The notes below the pieces were generated by a model. The model was not told where the DNA came from. It did no database searches and saw only the letters and a program-made list of their open reading frames with translations. Made by a program: the position numbers and the translations under genes. A DNA stretch of 51,321 bases, taken from positions 1 to 51,321 of the forward strand of contig RDOB01000011.1 in assembly GCA_011364965.1 (NCBI GenBank). Direction: 5' to 3'. The stretch is from Candidatus Heimdallarchaeota archaeon (GTDB lineage: Archaea; Asgardarchaeota; Heimdallarchaeia; Hodarchaeales; Hodarchaeaceae). This document shows, in pieces, positions 1 to 51,321 of the stretch (its first letter is position 1; each line of letters begins with the position of its first letter).

Positions 1-1164
1 AAGGAAAAAAAGCAATTAGTCGTAACTGATGATATTTCTATGATTTCTGAGATGGAATATGTTCTAATTGATGTCCAGACTCCAACAGATGAGAATAATG
101 TGCCGCAATACGTATCGCTTCGAGGAGTGAGTAAAGAGGTCGGAACCCATCTTAAACCTGGTACGACAGTCATCATTGAATCTACCTGTGCTCCTGGCAC
201 AACTGATTATATTGTAAAACCTATACTTGAACAGGAATCAGGTTTAACAGCTGGAAAAGACTTTTATGTGGCTTTTGCATATGAACGTGTTATGGTTGGC
301 CGTTTAATCTATAATATTCTACATTATCCACGTATAGTGGGAGGAATTGATGTAAAAAGTGCAGAGAAGGCTGCTTGGTTGTATAAACAAGTTCTCAAAA
401 GCAAGATTATTGAAACAACAGCTTTAACTGCAGAGCTTGCAAAAGTAGTGGAGAATACATACCGTGATGTCAACATTGCCTTTGCTAATGAGGTTGCACT
501 AGTCTGTGATTCTCTTGGGGTAGATGTTCATGAGGTTCGCTCCTTAGTTAATAATTTACCTTTTATCGAAGGAAAAGGTAATCCTCATCGGAATATGCAT
601 GTTCCAGGAGCCGGAGTAGGGGGTCATTGTCTTCCTAAAGATCCTTGGTTACTGAAATATGGAGTAGTTCAGTATGGAAAGAAACCTGTGCCATTGAATG
701 TTATTGAAGCCAGTCGTTATCGAAACATTGACATGCCTAAACATGTAGTTGAACTCCTTGAAGACAAGCTACACTCTATTGGAAAACATATTCCCTCCAA
801 GATTAAAATCGCAGTATTAGGTGTAGCTTTCATCGAAGACTCTGATGATCCTCGAAATACCCCCACAAGAGATCTCATAAAAATCCTAAAAGAGAAACAG
901 TTCCAAACAGCAATTCATGACCCGTACGTTAGGCCAGAAGAAGTGGAATTTGACTTTTCTAATAATCTAGAAGATGTTGTAGGAAATGCTGATGCCTTAA
1001 TCATAATGACTGCGCATGAATCTTATAAAAACCAAGATTTAGACTATATAAAATCCTTAATGGCCAAGGATCCTATTTTCATTGATGGTCGAACTACTTT
1101 TAAGCCTGAAACTGTAATTAAACACGGTTTTATCTATAAAAGTGTAGGAAGAGGACAATATTAG
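1..1164 (+). CDS. Nucleotide-sugar dehydrogenase (UDP-ManNAc/UDP-GlcNAc 6-dehydrogenase, WecC/WbpA family), 5'-truncated
   Basis: Frame is open from base 1, so the N-terminal Rossmann motif lies upstream of the window. Motifs IESTCAPGTT, AELAKVVENTYRDVNIAFANE, catalytic PGAGVGGHCLPKDP and C-terminal LGVAF..DSDDPRNTP. Confidence 0.92.
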   Translation, partial: KEKKQLVVTDDISMISEMEYVLIDVQTPTDENNVPQYVSLRGVSKEVGTHLKPGTTVIIESTCAPGTTDYIVKPILEQESGLTAGKDFYVAFAYERVMVGRLIYNILHYPRIVGGIDVKSAEKAAWLYKQVLKSKIIETTALTAELAKVVENTYRDVNIAFANEVALVCDSLGVDVHEVRSLVNNLPFIEGKGNPHRNMHVPGAGVGGHCLPKDPWLLKYGVVQYGKKPVPLNVIEASRYRNIDMPKHVVELLEDKLHSIGKHIPSKIKIAVLGVAFIEDSDDPRNTPTRDLIKILKEKQFQTAIHDPYVRPEEVEFDFSNNLEDVVGNADALIIMTAHESYKNQDLDYIKSLMAKDPIFIDGRTTFKPETVIKHGFIYKSVGRGQY

Positions 1165-1424
1165 AAATCGAAGGTATACTGTTCTATTCCATTAGAAACC
1201 ATTCTATTTCCCATCAATATATAGAATTAAGTTTAATCTTGATTCCAATTTTAAATTCTTAAATCACTTCAATTGAATGAATGGTTCTATAAAGTTAACT
1301 CTGAAGAGTTTGCTGAGATGTTAAATTTCATTAAAAACTAAGAAAAGAATATACAATTTAAGCATAATTAGGCAATTTTTCCTTCTTATATGAATTCTTT
1401 CTTACCAAAAGGTCGTTTAAAAAA

Positions 1425-2027
1425 ATGTTTGACAATATTCTTGTGCTTAGCCCGCATACTGATGATGGAGAGCTTGGTTGTGGAGGAACAATACATAAAT
1501 TTCATAAAAAAGGCAGTCACATCCGATTCATTGCATTTTCTTGGTGTGACAATGAACATCTAAAAGAAGAAGTTCATGAGAGTACAGCAATTCTGGGCGT
1601 TGACCAATTAGATATCTTAAATTTCTCTAGAAGGTACTTTTACCTGAAGCGGCAAGAAATTCTTGATTATTTATATAAAATCACTGTATCAGAAGATGTA
1701 GATTTAGTGCTTACTAATTCAACCCGTGATTTACATCAGGATCACCAAGTTATCTGCAATGAAGCGGTGAGAGCATTCAAAACAGCAAGTATTTGGGGAT
1801 TTGAAATGCCCTGGAATAACATCATATTTCAAACCAATTGTTTCGTTAATCTCTCTAAAGAGAATATGCAACAAAAAATTAAAGCGTTGAATTGTTATAA
1901 AACCCAACGCGGACGAAGTTATTTTTCTGAAGAATTTCAATGGGGAGTAGCTCGTACAAGAGGTCTACAAGTTAAAACTGAATATGCAGAAGCTTTTGAA
2001 GTAATAAAAATCGTTGTTAAAGAGTAA
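1425..2027 (+). CDS. PIG-L/LmbE-family N-acetyl-sugar deacetylase
   Basis: SPHTDDGELGCGGTI and DLHQDH metal-binding motifs; KIKALNCYKTQ; AEAFEV C-terminus. Confidence 0.92.
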   Translation: MFDNILVLSPHTDDGELGCGGTIHKFHKKGSHIRFIAFSWCDNEHLKEEVHESTAILGVDQLDILNFSRRYFYLKRQEILDYLYKITVSEDVDLVLTNSTRDLHQDHQVICNEAVRAFKTASIWGFEMPWNNIIFQTNCFVNLSKENMQQKIKALNCYKTQRGRSYFSEEFQWGVARTRGLQVKTEYAEAFEVIKIVVKE

Positions 2028-2043
2028 GAGGATTTATTTACTG

Positions 2044-3099
2044 ATGAAAGATATTAATGTTCTAGTTACAGCCTGTGGATGCCCAGGAGCATCTACTCTA
2101 ATCAAATCCCTTAAGAATATAAAAGAGCGAAAAATCCGAGTAGTGGGAACTGATATGGATCGGGAGGCTATTGGGAGGTTTTTTTCTGACTCCTTTCATC
2201 AAGTTCCTCCTGCTACTGATGAGAATTATATTCCATTCATTCAAAATGTCTGTAATAAAGAAAACATTGACGTAATATTACCCGAATCGAGTACTCAAGT
2301 CCTTAAGTATGCCTTTGCTAAAGAAGAATTCGAGGAAATGGGAGTGAAAGTCATTGTAGCTAATCCTGAACCTATAAAGATGAGTGATAACAAATACTTG
2401 ATGTATGAAACACTAAAAAAACAAACTTCCCTTCCTCTACCTAAATATACCTGGCCTAGATCTCTTGATGAATTTATTACCTCTGCGGAAAAGTTGGGTT
2501 ACCCCGAATCTCCAATATGTTTCAAACCACACGTAGCTAAGGGAAGTCGCGGTTTTAGAATCATTGATGCTAAAATTAATCGAAAAAGTCTTCTCCTAGA
2601 CTATAAACCTAATAGTCGCTATTTGACATTAGATGATTTTATCTCAATTTTCGAAAATGAACCCAATTTTCCTGATTTACTATTAATGGAGTATATTAAT
2701 GGGAATGAAATAACTAGTGATTGTTTAGCGTTAAATGGTCAAGCTTTATTAACATCTATTAAGAGTGTGGAACAAGCAAGATGGGGAGTTATTGTTCGTG
2801 GAGAATTGTTGAATCATTCTAAAGCTATTCAGCAAACTCAAGAGATTATTAAGTGTATTCCTGTAGATTACAATTCTAATATTCAATTTATTGATCCTCC
2901 TGAAGGAGATCCGCTATTGATTGAGATTAATCCTCGTGTTTCAACTTTTATTTATCAATCAGATTTAATTCAGCCATACCTCTCAATTAAATTGGCATTG
3001 GGGGAAGAAACACCCATGTCTATAAAATCTTACCAGAATAAGATAGCTATCGGTAGAAGAATGATACGGTACATGGATCAAGTGTTTTATAACCCCTAA
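2044..3099 (+). CDS. ATP-grasp amidoligase (carbamoyl-phosphate-synthase-like, polysaccharide-associated)
   Basis: N-terminal NVLVTACG; DNKY; FKPHVAKGSRGF; MEYINGNE; IEINPR. ATG 2044 preferred over TTG 2014, which overlaps the upstream gene. Confidence 0.88.
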   Translation: MKDINVLVTACGCPGASTLIKSLKNIKERKIRVVGTDMDREAIGRFFSDSFHQVPPATDENYIPFIQNVCNKENIDVILPESSTQVLKYAFAKEEFEEMGVKVIVANPEPIKMSDNKYLMYETLKKQTSLPLPKYTWPRSLDEFITSAEKLGYPESPICFKPHVAKGSRGFRIIDAKINRKSLLLDYKPNSRYLTLDDFISIFENEPNFPDLLLMEYINGNEITSDCLALNGQALLTSIKSVEQARWGVIVRGELLNHSKAIQQTQEIIKCIPVDYNSNIQFIDPPEGDPLLIEINPRVSTFIYQSDLIQPYLSIKLALGEETPMSIKSYQNKIAIGRRMIRYMDQVFYNP

Positions 3100-3127
3100 A
3101 CTCTTTGCATTGGTGAGGAATGCTACG

Positions 3128-4651
3128 ATGGACCAAAAGAGAGTAAATATATCGAAAAAATTTGTTAATTCAACTATTTTAGCTTGGGTTCGTCTTATAT
3201 TAGTTCGCGGTTCCTCTATAATCTATCTAATCATTATTGCGCGCTTGTTAACTCAAGCTGAATTAGGAAGAGTTACCTCTATTGCTATTGGTACCTCTTT
3301 TCTCTCAGGGATTATAACTCCTTGGATAGCTTATGTATTACATCAAAAAGCGTTATCTTTACCAACGGAAGAGGAACCTTGGCATATTAGTTATCAATTT
3401 CTCTCTTATGGCATCATTATCACTTTCATTTTCAATCCAATACTTTCTTTTCTCTATTTGGGATCAATTGGAGAAGCACTCTTCTCTGAAACTGGGATTC
3501 TCTTCTTATTGATCTGCATCACCTTATCTTTTTTTCAACTCTTACTCGGCCATAATCGCGCATTTCTCAAAATTGAATATAATATTATCATAATTGCAGC
3601 TCAATCGATATCAAACTTCTTTTTTGCCATATTTTTTTATCTCTTATCTCATTCTATTATAGCTATTTACTGGGGCTGGCTAATTAGTGATCTATTGATT
3701 ATAGGGGTGTTATTAATGAGAAGTGGCCTTTCTCTTAATCCGAAACATTATTTACCTGATTTTCCCACTCGGGAAATTATTCAATTTTCTTTACCAGTAT
3801 TTTTTTTATATTTATTTAGAAGCTCTCGCGGTTTTATTGATGATTATTTTGTTCTCTTATTCTTTGGAGAAGAACAGCTCGCTCTATACCATTATCTTAA
3901 AAGAATAGTTGCGATTGCTTCCGAAGCAGTTTTGGCCTTACTAGTGTCATTTATGCCATTAATGACTAAAATTCTTACGATTAGACCTGAAAGAAAGTTA
4001 TTTGCTTTTGAGGGTATTATTAAGATTCTTATGCACTTTCTAATCTTCGGAATTCCTCTCCTAATCTTTTGTCCAGAACCTCTGATTGAAATTATCTTGG
4101 GGGACCAATATTTAAGCCCAAATTCAATGTTAATCATGGTTTTTCTTGGAATAGGGTTATTTTTCACTACAATGAATACTTTAATCATCCGATTTAAAGG
4201 AGCAAGAGGAGATGTTTACACGATGCTTGGTTTTTCTACTATTGATATTGTATTTGAAGTTGGGTTTTTAGTAGTACTTGTATTTCTTGGATTTCAAAGT
4301 TATGAATCTGTTGGAGTTGCATTTTCAATAACATTAGCTGTAATTTGTTCTTTTCTAGTAATGGCGTACAGGACCGAGGAGATAAGGAAAATTTCTCAAA
4401 AAACTGTTATTAAATTAATATTAATTGGTTTGATTCAGATAGTTTGGATTGGATCATTATCCTTTTTGATGGGAAAAATCGATTTAGTTGAATTTAGTGT
4501 GATTACCTTGATCGCAGCGGTTAGCACGGTCTTCCTTTCTTCTATGTTTGGTTTGATCACCGATGAAGAATTTAAAATTATTACAAGAGGAACTAGTCAT
4601 AAAATTAATCCATACATAAATCTTTATAAGCGATTTAAGATCTTCAATTAA
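3128..4651 (+). CDS. Oligosaccharide flippase (Wzx/MOP family)
   Basis: About 12-14 hydrophobic segments; IIARLLTQAELG, FSLP, ID...LFFGEEQLALY pattern typical of Wzx; lies in the glycan cluster. Confidence 0.85.
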   Translation: MDQKRVNISKKFVNSTILAWVRLILVRGSSIIYLIIIARLLTQAELGRVTSIAIGTSFLSGIITPWIAYVLHQKALSLPTEEEPWHISYQFLSYGIIITFIFNPILSFLYLGSIGEALFSETGILFLLICITLSFFQLLLGHNRAFLKIEYNIIIIAAQSISNFFFAIFFYLLSHSIIAIYWGWLISDLLIIGVLLMRSGLSLNPKHYLPDFPTREIIQFSLPVFFLYLFRSSRGFIDDYFVLLFFGEEQLALYHYLKRIVAIASEAVLALLVSFMPLMTKILTIRPERKLFAFEGIIKILMHFLIFGIPLLIFCPEPLIEIILGDQYLSPNSMLIMVFLGIGLFFTTMNTLIIRFKGARGDVYTMLGFSTIDIVFEVGFLVVLVFLGFQSYESVGVAFSITLAVICSFLVMAYRTEEIRKISQKTVIKLILIGLIQIVWIGSLSFLMGKIDLVEFSVITLIAAVSTVFLSSMFGLITDEEFKIITRGTSHKINPYINLYKRFKIFN

Positions 4652-4734
4652 CCTTAACAGCTATATCTAGCCCTTTAATCTTATAAAAATCCAGTTTCTT
4701 CTATTAAAATGTAATTTGTACTAGTGAAAACATA

Positions 4735-4789
4735 ATTTGAATGATTCTCAATTAAAAGATTTCATTTGAATGATTTTCAATTCAAAAAG
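4735..4789. repeat. Two-copy ~29-nt direct repeat, each copy containing TTGA-N7-TCAA
   Basis: ATTTGAATGATTCTCAATTAAAAG (4735-4758) and ATTTGAATGATTTTCAATTCAAAAAG (4764-4789), between convergent genes. Confidence 0.7.
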
Positions 4790-4808
4790 CATAATTAAGA
4801 TTCTAGTT

Positions 4809-5909
4809 TTAAAGCAAATCATATGCTTCACCAATTATTGGTATTAGAGATTCCCATATTAAGTTTTGTTTGGCAAAATCTTGTATTCTGGATGGTTGAT
4901 TTGCTAAAAATTCTTTATTCTCTTTTAGTGGCTCTATATATTCACTTAGTTGTATAAATGAAGGGATTATTAACGCCATATCCCCAAATAAGCGAACTAA
5001 ACTCGTCATATCCTCCAAAAGAACTGGAGTTACTCCACAATGAGCATATTGGAATATTCTATTTGGACTGATGTATTTTAGGTACCCATGCTTCACCTTG
5101 GGTTTTGGGGTTTCAATAAACCCTAAATGATGTTTAGGAAGGATATGGTAGAGTTCATAATATGGTTTAACTCCCATGTAATCAAAGCTACTAATACTTT
5201 TATCTGCCTTTCCAATGATTGTGGTTGGACAATTTAATGCTTTAATTCTTACCGATAAATCATTGACTGCTTCTCGTTCGTATGAAGCTCTTCCTTTGGC
5301 AATCAATACAAGACTTAATTCATCTCTTGATTGTTGAAGTGGTGATAGATATTCAAGTTCATAAATAGAAGGATAATTAGGAACTGTAAAAGTAGGTTGA
5401 CCATAATAGGAATGTTCAGAAGCGATTGTATCACTTACAGTAAGAATTACTGACGCTTTTTGTAAGATTTGTTTTTCCCATTTGGGGTAAATTGTTTTAA
5501 CCAGTGGATTAGTAATAATACGTTTAAAAGATTCCATTTGTCTGAATAAAATTTGTTTTGACCAATATTCGTGGTCATCATAAATAAAATCGATTCCTAA
5601 ATCAGAACACACCTTTGCTGGAACAATATCATGAGCATGGACAATATCGGGATTGATAGTGGAGTATACCTTTTCAAAATCCTCTTTATATTTCTTGAAA
5701 TATGGGTGAATACCAATTAAGGCTAAATCGTTTGAACTAATTAAGAATTCTTGATCGAATAACTCTGTTTCTGGGAAATTTTTACTCTCTCGAAAAAACT
5801 TCCCGCAAAAAAACACTTCTTGCCCCTGATTTTGTTGAATGTACGCATATTTTTCAATTCTGGAATCAGGGATGCCTTTAGACGAGAAATGAAGAATTTT
5901 AAATTTCAA
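4809..5909 (-). CDS. Glycosyltransferase family 4 (GT-B)
   Basis: DSRIEK, PDIVHAHD, IYDDHEYW, TVSDTIA, NYP and SPNRIFQYAHCG (donor-binding P-N-K/R-x-x-E/Q-Y motif). TTG start after AAGGAG. Confidence 0.85.
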   Translation of the reverse strand: MKFKILHFSSKGIPDSRIEKYAYIQQNQGQEVFFCGKFFRESKNFPETELFDQEFLISSNDLALIGIHPYFKKYKEDFEKVYSTINPDIVHAHDIVPAKVCSDLGIDFIYDDHEYWSKQILFRQMESFKRIITNPLVKTIYPKWEKQILQKASVILTVSDTIASEHSYYGQPTFTVPNYPSIYELEYLSPLQQSRDELSLVLIAKGRASYEREAVNDLSVRIKALNCPTTIIGKADKSISSFDYMGVKPYYELYHILPKHHLGFIETPKPKVKHGYLKYISPNRIFQYAHCGVTPVLLEDMTSLVRLFGDMALIIPSFIQLSEYIEPLKENKEFLANQPSRIQDFAKQNLIWESLIPIIGEAYDLL

Positions 5910-5950
5910 TGACTCCTTTTATCTACCTTTTTTTAGATGATTATTCGAAT

Positions 5951-6769
5951 TCATTTCTTTATATCGAAATTGTTTGTAATGCTTTTCTGGACTTCTTCTT
6001 CCAATAATTCTAAAACCTTACTTCGAATATGTAGATATTCATCACTATCAAAGCTCCGAGGTCGAGGGATATCCACATCAATTATTCCTTTTACTTTGCC
6101 AGGTCGTGAGGTAAATACAAAGATTCGATCTGCTAAAAAGGTTGCTTCAATAACAGAGTGAGTAACGAACACAACTGTTTTCTTTTCTTCTTCTTTCCCA
6201 ATTTCTAACCAAAGACGAGTCAATTCTTTCTGCATTAATTTCCGTGTTTGGGCATCAAGGGATCCAAAGGGCTCATCCATTAATAGGATCTCTGGATGAT
6301 AGGCTAATGCTCTAGCAATAGCAACTCGTTGTTTCATTCCTCCCGAAAGTGTATGAGGATAGGCATTTTCGAAACCAGCCAGTCCAACAAGATCAACATA
6401 ATGTTGTGCTTGTTTTTCAGCTTCTTTTCGTCGAATTCCAGCTCTCTCAAGCCCAAACGTCACATTGGATAAGACCGTACGCCAAGGAAACAATGCATAT
6501 TCTTGAAAGACAATTCCTCTGTCTGGTCCTGGTTTATTGATTGGAACACCATTAAGCAGCAATTCCCCCTTTGTTGGCTTTTCAAAACCTGCCAACATGT
6601 ACAAGAATGTGGATTTCCCGCATCCACTAGGGCCAACAACCACGTTAAATTCACCGGCCTTCATGGACAATGATAAATCTTCTAAAGCGAATACTTCCTC
6701 TTTTCCATCGCCAAATTTTTTTTCTAAATTAATAGCCTCGATTTTAGGCCTTGACATTGACGTATTCAT
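5951..6769 (-). CDS. ABC transporter ATP-binding subunit, NitT/TauT (TauB/SsuB) family
   Basis: Walker A GPSGCGKST, VFQEYALFPW, LSGGMKQR, LLMDEPF, VTHS. ATG 6769 overlaps the permease stop (ATGA). Confidence 0.96.
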   Translation of the reverse strand: MNTSMSRPKIEAINLEKKFGDGKEEVFALEDLSLSMKAGEFNVVVGPSGCGKSTFLYMLAGFEKPTKGELLLNGVPINKPGPDRGIVFQEYALFPWRTVLSNVTFGLERAGIRRKEAEKQAQHYVDLVGLAGFENAYPHTLSGGMKQRVAIARALAYHPEILLMDEPFGSLDAQTRKLMQKELTRLWLEIGKEEEKKTVVFVTHSVIEATFLADRIFVFTSRPGKVKGIIDVDIPRPRSFDSDEYLHIRSKVLELLEEEVQKSITNNFDIKK

Positions 6770-7578
6770 TGTTTTCCACCTTTTTCTTCTAATAAACCCC
6801 ATCGAAGAACAGTGGCTTTTTCTAAAGGAATAATTAGCACACGATCCATAATTAAACCCCCTAATGAGATTATTATTAGCCCTGTAAACATTACATCTAA
6901 ATTAAATCCCCATCTTGCTGCATAAATCATATGTCCTATCCCCATTGTAATTCCAGCGAGCATTTCTGCCCCTACTAAAGCTCTCCATGCGTATCCAATT
7001 GATAATCTAAGGCCAGTTAATATAGACAATAAGGCAGAGGGAAATAATACCTCAAGGAGAATGTCAATTCTATTTGATCCCATGGTTCTAGCTGCCCATA
7101 TCAATTGTTTATCTGTTCCACGAATACCATTTAATGTATTATACACAATAGGAAAAAAGCACCCCAGAAAAATTGCAGTAATAATAGTAATATCGCCTAA
7201 TCCTAAAATTATTAGTAATAGGGGAACCCAAGCTAATGTTGGGACTGGAATGAGTAAAGCTAGGATCGGATTCAAAGTATTATAGATAAAACGATTTAAT
7301 CCCATTAGAATACCTATTGATATCCCAATAATAACCCCAAGAGAATATCCCATGAAAATATGGTAAAGACTCCGAATTATATGATCAATTAATGAGGGTC
7401 GTCTATTTAACAGTAAATTGAAAAATGTAAAGAATAATTGACTTGGAGGAGGAAATAAAATAGGATCCAGAATAGTAAAAAAAGCAAGAATCTCCCAAAG
7501 AATTGCTCCAATAAGAAATGGAATAACTATACTATATTTTTGCCATTTATTTTCCCCTTTTTGACTAGGTTTACTCAT
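6766..7578 (-). CDS. ABC transporter permease, TauC/SsuC family
   Basis: LFPPPSQ, PVPTLAWVPL, AARTMGS (EAA loop), AWRALVGAEM. Confidence 0.95.
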   Translation of the reverse strand: MSKPSQKGENKWQKYSIVIPFLIGAILWEILAFFTILDPILFPPPSQLFFTFFNLLLNRRPSLIDHIIRSLYHIFMGYSLGVIIGISIGILMGLNRFIYNTLNPILALLIPVPTLAWVPLLLIILGLGDITIITAIFLGCFFPIVYNTLNGIRGTDKQLIWAARTMGSNRIDILLEVLFPSALLSILTGLRLSIGYAWRALVGAEMLAGITMGIGHMIYAARWGFNLDVMFTGLIIISLGGLIMDRVLIIPLEKATVLRWGLLEEKGGKQ

Positions 7579-8434
7579 AAAATACCCCCATATCCGTCAT
7601 TCCCCATTTCTCGATTGTTTGTTTTTCTAGTAATCTGAGAAGAAGTTCAATCATAAAATATAGTATTGCTAGTACAAAAATCCCCCCATAAATCTTATAG
7701 GGTTGTAAAAATTCTCTTGCTGTGAATATCATAACCCCTAATCCAGCAGAAGCGCTGGATATCAACTCTACTGCTATTATTGTTCTCCAAGCGCGAGCTA
7801 AACCCAGTTTAAAACCAGTAAAAAGGAACGGGAAGGAGTTGGGTAACAGTACATGCAAGAATAATGAAAGATCATTAGCTCCCATCGACTTTGAGGCCCA
7901 AACCATTTTTTTATCAACAGATGTTGTTGATATACTTACATTTTGAATTATTGGAAACAAGGCAGCAATAAAACCCACAGCAATTAAAGTACTATCTCCA
8001 AAACCCAACCAAACCAAAAAAATGGGGGCCCACGCAATACCTGGTATTGGCAAGAATGTTGTGAGAATAACATTAAGAAATCTAAAGATGAAAGGATTAG
8101 TACCCATTATTAAACCGATTAGAATTCCTACAATTGACGCTAGAACGAATGATACAACTAACCTATTAATACTTGAAATGATATCCAATATTAATGTGCC
8201 AACATATAGAGAATCACCAGTGATAATTGTAACTAATGGAAGATCTATATCAATTTTTACCATATCTACAAAAGCCATAGTATAAATCGTCGAGAGAATC
8301 TTTGAGGGACGAGAAAAAAGTGCTGGATCTAATACATGTACGTAAGATAAGGCTTCCCACGCTAGTAGAAAGAGAAGTATTGGAGTAATTGCTGTTAAAA
8401 TTTGTTTAAGATTTTTTCCCTGTAGAACCATCAT
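7571..8434 (-). CDS. ABC transporter permease, TauC/SsuC family (second paralogue)
   Basis: PIPGIAWAPI, ASKSMGA, AWRTIIAVEL, GLG; operonic with the first permease. Confidence 0.95.
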   Translation of the reverse strand: MMVLQGKNLKQILTAITPILLFLLAWEALSYVHVLDPALFSRPSKILSTIYTMAFVDMVKIDIDLPLVTIITGDSLYVGTLILDIISSINRLVVSFVLASIVGILIGLIMGTNPFIFRFLNVILTTFLPIPGIAWAPIFLVWLGFGDSTLIAVGFIAALFPIIQNVSISTTSVDKKMVWASKSMGANDLSLFLHVLLPNSFPFLFTGFKLGLARAWRTIIAVELISSASAGLGVMIFTAREFLQPYKIYGGIFVLAILYFMIELLLRLLEKQTIEKWGMTDMGVFYE

Positions 8435-8543
8435 CTTTTTTTGATCCTGTGAGAACTCTCTTGATATGGATCGATTTTATAACATTGATTTTAAATTTCC
8501 TCCAAAATTAAGAAACAGAAAAAAGAAAAAGGGAGGAAAGGAA

Positions 8544-9770
8544 TTAAGATCGCATTCCACTTTTTTGATTGCATATAAAATTCTCTAGAAATATGAAACA
8601 TTCTTCAATCAAAGAATTCCAAAGAGGGACTTCCCGATTCAGATTTGAATTTTTAAGGCCATATTTCTGTACAAGAATCTCTGCTAGTTGTAATGTTGAT
8701 TCACTAGAGGGAATCGAATCTTTAATTCCATCTGGGCCAACCCAATCCTCAATATTTGTTGTGTGTGTGAGATTTTGAAGCTCATGCGCGGCTTCAAGAA
8801 AACGCGTATCATATTCTAAGTTAACAGTTTGATTTAAGAAGGCAGCGGTCTTCTCAATATCAGCGATAATAGATTCATTGAAATCGATACTATAATCAAT
8901 TCTTATATAGAGATCCTCAAAAGCGGAGGCGGACACTTCGCTCCCTACTTCTTCCGAACTCGCTGCAGCAATTGTTGCAGCCTCTGTTCTTTGATTTTGA
9001 ATCATCTCCATTTTATCAAGATGTGCCGCGAGAAAAGCAACAATTTGCGCTGGATGTTCATAAGCAAAGCTTTTCGTGGTATGAATTGAAACAGGCACTA
9101 AAGCAATATCCCCATAAGATCTTAGAATTTTTCCAAGACCCTGGTCAACTGCGATCGCTGGAGTTGGTTCCCAATATGTAAAAGCGTCTATTTGTCCAGC
9201 TTGGAAAGCAACTAAAATTTCTTCGGCTTTCAAGGATTGCCATTCAAAATCATCAAAAGATAGGTTTAAATTATCTGGATCTTCAGAAAAATACATTTGC
9301 ATAATAGTATGAGCACCTGTCCCTTCTCGGTATCCTATTAGCTTTCCTTGAGCCTTGGTTAATTCAGTCCATGATGTGATTGAAGAATCAGCGGGGATCA
9401 CCGTAGAGTAACGATCGCCTCGTTGGACAGTACCAATGATCAGGGGTTCTATTGTTTCACTTTCCTCTGCATTATGAAAAAGCTCAATAGTTTTCGTATC
9501 AGAGCCCACATTTATTTCAATTTCCCCAGAAAGCAAAGCTTCATTATTTTCTGTCCCTGATGAGAAAAGAGTGTGTTTTACTTTGAGATCATATGTATCC
9601 CAGAACTCTGGTTTTCCTTTAAGAAGGAACTCGCAGGGGTAATACTGCCCACCATAATTTATATCAATTGGTTCACTTGGAGGATTAAAAATCATAAACC
9701 CAAATAGCCCGACATTGGCTATGGTAATGATTCCTATGATAAATGCTCCAATGATAAATCTTTGTTCCAT
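8544..9770 (-). CDS. ABC substrate-binding protein, SsuA/TauA/NMT1-like, with N-terminal membrane anchor
   Basis: N-terminal TM; FSSGTENNEALLSGEI, GTGAH, GQIDAFTYWEP; first gene of the ABC operon. Confidence 0.9.
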   Translation of the reverse strand: MEQRFIIGAFIIGIITIANVGLFGFMIFNPPSEPIDINYGGQYYPCEFLLKGKPEFWDTYDLKVKHTLFSSGTENNEALLSGEIEINVGSDTKTIELFHNAEESETIEPLIIGTVQRGDRYSTVIPADSSITSWTELTKAQGKLIGYREGTGAHTIMQMYFSEDPDNLNLSFDDFEWQSLKAEEILVAFQAGQIDAFTYWEPTPAIAVDQGLGKILRSYGDIALVPVSIHTTKSFAYEHPAQIVAFLAAHLDKMEMIQNQRTEAATIAAASSEEVGSEVSASAFEDLYIRIDYSIDFNESIIADIEKTAAFLNQTVNLEYDTRFLEAAHELQNLTHTTNIEDWVGPDGIKDSIPSSESTLQLAEILVQKYGLKNSNLNREVPLWNSLIEECFIFLENFICNQKSGMRS

Positions 9771-9800
9771 GATGAATCACAGATCAAACTAATCCGTGAA

Positions 9801-9849
9801 CATAAATAAGCTTTACCATAAGTGGGTAATGAATAACCTTATATGGCAA
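9801..9849 (-). promoter_or_regulatory. Putative TATA box and two imperfect palindromic operator sites for the ABC operon
   Basis: Minus-strand TTATTTATG about 30-40 nt before ATG 9770; adjacent TTACC-N7-GGTAA (9813-9829) and TAACC-N6-GGCAA (9834-9849). Confidence 0.45.
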
Positions 9850-9936
9850 AACCAAACCATTAACCTGTCCTATTAGATAACCTTCTTGAAAAAAATTAGA
9901 CTTATACGACTAAAAAGTATCGTATCTGAGAAATTA

Positions 9937-10485
9937 TCATGATTTTACTTTTTTAACTGCTTCCTTAAGTGCCTTATTCAATTGTTCTCGATTAAACTGT
10001 AATCCAATGACGGGAATTCTCACAACACGACTTAATGTATTTGCTGCAATAGGTCCACAAATTATTGCAATACATCCATCATTTTGCGCGCTAATACCTT
10101 GAATTATTTCTTCCTCAATGGTAGCAGCAGGATATTCAGCAACTGAAAAAGCACCCTCATCAATTGATATTACTGATTCGATTTCCTGCAATGCATGTCT
10201 AGCAGTAATAACTCCGATAGCTGGGAATTCGAGTGTTTTTGTCTCAAATCTTTTCAAAGTATTAATAAGCTTATTTAAGGTTGAAACACGAATATCAAAG
10301 AATTTAGAGGATGATATTTTGTATAAAGTCCCTTCTGGAATGTCAGATTGTTCCGAAAACTCCTTTAAGGAAATATTATATTGATCCATTACTTCTTTGA
10401 GTAATTTATCTTGTTCTTTTGGCTGGTGAACATAATCGAGAAGAAATTTCTCCCAAAATGGTCTGGAAGTAAGTGGTTTTTCCAT
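9937..10485 (-). CDS. XRE-type HTH transcriptional regulator with C-terminal ligand-binding-like domain
   Basis: ISLKEFSEQSDIPEGTLYKI...RVSTLNKL HTH; C-terminal IGVITAR...EYPAATIEE...IICGPI, typical of an archaeal regulator family; directly upstream of the ABC operon. Confidence 0.82.
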   Translation of the reverse strand: MEKPLTSRPFWEKFLLDYVHQPKEQDKLLKEVMDQYNISLKEFSEQSDIPEGTLYKISSSKFFDIRVSTLNKLINTLKRFETKTLEFPAIGVITARHALQEIESVISIDEGAFSVAEYPAATIEEEIIQGISAQNDGCIAIICGPIAANTLSRVVRIPVIGLQFNREQLNKALKEAVKKVKS

Positions 10486-10568
10486 TGAATTTACTCATCC
10501 TGATATTATTTCAAACAAAACTACAAGCTTTATTACTAGAAAGAAGATATATCACCATTAATTACTTA

Positions 10569-11432
10569 TTAAAGCATATTTTCTATAATTGCTATAATTT
10601 TTTCTGGAATTTGTATTAATTGGAATTTTCTCATAAATTCACGATTTTTCCTTTGTGAGTCAGTCAATGTTTCTGGAGGAGAGGAACATAAGTATCCAGC
10701 TATGAACCTTACTAAAGCTTTAATGCCATATCGCTGTAAAATAGATAACCTGATAGCACGCATACCAGCTATAACAGGATGATAGCGCATTGCGCGAGCA
10801 GCTCTTCCCCAATTAACAAAATCAATTGTCCCTTGAGCTTTCCTTAGAGAACCATATCGTATTTTGGCAAAATGCCTTACTTTTAACCCTATTCTCCTAC
10901 ATTGATTGAGGCAATCGTCTTCCCATCCATAGATCACTGGATATCTCTCGCCATAGTATTTCCAAAATCTGTAATCTATCATTCGTCCAGCTCCTCGTGC
11001 ATGCATAGGATTGGTAACCATAAGTATATTCTGTCCTGATGCTATTGCTAGAGATGAATCCTTACTGAATTCAACCAATAATTTTTCTATAAAGCGTTTT
11101 TCAAGTATAATGTCGGCTCCTAGAATGAGTAAATAGTCATACTCAAAAGTTGAACAGATTTGAAAGCCTTTATTAAACGTTTCAGCTAATAAAGGAGTAC
11201 CAACAACGCTTTTCCCGCTTTTTCTTTCTGGACGGGTCTTTATAATCAGTTCATAATTCCTAGACTTATAATTTTTTAATATTTCGACAGTATTATCTTT
11301 TGATCCGTCATCAACTATGATAACCTTTTTTGGAGGAATTGTTTGGAAATCCAAAGCATTTAATGTTGATGTAATAGTTTTTTCTTCATTCCTAGCAGGT
11401 ATAACAACAAGTACTTCTTTAGAATAATCCAA
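10569..11432 (-). CDS. Glycosyltransferase family 2
   Basis: VVIPARNEE, IVDDGSKDNT, LGAD (DxD-like). TTG start after GAGGT. Confidence 0.9.
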   Translation of the reverse strand: MDYSKEVLVVIPARNEEKTITSTLNALDFQTIPPKKVIIVDDGSKDNTVEILKNYKSRNYELIIKTRPERKSGKSVVGTPLLAETFNKGFQICSTFEYDYLLILGADIILEKRFIEKLLVEFSKDSSLAIASGQNILMVTNPMHARGAGRMIDYRFWKYYGERYPVIYGWEDDCLNQCRRIGLKVRHFAKIRYGSLRKAQGTIDFVNWGRAARAMRYHPVIAGMRAIRLSILQRYGIKALVRFIAGYLCSSPPETLTDSQRKNREFMRKFQLIQIPEKIIAIIENML

Positions 11433-11692
11433 ATTGTCACTAACCTCATAATATATAGCAGTAAATATTTTGGGTTGCGAAGTTCACTCTGATTTGCATT
11501 TGATTAACCTATTCTGTTATATTTCGTTCTATGATAGGATAATTTTACAGAAGTTAATTGCTGAAGATTTAACTTTTGATTCTTTCTCAAGTTTAATTGA
11601 TCTTCCATGATTAAGAATGCTATTTAAGATTCCTTTTACAACTCCAACCCTAAAATAATTTAAGCAAAAATAAAATTTGAGCCTTGAGTCAA

Positions 11693-12535
11693 ATGGCTGA
11701 ACTGTGTGTTATAATAAAGATATACAATGAATACGTAATGTTAGAGGAATGTATACAATCATTAAAAAGACAAACATTAAAACCAAGGAAAATCATCATT
11801 GTTGATGATGGATCTCCAGATGAAAGGGTGAGTCAAGAAATATTAAGATTATCAAACGCTTATCCAAATCTTAATATAGAATTGATCAAGTTAAGTCTTA
11901 AAAATAAACCCAATCTTGATACTGTGGGGAGAACATGGAAGGCTGCGTATCTTCATATTCAAGAAGAAAATAAATTTGACTATTTTTGTATGTTGGATGC
12001 CGACACACGAGTTTCAGAGGTATATTATGAACAAATAGTTGAAGAATTAGAAAAAAATCCCGAGATTGCTTGTGCCTCTGGTGCTATAAAGATTAAAACT
12101 CAATTAAGAGAATATATCGAAGAAATTAATATTGGGGCAAAGGTTGGACGAAAGGATGCAAGAGGATCAGGGAAAGTAATTCGAATGAGTTTTCTGAAAG
12201 AAATTAACACAAAGGATTTCCCTGAGGTCGATTGGGATACTTGGATTAACACAAAAGCCAAAGTAAGAGGTTATAAAAGCCCTCAAATTGAAAATGTATT
12301 TATGTACCAAGAACGACCTACCACCCGAGTTGCAGGGAAAAATCATTTTCGAAATGGTAGGCTAAGTTACCATTTTGGGTATAATCCTTTACTTCTTTTG
12401 GCAAAGATGATTTTCTCAAAGAAGGGAGCAATAACTATCCTGAAAGGATATCTTGATGCTAGAAAGAAAAAGTGGCGTCTTGGGGATGAAGAAGTCCGTA
12501 GATATTTTGGATGGAGATTTTTCACGCACTTCTAG
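11693..12535 (+). CDS. Glycosyltransferase family 2
   Basis: IIKIYNE, IIVDDGSPD, LDAD, ASG, WDT. Confidence 0.9.
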   Translation: MAELCVIIKIYNEYVMLEECIQSLKRQTLKPRKIIIVDDGSPDERVSQEILRLSNAYPNLNIELIKLSLKNKPNLDTVGRTWKAAYLHIQEENKFDYFCMLDADTRVSEVYYEQIVEELEKNPEIACASGAIKIKTQLREYIEEINIGAKVGRKDARGSGKVIRMSFLKEINTKDFPEVDWDTWINTKAKVRGYKSPQIENVFMYQERPTTRVAGKNHFRNGRLSYHFGYNPLLLLAKMIFSKKGAITILKGYLDARKKKWRLGDEEVRRYFGWRFFTHF

Positions 12536-12553
12536 CTGAAGCTACTGATCAAG

Positions 12554-13564
12554 TTATTCAGTTTTTGAAGTATCTGCAGATTTCACCGTTTTGGTTAACC
12601 AAAGGAGAAAAATTGTCCCTAGTGCAACACCAAACCAAAGTGTTGTCAATCTTATAAGGATAATCAATGCTCCTGCAAGTGCGATGTTGATAGCTAGAAT
12701 TGTTGCTAGAAAAATTTCCATGCTCCCTTCTACTACCCCTAAACCTCCTGGTAAGAAAGAAATGGCCCCCAATAATGAAGAAATTGTGTAAATAAAAATC
12801 GCTGCTTCCAAAGATATTGTTATTCCCAAATTATGGGCTATAATGTAGAATCCTAGACCTTCGCAAGCCCAACCAATAGTACCGAGAATTAACGCCCCTA
12901 AAAAGATTGAAAATCGAAAAGTGACAACAACATCAGATCGAAAATTATCAACTTTTGATCCTATTTTTACAAATGGTTTCAGGAAAAAAATTCTTCTAAA
13001 AAAGTTGTATAAGGGATCAAACAAGAAAATTAGAACTCCAAAAACAATCCCAATAAGAATTATTACCAAAATTAGGAAATAATCCATTGAATTGTTTGAA
13101 CCGAGAACCAATACCCCGAATAAAGCCAATAATACAACTGCAAGTAAATCAATCAATCTTTCTGAAAATGTTGACGCTAATCCCTTTGAAAGACCGACTT
13201 CACTTGTTTCTTTTAGTAAAAATGCACGTATTGCTTCTCCAACCTTTCCAGGGGTTATCGCAAGGCTAAGCCCTGCAATGAATATCTGAAAATTCATTTT
13301 AAGTGGGATTTTAAGTTGCAAACTTCTTGTGAATAATTCCCACTTTAGAAACCTAAAGATATAGTTAACAAAGCTGAGAAACATTGCTAGAATAAGAATA
13401 AGTGGATTGATTCTAAAGATGTTTTTAATTAATTCCTCCCATCCACTTAAGATAGTAATTACTAGATATACTATAACTGCAAGACCTAGTCCAATTACAA
13501 ACGATCTGAAAGAAATTAAGTTTGTCAATGTTCTTGAATTGCTGGATTCCATTGATTCAACCAA
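12554..13564 (-). CDS. UPF0104 / lysylphosphatidylglycerol-synthase TM-like (flippase-like) membrane protein
   Basis: RFLKW, TPGKVGEAIRA, ERLID, PGGLGVVEG, RLTTLW. Confidence 0.88.
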   Translation of the reverse strand: MVESMESSNSRTLTNLISFRSFVIGLGLAVIVYLVITILSGWEELIKNIFRINPLILILAMFLSFVNYIFRFLKWELFTRSLQLKIPLKMNFQIFIAGLSLAITPGKVGEAIRAFLLKETSEVGLSKGLASTFSERLIDLLAVVLLALFGVLVLGSNNSMDYFLILVIILIGIVFGVLIFLFDPLYNFFRRIFFLKPFVKIGSKVDNFRSDVVVTFRFSIFLGALILGTIGWACEGLGFYIIAHNLGITISLEAAIFIYTISSLLGAISFLPGGLGVVEGSMEIFLATILAINIALAGALIILIRLTTLWFGVALGTIFLLWLTKTVKSADTSKTE

Positions 13565-13656
13565 TTTAATTATCCCTTTTATTAAATAATCTTAATTTAC
13601 GCAATCCTACAGAATAGTAAAAACTTTCTTCAATTTATGAGTGAATTAGCTTTTGA

Positions 13657-14028
13657 ATGAATATGTCCCGAGAAGTTTCTTGTCTGGAATGTGGAAAGGT
13701 CTTTCTAAGAGATCAGATGATTAAAGGTACAAAGACTAATGAATACGGAGACCAAGAAGTAACAGGTTATATTTGTAAGCCATGTTATCAGAAAAGGATT
13801 GAAAAAAGGAGTAAAATACTCCTATTTGGTGCTCTATCCTTTTGTATATTGGGAATCATTTTATTCTTGACTATTCCTTTCTATTATTTCACTGCAGAAA
13901 TTATTTTGGAGGTAGAATTTCGAATGGTTGTCGAATCTTTTTCATTATGGGGTTTAATCCTAGAAGTTTTCGGTGTTGGACTGTATATCGTTCGGTATTA
14001 TGAATTAAGACGTCTTCCAACCTCTTAA
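13657..14028 (+). CDS. Small Zn-finger (CxxC...CxxC) protein with two C-terminal TM helices
   Basis: CLEC...CKPC followed by two hydrophobic segments. Confidence 0.65.
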   Translation: MNMSREVSCLECGKVFLRDQMIKGTKTNEYGDQEVTGYICKPCYQKRIEKRSKILLFGALSFCILGIILFLTIPFYYFTAEIILEVEFRMVVESFSLWGLILEVFGVGLYIVRYYELRRLPTS

Positions 14029-15077
14029 AAAAGGAGTAATTTTTTCAATGTTCTATGATCGCCAAGTTCAGTAATAAGTGCTTTTATTTCTTCAGCACGA
14101 TCTTTAGAACACACAAAAACGCAATCATTCATATTTACGATTACCATATCCGATACCCCGAATGTAACGACAGGTTTTTCCCCAAAAATAATAGAATTTT
14201 GGGTTTCTAAGCCCAAAAACTCTCCCTGAACAATATTTCCATCTGGATCTCGAGGCAAAATTCGATCAAGAGACGACCAAGTTCCAATATCATCCCATAA
14301 AAATTCCCCTTTTACAACAGCTAGGTCAGAGGTTTTCTCCATCACTCCATAATCAATGGAAATTTTCGGTAATGGCCCAAATTCATTAAAAGCAACCTGC
14401 TGGTCATACTTACTATCTATAATCTTTGTGATGGATTTAAATAGGATTGGCATGTATTTTTTAATATTAGTCAAAATTACGGAAGGTTTCGCTATAAACA
14501 TACCTGAATTCCATAAATAACCTCTTTTAATGTACTGTTTAGCAAGTGGTTCATCTGGTTTTTCGGTAAATTTCTTTACTTTATATGCTGCAACATGTGT
14601 TCCTAAGATTTCCTCACCTAGTTCAATGTACCCGAACCTGGTTTCAATACGAGTCGGTTTTATTCCTATTAAAGTTATTTTTCCTTTCAGAGCTAGTTCT
14701 ATTGCTGATTTTATTACCTCTAAAAAAAATGATGTGTCAGGTATGAAATAATCTGCGCCCATGAACACAGTTGGTTCATCTATACCTTTATAATTTAAAT
14801 ATCCGCAAACATACGCCATTCCAGCAGCAGAATCCCGACCTAATGGTTCTGCAATGATATTTGCATCTGGGAGTTGGTTCCTAATTATTGATTCCAAATC
14901 TTTGAACGTAGAAACAAGAATGTTTTTTTGGCCTGTAATTTTTAATGCTCTCTCATAGCTAACTTGGATTAAAGATTTTTTGCCATTTAATGCAATACAT
15001 TGCTTTGGAAGATTTTTTCGTGACTTGGGCCATAATCTCTCGCCTCCTCCACCTGCTAGAATGGCTACATGTACCAT
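14025..15077 (-). CDS. manC: Mannose-1-phosphate guanylyltransferase (GMP domain only)
   Basis: ILAGGGGERLWPKSR..PKQ, EPLGRDSA, FGYI, FTEKPD, WNSGMF, ISIDYGVME, WDDIGTW. Confidence 0.93.
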   Translation of the reverse strand: MVHVAILAGGGGERLWPKSRKNLPKQCIALNGKKSLIQVSYERALKITGQKNILVSTFKDLESIIRNQLPDANIIAEPLGRDSAAGMAYVCGYLNYKGIDEPTVFMGADYFIPDTSFFLEVIKSAIELALKGKITLIGIKPTRIETRFGYIELGEEILGTHVAAYKVKKFTEKPDEPLAKQYIKRGYLWNSGMFIAKPSVILTNIKKYMPILFKSITKIIDSKYDQQVAFNEFGPLPKISIDYGVMEKTSDLAVVKGEFLWDDIGTWSSLDRILPRDPDGNIVQGEFLGLETQNSIIFGEKPVVTFGVSDMVIVNMNDCVFVCSKDRAEEIKALITELGDHRTLKKLLLF

Positions 15078-15116
15078 TATGTCTTTATCTCCTGAAGAAT
15101 TACTTGGGGTGTTATC

Positions 15117-15491
15117 CTATTTGATATGTTTGTAAATTAAACGTATAAGATTTTTTGAACTAAATGGCTTAGTTATATATTCAATTGCACCTGCATTCAA
15201 ACCCTCTTTGATATCCTGATCGAGAACTTTAGCTGAAAAGATAATGATAGGTATATCTCGATATCTTGTATCACTTTTTAGTAGATGGCATATATCCAGA
15301 CCAGATAAACCCCCTGGCATTTTAACATCTAATAGAATCAGATCTGGATTTTCTGTTATTAATTCAAGGGCTTCATTTCCGTTTAAAGCTTTAAGAACTT
15401 GAAATTTTTCATGTGCTAGTATTGCTTGAATCAACTCTAGGGTATCTGCTTCATCATCAACTACTAGAATTTTTTTCAGAGGTTCTGACAT
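15117..15491 (-). CDS. Stand-alone response regulator receiver (CheY-like)
   Basis: ILVVDDE, DLILLDVKMPG (phospho-Asp), FSA, YITKPF. Confidence 0.93.
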   Translation of the reverse strand: MSEPLKKILVVDDEADTLELIQAILAHEKFQVLKALNGNEALELITENPDLILLDVKMPGGLSGLDICHLLKSDTRYRDIPIIIFSAKVLDQDIKEGLNAGAIEYITKPFSSKNLIRLIYKHIK

Positions 15492-15639
15492 TTCCTAGCA
15501 CTTATTTGCAAATTTTAAAAGTCCTTGTGGTTTTAAACCTCAAGCACTCCCAAATTTAAATCGTTTTTCAATAGTTTTCATTAATTAATACCATTTTCGA
15601 AAGAATCATTCTATCTGAATTTATCATGACTGAAGCAAA

Positions 15640-16773
15640 TCAGTCATAGAGGGTTTTTCGTTCGCGATAGGGACGATTCATCTGCTTAATATATGACTGC
15701 AGCATTTCTGGAGTTTGATATTCTCCAAATTTTCCACCTGCGGATCGAGTTATGTTTTCTGCAAATAAAGTTCCTCCAAAATCATTACAACCGGCATGTA
15801 AAGTTGCTTGACATAACGGAATCCCAAGTTTAACCCATGAAGTCTGTATATTATGAAATAACGCTCCTAGATACAATCTTGCCACTGAATAAAACTTTAA
15901 ATAATCTAAAGTATGGAGAGAGAGTAACTCATCTTGATATTGTACTTTTAAATTGGTTTTTTTAGCAATAAAGGGTAAAGGAATAAATTCAGAAAATCCA
16001 TTAGTGTTTTCTTGTATCTCCTTTAATAACGATAAATGCGTAATCCAATGGTGCCAATTTTCAATATGCCCAAAAAGGATCGTTGCTGTCGTAGGAATGG
16101 AGCTTTGATGAGCTATTTCTATTATTTCTCTCCATTCCGATGTGGATAATTTATTGGGGCATATTTTTTTTCTAATCTTATCATCCAGAATCTCAGCAGC
16201 GGTTCCAGGCATTGAATTAAGCCCAAATTTCTTAAACTCATGGAGAACATCATCAATATCTAATTTCGCCGATTGAGCAGCGTTTAATATTTCTTGGGGA
16301 GAGAATGCATGAATATGGAGGTGGGGAGCTACTTTCCGTAAATTCGTCAAAATTTCTGAATAAATTTCGAAATTAAGTGAGGGGTGAATTCCTCCTTGAA
16401 CACAAACTTCTGTTATCTGGTATGGAGAAGTTTTCGCTATCATTTCTTTAAAATAATCACTGGAATATCTTAAATAACCATGAGTAGAGTTACTGGGAAC
16501 AGAATAAGCGCAAAATAAACATCTCTTTGTACATACATTAGTGAAATTAATATTCAGGTTCACGACATAAGTTATTTCATCACCCACCTGGCGCTCCCGG
16601 ATTATATCTGCAACATAAGACAGGATATAGATTTCTCGACCTTGAGCTTTATATAAAACCTCTAAATCTTTTGTTTCAGGAAATTCATCGTTTAATGCTT
16701 TTTTAAGAATAATTCGCAGATCTGATTTAACATTATTAAAAACAGGGAATCCTGAATCTAATTCTTTTACCGT
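15640..16773 (-). CDS. cofH: Fo synthase subunit CofH (radical SAM); true start uncertain
   Basis: TYVVNLNINFTNVCTKRCLFCAY, TEVCVQGG, HIHAFSPQE, SMPGTAAEIL, NIQTSWVKLG, NDFGGTL. Frame is open 62 codons upstream of GTG 16587, to ACG 16773, and encodes a CofH-like N-terminus. Confidence 0.9.
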   Translation of the reverse strand, partial: TVKELDSGFPVFNNVKSDLRIILKKALNDEFPETKDLEVLYKAQGREIYILSYVADIIRERQVGDEITYVVNLNINFTNVCTKRCLFCAYSVPSNSTHGYLRYSSDYFKEMIAKTSPYQITEVCVQGGIHPSLNFEIYSEILTNLRKVAPHLHIHAFSPQEILNAAQSAKLDIDDVLHEFKKFGLNSMPGTAAEILDDKIRKKICPNKLSTSEWREIIEIAHQSSIPTTATILFGHIENWHHWITHLSLLKEIQENTNGFSEFIPLPFIAKKTNLKVQYQDELLSLHTLDYLKFYSVARLYLGALFHNIQTSWVKLGIPLCQATLHAGCNDFGGTLFAENITRSAGGKFGEYQTPEMLQSYIKQMNRPYRERKTLYD

Positions 16774-17912
16774 TTTCTATACCCATCCTTTGAACATAGA
16801 TGAAATCGGTGAATAGTGTCCTCTACCTTCGATGAAAGCCATTTTGAATTAATATATTGGGGATAAACTGGCAATCTTTCCACTAATTCAAATCCGAAGT
16901 GATTAACCTTTCTTCTTAACTCATCAATTCGAGGCCATGGATGATGAGGATTAATATAATCTTTTGTAAAAGGAGAGATACCGCCCCAATCTGATATTCC
17001 AGCCTGCATAAAATCTATTTCACAACCTTCAATCAAATTGGGAGGAATTTGAACAGAAATATCCTCTGGTAGGATCAGTTTAGCTAGTATTACAACCCTT
17101 TTCAGATATTCTATACTAACTAGATGTTCATAATCCATCTTACTCTGCTCATTAGGTTGAAAAGCTTGAATAATAATCTCCTGTATATGTTGAAATTTTC
17201 TATGCATACTAGAAAGGGAATATAAACTAGACACAATTTCTTTAGGGGATTCACCAATACCTATTAATAACCCACTGGTAAAGGGAATAGAGAGTCTCCC
17301 TGCGCTCTTAATTGTATCCAAACGAATTTTAGGATGCTTTCCAGGGGATTCAGCGTGGGGCATCTTAGCCATGCATAAACGAGAGCTAATATTTTCTAAC
17401 ATTAATCCCATACTTGCTGATACCTCTTTTAAAATTTGAAGCTCTTCACTACTTAAAACACCAGCATTGATATGAGGCAATAAACCTTGTTTTAAGGCCA
17501 ATTCAGCAATATCGAAAGCATAGTCCACAGTTGAATCATAAGAATGATTATTCAACCACTTTTTAGCTTCTGAATGTACAAGCTCTGGTTTTTCCCCCAT
17601 GGTGATTAATACTTCAGAAATAGAAGATTGCTTAGCTCTTTCAAACAAGTTCTTAATTTTATTTTTAGGAACATATTCAGCTCCTAAAGATACACTGGAA
17701 CGTCGATATCCACAATAAGTGCATTTATTCCGACAAAGAAAGGTTAAAGGAAGGAAAACATTTGATGTAAAGGTTATTTTGCCCAAAAATGCTCTTTGGG
17801 CTTTTCTAAAGGCTTGACGCTCTCGAAGTTGAACCTCTTCTTGATCAGCGTCTGTTAAAAAATCAATTGCTTTAGATATTCTTATTTGTGGTTCTGTTTG
17901 ATGTAAGGACAA
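16767..17912 (-). CDS. cofG: Fo synthase subunit CofG (radical SAM)
   Basis: ITFTSNVFLPLTFLCRNKCTYC, GLLPHINAG, ASMGLMLE, PFTSGLLIGIGE, QIPPNL, DWGGISP, ERLPVYP. Confidence 0.95.
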   Translation of the reverse strand: MSLHQTEPQIRISKAIDFLTDADQEEVQLRERQAFRKAQRAFLGKITFTSNVFLPLTFLCRNKCTYCGYRRSSVSLGAEYVPKNKIKNLFERAKQSSISEVLITMGEKPELVHSEAKKWLNNHSYDSTVDYAFDIAELALKQGLLPHINAGVLSSEELQILKEVSASMGLMLENISSRLCMAKMPHAESPGKHPKIRLDTIKSAGRLSIPFTSGLLIGIGESPKEIVSSLYSLSSMHRKFQHIQEIIIQAFQPNEQSKMDYEHLVSIEYLKRVVILAKLILPEDISVQIPPNLIEGCEIDFMQAGISDWGGISPFTKDYINPHHPWPRIDELRRKVNHFGFELVERLPVYPQYINSKWLSSKVEDTIHRFHLCSKDGYRKR

Positions 17913-17918
17913 TTTCTG

Positions 17919-18608
17919 TCAACTCTGATGACAAACAGTTAAATTCAGCTCTTTCAGGACAGAAATATACCTTCTAGGATCAGAAACTTGTTGAATTTGG
18001 TTTTCTAAGAATTTAACATCTTCAATTGTATCCAAATCATGTGCAAAGGGATCGGATTCAGATACGATATAATTTAGATTATTCATTTCAGCTTGTTTTT
18101 GAAAATGATTTCTACTTCCTTCTCCAAAGGCAAAAGATAATAAATCTGGCTTCTTTAGATAAAGAATAGCAGTTCCTTGACTCGGATAAATAGATATTGA
18201 GGGAACTATCAATATGTCAGTAGATTGAGCTTTCTTGAGAGTATTCTTAAGGTAATTCTGAGTTAAAAAAGGCAAATCTGGCATTACAATCAGAATTTGA
18301 TTGGATCCATTTATCAGTCTAATGGCATCTGTAATCGCGCAATTAAGATCATTTCCTTTGTCTAAATATGTAAAAACAGCCCCTAATAATTTCGATTCGT
18401 TCAAAACTTCAATTGAAGGGGATATAACTCCAAAGGGAAGAGAAATTGATTTTATTACCTCTAAAGTGTTGTAGAATGTGATTTGAACGAGCTGATCTAT
18501 AATTGGAGCACACTGGTCTGGAAGAACGGACCGTATACGGCTTTTTGTTCTTGTGAATCCCTTTAATGGAATTAGAACTAGAATTTCAGAGGAACTCAGA
18601 GAATACAC
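17919..18608 (-). CDS. cofC: 2-phospho-L-lactate/PEP guanylyltransferase CofC
   Basis: LIPLKG..TKSR, DLN, VMPDLP, GT, FGEGS..H, DLDTIED; within the cof operon. Confidence 0.88.
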   Translation of the reverse strand: MYSLSSSEILVLIPLKGFTRTKSRIRSVLPDQCAPIIDQLVQITFYNTLEVIKSISLPFGVISPSIEVLNESKLLGAVFTYLDKGNDLNCAITDAIRLINGSNQILIVMPDLPFLTQNYLKNTLKKAQSTDILIVPSISIYPSQGTAILYLKKPDLLSFAFGEGSRNHFQKQAEMNNLNYIVSESDPFAHDLDTIEDVKFLENQIQQVSDPRRYISVLKELNLTVCHQS

Positions 18609-18645
18609 ACCTTCATACTTTCAAACGAGGAGATAAATTATTTTG

Positions 18646-19401
18646 CTAAAAGTCTTTTAATAATTCACTAAAGATTTTTTGGTTTGAAAGGGCTGCTCTG
18701 GCAATAGAAAAAAATGTAGCTCCTGCTGAAATAATTGCTGACGCAGTTTTGTAATCTTTTACAGAGTTATTTCCAATTATTGGAATATCGATATGTGTGG
18801 AATAATATGTAATAAGCTCTAGATCTGTACCATCGATTCCATGACGATAAGAATCAATATGAAGATAATTTAGAGGCCACTTGTTTAGTTTTGTAACGAA
18901 AAAATCCGGATTTATGGCCAAACCTCGGAATTTTAGTGAAATCTGAAAATCCTTTGAATTAAAGACTTTAATAATTTGCTCCAGCTCTGATAATCGTTCT
19001 AAAAGTCTTTGTCCTCCTCCAGAGGTCATAACCTCTTGTTGACGGCAATGAGCATTGATTTCTATGATGGGGAGCTCTGAAAAAGTACCATAGAAGTCAT
19101 TGGCGAATTTACGAGCATCGCTGGCATTTGCAAGCCTTAAATTTAGAATAATTCTCGATAGTGAATTAAAATATGTCAATTGCTTTTTGAAAAATGCTAG
19201 TTCTTCTCCAGCATCGGTGACAAATTCCTTTCGGCCACGAATAATTAATTCTCTGGAACTTTCTATCATTGATTTTCCGATTGGTACGCCACCAATTGTT
19301 ACCTTCCCAGCTCCTCCCTCAAAAAGACACTTTGCAGCGAAAGAACCATCTGTGACGCCAGCCATTGCAGCTAAGATACTGGGATTTTTAATAGAAGTCA
19401 T
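18646..19401 (-). CDS. Dihydrouridine-synthase-like FMN TIM-barrel protein (archaeal MJ0144-like)
   Basis: LAAMAGVTD, EINAHCRQ (catalytic Cys), SLKFR, LHID, IIGNNSV, SIARA. Only 251 aa, with no room for a DUS C-terminal tRNA-binding domain. Confidence 0.85.
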   Translation of the reverse strand: MTSIKNPSILAAMAGVTDGSFAAKCLFEGGAGKVTIGGVPIGKSMIESSRELIIRGRKEFVTDAGEELAFFKKQLTYFNSLSRIILNLRLANASDARKFANDFYGTFSELPIIEINAHCRQQEVMTSGGGQRLLERLSELEQIIKVFNSKDFQISLKFRGLAINPDFFVTKLNKWPLNYLHIDSYRHGIDGTDLELITYYSTHIDIPIIGNNSVKDYKTASAIISAGATFFSIARAALSNQKIFSELLKDF

Positions 19402-20335
19402 TAATCTGGTGTTCCATTGATCTCATAATGATCCGAGAAGCGTCCAATTCATTTTTTACAGTAATATCTTCCAAAATAGGTTCAATACCCAAATTCTTAA
19501 GTCTATTCACAAAGGAATGATCTGTTTTATCTATCATAAACGCATCTATTATCTCGGGATATAATTCAACTGTAGATAAAGGATTAGTTTCTCGTCCCCA
19601 AGCATTCAAAAATATTTTAGTAGGCCCAGAAACTGGATTATTTCCAATTATTGGACTTATTGCTATTCGAAATGCTTTTGTCTCTTTTAGAGCCTCTCGT
19701 ATCGGTTTAATGGACAAAATTGGTCCAAGCGAGGAAACTGGATTACTAGGACCAATTATTATTATTTCAGCATTTTTTATGGCATTTAATACCTCATTTG
19801 TAGTACTATTAAGATCTCCCTGAAAAAATACGTTTTTAACTTCAGGTTTCCCTTTATATTTCACCCAATATTCCTGTAAATGTAATATTTCCTCGGAAGT
19901 ACGAATAAAAGTGGTTACAGGATCATTTGACATCGGCAAGATTACTGATTTGATACCTAATTGCTTACGAATCATATCTGTTGCTTGTGTAATACTCTGA
20001 CCCTGATTCAATAACCAAGTTCTATAAAGGCATAAACTGGCATCAAAATCACCAAGATTAAACCATATTTCCTCGTTTAATCGCTTTCTTAAGAAATCTA
20101 TTAAATTAAAGGTATCTCCAGCAACACCCCACCATTTTTCCTTATCTATTATAGCAGAAAGTGTAAATAATACGCTATCAATATCGGGTGATACATATAA
20201 ACCATAAAAATTCCAATCATCCCCCGTATTTCCTATAATAGTTATCTTTTCAGGAGAAATGTCTTTGGGTATTCCTGAAAGCAGTTTAGGTGTGCCTGTG
20301 CCTCCTGACAAGAAAACAAGATTATTAAATTTCAT
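19388..20335 (-). CDS. cofD: 2-phospho-L-lactate transferase CofD
   Basis: LSGGTGTPKL, NTGDD, SPDIDSVLFTL, WFNLGD, LPMSND, HLQEYWV, IGPSNPVSSLGPIL, SPIIG..VSGP. Confidence 0.95.
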   Translation of the reverse strand: MKFNNLVFLSGGTGTPKLLSGIPKDISPEKITIIGNTGDDWNFYGLYVSPDIDSVLFTLSAIIDKEKWWGVAGDTFNLIDFLRKRLNEEIWFNLGDFDASLCLYRTWLLNQGQSITQATDMIRKQLGIKSVILPMSNDPVTTFIRTSEEILHLQEYWVKYKGKPEVKNVFFQGDLNSTTNEVLNAIKNAEIIIIGPSNPVSSLGPILSIKPIREALKETKAFRIAISPIIGNNPVSGPTKIFLNAWGRETNPLSTVELYPEIIDAFMIDKTDHSFVNRLKNLGIEPILEDITVKNELDASRIIMRSMEHQINDFY

Positions 20336-20468
20336 AGAGTAGTCACGTGAAGCGAATATACTTCATTTTTGGAGTTTACAACCAATTTTTTCGCAATACT
20401 TTAATTAATTCAAATTGTTTTATAGCTTACTGCAGTATTTTTCACTTTTTAGCTTAATGATGAGAATG

Positions 20469-21581
20469 ATGGCCAATTCAAGACCTGAATGGGATTTAAT
20501 TTTACTTGGGGAAAATGAAAGTCTTCAAACTCAGACAATTTGGCACGCTGTCTCTATTGCTCGAAGTAAAGGGATCCAAGAGAGGGATATTGTAATAATC
20601 GATTATCCAAAGGATCAGATAGTTTGTTGTGGACTTCACCAATCTATTGATCAAGTTGTTGATATCAAGTACTGTAATAATAACGGAATTGCTATCACTC
20701 GTCGTGCAGTTGGTGGAGGAGCTGTTTTATTGGACAAGAATCAGCTTTTTTACAATGTAATAAGTCATATTGATTCTAAAATTGTCCCCCGTCGAATTGA
20801 ACCATTATTTTCTACCTTACTCGCACCAGTAGTGGATACTTATAAATCCTTTGGGATAGATGCAGTGTATCGGCCAATAAATGATATTTTGGTTAATAAT
20901 CGCAAAATCTCAGGAAATGGGGCAGGAATAATTGAAAAAGCTCAAGTTTTAGTTGGGAACTTTATTTTAGATTTCCCTCGTAAAGAGATGGTTAAAGTCC
21001 TTCGAGTTCCCAATGAGAAATTTCGAGATAAGGTACATAAGTCTTTATCATCGGGAATTTCATCATTTAAAGATGAACTCGGAATAATACCTCCTAAAGA
21101 AGAAATTATTAAGAGATATGTTCATTACACGGAAAAACGCCTTGGAATCAAGCTTAAGGAGAATTCATTAAAAGCAGAAACTATTGAAATCATGAAAGAG
21201 TTAAACACTCATTATCAATCGGACGATTGGCTATATCAAGTCTCACAAAGGGGGAAAAACCTTCTTTCACAAATTAAAATACATAGCAACAAATATGTAA
21301 TCGAAAGTAATTATAAAGCTCAAGGTGGTTTGGTTCAAGTAACCTGTGAATTTCAGGGCTCAATTCTCAAAGATATTCTAATTAGTGGAGATTTTTGGAT
21401 ATATCCAGATACTTTACTTCCCTATCTAGAAGAATCTCTGAAAGGATTCGATGTTGAACATGGAGATCTTGCCTCGAGCATTTTACACTTCCTAAGAGAA
21501 AATGATTGTGAGAGTCCAGGTACGTCAGCACAGGATTTGGCTAAACCGATCATTGAAGCATATCAACAACTTCCGAAATGA
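20469..21581 (+). CDS. Lipoate-protein ligase A family, with C-terminal LplB-like domain
   Basis: GLHQ, RRAVGGGAVLLD, RPINDI..NRKISGNG, YKAQGGLV, ISGDF. Start is one of the ATGs at 20457-20469. Confidence 0.9.
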   Translation: MANSRPEWDLILLGENESLQTQTIWHAVSIARSKGIQERDIVIIDYPKDQIVCCGLHQSIDQVVDIKYCNNNGIAITRRAVGGGAVLLDKNQLFYNVISHIDSKIVPRRIEPLFSTLLAPVVDTYKSFGIDAVYRPINDILVNNRKISGNGAGIIEKAQVLVGNFILDFPRKEMVKVLRVPNEKFRDKVHKSLSSGISSFKDELGIIPPKEEIIKRYVHYTEKRLGIKLKENSLKAETIEIMKELNTHYQSDDWLYQVSQRGKNLLSQIKIHSNKYVIESNYKAQGGLVQVTCEFQGSILKDILISGDFWIYPDTLLPYLEESLKGFDVEHGDLASSILHFLRENDCESPGTSAQDLAKPIIEAYQQLPK

Positions 21582-21687
21582 TCAGTAAATCAGCTCACAT
21601 CCTCATTCTATGTAATACTTAACCAGTAAAAATCTAGAATGGATTTTTTTACTTCTCTTTGAAAAAAGAATATGAAAATCACTTTTA

Positions 21688-22311
21688 TTAATTGGATTGC
21701 TGTCCCAAGTATGTAATCACTAGTTTTATGGCATTTTTCATGCTCTCAAGACTCATTGAGGGTGAGTTAGGATTGGATAATGCCTGTTCAGGAAGAAGGG
21801 GGAGATGGATGAATCCGGCAAGAACTTTCTGGTTTGGGGGGGAATTATTTACATGGTGCATCGAATAATAGAAAATTTGGTTACATCCAAACGTCCCTGC
21901 TGAATAAGAGATGTATGAAGGAATTTTATGCTTTTCTAAATATTGTACAAGAAATTTCAATGGAAGGGAACTGAAATAGGCTAAGGGGCCTTCTTTTATA
22001 AGTATTTCATCATCAGGGGTTGTGCCACAATTGTAAGCTACTTTTTGAGCATTAGCTAAATTAATAGCGACCTTTTCAAATGAGATTGCAGGCCGAGGAG
22101 CTTGTCCTAAGTTGATTATAAAATTTGGCGAGATTTCTTTAATATTCGTAGTAATAGCAGCATAAATCTCATTAAACTTCAGTGGGATCACACGTCCAGA
22201 TATTTTTATATCAGAAATGGTGTATCCATCAAAATCTCGAGCGATAAGTTCGGAAGGATTTACTTCATATCCCCCAAATGGTTCAAATCCAGTCAATAAT
22301 AATTTCTTCAT
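21688..22311 (-). CDS. pcp: Pyrrolidone-carboxylate peptidase (pyroglutamyl-peptidase I)
   Basis: LLTGFEPFGG..NPS, LGQA, EKVAIN, SYSAGTFGCN (catalytic Cys), GFIHLP. Start at MKKLLL (ATG 22311). Confidence 0.95.
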   Translation of the reverse strand: MKKLLLTGFEPFGGYEVNPSELIARDFDGYTISDIKISGRVIPLKFNEIYAAITTNIKEISPNFIINLGQAPRPAISFEKVAINLANAQKVAYNCGTTPDDEILIKEGPLAYFSSLPLKFLVQYLEKHKIPSYISYSAGTFGCNQIFYYSMHHVNNSPPNQKVLAGFIHLPLLPEQALSNPNSPSMSLESMKNAIKLVITYLGQQSN

Positions 22312-22420
22312 CTTAAATACCCCGATACTTGTATTATCTTTCTTATTTTCCCAATAAGGATTTTTATAGGCATTATTTTTGATTCTTATTCTTGGACTAT
22401 ATAGCATGGAAAGAAAATAT

Positions 22421-23044
22421 ATGGCACAATCTGAGGCAGATTGGGAAGAATACGCAAAAAATACATTTTCCCCAATTATTCGTGCACATTATTACTTTAC
22501 TGTTTGGCGAAATTACCGAATACTTCTCTTTGGGCTAAATTTTCCCTCGGGATCGATTTTAGAGATAGGTTCCTCGACAGGACAAATATCTTTGCGTTTA
22601 TCCCTGAAATACAAATTGAAACCAGTTTTAGTAGATAATTCTCAGATTGCTCTTGCATTAGCAAAATATAATTTTAAAAATACTGGAATTCAACCTAAAC
22701 TGATATTTGGAGACGCCTTATCTTTATCTTTAAACCAAAAATTTGACATCGTGCATTCTCATGGGTTATTGGAACATTTTGAGAGAAGAGAGCAACAAAT
22801 TGTTTTTCTAAACCATGTTAATCATTTAAAAACGAATGGTTTACTAATTTGTTGGGTTCCAACACCTGATTGGACATATAGAATCAATAGATGGTACCTT
22901 GAGAACACTAATCAATGGATATTTGGATTTGAACAACCTATTCCTCCAAATGAATTTATAGAGATTTTCGAAAGACATCATTTAAGGATAATTCGAATTC
23001 GTCATATGCCAGGTTGGATAGGAATTCTTGCATTAAAACCTTAG
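22421..23044 (+). CDS. Class I SAM-dependent methyltransferase
   Basis: ILEIGSSTG, VDNS, GDA, FDIVHSHGLLEHF, NGLL..VP. Confidence 0.88.
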   Translation: MAQSEADWEEYAKNTFSPIIRAHYYFTVWRNYRILLFGLNFPSGSILEIGSSTGQISLRLSLKYKLKPVLVDNSQIALALAKYNFKNTGIQPKLIFGDALSLSLNQKFDIVHSHGLLEHFERREQQIVFLNHVNHLKTNGLLICWVPTPDWTYRINRWYLENTNQWIFGFEQPIPPNEFIEIFERHHLRIIRIRHMPGWIGILALKP

Positions 23045-23074
23045 ATTTCCAATCTCTCTTTTAATAGTAAAGAA

Positions 23075-24073
23075 TCACTCGTTCTCAGGCACAGAGGGAA
23101 AAATCGAGCTTACATTTTCAGGATTAAAGGAAAAAATTTCGTTTGGTTTAAGAATTTGGGCTGATTTTCCAGTTTTTCCATGTATTGATCCAGGTAATCG
23201 TAATAACCGTCTTAGATCAATAGAAACCTTATGATCAATGCGAGGAACCCACCTACGTAGAATTTCATCATATTTATTTATCTTTGCTAAGCTTTTATTG
23301 AATCTCATGGAAAGATTTTGGTCTATTTTCCCATCCTGCTGTTCAATTTGTTTTTGAAAATTGGAAGCGAGACTAGAACTGAATCCCAAACTCATCAGAT
23401 CTTTTTTCCTTGCATTTTTCAAAAAGAAATCAAAAACACCATGTTCCACACGTTTCCGAAACTCATACTTAAGTGAATCACGATCTTGGACGCGAGCTGT
23501 CTCATTTTCTCCTAGTAATACTGTTAAATAGTTTATAATAGACATCCGTTGCCCTTGTCCTAGTTCAAATCCCACGCTATCTTGAACCCACCCATGAACT
23601 CCACGTCGACCTGAAAATAACCAGGTGATTTTTGACAGACCAAAATCCTCTCTTAAAGTCTCATCGATTATACTTATTGCGAGAACTACTAGCTGCCAAC
23701 AGCGAATACACACTTGATTCGCGCCTTGACAATCGCATATATGACTCCGTACTGAATCATACTCATTTAGATCAATATCAAACACTAATTCATGTCCTTT
23801 CCACTCCAGCGTATGAATTGGGTGCTCTCTGGATGGAGGCGCATCATACAAAGCACCAATATATGCATGTAGAGGAGTACGATCTGCTAGATAATCCTTT
23901 AATGCGTTTGGGGATTCAAATGAAAGGTTACGGAAGAATCGCCCGCTAGGAGGTACAAATCCAAATTCCCGATTTTCAAAATGCTCGAATGAAATAACTT
24001 GTTCTAATTCTTTCAGATTGAAATTAGTCGTATAATAATCCCTGATCGCGGTTTTGATTCCTTTTGATAACAT
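23075..24073 (-). CDS. priS: DNA primase small (catalytic) subunit, eukaryote-like
   Basis: REFGF, ELVFDIDLNEYD, Zn knuckle CDC...CIRCW, LREDFG, FSGRRGVHGWV, PRIDHKVS, RLLRLPGSIHGKTG. ATG 24073 follows the priL stop. Confidence 0.95.
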   Translation of the reverse strand: MLSKGIKTAIRDYYTTNFNLKELEQVISFEHFENREFGFVPPSGRFFRNLSFESPNALKDYLADRTPLHAYIGALYDAPPSREHPIHTLEWKGHELVFDIDLNEYDSVRSHICDCQGANQVCIRCWQLVVLAISIIDETLREDFGLSKITWLFSGRRGVHGWVQDSVGFELGQGQRMSIINYLTVLLGENETARVQDRDSLKYEFRKRVEHGVFDFFLKNARKKDLMSLGFSSSLASNFQKQIEQQDGKIDQNLSMRFNKSLAKINKYDEILRRWVPRIDHKVSIDLRRLLRLPGSIHGKTGKSAQILKPNEIFSFNPENVSSIFPSVPENE

Positions 24074-24074
24074 T

Positions 24075-25400
24075 TTAGTCCTCTTTGTCTTTTTTCTCTG
24101 CAAGTTTCGAGCTTTTCTCTTCTAATAACCCCTCAACTTTACTTGCATATCTAGTCCATTGCATAGGATGAGCGATATTCCGATATAAAGATCGTCCATA
24201 TACCACTGGAAAGTATTGGCTGCAAGCTAAAGTAGGGTTACTAGAGCTTAAAGAGATCATTCTTTCTAGTTGTTTCTGGGATGGAACTATAGATTTACGT
24301 TTCACCAAGTGATTTTGGGTTAAAAACTCCCCAAGAATGTTGGGAGCAAGGTGAACAAAAGGACAGAAGTAACTTGTAGCAATTGTTGAGCATTTAGGAA
24401 TATTATAATCCTTTTTGCCACCTTCTAAACCATATAAGTGACGTATCTGATACCCCGAGGTTCGAATAAACTCCTCAAACCTGACTCCAACATTATCAAC
24501 TGATTTCTCAAACCAGTAATGGAGTTGTTCGTCTACAGTCATCCCTATTTTCTTTAGAAAAAAGCCCAATTGTAATCGATACGCATGTATAAGTCTTCCA
24601 GTTTTTTCAAATTCAGAAAAAAGATAAATCATACAGGGTGGAAAAATTTCGGGATGAGATTGCAAATCTTTTCCTTCAAAATCCGTTTCGGAAAATCTTG
24701 ATCGAATTTGGGCATGTTTTGCTACATACTGCTCAATTTCTTTAACAGCAATATCAATTGTTTCTCTGGTACCAAGCAAATCTCTCGCATTCTCAATTTC
24801 TATCTGTAATTTCTTCTCAAAAGCCTTTTTTAAACTACCAATGAATTCTTTGTGATTTGCGATCACCCACCCTTTTCTAAGATATCCCTTGCGTTTGGAA
24901 ATCATTGGGGGGACTTGAGTAAAAAAGACACAGATGAGAAAGTTTTGGGTTGTTGAACGAGGACGTGAGTGATATTCTTGATAAAGAGCGGCTAAATTCT
25001 GGTTATCTTTCTCATCGTTCTTATATTTAAATACTTCGTACTCCATAACGTTTTCTTTGCCAAATAATTCCTGAAATATTGTTTTCTTTTCATCAGGATT
25101 AGCACGATCATCGTAAAGTCGTTCGAAAAGATCTCCTTCCAGCTCGATCAACCAGGCTTCTAATCGACGGTTTGTAGCTGCAACTAATCTAAGTAAATAT
25201 GCACCTAATCGGTATTCAGAATAAATTCTATCCAGTTGTCTGTCCTCTGTTATTGGAAAATAGTCTCTAATCACTCGTGAGGGATCTTGAGGTAATTCTT
25301 CAAGTAATTTCACGCGATCGAATGCTAGCTCTTTCCATTGACTAATCTCGATGTTGAGATCAGGAGGAGTCTGTAATATATACCAGTTGGGTAATATTAT
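24075..25400 (-). CDS. priL: DNA primase large subunit with [4Fe-4S] C-terminal domain, eukaryote Pri2/PRIM2-like; true start uncertain
   Basis: FPPCM, RLQLGFFLKKIG, YQIRHLYGLEG..DY..PKC, CPF, ACSQYF, HP. Frame extends upstream of GTG 25313 to 25412 and encodes WYILQTPPDLNIEISQWKELAFDRVKLL. Confidence 0.92.
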   Translation of the reverse strand: MILPNWYILQTPPDLNIEISQWKELAFDRVKLLEELPQDPSRVIRDYFPITEDRQLDRIYSEYRLGAYLLRLVAATNRRLEAWLIELEGDLFERLYDDRANPDEKKTIFQELFGKENVMEYEVFKYKNDEKDNQNLAALYQEYHSRPRSTTQNFLICVFFTQVPPMISKRKGYLRKGWVIANHKEFIGSLKKAFEKKLQIEIENARDLLGTRETIDIAVKEIEQYVAKHAQIRSRFSETDFEGKDLQSHPEIFPPCMIYLFSEFEKTGRLIHAYRLQLGFFLKKIGMTVDEQLHYWFEKSVDNVGVRFEEFIRTSGYQIRHLYGLEGGKKDYNIPKCSTIATSYFCPFVHLAPNILGEFLTQNHLVKRKSIVPSQKQLERMISLSSSNPTLACSQYFPVVYGRSLYRNIAHPMQWTRYASKVEGLLEEKSSKLAEKKDKED

Positions 25401-25620
25401 GGCAAATACATCCTATCTAACTAATCAATTTTTTATGACGCTCAAAGAGAATACATGAGTAAACGTTTCTTAAATCCTTCAGTTTTCAGTTACCGAACAA
25501 TTTATGTGAATCAACTTTCCTTTTAGAGATTTTTAGTAATATGGTATCAATACAAACTTTCAAAGTTGATTGATTAAGTAATTATTAATAATCACCTGCA
25601 ATTTTTCGTGATTTATACTG

Positions 25621-26232
25621 GTGAGACTCATTCCTGACATATACCTACAATATTGTACTCAAAAGATGGACATCGTTGAAAAATTCCTTCCAGACCACTC
25701 TGGACAAATTTTAGATGTAGGTTGTGGTAATGTAGAAGTAACAGGACTTCAGTATTGTGATTCCCGACTTCGGACGAAACATCGAGTCATTGGTGTTGAT
25801 ATTAACCCTGGACAACAAGCGAATGTAGTTACAGCAAGTGCTCAAGATCTCCCTTTTTCTGATCAATCAATCGATTATGTTGTATCTTTTGATGTGATTG
25901 AACATATAGAGAATTATCCAGAAGTTATTGAAGAAATGTTGAGAGTGACGAAAGAAAGAGCGATAATAATTGTTCCAACCACTTCTAAACTATACGTTAG
26001 AAAAAGTATCAATCTATTTCGTCGTATGATCGGTGGAGCTGGTTCTAAATATGGACAATTATTATTGCAGGGCCATTACTATGAATTTTTTAAGGAGGAG
26101 ATCTTCCAATTTAAAGGTAAGGATTTTCGAGTAAGTTTTATGAAAATAGATTATCCTATACTAGGAAAATCATTTTTCAATAGGTCAGGTTTAATTTTTG
26201 CTGGGATATTCATTTTTGATAGATTGAAATAA
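25621..26232 (+). CDS. Class I SAM-dependent methyltransferase (type 11)
   Basis: ILDVGCG, IGVDI, SAQDLPF..SIDYV...DVIEH. Confidence 0.9.
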   Translation: MRLIPDIYLQYCTQKMDIVEKFLPDHSGQILDVGCGNVEVTGLQYCDSRLRTKHRVIGVDINPGQQANVVTASAQDLPFSDQSIDYVVSFDVIEHIENYPEVIEEMLRVTKERAIIIVPTTSKLYVRKSINLFRRMIGGAGSKYGQLLLQGHYYEFFKEEIFQFKGKDFRVSFMKIDYPILGKSFFNRSGLIFAGIFIFDRLK

Positions 26233-26239
26233 AATCAGT

Positions 26240-27325
26240 TCAATAGTATTGGAAGGAGGATGATTCTTCTTCTGAGATTGGTAGATCTAAGGGAGTTATA
26301 TCACGATTTTCAAAGATCGCTTGATTATCTATTAAAGATTTGAGTATTTGAGACTCTTTTTTTCGGGTTATTTTGTCCATTCGTGGAGCCCAGATTTGTA
26401 ATCCAGCCAATAAGGCACCACGGATGTACGGAATCCCCGCACGAACGATAATTTTTGGTATGGATGGCATATCAAAAAATAATCTATCATAAACGGGATT
26501 TCTCGCTCCCACTTTAGAGTCAGGGTTCAGATGTAAAATAAGATCATAACGTAGATTATATTCTAGATTATGCAGTAAAAAAGAAAACCAATCTGACCAT
26601 ATTTGTGCATGTCCTCCTGTTCCATGGGTTTGAATTTTAATTTTTTTAGGAGACTTTTTAGCAGAATGAAGATATTCTAAAATTTCTTCTTGTGTGGATC
26701 CTTCCACATATGTATAGCACCGTCCAATCATATTTGGTTGATGACTATCACCACCTGCTATTCCAGGCAAGCCCAATGCGCGTGCAACAATTTGTGCTAA
26801 ATAATTATGACGTTTAGGTTGTAATCCGTTTACTATTTCAACCATACGAAATCGTTTTAGGATAGAAAAATTTATTCTTAAAGTTTGACGGTCATATCCT
26901 CCTGCAGGTGCACTCTGAGAGAGATCAAATGGATGTGCTAGAATATATACGGCATTATGGTCATCTAAGTAATCTAAAAATTCAGGTAGAGGTTTAAACC
27001 GAATTTCCCATGGAATGGATTCTAATCCGTATGTTAGAACATGAGACCATCCTTGTTTTTTTTGGTTATATTTTGTGACTTCCTGTCCAATGATTGGTAT
27101 TATATCATTAAATCGTGACGCATATTTAACAAAAGGTTTGATACCATTCATATTATCATGATCGGTAAGCGCTATTGCTCCTAATTTTCGACGACGAGCT
27201 ACTTTAACAAGTAATTTGGGGGAAATTGCGGAATCTTGGAAAAAATGTATACCTCTCAATTTAGGAATTCTAAGCATGGAGTAATATGTATGAGCATGGA
27301 GATCAGCTTTTGTAAGATCATTCAT
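26240..27325 (-). CDS. PHP-domain metal-dependent phosphoesterase
   Basis: DLHAHT, ALTDHD, GQEV, AHPF, EIVNG, GGDSH. Confidence 0.9.
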   Translation of the reverse strand: MNDLTKADLHAHTYYSMLRIPKLRGIHFFQDSAISPKLLVKVARRRKLGAIALTDHDNMNGIKPFVKYASRFNDIIPIIGQEVTKYNQKKQGWSHVLTYGLESIPWEIRFKPLPEFLDYLDDHNAVYILAHPFDLSQSAPAGGYDRQTLRINFSILKRFRMVEIVNGLQPKRHNYLAQIVARALGLPGIAGGDSHQPNMIGRCYTYVEGSTQEEILEYLHSAKKSPKKIKIQTHGTGGHAQIWSDWFSFLLHNLEYNLRYDLILHLNPDSKVGARNPVYDRLFFDMPSIPKIIVRAGIPYIRGALLAGLQIWAPRMDKITRKKESQILKSLIDNQAIFENRDITPLDLPISEEESSSFQYY

Positions 27326-27489
27326 ATTAACATCTCAGATTTCTTAGTCCTAGGAAGCCTTACTAAAAACACCAAACACAAACCTATTTTTTTAACCTTT
27401 TCTAAAGATCTTATTCTACTTTTTAGGGAGGAGGATAGAAGTCGCAATTAATGCCCTCTAGCAAAGCAAATAATAGAACATTGCACGTT

Positions 27490-28653
27490 TCAATCATGAA
27501 TTACTGCTAATTCCTCTTCGATATCTTTTTTTGTCACTTGAATTTTACTCATAGCATATACAATAATTCCAACTAGAATTACAAAATAGAATTTTGCTAG
27601 TTGCACAAGAAAGGCACCTGCAGTAGCAATTGTTGATGTTAGACCTAATCCTTTGTTAAGAAAAAACGCTAAACTTATCTCTTTTAGTCCAGCCATCCCA
27701 GGAATCCCAACTGGAATAAGATCGACAGTCCCTGCCAAAAAATTTACAGCTGCGACCTGATCCAGCAATATTGGAATTTGAATTGAATGAAGCAAGATTA
27801 ATATTGCTATCCAATGGGCCATTTGAGATAAAAAGGCCAAAATTAAAGCAAACGTTGAAGAGATTTTATTTTGTGATAAATATGTGAATTGAATACTGAA
27901 ATCATCAATTAAATCAATCGATGCTGCTTTGGCATTTTCTGACCAGCCTTTGAGGGAAGAAGTCCTACCTATAGCACCAAATAAGGAATTGAATATCCTT
28001 TTAACAGTCTTAGGAGACTTAGCAATTATCAAGAAAATAATTAATGCAAATATTGAAATTGAAGTAATAATTAAAATAAATATGACTGCAAATTCTTCCG
28101 AAAGGGGTTGTCCATATTCATTTTCGAGAATATCACTGAAATATTCTAATATGGCAATAGCTACAAAAACTGAGATGGGAATAAACGATAATAACCCGCA
28201 GAGCTTGTGAGCAACAACACTGGACAAGATTTCTCCACTCGTAGCAGTTTTTTGTTCTCGTTCATTGAAGAAAACCTTTTTTCCCATAGAAATTCTCATT
28301 AGTATCTCAACAGCTCCAGCACTTGGAATCAGAAGACCATATGAAAAGGAGGAGAGTTGAATTCTATAAACTAAGGAAAGAGGAGGATTTATTGAGGAGA
28401 TTTTCATTAAGATTTTCCAAGCGATAGAGTCAATTAATACGACAATGAAGGTAATAGATGATCCAATAAGAAGTAAAAGAAGATTAGCACTTAGAATAAG
28501 TCGAATTATAGTTGTAATACTGATATCCTCAAGAATAAAATAGAATAAAAGAGCGATTACTGCAAAACCTAAAAGAAGAATCGTTTTTTTGTCAAATGCT
28601 TTACGAATCGAAATTTCTTTGAGTGTGGATTTAGTATCTGGTGGATTATCCAA
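27490..28653 (-). CDS. UPF0104-type flippase-like membrane protein
   Basis: Polytopic; W..L, LIPSAG..E, PVGIPGMAGLKE; similar architecture to 12554-13564. Confidence 0.8.
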   Translation of the reverse strand: MDNPPDTKSTLKEISIRKAFDKKTILLLGFAVIALLFYFILEDISITTIIRLILSANLLLLLIGSSITFIVVLIDSIAWKILMKISSINPPLSLVYRIQLSSFSYGLLIPSAGAVEILMRISMGKKVFFNEREQKTATSGEILSSVVAHKLCGLLSFIPISVFVAIAILEYFSDILENEYGQPLSEEFAVIFILIITSISIFALIIFLIIAKSPKTVKRIFNSLFGAIGRTSSLKGWSENAKAASIDLIDDFSIQFTYLSQNKISSTFALILAFLSQMAHWIAILILLHSIQIPILLDQVAAVNFLAGTVDLIPVGIPGMAGLKEISLAFFLNKGLGLTSTIATAGAFLVQLAKFYFVILVGIIVYAMSKIQVTKKDIEEELAVIHD

Positions 28654-28746
28654 TGAACTGACCTCGTTGAATGGGAAATATCAATCTACGGAAAATCCAT
28701 ATATTCTTTTCTTATGAACTACTCAGAGTATAATAGCTGATAAAAA

Positions 28747-29880
28747 ATGAATATCTCAGAATTAATCTTCACAAATCTGGCGCCAATTCTTTACAATTTA
28801 ATTTTTATCTTACTCTGGTTCTTTTGGATGAATTTTCATAACGAAAAAAAGGATGGATTAAGTAAAAAGCTATTTCAAAGATATTTGAAGGATTCAAAGA
28901 TCTTCTATACAGTCACAGTAGTAGTTATTATTTCTTTTCTCTTCTTGTTATTCTCATATGCAATTTTCAACACTGATGTGGATGATGCCATCACATCTGG
29001 AGTACAGGCATTCTTAAATGGGCAGAATCCTTATATAGAAGATGTAGTTATTCATAAAACAGCAACTGGAGAAATAATTTATGGAACTTATCATTATTTT
29101 CCTCCAGATTTATTGGTTTATGCCTTTTTTTACCTTGTAATCGGAAATCTTTTTCTACCAGTCCTAGATACTTATTGGTTCGTTCCCTTACACCTTTTAT
29201 TGATAATACCAGGTTATATTCTCACAAAGAAAATCGTCATGTGGCCTTCTAACAGATTATTCCCTCTTTTTTTGCTCATATTAACTCCTTTTCTATTTAC
29301 TAATTCCATTTTAATGTGGTTTTACTTTATAATTGGGTATTATCTCTATGAAATCCAAGAAAAGAAAGATTTGGGCATGGTTTTCTATGTACTCGCTGCT
29401 TCTGTAAAATATATGGTAGGTTTCATCATCTTATTTTATTTTCTTGATCTAATAAAAAAATACTATACTGAACCAAAAGGGATAAGGGATTTCTATATTG
29501 ATATGAGGCCATTTATACTTGGGAGTGTGGTTTTGGCTATTACAACAATTCCTTTCGGTTTGATTGAAGTGATAATAGCTGTGTTTCTGTATCAGGGTAT
29601 ATTTCGTGATGAAGTAGCGCAATCGGTTGGACCAATCCTGATTGAGCTATTAACAGCCTTGAATTTAAAAGATATTTTCTTTTTAATTGCTGCATGTTTA
29701 TCAATTATAATGCTAATAATTATTAGAAAACTCCCGAAGTATGATCAAATAATGCACTTTTCCTTTTTCTGTATGCTTATATTACCGTTTTATGGAACAG
29801 AGCTATTTATTACTGTCCCCTTTTACTGGTGGTTTTTAGAAGGAAAAAATTATCTTACAAAAGGGACCTCAGAACTTTAA
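28747..29880 (+). CDS. GT-C fold membrane glycosyltransferase (GT87/DUF2029-like)
   Basis: TDVD in the first extracytoplasmic loop, FLNGQNPY, YHYFPP, LAASVKY; about 10 TMs. Confidence 0.65.
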   Translation: MNISELIFTNLAPILYNLIFILLWFFWMNFHNEKKDGLSKKLFQRYLKDSKIFYTVTVVVIISFLFLLFSYAIFNTDVDDAITSGVQAFLNGQNPYIEDVVIHKTATGEIIYGTYHYFPPDLLVYAFFYLVIGNLFLPVLDTYWFVPLHLLLIIPGYILTKKIVMWPSNRLFPLFLLILTPFLFTNSILMWFYFIIGYYLYEIQEKKDLGMVFYVLAASVKYMVGFIILFYFLDLIKKYYTEPKGIRDFYIDMRPFILGSVVLAITTIPFGLIEVIIAVFLYQGIFRDEVAQSVGPILIELLTALNLKDIFFLIAACLSIIMLIIIRKLPKYDQIMHFSFFCMLILPFYGTELFITVPFYWWFLEGKNYLTKGTSEL

Positions 29881-29923
29881 TATTAGAAGAGCTTTCTTAT
29901 TCCGCCAAGAAATTGAAATAAAA

Positions 29924-30163
29924 TTAACTTTTAGGGTCAGCAATTGTAGTTATCACTGAAATACTTCTAACAGAAAACCTTTCGTCAACATAGAGGATTC
30001 TTACATGCCTTTGAGGTTCTGTAAGCCCATGAATATCTACAACTTGACATACTCCAGAAATCGAGGGTTTATAATCGGCTCTGTTAAGTTTAAGAGGAAT
30101 TGCTCGTTTACAGATTGGACAAGGTTCACAATTAAGATCAACTAGCTCTGCTTTGGGGGACAT
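29924..30163 (-). CDS. Small putative Zn-binding protein (CxxC...H...H)
   Basis: CPIC...VDIHG....HVRILYVD..F.VR; resembles small domains I recall as common in Asgard genomes. Confidence 0.6.
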   Translation of the reverse strand: MSPKAELVDLNCEPCPICKRAIPLKLNRADYKPSISGVCQVVDIHGLTEPQRHVRILYVDERFSVRSISVITTIADPKS

Positions 30164-30532
30164 TGTCTAGCTCACTACAGATAATTCAGTAAAAAGAATC
30201 TCTTGTTTGTGATTCAAAAACCTTTGCTAATTCTTGATTTTTTATTTTCATTCTCTATTGATAGATGCATCAATAAGAGTAATTAATAATTTGAATAATA
30301 AAATAACACTAGATTAGATCTTATTGTGCTAAAATATCCTTTTTACGACATTCATTAGGAATAGATTATCAGGGATACTAAGTAAGTATGACTTAGTAGA
30401 ATTTTTGGGATATTTCTAGGAAAAAAAGGTTTAGATCCAAAAAAGTTAGCTTTAAAAACCAGTTTCACTACTATTTAATCAACCAGAAAAATATCTACCT
30501 ATTTTTCCTGCTAAACAAAGGAGGTTTAGCTA

Positions 30533-30865
30533 GTGGAAGAAAATGAACTTCTTGTTGATACCCCCTGGGGAAAACTAGTTACAGCAAAAGGTCTAAAATA
30601 TTTATTAAAGGGTTTTCAAAACGATTTACAAAATATCCAAGGAACTCTTGAGGAGTTTGACACGCGATTAGAGGAGCTTGAGGAAAACATCTCGATTGTT
30701 AATGCTAATAGTCGAGTACAAGCACTTGAGGGATCCCTGAAATCTTTAGAGGACGATATCCAAGAAATTCGAGCCAATCAGAAAAAATTTGCTGCTCATG
30801 TAAAGAAAATGTTTGAACTTTTTTATTCTCGTTTAGATGAACTCACTCTTAGCCAAGAAAGGTAA
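30533..30865 (+). CDS. Small coiled-coil hypothetical protein
   Basis: GGAGG upstream of the GTG start; clear heptad pattern (LQNIQGTLEEFDTRLEELEE...LEGSLKSLEDDIQEI). Confidence 0.7.
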   Translation: MEENELLVDTPWGKLVTAKGLKYLLKGFQNDLQNIQGTLEEFDTRLEELEENISIVNANSRVQALEGSLKSLEDDIQEIRANQKKFAAHVKKMFELFYSRLDELTLSQER

Positions 30866-30885
30866 AAATAACATATATTTCATAT

Positions 30886-33144
30886 CTAAAGTTCTAATTC
30901 AGGATTGGAGGAAGTTAATATAGTTTTTATTCGTAGAGCTAGCTTTTTTCCGATTCCTTCAACACGTTCGATTTCTTCGAGAGTTGCCTCTGCTATTGCA
31001 TTAATAGTATGAAAGTCTTTTAATAATGCTTTTGCTTTTGTAATATTAATTCCAGGAATCACGGATAACATATAAGTTTGTACTTCACGGATGGTTGATT
31101 CTTTTCTTGAAATGGATGGCAAACTGATTCCAGTTCTCTCTGTATATTGCTCACGTTTAGCTAAGTTAAAAAGTAGACTAGCAGTTTCTAAATCTCCCTG
31201 TGTATAAACAATGGGGATATTAAAGTCGAGGATGATAGAACTCAAAGCACCCATAATACTATTTACGTTAATTTGCCGTGTAGGCATTTCAGAATCAAGC
31301 TGGATTATTAATAATGGTAGTATTTGTTCAGCTAACCTCTCCAGCTGTGAAGATTGACCCGAAGTACTAGATTGAAATAACCGTCCGTCAATAATAGAAT
31401 CAATGAAATCTTTGTAAGATTTTCTTTCTACAATTAATCGATCTGATAATATATAATCACCAACAAGGAGATTTTTGGGTTTGATTTGTGCTCCCTTCTC
31501 TTTCAGTAGTTTGGGAATTTTACTAGTGGATTCCCTAACATCAACATAGACTTGGGGGCTTTTACTCTTTTCCTTATCTATCTCTGACTTCTCGTCACCT
31601 ACAGAGAAATATTTATCGAGCGTCTCCGAAGCAGCTTTTTGTTCCTGTGAGGAGAGTAACTCAGGTAGATCATGTTTCAGGAATTTTTTCATCTGTTGGT
31701 CTTTTCGTTTGATCGCCCAATACATCGCTTCATCACGAGTACCTTTAGTAACAAGATGAATTACTTTTGACTTCTTCTTGCGACCTCGGCCGCGACGTTG
31801 CACTGCTCGTACAACAGAGGGAACTGAATCATAGAAAACAACAAGGTCGCAATTTCCCACATCTAAGCCTTCTTCCCCAACTGAAGTACTTAGCAAAATA
31901 TTCAGATCACCCTCTTTAAAGGCTTTCACAACATCCAACTGCTGCTTTGAAGAAAGCCCCTTGTCAGCAGATGTACTAGAATGTCCCACAAATATATCAG
32001 AAACAATTCCAGCTTTGGACAAGGCAGAATGAAGGAAACGGACTGTGTCTCGAAAATTACTGAAAATGATTATTTTAGATTTGTAAGAAGTTAGATTGGA
32101 TAAAGAGTGTTTGATTTCTTTTACAAGATGATCTAACTTTGGATGAATGAGCGAATCATCAACAATGGCTGACTCGATTCGGATGGTCCTTTCATCCTCA
32201 AGAAAAAGACGTAAAGCTTTTGAGGAGGATTTCTTTCTCCATTTCTGAAGCGCCTGATATGCTTGAGGGAATCCTTGGCTTTCTACAAGCTCTTGTAAAT
32301 GTTGAACTCGAATGAGATTTGAAGTAGCAATGAGAAATTCTCCATATTGAGGATCTTCTTTTGTTAACTGAACCACCTGTTGATGATAAGCTAATGCCTC
32401 ACGTTTACCAATATAACGAGATTTTTCAAGTGAAGGAAGGCTTTTTGTCAGATTAGATATAATTTCATCTTGAAAGTTCTGAAGGATAGTAAGTACATCC
32501 TTATAAACCTCAGGTAAATGAATCCACACGACTTTAGGGGTATGAAGGGAAACATAATCGGCAACTGAAGCCTCGCTTGGGTCAGTAAAGGAAATGTAAG
32601 AGATTTTGAGATTATTACAGACTTCTAGTATTTTATTTGGGTTGTTTCCTGGTGTAGCAGTAAACCCAACAATTTTCTTCTTCATCTGGGAAGTGATTCC
32701 AACATATGCATAATCTCCTGTTGCTCTATGAACTTCATCAATACACATCAAGCTAATATTATTGAGATTCAATCGAGAATATGTCAAATCATTTTCAACT
32801 GTTTGGGGTGTACCAACTATTATTTTTGCATTTGGATAAAGCTCAGTCCGTTCTTCAGGTTTAATTTCTCCAGAAATCTCTAAAACCAATTCTGGGGTTA
32901 AATTGCCAATGAACTGAGTCATCATCTCCTTAATTTGTCGGACTAATGGTCTGGTAGGAGTAAGGACTAAAATTTGTTTCGAGGGAAATTTTTTTAGGAA
33001 AAAAGCGGCAAGATATGCCATAATAACGGTTTTTCCAAGTCCAGTTGGAAGTACAACCAATATATTTCCAGAATGTGAGACACAATCTGAGAAAATCACC
33101 TGTTGATAAATCCGTGGTTCAATATTGGTTAATAACTTGTTCAA
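30886..33144 (-). CDS. hef: Hef (FANCM/Mph1-like SF2 helicase + ERCC4/XPF nuclease + HhH2)
   Basis: LPTGLGKT, DEVHRA.GDYAY, TATPG, STSVGEEGLD, QRRGRG, VGDY...VERK...DGRL, IPGI..., VEGIG. Confidence 0.95.
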   Translation of the reverse strand: MNKLLTNIEPRIYQQVIFSDCVSHSGNILVVLPTGLGKTVIMAYLAAFFLKKFPSKQILVLTPTRPLVRQIKEMMTQFIGNLTPELVLEISGEIKPEERTELYPNAKIIVGTPQTVENDLTYSRLNLNNISLMCIDEVHRATGDYAYVGITSQMKKKIVGFTATPGNNPNKILEVCNNLKISYISFTDPSEASVADYVSLHTPKVVWIHLPEVYKDVLTILQNFQDEIISNLTKSLPSLEKSRYIGKREALAYHQQVVQLTKEDPQYGEFLIATSNLIRVQHLQELVESQGFPQAYQALQKWRKKSSSKALRLFLEDERTIRIESAIVDDSLIHPKLDHLVKEIKHSLSNLTSYKSKIIIFSNFRDTVRFLHSALSKAGIVSDIFVGHSSTSADKGLSSKQQLDVVKAFKEGDLNILLSTSVGEEGLDVGNCDLVVFYDSVPSVVRAVQRRGRGRKKKSKVIHLVTKGTRDEAMYWAIKRKDQQMKKFLKHDLPELLSSQEQKAASETLDKYFSVGDEKSEIDKEKSKSPQVYVDVRESTSKIPKLLKEKGAQIKPKNLLVGDYILSDRLIVERKSYKDFIDSIIDGRLFQSSTSGQSSQLERLAEQILPLLIIQLDSEMPTRQINVNSIMGALSSIILDFNIPIVYTQGDLETASLLFNLAKREQYTERTGISLPSISRKESTIREVQTYMLSVIPGINITKAKALLKDFHTINAIAEATLEEIERVEGIGKKLALRIKTILTSSNPELEL

Positions 33145-33453
33145 ATAACATCTAACTCCGAAATCTTAACCTAAAAAGGATTTAGTTATTTCCTTCATTT
33201 CCCAGTTCAAACTATTCTCACTTTTAAAGTCTTTAGACAGATATATTTGAGCTTTAGGATCAAAGTTTAAAGAAAAGTGCTTCTCTTTCATACATTTATG
33301 AGCACTTGTGTGGTAATTTCAAAAAAAGAACCACTTTGCATTAAGAGGATAATCTTTCGGTTAAATAAATAAATGGAATAATGAAAAGTAGCTTTAAAAA
33401 GAGACGATTATTCATTAACCTTAAGAAACCCTATAAAATTGATTGTGATAAAA

Positions 33454-34278
33454 ATGAGTACAGAACCAACCCCCCAGGAAGAACCAACTTCAAAGGATAT
33501 AGTTGAACGAAAAATCATTTTAGATCTTTGGAAAACTAAAATGCATGGAGAAATTATTGGAATTAAACAAAAAGAAGAGTATATGGCTAAATCAAGGCAG
33601 TTTAATAGAGATTTAGAACTATTCGGAGAAGTGAAAGAAGTAAACAAGAATGGAGAAGAAGAAACATTTGGTTATTTAGGTTATCGAACAGGTTTGTGGG
33701 ATGAGGAACCAGATAAATTTAATCGACGACTTGTAATTAAGTTATTTAGTAAATCTATGTATTATCAAGGCACCATTGAAGAAATGGTTGGAAGAGAATT
33801 CACTCGATCCCTTTCTGCTCGAAAGGATTTCCCAGCCTTCACCTGTTTAATCGATGGGTATGATTATCTAATATCATTAAATAAAACAAGAGGTGGATTC
33901 TTCTTGCCTGAATGGTATGTTTTTCGATTAGAAGATGAAAATGCGTTCATTCCAGTCATTCTCAAGCATAAAATGGGACCAGGTATTGACTATAGGGTCG
34001 TTAACGGAATAGGAGGAAACCAATTTGGTTTTATCAATGGAATTAAGTTTGACATCGGGGGAAAATATGAAATAACACTCAAAGGTGACAAGGATTTACT
34101 AAGTAATGTGATGGTTCGAACCTTAATTCTATATGCTGCATCTTTGAAATTCCACAAAGATATCTACAAGAAAATCAAGAAAGGAACTAAGAAGATGAAA
34201 AAGGGTGAGTGGAAACCGAATGTTTCAAATGAAGAACTTGCGCTGAGACGAAATCCAAGAGCAATGCTTCGAAAATAA
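33454..34278 (+). CDS. Hypothetical soluble protein, possibly Tubby-C/LURP1/scramblase-like beta-barrel
   Basis: Beta-rich, ending in DY.V...GFI...FDIGGKYEITL followed by a hydrophobic helix (RTLILYAASL). Fold call is tentative. Confidence 0.5.
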   Translation: MSTEPTPQEEPTSKDIVERKIILDLWKTKMHGEIIGIKQKEEYMAKSRQFNRDLELFGEVKEVNKNGEEETFGYLGYRTGLWDEEPDKFNRRLVIKLFSKSMYYQGTIEEMVGREFTRSLSARKDFPAFTCLIDGYDYLISLNKTRGGFFLPEWYVFRLEDENAFIPVILKHKMGPGIDYRVVNGIGGNQFGFINGIKFDIGGKYEITLKGDKDLLSNVMVRTLILYAASLKFHKDIYKKIKKGTKKMKKGEWKPNVSNEELALRRNPRAMLRK

Positions 34279-34378
34279 TCCTAAAACCTGCTAAAAATAA
34301 AATAAGTAATAGGAGGGAGAGAACTTTCTTTGATAAAATCATTTGATCCACCCTCGGCCGAATAGTCGGATGAGAAAC

Positions 34379-34504
34379 CTAATTCTTCAAATACAGTTCG
34401 TCTTCTAGAAGATCGTCTAGAGCCCATTCTCGAAGAAAATCAGAGAGAGCACGATAGAAATACTTCTTCCCAGCATTTACAGCGGATTTGATTATATTCG
34501 GCAT
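34379..34504 (-). CDS. Unannotated 41-aa small ORF
   Basis: MPNIIKSAVNAGKKYFYRALSDFLREWALDDLLEDELYLKN*; TATA-like TATATTAAG about 40 nt upstream; lies in an otherwise empty 730-nt gap. Confidence 0.45.
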   Translation of the reverse strand: MPNIIKSAVNAGKKYFYRALSDFLREWALDDLLEDELYLKN

Positions 34505-35007
34505 AATTTGAAGATCGTCTTGCAATTTTGTACTTCCAAGCTTAATATAGGAAAATGAAGTTCTTAAAGCTATCTAAAAAGGCAGGTTAGAACGAGTTTA
34601 AGGAATAGAATGATGCATTTAATCCCTCTATAAGTGCCATCTGAGAATCAAAGATATATTAGGTTACTATATTCTCTAGGCGTTTTTAGATCAATAGATC
34701 GATTCGTCTTTAGAAAAAATTTGGCTAGATGATATATTATTCCTTAATTAACAAAATATTTGTAATCAAGGGCATAAAATTATTTTATTGCTTAAATAGC
34801 TATTTCTGGTTACTTTTAGGAAAAATTTATTCCTTTTTAGGAGAATTTGTCAAGAAATACCACGATTAATTATTGGGAATAAAAAAATAAAAGAAAAATC
34901 ATGCAATGATCAATAATGATCAAGGAAGCGCAAGATTTATAAATATCGTACGACTTTATATTGGTATAAATCCTAGAAGATCTAGCTTATGAAAGGGGAA
35001 TTATTTA

Positions 35008-35868
35008 ATGAAACACTATAAAAATATTATCTTTAAATTCATTTCAGCTCTTCTGATACTCCAGATTTGTTTAACAAGTGGAGTTAATGCAAATGAAATT
35101 CTATTTATCACAAGTTATTGGAATACGACGGATTATTATAGTGAAATAGGATTAGATGATTGGAAAGAAGCTGGAAAAGTCGATTTTTCTATTTCTGGAT
35201 ATCAGGGTAGCTTGTATGTTAAAAATGATTATCAAAATTTGTTTTTGGGGATTCTTGTTTTAGGAAAGCCAAATGGAAACGTCACATGGAGATTAAATAT
35301 TGATATTGACGCTGATAGATATTGGGCAGAGGATGCGAAAGAATTAAAGGTAACAGAGGATGATAGTAATGATTTTCTACTAGCTATCGATGATCAAAAT
35401 TACCTTCAAAGTGATCCAAATCCATACAGCGATTCTTCATCTGATGATTTTAGTGCAAGGATGCGAATTTTCACTTACTTCGGTGAAAATTATACAATCT
35501 TTGAATTATCTATACCTCTGCAGTCTAATGATCTCCTTAATGACTTACAAGTGCCCAATCTCGAAGAAAGTATTATAGGGGTCTCTTTGGATGTCTTTAA
35601 TAATGATTTGGAAACAAATGGAACATGGAAAGGAGGAGTATACCCATTCTTTGCTGATTCCTCTAATTATGCACAAATCATTTTTGCAGGACCACAAGAT
35701 CGACAAATTCCGATATTTGAGGAAGAACCACCTTTCACATCAACTACTACTCAGGATAAAGGTGAAGACTGGGAACCTGCAGGGGCAGCCAGTGGATTTG
35801 AAATATGGATTGGTTTAACTAGTATTGGATGTACAACATTCATTCTTTATAGGAGGAAGAAAAGATGA
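35008..35868 (+). CDS. Secreted DOMON/CBM9-like protein with C-terminal CTERM sorting signal
   Basis: Signal peptide; G.DDW, LYVKND..NLFLGI, IFELSIPL; T-rich linker then ASGFE-hydrophobic-RRKKR (PGF/Heimdall-CTERM-like). Confidence 0.7.
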   Translation: MKHYKNIIFKFISALLILQICLTSGVNANEILFITSYWNTTDYYSEIGLDDWKEAGKVDFSISGYQGSLYVKNDYQNLFLGILVLGKPNGNVTWRLNIDIDADRYWAEDAKELKVTEDDSNDFLLAIDDQNYLQSDPNPYSDSSSDDFSARMRIFTYFGENYTIFELSIPLQSNDLLNDLQVPNLEESIIGVSLDVFNNDLETNGTWKGGVYPFFADSSNYAQIIFAGPQDRQIPIFEEEPPFTSTTTQDKGEDWEPAGAASGFEIWIGLTSIGCTTFILYRRKKR

Positions 35869-37559
35869 AGAGAAGTCTAGTACTCTCACTAGGAATCATG
35901 GTTATTGTATTTCTATCAATCTTTCCTATATCTCTTGCGAAAGGATCCAATAATAACAGAACTACTTTTTATGGGAGCATTTATGAGCAAACTCAGGCCA
36001 TTGAAGATTATTATTTGCATCAAGATTCAAAAGCATTAAAGAAGGATAGAAACGAAGCAGTAATTGAGACAAAAACAAATTCTCTTTTTGCTTCTACTTT
36101 ATTTCATGAATACTCGAATGGTGGTTCAATTAAACTCCAGAATATTGCCCAATCCATTGTTCGTGCGAGTACACAGTATTTTGATGAAGCATATACAAGT
36201 GATAATGCAGGATGGGTGAGTATGTATGATTTTTATAAAGCAGAGAATAGCTATGTTAAAAGTCGTAAATTTACACACGATCAAGTCCTAATGATGCTAA
36301 GCTTGGCGCTCAGCTATTCCAATTTGGCTTCTGATGATGAATTCAAATCTGATTATGCAGAGGGAATAACTGAAACTCAGGGATTCATTGAACGGAATTT
36401 ACAGGAAACAGAGAGCGGATGGGTTGATTCTTTGTTTACTGTTAATAGAACAAGTTATACAAAGAATCATTTTCGAATCATTGAGAATATCTGTTGGACA
36501 ATTTGGGCAATTTTGTCTCTTCCTGATTCGATTGATTCACCTTTTTCTCTAACAGAAATTACTCAAATAATGAACCTGATACATACAAATGGAACCTACA
36601 ATGGGGCAGTTTTTAATGTATTGTCTCCTGACTGGGACTCTTCTGACGATGTTCTAAAGCTTCGTACAAATGCATTATATGGAATAATTAATCTTATGCT
36701 ATATGAGATAACATCTAATACCAATTTTCTGGATCGTGGAAAAGCAATTTTTGACTTTATTAGATCAAATATGTACGATAGGGGATTCGGAGGATTTTTC
36801 GATGTCGTTGACAAAAATGGAATGCTAGTTGTCCAAAGAAAAAGTACTACTGGAAATGCTCTGGCATGCTTACTATCCAGCAAATTATGCAAATTCTATC
36901 CGACAAATGAGACAATAAAAACCACTTTAGTGAGGACAAACAGATTTATTGAGGAAAACCTTCTAAATGAAAACTCTGGATTATATTATATTACTTGTGA
37001 GAGATCAGGATCACCTCTAATACAACATTCCTTGCAAACTGATACAATACGGTTGTGGCAACGTGTAAACTCTCTACATATAATAAATGGCTCAATTTCA
37101 TCAGAAATCTCAATCGGAGATAAGATTGAAATAGATTTATATCTAAATAATAAGGAGAACCTAAATTATTCAATTTTTATCAACGGTGATGAGATAGAAT
37201 CTTATAATCAGACCTCCACTGATTCACACCTTTCTCTTCTTTTGAATTTGAAAAGTAACGCTGAAATTGGCTATTCAGATATAGATATTACAATTAAAGT
37301 CTTATCTGGAATAATCGACCAAAACTCAGTGCAAATCAGAATTGGATCTGATCGACGACTTCCACAAGGATTGGTTTATCTAATCGCATTGGGACTCTTA
37401 GCAGGCATTGTCGTAGTTGTAAGATATCCTCCAAAAAACATTGGAGAAATCTTGACGCGATTAAGTACAATTAGTGCGGTTGAGGAAGAAGCAGATACTC
37501 AAACTGAAGAAGACCAGGCGCAAGATAAGGAAAGAAAAATTCCTCAGAGTGAGGATTAG
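35865..37559 (+). CDS. Secreted (alpha/alpha)6-barrel protein (GH76/AGE-epimerase-like) with C-terminal TM anchor
   Basis: Signal peptide; repeated hairpins (FLDRGKAIFDFIRSNMYD..GGFF, K.T.GNA, GLYY); beta-rich stalk; TM at GLVYLIALGLLAGIVVVV. ATGA overlap with the upstream gene. Confidence 0.65.
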   Translation: MKRSLVLSLGIMVIVFLSIFPISLAKGSNNNRTTFYGSIYEQTQAIEDYYLHQDSKALKKDRNEAVIETKTNSLFASTLFHEYSNGGSIKLQNIAQSIVRASTQYFDEAYTSDNAGWVSMYDFYKAENSYVKSRKFTHDQVLMMLSLALSYSNLASDDEFKSDYAEGITETQGFIERNLQETESGWVDSLFTVNRTSYTKNHFRIIENICWTIWAILSLPDSIDSPFSLTEITQIMNLIHTNGTYNGAVFNVLSPDWDSSDDVLKLRTNALYGIINLMLYEITSNTNFLDRGKAIFDFIRSNMYDRGFGGFFDVVDKNGMLVVQRKSTTGNALACLLSSKLCKFYPTNETIKTTLVRTNRFIEENLLNENSGLYYITCERSGSPLIQHSLQTDTIRLWQRVNSLHIINGSISSEISIGDKIEIDLYLNNKENLNYSIFINGDEIESYNQTSTDSHLSLLLNLKSNAEIGYSDIDITIKVLSGIIDQNSVQIRIGSDRRLPQGLVYLIALGLLAGIVVVVRYPPKNIGEILTRLSTISAVEEEADTQTEEDQAQDKERKIPQSED

Positions 37560-37563
37560 GAGA

Positions 37564-40500
37564 ATGGGGAATTCAGCTAAATGTCAGAATTGTGGGAATG
37601 AAGTTCCTTCCCAAGCAAAATTCTGTCCGAAATGCGGTACAAGTATCAAGGGTACTTTATCATCAAAGGAAATTACTCCTGGAACAACCCTGAAATCCAA
37701 ACAAATCGAAGAAGAAAGTCGATCTCCAACTACACAGAGCTCCAGATCGCTTGTTCCAATTGTAAGCTTCTGGCATTTTATAAATACGCACATATTTCAA
37801 ATATTTGTGGTCATAGGAACATTGAGTCTTATCGCTGCAGTCACATTCGTCATTATAGCTTTTATTCCAAGAGAATTGATAACTGATATTGAGATCCCTC
37901 CCATAGAAGGCTTTATTTTTGACTTTTTTGTTATCATTAGCATAATTTTAACGCTAGGTAAAGAAATCAGTTATATTCTGGGATATATGAGGCGGAAAAC
38001 AATTCTAGATAAATGGTTTTCTTTTGTCATTTTACTCATTTGGTGGATTAATCTAATAACATATGCATTAAACCTAGTGAGAACAAGTATTTTCTATGAT
38101 TTGGGAGTAACATTACCTCAGATCTTTTTACTGTTCAGTATGATAGATCTAGTAGTCGCTCTTTTTTATTTTGTGCGATACAGGGAAACCCTCTTTTCAA
38201 GCACCTTGGTAGTTTCCATAATGACAATAATCTATTTACAGCAATGGATAATCCCTGTAGAACCAATAATCTATACAGCGATTATTCTAATGACCTCTAT
38301 AATCCTATTTCTCATTAGTCTTCTCACAAAAAATGTTGTTCCAACCATTGGAACCATGGTATTGGTTCCTGTCATGTTTTTGTCCCCTTATATCCTTAGT
38401 AATACTTGGGTTATAGCAATAGCTGTTCTCTTTGGATCATTTCCATTTGTTGAAATTTATTTGAATAGAAAAGTTCGAACAGAAACCCCGACCCTTAACA
38501 AAAGCATAAATGTTATTTCTAATGTCTCTAGTTTATTTGGAATTATTACTTTGGGTTTTGCTGTATTTTATGGCCATTTAGGAGAGGAAATGTTCCTTCT
38601 AATCCTTTCAATTATAGTTATGGCTTTAATAATTCTAAAAATGCTGTATAAAGAACACCTAGTGTCTCCATTAAAGGATTGGTTTTTAAGTGTGATCATT
38701 ATCTTTTTCATAGCATTTTTTGATATGATTTCAATAAATATCTTCATTTTAACAGGATTAGCAGGTATTCAAACCCTATTTGCTTCTTTTAACTTCTGGG
38801 AATATGTGAATACAAAAAATAATCAATTAATACGATATTCCGAATTCTTGCTTCTAGCAACGTTAACTATAATTTCAATAACAAAAATAGATTTTATCCC
38901 AAAAAGTAGTTTTATTATCCTACCTTTGCTAAGCTTACTATTATTATTACATCGAAGAATAGAAATTGATCACACTACTGTTAGATTATTTGTTTTTGGT
39001 TTTTCCTCATTGTTTATTTTAAACTTTTTCCAGCATACATTATATGATTGGATAATTATACCTGTTTATTCTTTGATTGCACTGGAAGGGATAGTGTGTA
39101 TCAAAATATTTCATGATATAAGAGAGCAGGAAAGCTTTCATTTAGATTTAGGCATTCTAACCCTTATATTGGAAATTGATTTACTAATACTAATGCTGGG
39201 GACAACAACACGAACAGAAATGATCTATCCTGTAATAATGCTCATTGCTGTAGTAATTCTAGTAAGTGGAGTCCAATTGAAGAGACATATACATGAGAAG
39301 TTTCTCTGGATAAATTCAACTTATATAATTGCATTTGGAATAATGGTTTTTTGGAATGAATTTGATCCTATTTTCACCCTTATTATTACAATGCTGACCC
39401 TTCTTCCACTGATGTTAGAGAAAGTTAGTTTCAGCATGTTAGATCTCCCGGTACAACTAGATAGAGCAATTCAATCACATAATTTTAATATCGCATTATC
39501 AGCTTTGGGATTAACACTTGTTATCCTCTTTGAAGAATTAGATCCAGTAATTCATGCTATATTACTACTCTTGGGTCCTCTGTTATGGATAATTATCTCC
39601 TATCAAAACAACATTAACAATTCAATAACAACTCTGTTAACTTTGATACCCTCAAGCTTTATCTTTCTAGTTGAGATGATTATACATAATACCTTGTTCA
39701 CACCGATTACAGAAACCTTTTATTTATATTCCACATTAATAGTAGTCTCAATCCCAGCAATTATTCTTCAAAGTGCGAAAATACTAAAGAAAAAAGAATT
39801 AACAGTTAATCATATCAACCCTCTTATTATAATGACTGCAGCACTCGGGATACTGATAACCTATTCGACATGGATCTATAAACTCGATATTGAAGTTATT
39901 TCACTACTTTACATCATCTTACTAGTCTTATTTATCTGCTCCTCAATAGTGATAACTTGGCAATATGAATCAATATTACTTGTTATCATTACTTTCATAC
40001 CCTCTATTTTGTTTCGACAAGATTTAGGTTTCCATCAACTAGTGCTGTACATCCTCCCAATCCTTCCCCTCTGTTTCAACATTGGAATTGCTCTCAAGCG
40101 AATGAAATCTCCCTTTGCGGTCAAAATACACGAAATCTTGATGGTAATTTATCTTATTTTCTTCATAATTTTTTATCCAATTAAATTTCTTGAGTATACT
40201 GCACTCCTCGCCACATTACTCTTAATTTCGTGGCAACTCCTAGGAATATTAAATAAAAAACTAGATCCACACATGCTAGAATGGACCAATTTCCTAAATT
40301 CAATCTTGGTACTAGTACTGATTATATTTATCGAGTCATTTATCCCAGAAACGACTGTACTCGTGGGCAATGTAGTTTTAAATTTAAATGGCATTTTTCT
40401 TGGGATAATTACTGCGATCCTCGGAATATCAATACTATTAATAATGATCTATAGCCAAATCAAACGCGAGATAATCGCACGACCGATCCTGGTCTCAGGA

Positions 40501-40998
40501 ACTCTAGTAAGCAGTTTCTCGGCATTAATTCTCACTGGAGTTTCTTTGTTAATACGCACCACAGATATTTCATTTGAAATACTTGAACTGGGGATATTAG
40601 TGCTAGCTAGTAGTCTACTTATGGGTAATCTAGTTATAAGTATTCTAATTACAAGAATAAATACACAAATTTTTGCAGGGATTACTTTAGCTACCTCTGC
40701 ATGGGTAGTGATTGTATCGGAATATTTCCCGAACATTGAACTAATCTTTTTATGGATCACATTTGCCCCAGTTCTATTAGGGTTTTATTTCAAAACAAGG
40801 GACAGAAATTATATTATCTCAGGTGTTGTGTTCTATATGATCACAAGTATCAGGTTGCTAGCAGCAATTCTGAATTCCCTGCAAACAGGTGTGACAAACT
40901 GGTTGGCAATCATTGGATTGATATTCTTAGGAGTGGAATTAATATCGATTGGAATGTATAAGGTACAGGAGAAAAGAGAACCAAAATCCACAGAATAA
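37564..40998 (+). CDS. Very large polytopic membrane protein with N-terminal zinc ribbon
   Basis: CQNCG...FCPKCG, then more than 30 hydrophobic segments over about 1050 aa. AGGAG before ATG 37564. Confidence 0.8.
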   Translation: MGNSAKCQNCGNEVPSQAKFCPKCGTSIKGTLSSKEITPGTTLKSKQIEEESRSPTTQSSRSLVPIVSFWHFINTHIFQIFVVIGTLSLIAAVTFVIIAFIPRELITDIEIPPIEGFIFDFFVIISIILTLGKEISYILGYMRRKTILDKWFSFVILLIWWINLITYALNLVRTSIFYDLGVTLPQIFLLFSMIDLVVALFYFVRYRETLFSSTLVVSIMTIIYLQQWIIPVEPIIYTAIILMTSIILFLISLLTKNVVPTIGTMVLVPVMFLSPYILSNTWVIAIAVLFGSFPFVEIYLNRKVRTETPTLNKSINVISNVSSLFGIITLGFAVFYGHLGEEMFLLILSIIVMALIILKMLYKEHLVSPLKDWFLSVIIIFFIAFFDMISINIFILTGLAGIQTLFASFNFWEYVNTKNNQLIRYSEFLLLATLTIISITKIDFIPKSSFIILPLLSLLLLLHRRIEIDHTTVRLFVFGFSSLFILNFFQHTLYDWIIIPVYSLIALEGIVCIKIFHDIREQESFHLDLGILTLILEIDLLILMLGTTTRTEMIYPVIMLIAVVILVSGVQLKRHIHEKFLWINSTYIIAFGIMVFWNEFDPIFTLIITMLTLLPLMLEKVSFSMLDLPVQLDRAIQSHNFNIALSALGLTLVILFEELDPVIHAILLLLGPLLWIIISYQNNINNSITTLLTLIPSSFIFLVEMIIHNTLFTPITETFYLYSTLIVVSIPAIILQSAKILKKKELTVNHINPLIIMTAALGILITYSTWIYKLDIEVISLLYIILLVLFICSSIVITWQYESILLVIITFIPSILFRQDLGFHQLVLYILPILPLCFNIGIALKRMKSPFAVKIHEILMVIYLIFFIIFYPIKFLEYTALLATLLLISWQLLGILNKKLDPHMLEWTNFLNSILVLVLIIFIESFIPETTVLVGNVVLNLNGIFLGIITAILGISILLIMIYSQIKREIIARPILVSGTLVSSFSALILTGVSLLIRTTDISFEILELGILVLASSLLMGNLVISILITRINTQIFAGITLATSAWVVIVSEYFPNIELIFLWITFAPVLLGFYFKTRDRNYIISGVVFYMITSIRLLAAILNSLQTGVTNWLAIIGLIFLGVELISIGMYKVQEKREPKSTE

Positions 40999-41038
40999 AA
41001 GCAGGTGGAGGAAACGTCTCATATAGAAATAAGCCCTT

Positions 41039-41168
41039 AACTTGGATGGATTGGGGTGAAAACCACCTCAATATCCTCTCAGAGGCTTTCTATCCAGTTT
41101 GTTCATCGTTGACCTTATTATGGATTCTCTCTGAATTTTATATGCTTACAATCCCTTCCTGTAGGGAT
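41039..41168 (+). other. Predicted structured element (three-way junction plus hairpin)
   Basis: 41043-50/41089-96, 41051-58/41064-71 and 41075-78/41082-85 pair (G-U pairs on the + strand); ATCCCT/AGGGAT hairpin at 41151-41168. Confidence 0.35.
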
Positions 41169-41296
41169 ATTTCCATGTTGGAGTGTGGAGGGGTCTGTTG
41201 AAGTCTCTATCCTATAATTCTGGAGTTGTAGCTACTTTTAGTTTTAAATTTCTTGAGTTTCATTTACTATTTAGCTTTTCAAATCTATAAACAACC

Positions 41297-41659
41297 TCAA
41301 AAAATTGATAACTCATCGTAATCATAAAGATAGAGCCAGAATGAAAGAAAAATCGATTCTACAATTGCGAAAAGGGAGGATCTTCGGGATATTTTCTTTG
41401 AAGAGAATTTCATCACGAGTTTTACAGACCAACTGAGAACTTTTTATGATATGCCTCTTGCTATGAACACATTTATTATCAATCCGATGAATAATGAAAA
41501 AGGGAGAAACATGGAGAAACATAAATGTGACTCGTAGCTGTTTGATATTGGTAAGAAACTTAACAAAGGGGGAGAAAGAAACAAGAACCAAACATGTAAT
41601 GCGGTAAAAATGGATTTTATTAAGTAATTAAGTAATAAAATATAATATTTACCTTGCAA
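41297..41659 (-). pseudogene. Possible small membrane protein interrupted by an in-frame TAA (41444-46)
   Basis: Hydrophobic reading continues past the stop (…IARGIS*KVLSWSVKLVMKF…SLFAIVESIFLSFWLYLY); start overlaps the protease stop. Confidence 0.3.
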
Positions 41660-43331
41660 TTCTTCTCCTAATGATAAGAATTAAAATAACTAAAATTCCT
41701 CCTGAAATCAATAGCAAGAAAGTCTGAATATTTTGCTCCGCCTTTGATTGCTTATTAAATTGATCAAATAGGTAAATAAGGGTCTGTAGAAGATGTGTTT
41801 GGTTAATTATTCCCTCCTGATATTGTTCGAGATAAGGAGTAAGGGAGACAGCTGAGGTAGATAGTGCCGAAACCAGAGACAAAATTTGGTTTCGACCACA
41901 TAATTGTTGATCAAAAAAATCCCACACCCATCCCGTAATAAAATAACTCATGGGAGAAGATGTATACCCCCAAAGCCAGCTATCCCCAAGAGTCTGAGAG
42001 GTTGTATTCCAATAATCATGGGGATGCACTAAACCAAGAATATGCCCCAGTTCATGGAGTGTAGCAAGAGAGAAGCCCTCGGATCCGTCTAAGACCATAT
42101 CATAGGTTAAGGTAACCAACGCCATCCCCCCAAATTCTGGATCCGCATTCATGGGAAGAGTGAGACCTGTGAAGTACTGAGAGTCAGTCCAAGGCAATTG
42201 AGTATCATTTCCGAACAGAATCGCCACAAATACATCTCGGGGGGTATAGAACTCATTAATCTCCTGATAGGACGAATCAAAAAACTCCAGTGAATTACTT
42301 TGAATGTGATGTACTATTGTGGTCACCCAAGAAGGAAAGCTCGTCAAGGGGTGGGATGTTAGATTACTTAGTTCCAATGAAGCGCTTACAAGGGACATAG
42401 TTAGTGAAATGTCTGTGAAGGGAAGGAGAGAAGCTAATAACGAATGAATGCGGGATGAGTTTAGATAAGAGAGCATTTCTAAAGGAGTAAAAGTCTTATC
42501 GAGACCAATAAGGCTCATGTAGACTCGAAGCTGGGGGACATAATCAAAACGATAAACAGATGAAGGATTGAGTCGGCAGATGACCCATTGTTCGACAAGT
42601 GGGACTACCTCTCTTACCCACTGATGTGTAGACCACGAATTTGAATATACATTTTGAATAAGAGGATAATCTGGACAAGAAAATACTGGTAAGGAAGAAA
42701 CAAGAAATCCACCATAGGGATATTTATTCCCTGAAAAACTGACCCCGAAACGTGCGAGAGGACGGAAGAAAGAGATTTCGTTTGTATCAGGATCAAGCGC
42801 GGTATGGTCTATATAAACTGATTTATTCTCGAATAAAGATGAGGAATAAGCTAGATTCAGAATGAAGAAGACCATTTTAGCAGAACCAAACTTATGTTCA
42901 AAATAAGAGCGCAGGATGCGGTCAAAATCTGAATGAGGGATAAAGTAAGAATCCGTAGAAGAATTATAGGATGCAGCGGAATAAAGATCAAGAACCAAAA
43001 TATCAGGGCTAGATAAATATGTAAATTGAAGGTGAAGGTTCAGTACCGTGAATGATGTACCTGATGGATATTCGGAAACACACGGGGATGTGAGATGGGA
43101 AGTGAGACTCTGTTCGAGAAGAGAGGAGGTATTTAATCCTAGAACAATGATTTCTAATATCCGATTTTCTTGAAAAACAGGTAAATTTTGGGAAGACGAT
43201 GCAACAGATCGATTAGAAGGAGAATATATATAGAAAATATAGAGGGAGAGAATTACAATTAGAATAGGTGCATTGAGAGATTTAATGCAAAAAAAATGCT
43301 GTGATTTAACCTGCACGTACCTCAACCTCAT
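41649..43331 (-). CDS. Membrane-anchored metzincin-type zinc metalloprotease
   Basis: HELGHILGLVHPHD, Met-turn SPMSY, N-terminal hydrophobic segment, C-terminal TM + RRRIAR. Confidence 0.85.
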   Translation of the reverse strand: MRLRYVQVKSQHFFCIKSLNAPILIVILSLYIFYIYSPSNRSVASSSQNLPVFQENRILEIIVLGLNTSSLLEQSLTSHLTSPCVSEYPSGTSFTVLNLHLQFTYLSSPDILVLDLYSAASYNSSTDSYFIPHSDFDRILRSYFEHKFGSAKMVFFILNLAYSSSLFENKSVYIDHTALDPDTNEISFFRPLARFGVSFSGNKYPYGGFLVSSLPVFSCPDYPLIQNVYSNSWSTHQWVREVVPLVEQWVICRLNPSSVYRFDYVPQLRVYMSLIGLDKTFTPLEMLSYLNSSRIHSLLASLLPFTDISLTMSLVSASLELSNLTSHPLTSFPSWVTTIVHHIQSNSLEFFDSSYQEINEFYTPRDVFVAILFGNDTQLPWTDSQYFTGLTLPMNADPEFGGMALVTLTYDMVLDGSEGFSLATLHELGHILGLVHPHDYWNTTSQTLGDSWLWGYTSSPMSYFITGWVWDFFDQQLCGRNQILSLVSALSTSAVSLTPYLEQYQEGIINQTHLLQTLIYLFDQFNKQSKAEQNIQTFLLLISGGILVILILIIRRRIAR

Positions 43332-46300
43332 CTCCGTTCCCTCCGAGTCTTACGTTGAGAAGGTCTAAATCCCTTTGAAGATCTTATCCTCTCTTTAGTT
43401 GTAGATTTAGGATTCTTTTCTGATTCATTAAATTCTTCATTTACTCCTCTAATTCGATTCAAAATCCGTTGACGTTGAGAATAAGTAAGGGTACCGCCCA
43501 GAATCCCTAATATTAAAACGAAGGATAAAATGTCGGTTTGTGTAGGTACTTGGAGAAATTGATAAGACAAACTAGCCCAATTAACCGCGAGATCCTGAAT
43601 ATACAGCCGCAAATGATGCACTGAAAATACTCCTGCGTGTGGTAATGAAACATAGACCATATAATGAAGTTCATCTTCTTCACTTCCTATTCCTCCTTGG
43701 GGTAAGCTGAAACTACGAATAGAAAGCGATACATTCGACTTCCCATTCCAACTCGCAAGGACAATGGAAGGTTCTTCAGCAAAATAAATGGCCATAAGGT
43801 CATCCTGACCAGTAAAAGTTCCAGTGAATTGTAAAGTAACTTGACTGGCGGAAAAAGGAGTGTCATCAATTGTAAAAGTATACCTAACTATCTGGTTATT
43901 TCCAAGGAGGTCCTGCACGAAGATAATAAACTGATAGGTCCCTTCCAGAATGCTTGAGATGTTAATCACAACTCGTGTTGTATCAAAATAAGTCGGAAGA
44001 ACCTCAAATTCCCACTGATAATAGCTAGTCGCATTAACAGCTTCAGAAGCTGTAAATTCAATAACCTGACCAGTTTTAAGGGAGCTATGATTGCGAGGAG
44101 TAATAGTGATTTGAGGAGGGGAGCCATCTACGGTAAACCAACAGGTATACGTATTCATATTGGCTGCTTCATCGTAATAGAGGATCTCAATAGTATACTT
44201 CATTTCCGCAGCAGGTAAGGTTTGGGTGATAACATTCTGGACTAAAGAGAAGGATTGATTGTACCATGGATTAGTGCCTCGAAACCAGTGAAGCTCCGTA
44301 TATATGATTATTTCACTAAATGTAATTGTGACATTTGTTAAAGGTAGCTGAGGAGTATTACGGCGGGGAACACAGGAACTAACTGTTGGGTTGACATTAT
44401 CACGCCAAAAAAACCAGGAATCACGCTGTTGATTATGTACATAGTCTTTTGTGACAATCGTCAGGTTATTGAGGACATCTCCAAGAATCTTGGTGCTCAA
44501 GTGGAATGAATAACTCTCATTAGAAAGCAATAAAGACTGATTAGATGTGAAAGAACCATTATTCCATATAATGAATACATAAAGGACATCTTCATTAACT
44601 GCAATTGTAAAAGTCTCTTCGGATCGTATAAAGTATGTCATTCCCATATTAAGGGTTCCATCGCCACAAAAAGGGGGAATAGCCCGCGTTAGGGTGATCT
44701 CTGGGGCAGTACTATCAACTTGATAATAAATTGACTGATTAATTATTACAGAATCTCCAAGATCAAATTCGAGAAACAACTTAAGAGAAGCAGATACAAC
44801 AGGAACGGGGATTATGAGCTTCGATTGACCTACAAGCCATCCAGAGGTGAAAACTAGAAACCCATTCGAGCAATTAAGCCAAGAATAGCAATAATTATGT
44901 GGAGAATCTGTAAGATTCAATTCTACAAAGATCCCTCCTTGAATTCTAGACTGATTCGCGTTACTCAGCTCCTTTAATCCTATGCCCGTATAAAAGAGAA
45001 AGAGTTTCATATTCCAATTACACGCTGAATCCCGTACGAACACTTCCAAAATATGAGGATTGGACGCAACATTTTGTGGAATCGTGAACGAATAAAGGGA
45101 GTTAGAGGGGGATACTGAGGTGTTTATGTTCTCATCCCAGTTGAAAAGTAACTCTGTAGGAGTCTCATTGAATGCAACTTGAAATACAAATGGTGCATGA
45201 ATAACGCTCATATTCTCGAGAATCTGTAAATTAATAGAGATAGATTCCTCATCACGAGTGAAATGAAACGTAAGATTAGCCCAGATTGTATCTTTTCCTT
45301 CGACATTCAATATTAAAATTGTTTCTTTTTCAATTGAATTAGACCACTCACTTAAAGAAGTAAGAAAGAAAGCTGTATTCAAGGTCTCCAGAGGAGTATC
45401 AGCCCCCCATTGCGATACCACTAGAGGGAGGACTTCTCCAAAAGTGAAATTTAAAGGGGAATCAGACCGAATATGACTATTATTAGAATATTCTTGGAGG
45501 ATAATGTGAGGTAGAACAGCCCATTGAAAGAATTGACGTGTCCACCTGCGTTGAGTATCTTCGAGATACACGGTGAGATTGTGAATACCAGAGGAGGAAG
45601 GGATTGAAGGAAGGTAAGTCGTATTATACATTGAGGTATCTACATTAAATAAAATCGTACGCCATTCGTTGGCGTTTAGCTGGTAGGCAATTGGAGTACC
45701 TTGCTCAACGAGAGACCCATTGAGAGGAGTAATGAGAATAATTCCCAAAGAGATATTATATCCCCCGATATATTCTGCAAGATTTCCTGCTTCATCAGTT
45801 GCTTCGATTTTGAGTGTACTAAATCCGTATGTCGAGGGGAGAAGTACCCAATAAGGATTATCTCCATAAAGAGGAGCAGAAATACTATTGATTTTTCCCC
45901 ATAACATCTGAGGGGTCTCGGTTAATGTGATCGTTACATTAGTTGAAGGCAAAACAGTCCCATTAGTTGGAGACACGATGATCCCAATCGGAGTATTATC
46001 AATCTCAAACAAAAAAATCCAGAGCTCATAGGATCCAACTGCTTTTTCAACGTTCACATGCAAAACATGGATGCCTTCGCTTGAAGGGGTGGGGTCAATT
46101 ACACCACTGTATGAGCATGCATCCCATGCATAGAGGGCATTATAAGGATTGGAAAATTGGAACGCAATTAAAACCCCAGATTGAAGCACACTATTATTGG
46201 GGGGAATACTACGAACAGCAAAACTGATGTCATATTCTAAATAAGTATGATTAAGGTTTCCATCGACATCAGAGAGGTAAACCTCAAGTAAATGTACTCC

Positions 46301-46912
46301 AGAGGGTAATTCTACAATTAAATTTAACGAAGAGGCGTTAAAGGCAATATCTTGAAATGGATTCGCGTCCCACCGGAACTGACTGTTTGTGACATTTTCA
46401 GAGAAATCAATTTGAAGGGATGAGAACGCAGGGAGAGTACTCATATTAGCATGAGAGAGGGAGAACTGTGGACTGTGGGTGTCGTAATAGAACCGAAATA
46501 TTCGAGAGATCCAAGTGGTCACATTAGTGGGAGTATAAACAAATAATAAAATCCAAGCTTCAATCCCAACAATATTGGGATCGTAAAGGATAAAATATTC
46601 ATTTTGTACCACAAAACTAGAATTTGAAGCTTCCAGCTCCCAATGGTAGAGAACGGTATTATTAAAAGACTCTAGAAGTTGAAATAATAATTCAGAACCT
46701 AATGTGACATGGGAATTATTCTCAGGAGTCTGAAGAATAATATCAGTACCCTGATCTATTTGTAAACGAGGAGGGAATACTGGTATTGCTGAAAAGTCTG
46801 TCTTATGTTTCAAACTCTGACTTAAAGCAGGAAATTGCGCTATGCAAATAATAAGAATGAAAATAATCGTTAAATAAAAGTCTTGAATTCTTCTATACTT
46901 AATGAAAAGCAT
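43328..46912 (-). CDS. Large cell-surface glycoprotein with about 12 tandem Ig-like repeats
   Basis: Signal peptide; recurring P-x-N-x-S…F-x-E…Y-x-W-D…G-x-H-x-L-x-V…D-x-x-G-N…D-x-T-P-P units of about 85-95 aa; C-terminal TM and basic tail. Confidence 0.85.
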   Translation of the reverse strand: MLFIKYRRIQDFYLTIIFILIICIAQFPALSQSLKHKTDFSAIPVFPPRLQIDQGTDIILQTPENNSHVTLGSELLFQLLESFNNTVLYHWELEASNSSFVVQNEYFILYDPNIVGIEAWILLFVYTPTNVTTWISRIFRFYYDTHSPQFSLSHANMSTLPAFSSLQIDFSENVTNSQFRWDANPFQDIAFNASSLNLIVELPSGVHLLEVYLSDVDGNLNHTYLEYDISFAVRSIPPNNSVLQSGVLIAFQFSNPYNALYAWDACSYSGVIDPTPSSEGIHVLHVNVEKAVGSYELWIFLFEIDNTPIGIIVSPTNGTVLPSTNVTITLTETPQMLWGKINSISAPLYGDNPYWVLLPSTYGFSTLKIEATDEAGNLAEYIGGYNISLGIILITPLNGSLVEQGTPIAYQLNANEWRTILFNVDTSMYNTTYLPSIPSSSGIHNLTVYLEDTQRRWTRQFFQWAVLPHIILQEYSNNSHIRSDSPLNFTFGEVLPLVVSQWGADTPLETLNTAFFLTSLSEWSNSIEKETILILNVEGKDTIWANLTFHFTRDEESISINLQILENMSVIHAPFVFQVAFNETPTELLFNWDENINTSVSPSNSLYSFTIPQNVASNPHILEVFVRDSACNWNMKLFLFYTGIGLKELSNANQSRIQGGIFVELNLTDSPHNYCYSWLNCSNGFLVFTSGWLVGQSKLIIPVPVVSASLKLFLEFDLGDSVIINQSIYYQVDSTAPEITLTRAIPPFCGDGTLNMGMTYFIRSEETFTIAVNEDVLYVFIIWNNGSFTSNQSLLLSNESYSFHLSTKILGDVLNNLTIVTKDYVHNQQRDSWFFWRDNVNPTVSSCVPRRNTPQLPLTNVTITFSEIIIYTELHWFRGTNPWYNQSFSLVQNVITQTLPAAEMKYTIEILYYDEAANMNTYTCWFTVDGSPPQITITPRNHSSLKTGQVIEFTASEAVNATSYYQWEFEVLPTYFDTTRVVINISSILEGTYQFIIFVQDLLGNNQIVRYTFTIDDTPFSASQVTLQFTGTFTGQDDLMAIYFAEEPSIVLASWNGKSNVSLSIRSFSLPQGGIGSEEDELHYMVYVSLPHAGVFSVHHLRLYIQDLAVNWASLSYQFLQVPTQTDILSFVLILGILGGTLTYSQRQRILNRIRGVNEEFNESEKNPKSTTKERIRSSKGFRPSQRKTRRERR

Positions 46913-47079
46913 TTTGGATTAACTCCCGAACTTCTGGTCAACAATGATCCTGAGACCCGACCCACAAAATCGGAGCCTCTCACTAGATTAAATATCTTCT
47001 TTATATACTCGCAATGACCAAACCAAAATACAACGAAAGGAATAAGAAGGATGATAACTAAAATATAATCTTTTTTTGA

Positions 47080-47912
47080 TTATAGGAATGAATCCACTCC
47101 ATATGGTTCAACCTTAATGGTATATCTTCTTTGAAACCATTGTTCGATATAGAAATGATTACCTTGCCAACAAAAAGCAATGAGAAATAGGAGAAATAGG
47201 GTATAGAGGGGGGAATTCATATCACTTTTTGTTAGTATAATACCCAAAATGGAAGCTGAAAGCCCAATGTATGTGAAAAAGAAGGTAATTTTATTGATAC
47301 GGGACTTGAGTAACTCAAGTATCCAGTTTTGAACATTTACATTCTCGAAAAGAATGGATAATGAGGTTAAGCAGATAATCATTACAACCGAACCAATAAA
47401 AGAAGGAAGATGAGAGATTAAGAAGGTTGGGATGGTATTCATTGAAATATGTCATAAAATAGTTGACAAAAAACCAAAACGAAGAAATAAGCCTCCATAA
47501 ATGACTCCGCCCACAAAGTAATACAGAAATGATTGAGTTCCCCAAGTAGATAGGTGTGAATTGGCAAAGTAGATGGATGAAATCATTATGACTACACCTT
47601 GCAGTCCTCTTATTGCACAAAAGGTCTTATTCTTCCTTATTTGAGACGGAAATAACCGAATTGGATAAGTAAGATCCTTTTGCTTAAAACCAAAAAAAAT
47701 AGAGCAAATAGAGCCAAATCTAATACTCCAATAATTAATCCACGAAAAAATATCTCTTCAAATATAGGTCCGTTCACAGTAAATAGCAAAAATTGCGCAA
47801 GAAATTGTTCATAGGGTAAAGTAGCGTTTGGGGGGAATAAATACTCTATAAACATTCTTAAAAATTCTGGAAACAGAAACAGTCCTGAATACCCCAAATG
47901 AAATCTCCTCAT
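47080..47912 (-). pseudogene. Fragmented CPBP (Abi/type II CAAX) intramembrane protease
   Basis: GPIFEEIFFRG (EExxxR) in 47637-47912; ISVLLCGRSH (degenerate FxxxH) in 47315-47620; FLISH in 47080-47442. Motifs are in order but split across separate ORF fragments. Confidence 0.6.
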
Positions 47913-48201
47913 TGACTCTTCATCCCTTCGTGTTATTACTCCTATTATGGTCTCAATAATGATTCTAATTAAATTTTCTTATTCACCTTGAAATGTATGG
48001 ACCTCTTGTCCATTCTTAAAAAAAACAATCGAAATGGAGGGAGTGGTTCTCCATACAGAACTCCAATAGGAATTCCTCTAGCTGATACTATGAAAATTCA
48101 TTCAATCTAAAGCAACCTTACAAAAAATATATGTACTTTCTTAATAAAAAAAGTATAAATGAAGGAATTATCCAAAAAATAGAAGAACCTTTTTCAGATG
48201 C

Positions 48202-48900
48202 ATGGGGAATCGAGAAGTGAAGTTTATATGGAAAGATTGGGATTGGTATAGTGTTATGAAATTAATATTTCTTCTCCTAGCAATATTAATAGGAGAAGAA
48301 ATTCAGAGAATTATACTATATCCTGAAGTAGCACTCATTGTGAGCGATGGGGTTATATTTCTATTTCAGTGTTTTGGATTTAATGCTGCTAGAATTGAAA
48401 CCCCAAAGGGGATAGGGGTCGTTTTCTATGATCATTTCAATCCGACAGATGTGGAAGTCCTCCACGCCTTAATGAACGCAGGTTGTATAGTTTTTTCACT
48501 CTTCCTTGCTCTAGCCATGGATTATAACCTTCACAATTTAAAATTATATTTTATAAAAGACAATAAAGATACTAAGCAACTAATACGCCATTTCCTCATA
48601 AGTGGTATGGTATTAATTCTGTTCTTTCCATCCACGTTCGTTAGATTTTTGGTAATACTGCTTATATTTCTTCTATTATGGAATACACCACTCTGGCCAT
48701 TACATTATGCCATCGGCCATGATTTGATGGGGAATTGGACCCTGATCTTCGGAACAATCATCCTTTATTGTGTTTTCATGTATAGAGATTATTGGAAGAC
48801 GCAAATATCCAAAACTTGGTTTCATTTTCAATCTTTTATACAATTGATGACTAGATCAGCAGGATTAATTGAAAGTAAAGAAAATGACCAAAGAGAATGA
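48202..48900 (+). CDS. Archaeosortase/exosortase-family membrane transpeptidase
   Basis: Polytopic, with Cys (NAGCIVFSLF), Arg (TFVRFL) and His (GHDLMG) in family order, after a V..LF..FG + beta-hairpin segment. Confidence 0.55.
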   Translation: MGNREVKFIWKDWDWYSVMKLIFLLLAILIGEEIQRIILYPEVALIVSDGVIFLFQCFGFNAARIETPKGIGVVFYDHFNPTDVEVLHALMNAGCIVFSLFLALAMDYNLHNLKLYFIKDNKDTKQLIRHFLISGMVLILFFPSTFVRFLVILLIFLLLWNTPLWPLHYAIGHDLMGNWTLIFGTIILYCVFMYRDYWKTQISKTWFHFQSFIQLMTRSAGLIESKENDQRE

Positions 48901-49249
48901 AGAAGAGAGACGAAAAGAACTTCGGGAACTCCTCTCGACACTTAGACTCCCTGATATAGCATTATTCCAACAATCATAGAAAAAAAAGGAGACGATGTCC
49001 TTTGAAGAGTTTTCACAATTTAACTTTGATAAAGAGTTAGTATTATTTGAGTACATTAGTAAATGGTTTTTTATCCTATATGTGCAATGGTAGCAATCCG
49101 TTTAAAGCAGAAAAAATTGCTGGTATCATCGTTCTTTATATATGGATGAACCAGAAGAAACCCAAAAAATGAGTTATTGGGATTTAATTGTATGGAAAAT
49201 GCAAAGAATGGAAAATGAGGTTGAGATAGAGGAATTTTCAATTGATTGA
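48884..49249 (+). pseudogene. Degraded ORF of unknown function
   Basis: Protein-like fragments MTKENEEERRKELRELL…QQS*(TAG 48977)KKKETMSFEEF… and …MDEPEETQKMSYWDLIVWK…, separated by stops. Confidence 0.35.
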
Positions 49250-49290
49250 CTTAGTTGATGGTTGCAAATATTCTACGAGGGAAGTAATGA

Positions 49291-51321
49291 ATGAATAATC
49301 TTCTGAATGAATCAATCCTAGTTGATTTAACTGAGGTATATATTCGACCAGTCAAAGTTCTCTGGCTTATTCCCCCTTCTAAGGATCTTTCTACTTTTAA
49401 GAAATTATGTTCTGTTGTCTCACGTTTATGGGGTGGAGTAGGGCACTGTATGGTTCCTCAAATAGATTTCCCACCTAATTCTCCATGGTATTCAATCATA
49501 AAAAAATATGACCCTGATATTTTTGTATACGATGATTCGGTGTCTACAAAGGCAATAGTGCCTCATAATATGACGGCTTTTTCTCTAACTTATTCAAACA
49601 TTGATAAAAATGCTAAAGAAGGCTTTACTAGTACTTTTGGACTTGGAATGAATCTTCATAAGTTTGAAAGGTATATGAAATTTAATTATAGTCTTGTTCA
49701 TAAAAAAAATTACTATTGGCATATTGTATTGGGAGATCCCCCCTCAAAATACGAGGATTATGATATAAATGGTAATAAGAATGATTATAGATATGTGTAC
49801 TACACAGAAGATGTCTCTGTTTTTTTCCACCATATACCACCATCTATTGAAGCTCATACTATCCAAACATATAAGAATTCAATGAAATCTCATAGATATA
49901 GAAGAAATGAAGGTTATAAGAGGGATATAATCTACAATATCCGTGATGCTACAACAATAGGTTTAGTTAAGCAATTGGATAAAATTCCAAAGGAATACAT
50001 GAATTCTTACTTTGATGGTAATATTGTGGTAGTTGGGGACTATAAAAATATTGAGACAATTGCTCTTTACTGGAATCTAAGAATTAGTTTCAGAAATACA
50101 TTCTTGCTTTGTCAGGAGAAAATAATTAAGGATATTGATATTCTAATAAAGGAAAAAGCTATTATTTCACTGATCAGTATAGAAATTAGTCTTAGTATTT
50201 TAAAGGAAATAAAAACAGATTTGATGGAAAAATTTGACAATATTAAAATTGAAATCTTAACCCTAGATCAATTACATTCAATCCCCTTTCAAAAATATTG
50301 TTGGGATCGACTGGGAATTGCATTAGAACCCATCACAATAGTTTCAAATGAAATTAAGACTTCATTAAGAACTGTAAATGAGTTTCTAAATGAGTTATAT
50401 GCTACAGTAGGGAAAATAAATTTTGTAACAGAGCTAAGGTTTAAATCAAAGAAATTTCCGAAAAGAATGATATTAAGTGAGCTATTTGACAGTTCTCGAC
50501 GTACCAGAGTAACATCATCGAATGACCTAGCGATCTATCTTAGTGACGAGGATATAAGTCCAACATTAGGAAATGCTCATTTGACAAGGAGTTTTACGTT
50601 CAGTTTATCCTTTCCAACCCCGCTTACGATTCTAGAGACAATTTGCCTGAAATCTCTAAAGAATAATTTCCAAAAAGTTGAACTTTCCAATTTAGGTAAA
50701 TTAACAACTCGCTTTATTCATTTAGCAGGCTCTTTAGAAGAAACTATTAGACTAATCAATAATGAAGGGTGTCTTGAAATTGTTTCTGCCTTTATTAGAA
50801 GGAAAAAAGATAAGAACCAAACACTAGTAAAAGATGATTTTTCTTACAATGGATTAATTAACCAAATAAAAAAATCTAAACGAATCAAACTTTTTGAAGA
50901 GCAGTTATTTCGAGATGGACTATTAGAATTGATAAAGAAAGAGTATATTATTCAAGGATTAACACTGAAATGTACTTCTTGCAGCAACAAAGATTGGTAT
51001 CATCTGGAAGGCATCACAAATAACTACAAATGTAATAGATGTGGTTCTAATAACTTTGTCGGATTGAAACCAAATTGGGCTTACAGATTAAATCAGCTGG
51101 TTTTTAATGTTCTCTCAGAAAGCTCAAATTTAACATTAGAAACTATAATTGATTTGAAATCCATTTCTCAAAAGTCTTTTGAGTTCATCCCGGAATTTGA
51201 GATTTATTATACAAACAGAACAAACGAAAGAAAAAAATATGAAATCGACCTTTTTGTTATAAAGGACGGTAAATTAATAATCGGAGAAACCAAACAATCA
51301 CTTTATGGATTCGATACAGCA
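49291..51321 (+). CDS. Large protein (at least 677 aa, 3'-truncated) with Zn finger and PD-(D/E)XK nuclease domain
   Basis: Read by hand: open from ATG 49291 to the window end; absent from the ORF track. IRPVKVLWLI…LWGG…MVP…YDPD; ALYWNLR; CTSC..DWY…CNRC…WAYRLN; EIDLFV…IIGETK. Confidence 0.8.
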   Translation, partial: MNNLLNESILVDLTEVYIRPVKVLWLIPPSKDLSTFKKLCSVVSRLWGGVGHCMVPQIDFPPNSPWYSIIKKYDPDIFVYDDSVSTKAIVPHNMTAFSLTYSNIDKNAKEGFTSTFGLGMNLHKFERYMKFNYSLVHKKNYYWHIVLGDPPSKYEDYDINGNKNDYRYVYYTEDVSVFFHHIPPSIEAHTIQTYKNSMKSHRYRRNEGYKRDIIYNIRDATTIGLVKQLDKIPKEYMNSYFDGNIVVVGDYKNIETIALYWNLRISFRNTFLLCQEKIIKDIDILIKEKAIISLISIEISLSILKEIKTDLMEKFDNIKIEILTLDQLHSIPFQKYCWDRLGIALEPITIVSNEIKTSLRTVNEFLNELYATVGKINFVTELRFKSKKFPKRMILSELFDSSRRTRVTSSNDLAIYLSDEDISPTLGNAHLTRSFTFSLSFPTPLTILETICLKSLKNNFQKVELSNLGKLTTRFIHLAGSLEETIRLINNEGCLEIVSAFIRRKKDKNQTLVKDDFSYNGLINQIKKSKRIKLFEEQLFRDGLLELIKKEYIIQGLTLKCTSCSNKDWYHLEGITNNYKCNRCGSNNFVGLKPNWAYRLNQLVFNVLSESSNLTLETIIDLKSISQKSFEFIPEFEIYYTNRTNERKKYEIDLFVIKDGKLIIGETKQSLYGFDTA

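Follow-up and report, generated by a model that had tools for sequence, protein, structure and literature searches.

A eukaryote-like primase gene pair of the Heimdall group in a Hodarchaeum genome, with a probable AUA start codon in priL

The present study examines a priL-priS gene pair on the minus strand of the window, by which we mean the whole stretch of 51,321 nucleotides that was analysed. With a probability of about 0.93, the pair encodes the replicative primase native to a species of Hodarchaeum, present in single copy, and is an ordinary member of the Heimdall group of Asgard primases. Eukaryote-like primases in Heimdall-type Asgard archaea are already known from two papers of 2025 (PMC12680538, PMC12770985). 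One of these, Li et al. 2025, defined the Heimdall group, gave its YxG motif, and named the Hodarchaeales within it (PMC12770985), and its hosts are Heimdall/Wukong/Sif/Njord archaea. Every sequence and structural feature that marks the group was found in the PriS and PriL described here. The sequence-only reading from which this work started had cautioned that novelty would depend on taxon, and with a host in the Hodarchaeales, named as carriers by Li et al., the caution was well placed. Heimdall-type eukaryote-like primases are relevant to an origin of the eukaryotic replisome in archaea, a point already made in 2025 with phylogeny, structure, and biochemistry, and the locus is one more Hodarchaeum example. 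The probable AUA start of priL and the catalytically dead PolD of the host are two small additions to the published picture.

Features of the two genes and their products

Both genes are uninterrupted open reading frames, and all of the PriS and PriL motifs quoted in the sequence-only reading are present in the minus-strand translations. The features are as follows.

25409..25414, minus strand: purine-rich Shine-Dalgarno-like hexamer AGGATG, 8 nt before the ATA, proposed from sequence only
25398..25400, minus strand: ATA, probable non-canonical start codon of priL, from homology with congeneric loci
24075..25400, minus strand: priL, Heimdall-type (p58/Pri2-like) primase large subunit, 441 aa from the probable AUA start
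25311..25400, minus strand: conserved PriL N-terminal segment TPP..NI...LA.DRVKLL, from alignment to 4rr2/8vy3 chain B
24222..24635, minus strand: PriL Fe-S domain with ligand cysteines C256, C337, C346, and C393, numbered from the AUA start
24135..24344, minus strand: PriL C-terminal helical extension, residues 353-422, present in eukaryotes as well
23075..24073, minus strand: priS, Heimdall-type (p49/Pri1-like) primase catalytic subunit, 332 aa
23855..23863, minus strand: PriS motif G/S, Y71-I72-G73, the Heimdall-group YxG defined in PMC12770985
23699..23779, minus strand: PriS residues D99 and D101 of motif I, and the short Zn knuckle of eukaryotic type (C113, C115, C122, C125)
23234..23596, minus strand: PriS from His160 of motif II through Asp280 of motif III, with an intact catalytic core

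PriL matches PF04104 (DNA_primase_lrg; Pfam, E 2.9e-42) and PriS matches PF01896 (DNA_primase_S; Pfam, E 1.5e-31), with PriL the longer of the two (441, or 412, versus 332 aa). The priS ATG at 24073 lies 1 nt past the priL stop, where most congeners have a 4-nt overlap, and the pair otherwise stands alone between one divergent and one convergent gene. Judged by this arrangement, the two genes probably form an operon. A promoter and terminator scan found no excess over shuffles with a consensus that is bacterial and not suited to archaea. The genome (2.97 Mb) holds one priS match, one priL match, and no extra Loki-type PriL that we could find, and at 87% completeness the assembly may have missed a further primase or a functional PolD. 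In another family of the same class (f5), the two primase genes are not in tandem but on opposite strands, separated by a few kb.

In PriS, D99 follows G73 by 26 residues, the Heimdall group being recognized by a YxG about 25 residues before motif I (PMC12770985). Residues D99, D101, H160, and D280 and three of the Zn-knuckle cysteines are invariant in the alignment, and the knuckle has a 3-residue insertion specific to Hodarchaeum. Scores of PriS against PDB sequences were 112–128 bits for eukaryotic proteins and 63–67 bits for archaeal PriS, and a profile made from eukaryotic PriS alone gave 199 bits for the PriS studied, 165–236 bits for Heimdall-type proteins, and 28–74 bits for canonical Asgard ones. 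AlphaFold models of PriL and PriS had mean pLDDT of 90 and 93. By Foldseek, the PriS model reached TM 0.75–0.80 with human p49, 0.63–0.66 with Pyrococcus, and 0.53–0.55 with Saccharolobus, which is the order of fold similarity reported for Gerd_ePriS (PMC12770985). For PriL, only eukaryotic p58/Pri2 were found among PDB sequences at E≤1e-3, and the C-terminal domain gave TM 0.77–0.81 to eukaryotic p58C, normalised by target. Hodarchaeum PriL also scored highest against a profile of eukaryotic sequences only, but this ranking is biased, the sequences having been chosen for their similarity to the PriL studied. Eukaryotic matches are thus ahead of archaeal ones by sequence and by predicted fold, in agreement with the eukaryote-like pair that had first been proposed.

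The four Fe-S cysteines had been counted among the eukaryote-like traits. They are present and are invariant in a 48-row alignment including eukaryotes, but canonical archaeal PriL aligns four cysteines as well, and they are not specific to eukaryotes. What is diagnostic of eukaryote-type PriL is not the fourth cysteine itself but the ~50 additional residues that surround it. The segment 353-422, helical in the model with pLDDT mostly above 90, has 63–73 residues in Heimdall-type proteins and 61–75 in named eukaryotic ones, versus 18–40 in canonical ones.

Likeness to described systems follows the same lines. Gerd_ePriS/Gerd_ePriL from Ca. Gerdarchaeota archaeon B18_G1 share with the present pair adjacent priL-priS genes, YxG, extra C-terminal helices, and identical spacing of the catalytic residues and Fe-S cysteines; the 3-residue Zn-knuckle insertion, the probable AUA start, and a catalytically dead host PolD set the present pair apart. 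Identity of PriL to other Heimdall-class families is about 31–36%. The Heimdall clan of Feng et al. 2025 has PriL larger than PriS, a gain of three helices around the Fe-S cluster (PMC12680538), and a primase gene pair that is kept together (PMC12680538), as is also the case here. Eukaryotic p49/p58 (PRIM1/PRIM2, Pri1/Pri2) provide the best PDB sequence and fold matches and resemble the pair in the short Zn knuckle and, for p58, in the N-terminal segment and Fe-S domain of PriL, but identity is about 20–30% and motif G/S is YIG here as opposed to the eukaryotic D/ExG (PMC12770985).

Primer synthesis and transfer in a host with an inactive PolD

Several steps may be proposed for the working of the pair. 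From the gene arrangement seen, priL and priS would be co-transcribed and translationally coupled, with full-length PriL presumably made from the weak AUA start. PriS and PriL would then form a tight heterodimer, as does the Gerdarchaeales orthologue Gerd_ePriSL with a KD of about 3 nM (PMC12770985); that enzyme makes short primers, with PriL-dependent shortening, and prefers dNTPs (PMC12770985), the preference being a difference from eukaryotic primase. By analogy, the D99/D101/D280 metal site of PriS would make short primers and the helix-wrapped Fe-S domain of PriL would aid initiation and limit primer length. A B-family polymerase, either a Pol-epsilon-like PolB or a PIP-box PolB, would probably take over the primers and is the most likely enzyme to extend them, because the only DP2 (C13:10970-14296) has lost both catalytic aspartates, with Ser and Asn in place of P. 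abyssi D956 and D958 (CSGNID versus CDGDED). D956 is lost in the DP2 of congeners too, and the lack of an active DP2 in the group containing Hodarchaeum was reported in 2020 (PMC7544198). Hodarchaeum, with its dead PolD, is a good setting in which to ask which polymerase receives the primer.

The polymerases of the genome are three PolBs, one DP1, and one DP2, none classified as Pol alpha. A 1470-aa PolB frame (C9:182015-186427) has Pol-epsilon-like motifs and one C-terminal Zn finger and is probably of the known B10/PolB1 type. A 901-aa PolB frame (C13:58732-61437, minus strand) has at its end a canonical PIP-like motif resembling primase-binding tails, which makes it a candidate primase partner.

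It is possible, if unlikely, that the pair additionally works within a proto-primosome, in which PriL would be held by its N-terminal domain, either at the C-terminus of the catalytically dead DP2, together with DP1, or at the PIP-like tail of a PolB, on the model of the Pol alpha C-terminal tail that holds p58. The tail of the 901-aa PolB, the notably p58-like N-terminal segment of PriL, and the retention in the dead DP2 of its C-terminal Zn finger domain and of a GPRxTxL tail conserved across the genus are all consistent with such a tether, as are the two-hybrid tests in which heimdallarchaeal PriL binds the DP2 C-terminal domain (PMC12680538) and the finding that the C-terminal PIP of P. 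abyssi DP2 binds primase and resembles a Pol alpha motif (PMC7101311). However, the two-hybrid result belongs to another genus, the interaction having been described for Ca. Heimdallarchaeum endolithica, and the Hodarchaeum DP2, besides being inactive, has a tail without the paired aromatics of the C-terminal PIP, whereas Heimdall-class relatives with an intact DP2 have a full PIP box. The primase-binding motif of the Hodarchaeum tail appears from its sequence to be degenerate, and no Pol alpha or Pol alpha B subunit is known from Asgard genomes (PMC12770985). Complex prediction for PriL 1-230 with the C-terminal 125 residues of DP2 gave a score of 0.00, the fold of the partner being uncertain, and was counted neither for nor against the tether. 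Still more doubtful is the suggestion that the dead DP2-DP1 is purely a scaffold for primase, with primers handed to the B-family (Pol-epsilon-like) polymerase. If true, Hodarchaeum would preserve, in a living archaeon, a stage of the layout known from eukaryotes, where primase is tethered by a B subunit and a C-terminal domain derived from PolD, and synthesis falls to a PolB.

The start of priL

Gene callers begin PriL at a GTG at 25313, which yields 412 aa versus 435–453 aa in most congeners, and the sequence-only reading gave 23075-25412 for the pair. The gene pair within that span stands, but its end at 25412 is merely the first codon following an in-frame stop, and translation of priL most likely begins at an AUA at 25400, as comparison with congeneric loci indicates. 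At the homologous codon the 17 congeneric loci have ATG (six), TTG (six), GTG (two), or CTG (two), except for a single locus whose N-terminus is different. In many congeners AGAAGGA occupies the position of the putative Shine-Dalgarno-like hexamer. The N-terminal segment, which closely resembles human p58 residues ~30-50, is missing from the database gene call. As the start is probably the AUA, the database PriL is shortened by 29 residues; entries for this species are without the 29 most p58-like residues, and the gene is best cloned from 25400.

An alternative explanation is that priL is 5′-truncated or decaying in this lineage, with only the 412-aa GTG product made, or that the ATA reflects an assembly error. 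This could account for the finding that no ATG, GTG, or TTG occurs in frame upstream of the conserved N-terminus, and AUA starts are not routine here, priL being the only clear case when starts were compared in orthologue pairs anchored with two congeners (119 and 95 pairs). Nevertheless we consider it improbable, since the N-terminal residues are conserved about as well as the rest of the protein, the same codon is CTG in two congeners with weak starts in most, and no other priL was found in the genome. Against an assembly error, contigs from three studies have SNPs at other positions but neither base change nor indel at this site.

The same comparison bears on how an AUA start is to be understood. 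With priL the sole clear case among the 119 and 95 pairs, a genome-wide relaxed start-codon rule is unsupported, and the priL AUA would therefore be gene-specific weak initiation and not a relaxed code. Across Hodarchaeum the use of ATG, TTG, GTG, CTG, or ATA at a single codon suggests that weak initiation of priL is tolerated or selected. A 4-codon ATG mini-frame that overlaps the ATA showed no conservation in congeners and was taken as chance.

Phylogenetic position and native origin

Asgard genomes contain two primase classes, one with a short PriS and a long PriL and the other the reverse. Maximum likelihood trees were built with IQ-TREE; they are unrooted, are without euryarchaeal PriL including the Thermococcales type, and represent eukaryotic PriS by fungi and animals (opisthokonts). 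Both PriS and PriL nest inside Hodarchaeum at 100/100. A 100/99 branch in the PriS tree parts Loki-type Asgard, TACK, and haloarchaeal sequences from Heimdall-type and eukaryotic sequences together with the PriS studied, and the equivalent branch in the PriL tree has 100/100 with TACK rows in or out. Forcing Hodarchaeum PriS, including the one here, into a clade with TACK PriS was rejected (p-AU 6.6e-5). In these trees, then, neither subunit branches within canonical PriS or PriL, a placement that the sequence-only reading had named as contrary to its claim. Eukaryotic PriS are a clade of their own at 100/100 with the present PriS outside, and likewise for PriL.

A position of eukaryotes beside the Hodarchaeales was considered and set aside. 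One PriL tree had the Heimdall type monophyletic; another placed eukaryotes and a set of orphan PriLs beside Hodarchaeales with 84/79, which became 32/61 once the orphans were removed; and PriS placed eukaryotes elsewhere with weak support. Attachment of eukaryotes within the Heimdall-type group is thus unstable and unsupported, so that Hodarchaeales are not singled out, and there was little support for the topology in Feng et al. 2025 too (PMC12680538). The orphan PriLs, encoded on JGI contigs, form a clade that falls either between Heimdall-type and eukaryotic PriL or alongside them. They have eukaryote-type length (444–453 aa), four cysteines, and C-terminal helices, with no adjacent priS and with neighbours that are mostly unknown, restriction-modification, or phage-type radical SAM genes, and may derive from mobile elements or from a lineage not yet sampled.

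We give almost no credence to the view that the pair is an archaeal PriSL of the canonical kind and its resemblance to eukaryotic primases an artefact of the sequence-only reading. Canonical PriSL (Pyrococcus, Saccharolobus, Loki-group Asgard) does have the AEP fold, two subunits, four cysteines, and priL-priS order in common with the pair, and the PriS here passes the cut-off of TIGR00335, the NCBIfam archaeal PriS equivalog. However, fold scores of canonical proteins against the models were lower, and the DIDADH-type motif I, long Zn insertion, and xxS motif G/S, with Ser in third place, of canonical PriS rows are absent from the PriS here, the YxG being found in Heimdall-type rows. Grouping with TACK PriS is rejected by the AU test noted above, and in the Loki and TACK types PriS is larger than PriL and the C-terminal helices are missing. 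At canonical loci priL and priS are clustered behind pcna, with gins next in two of the three, and Loki/TACK-type genes often lie within a pcna-gins cluster, from which the present pair is detached. The canonical reading is excluded for Loki, TACK, and haloarchaeal types, with the Thermococcales type compared by PDB score and fold only.

Eukaryotic contamination or recent transfer from a eukaryote is excluded: the best matches beyond Heimdall-type Asgard archaea are eukaryotic, but both proteins lie within Hodarchaeum and outside the eukaryotic clade, contig GC is 34.6% versus 34–38% in the other contigs of the genome, neighbours include CofD, CofH, and a Hef-type helicase-nuclease, and orthologues with the same flanking genes occur throughout the genus, which shows the pair to be neither contamination nor a recent import. 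The nearest named loci, at 65–70% identity, are from Hodarchaeales, and Ca. Hodarchaeum mangrovi is of the same genus as the host. Congeners carry the same flanking genes, for a methyltransferase, a lipoate ligase, CofD, and an LPG synthase, at 52–66% identity, and contigs from three studies cover the stretch with 1–3 differences each; this conserved synteny and the near-identical contigs bear out the archaeal origin argued in the sequence-only reading.

Some minor observations concern the surroundings. At position 24537 the base in the window differs from all three covering contigs (a synonymous Thr codon) and may be a private variant or an error. The window also contains an F420 biosynthesis-like cluster (15640-20335; CofH-type and second radical SAM proteins, CofD) and a Hef-type helicase-ERCC4 nuclease gene (30886-33144), which are ordinary archaeal genes near the primase pair. 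Between 33439 and 48900 there are several large open reading frames of 560–1194 aa, with Pfam matches that are either none or only zinc-ribbon or Ig-like.
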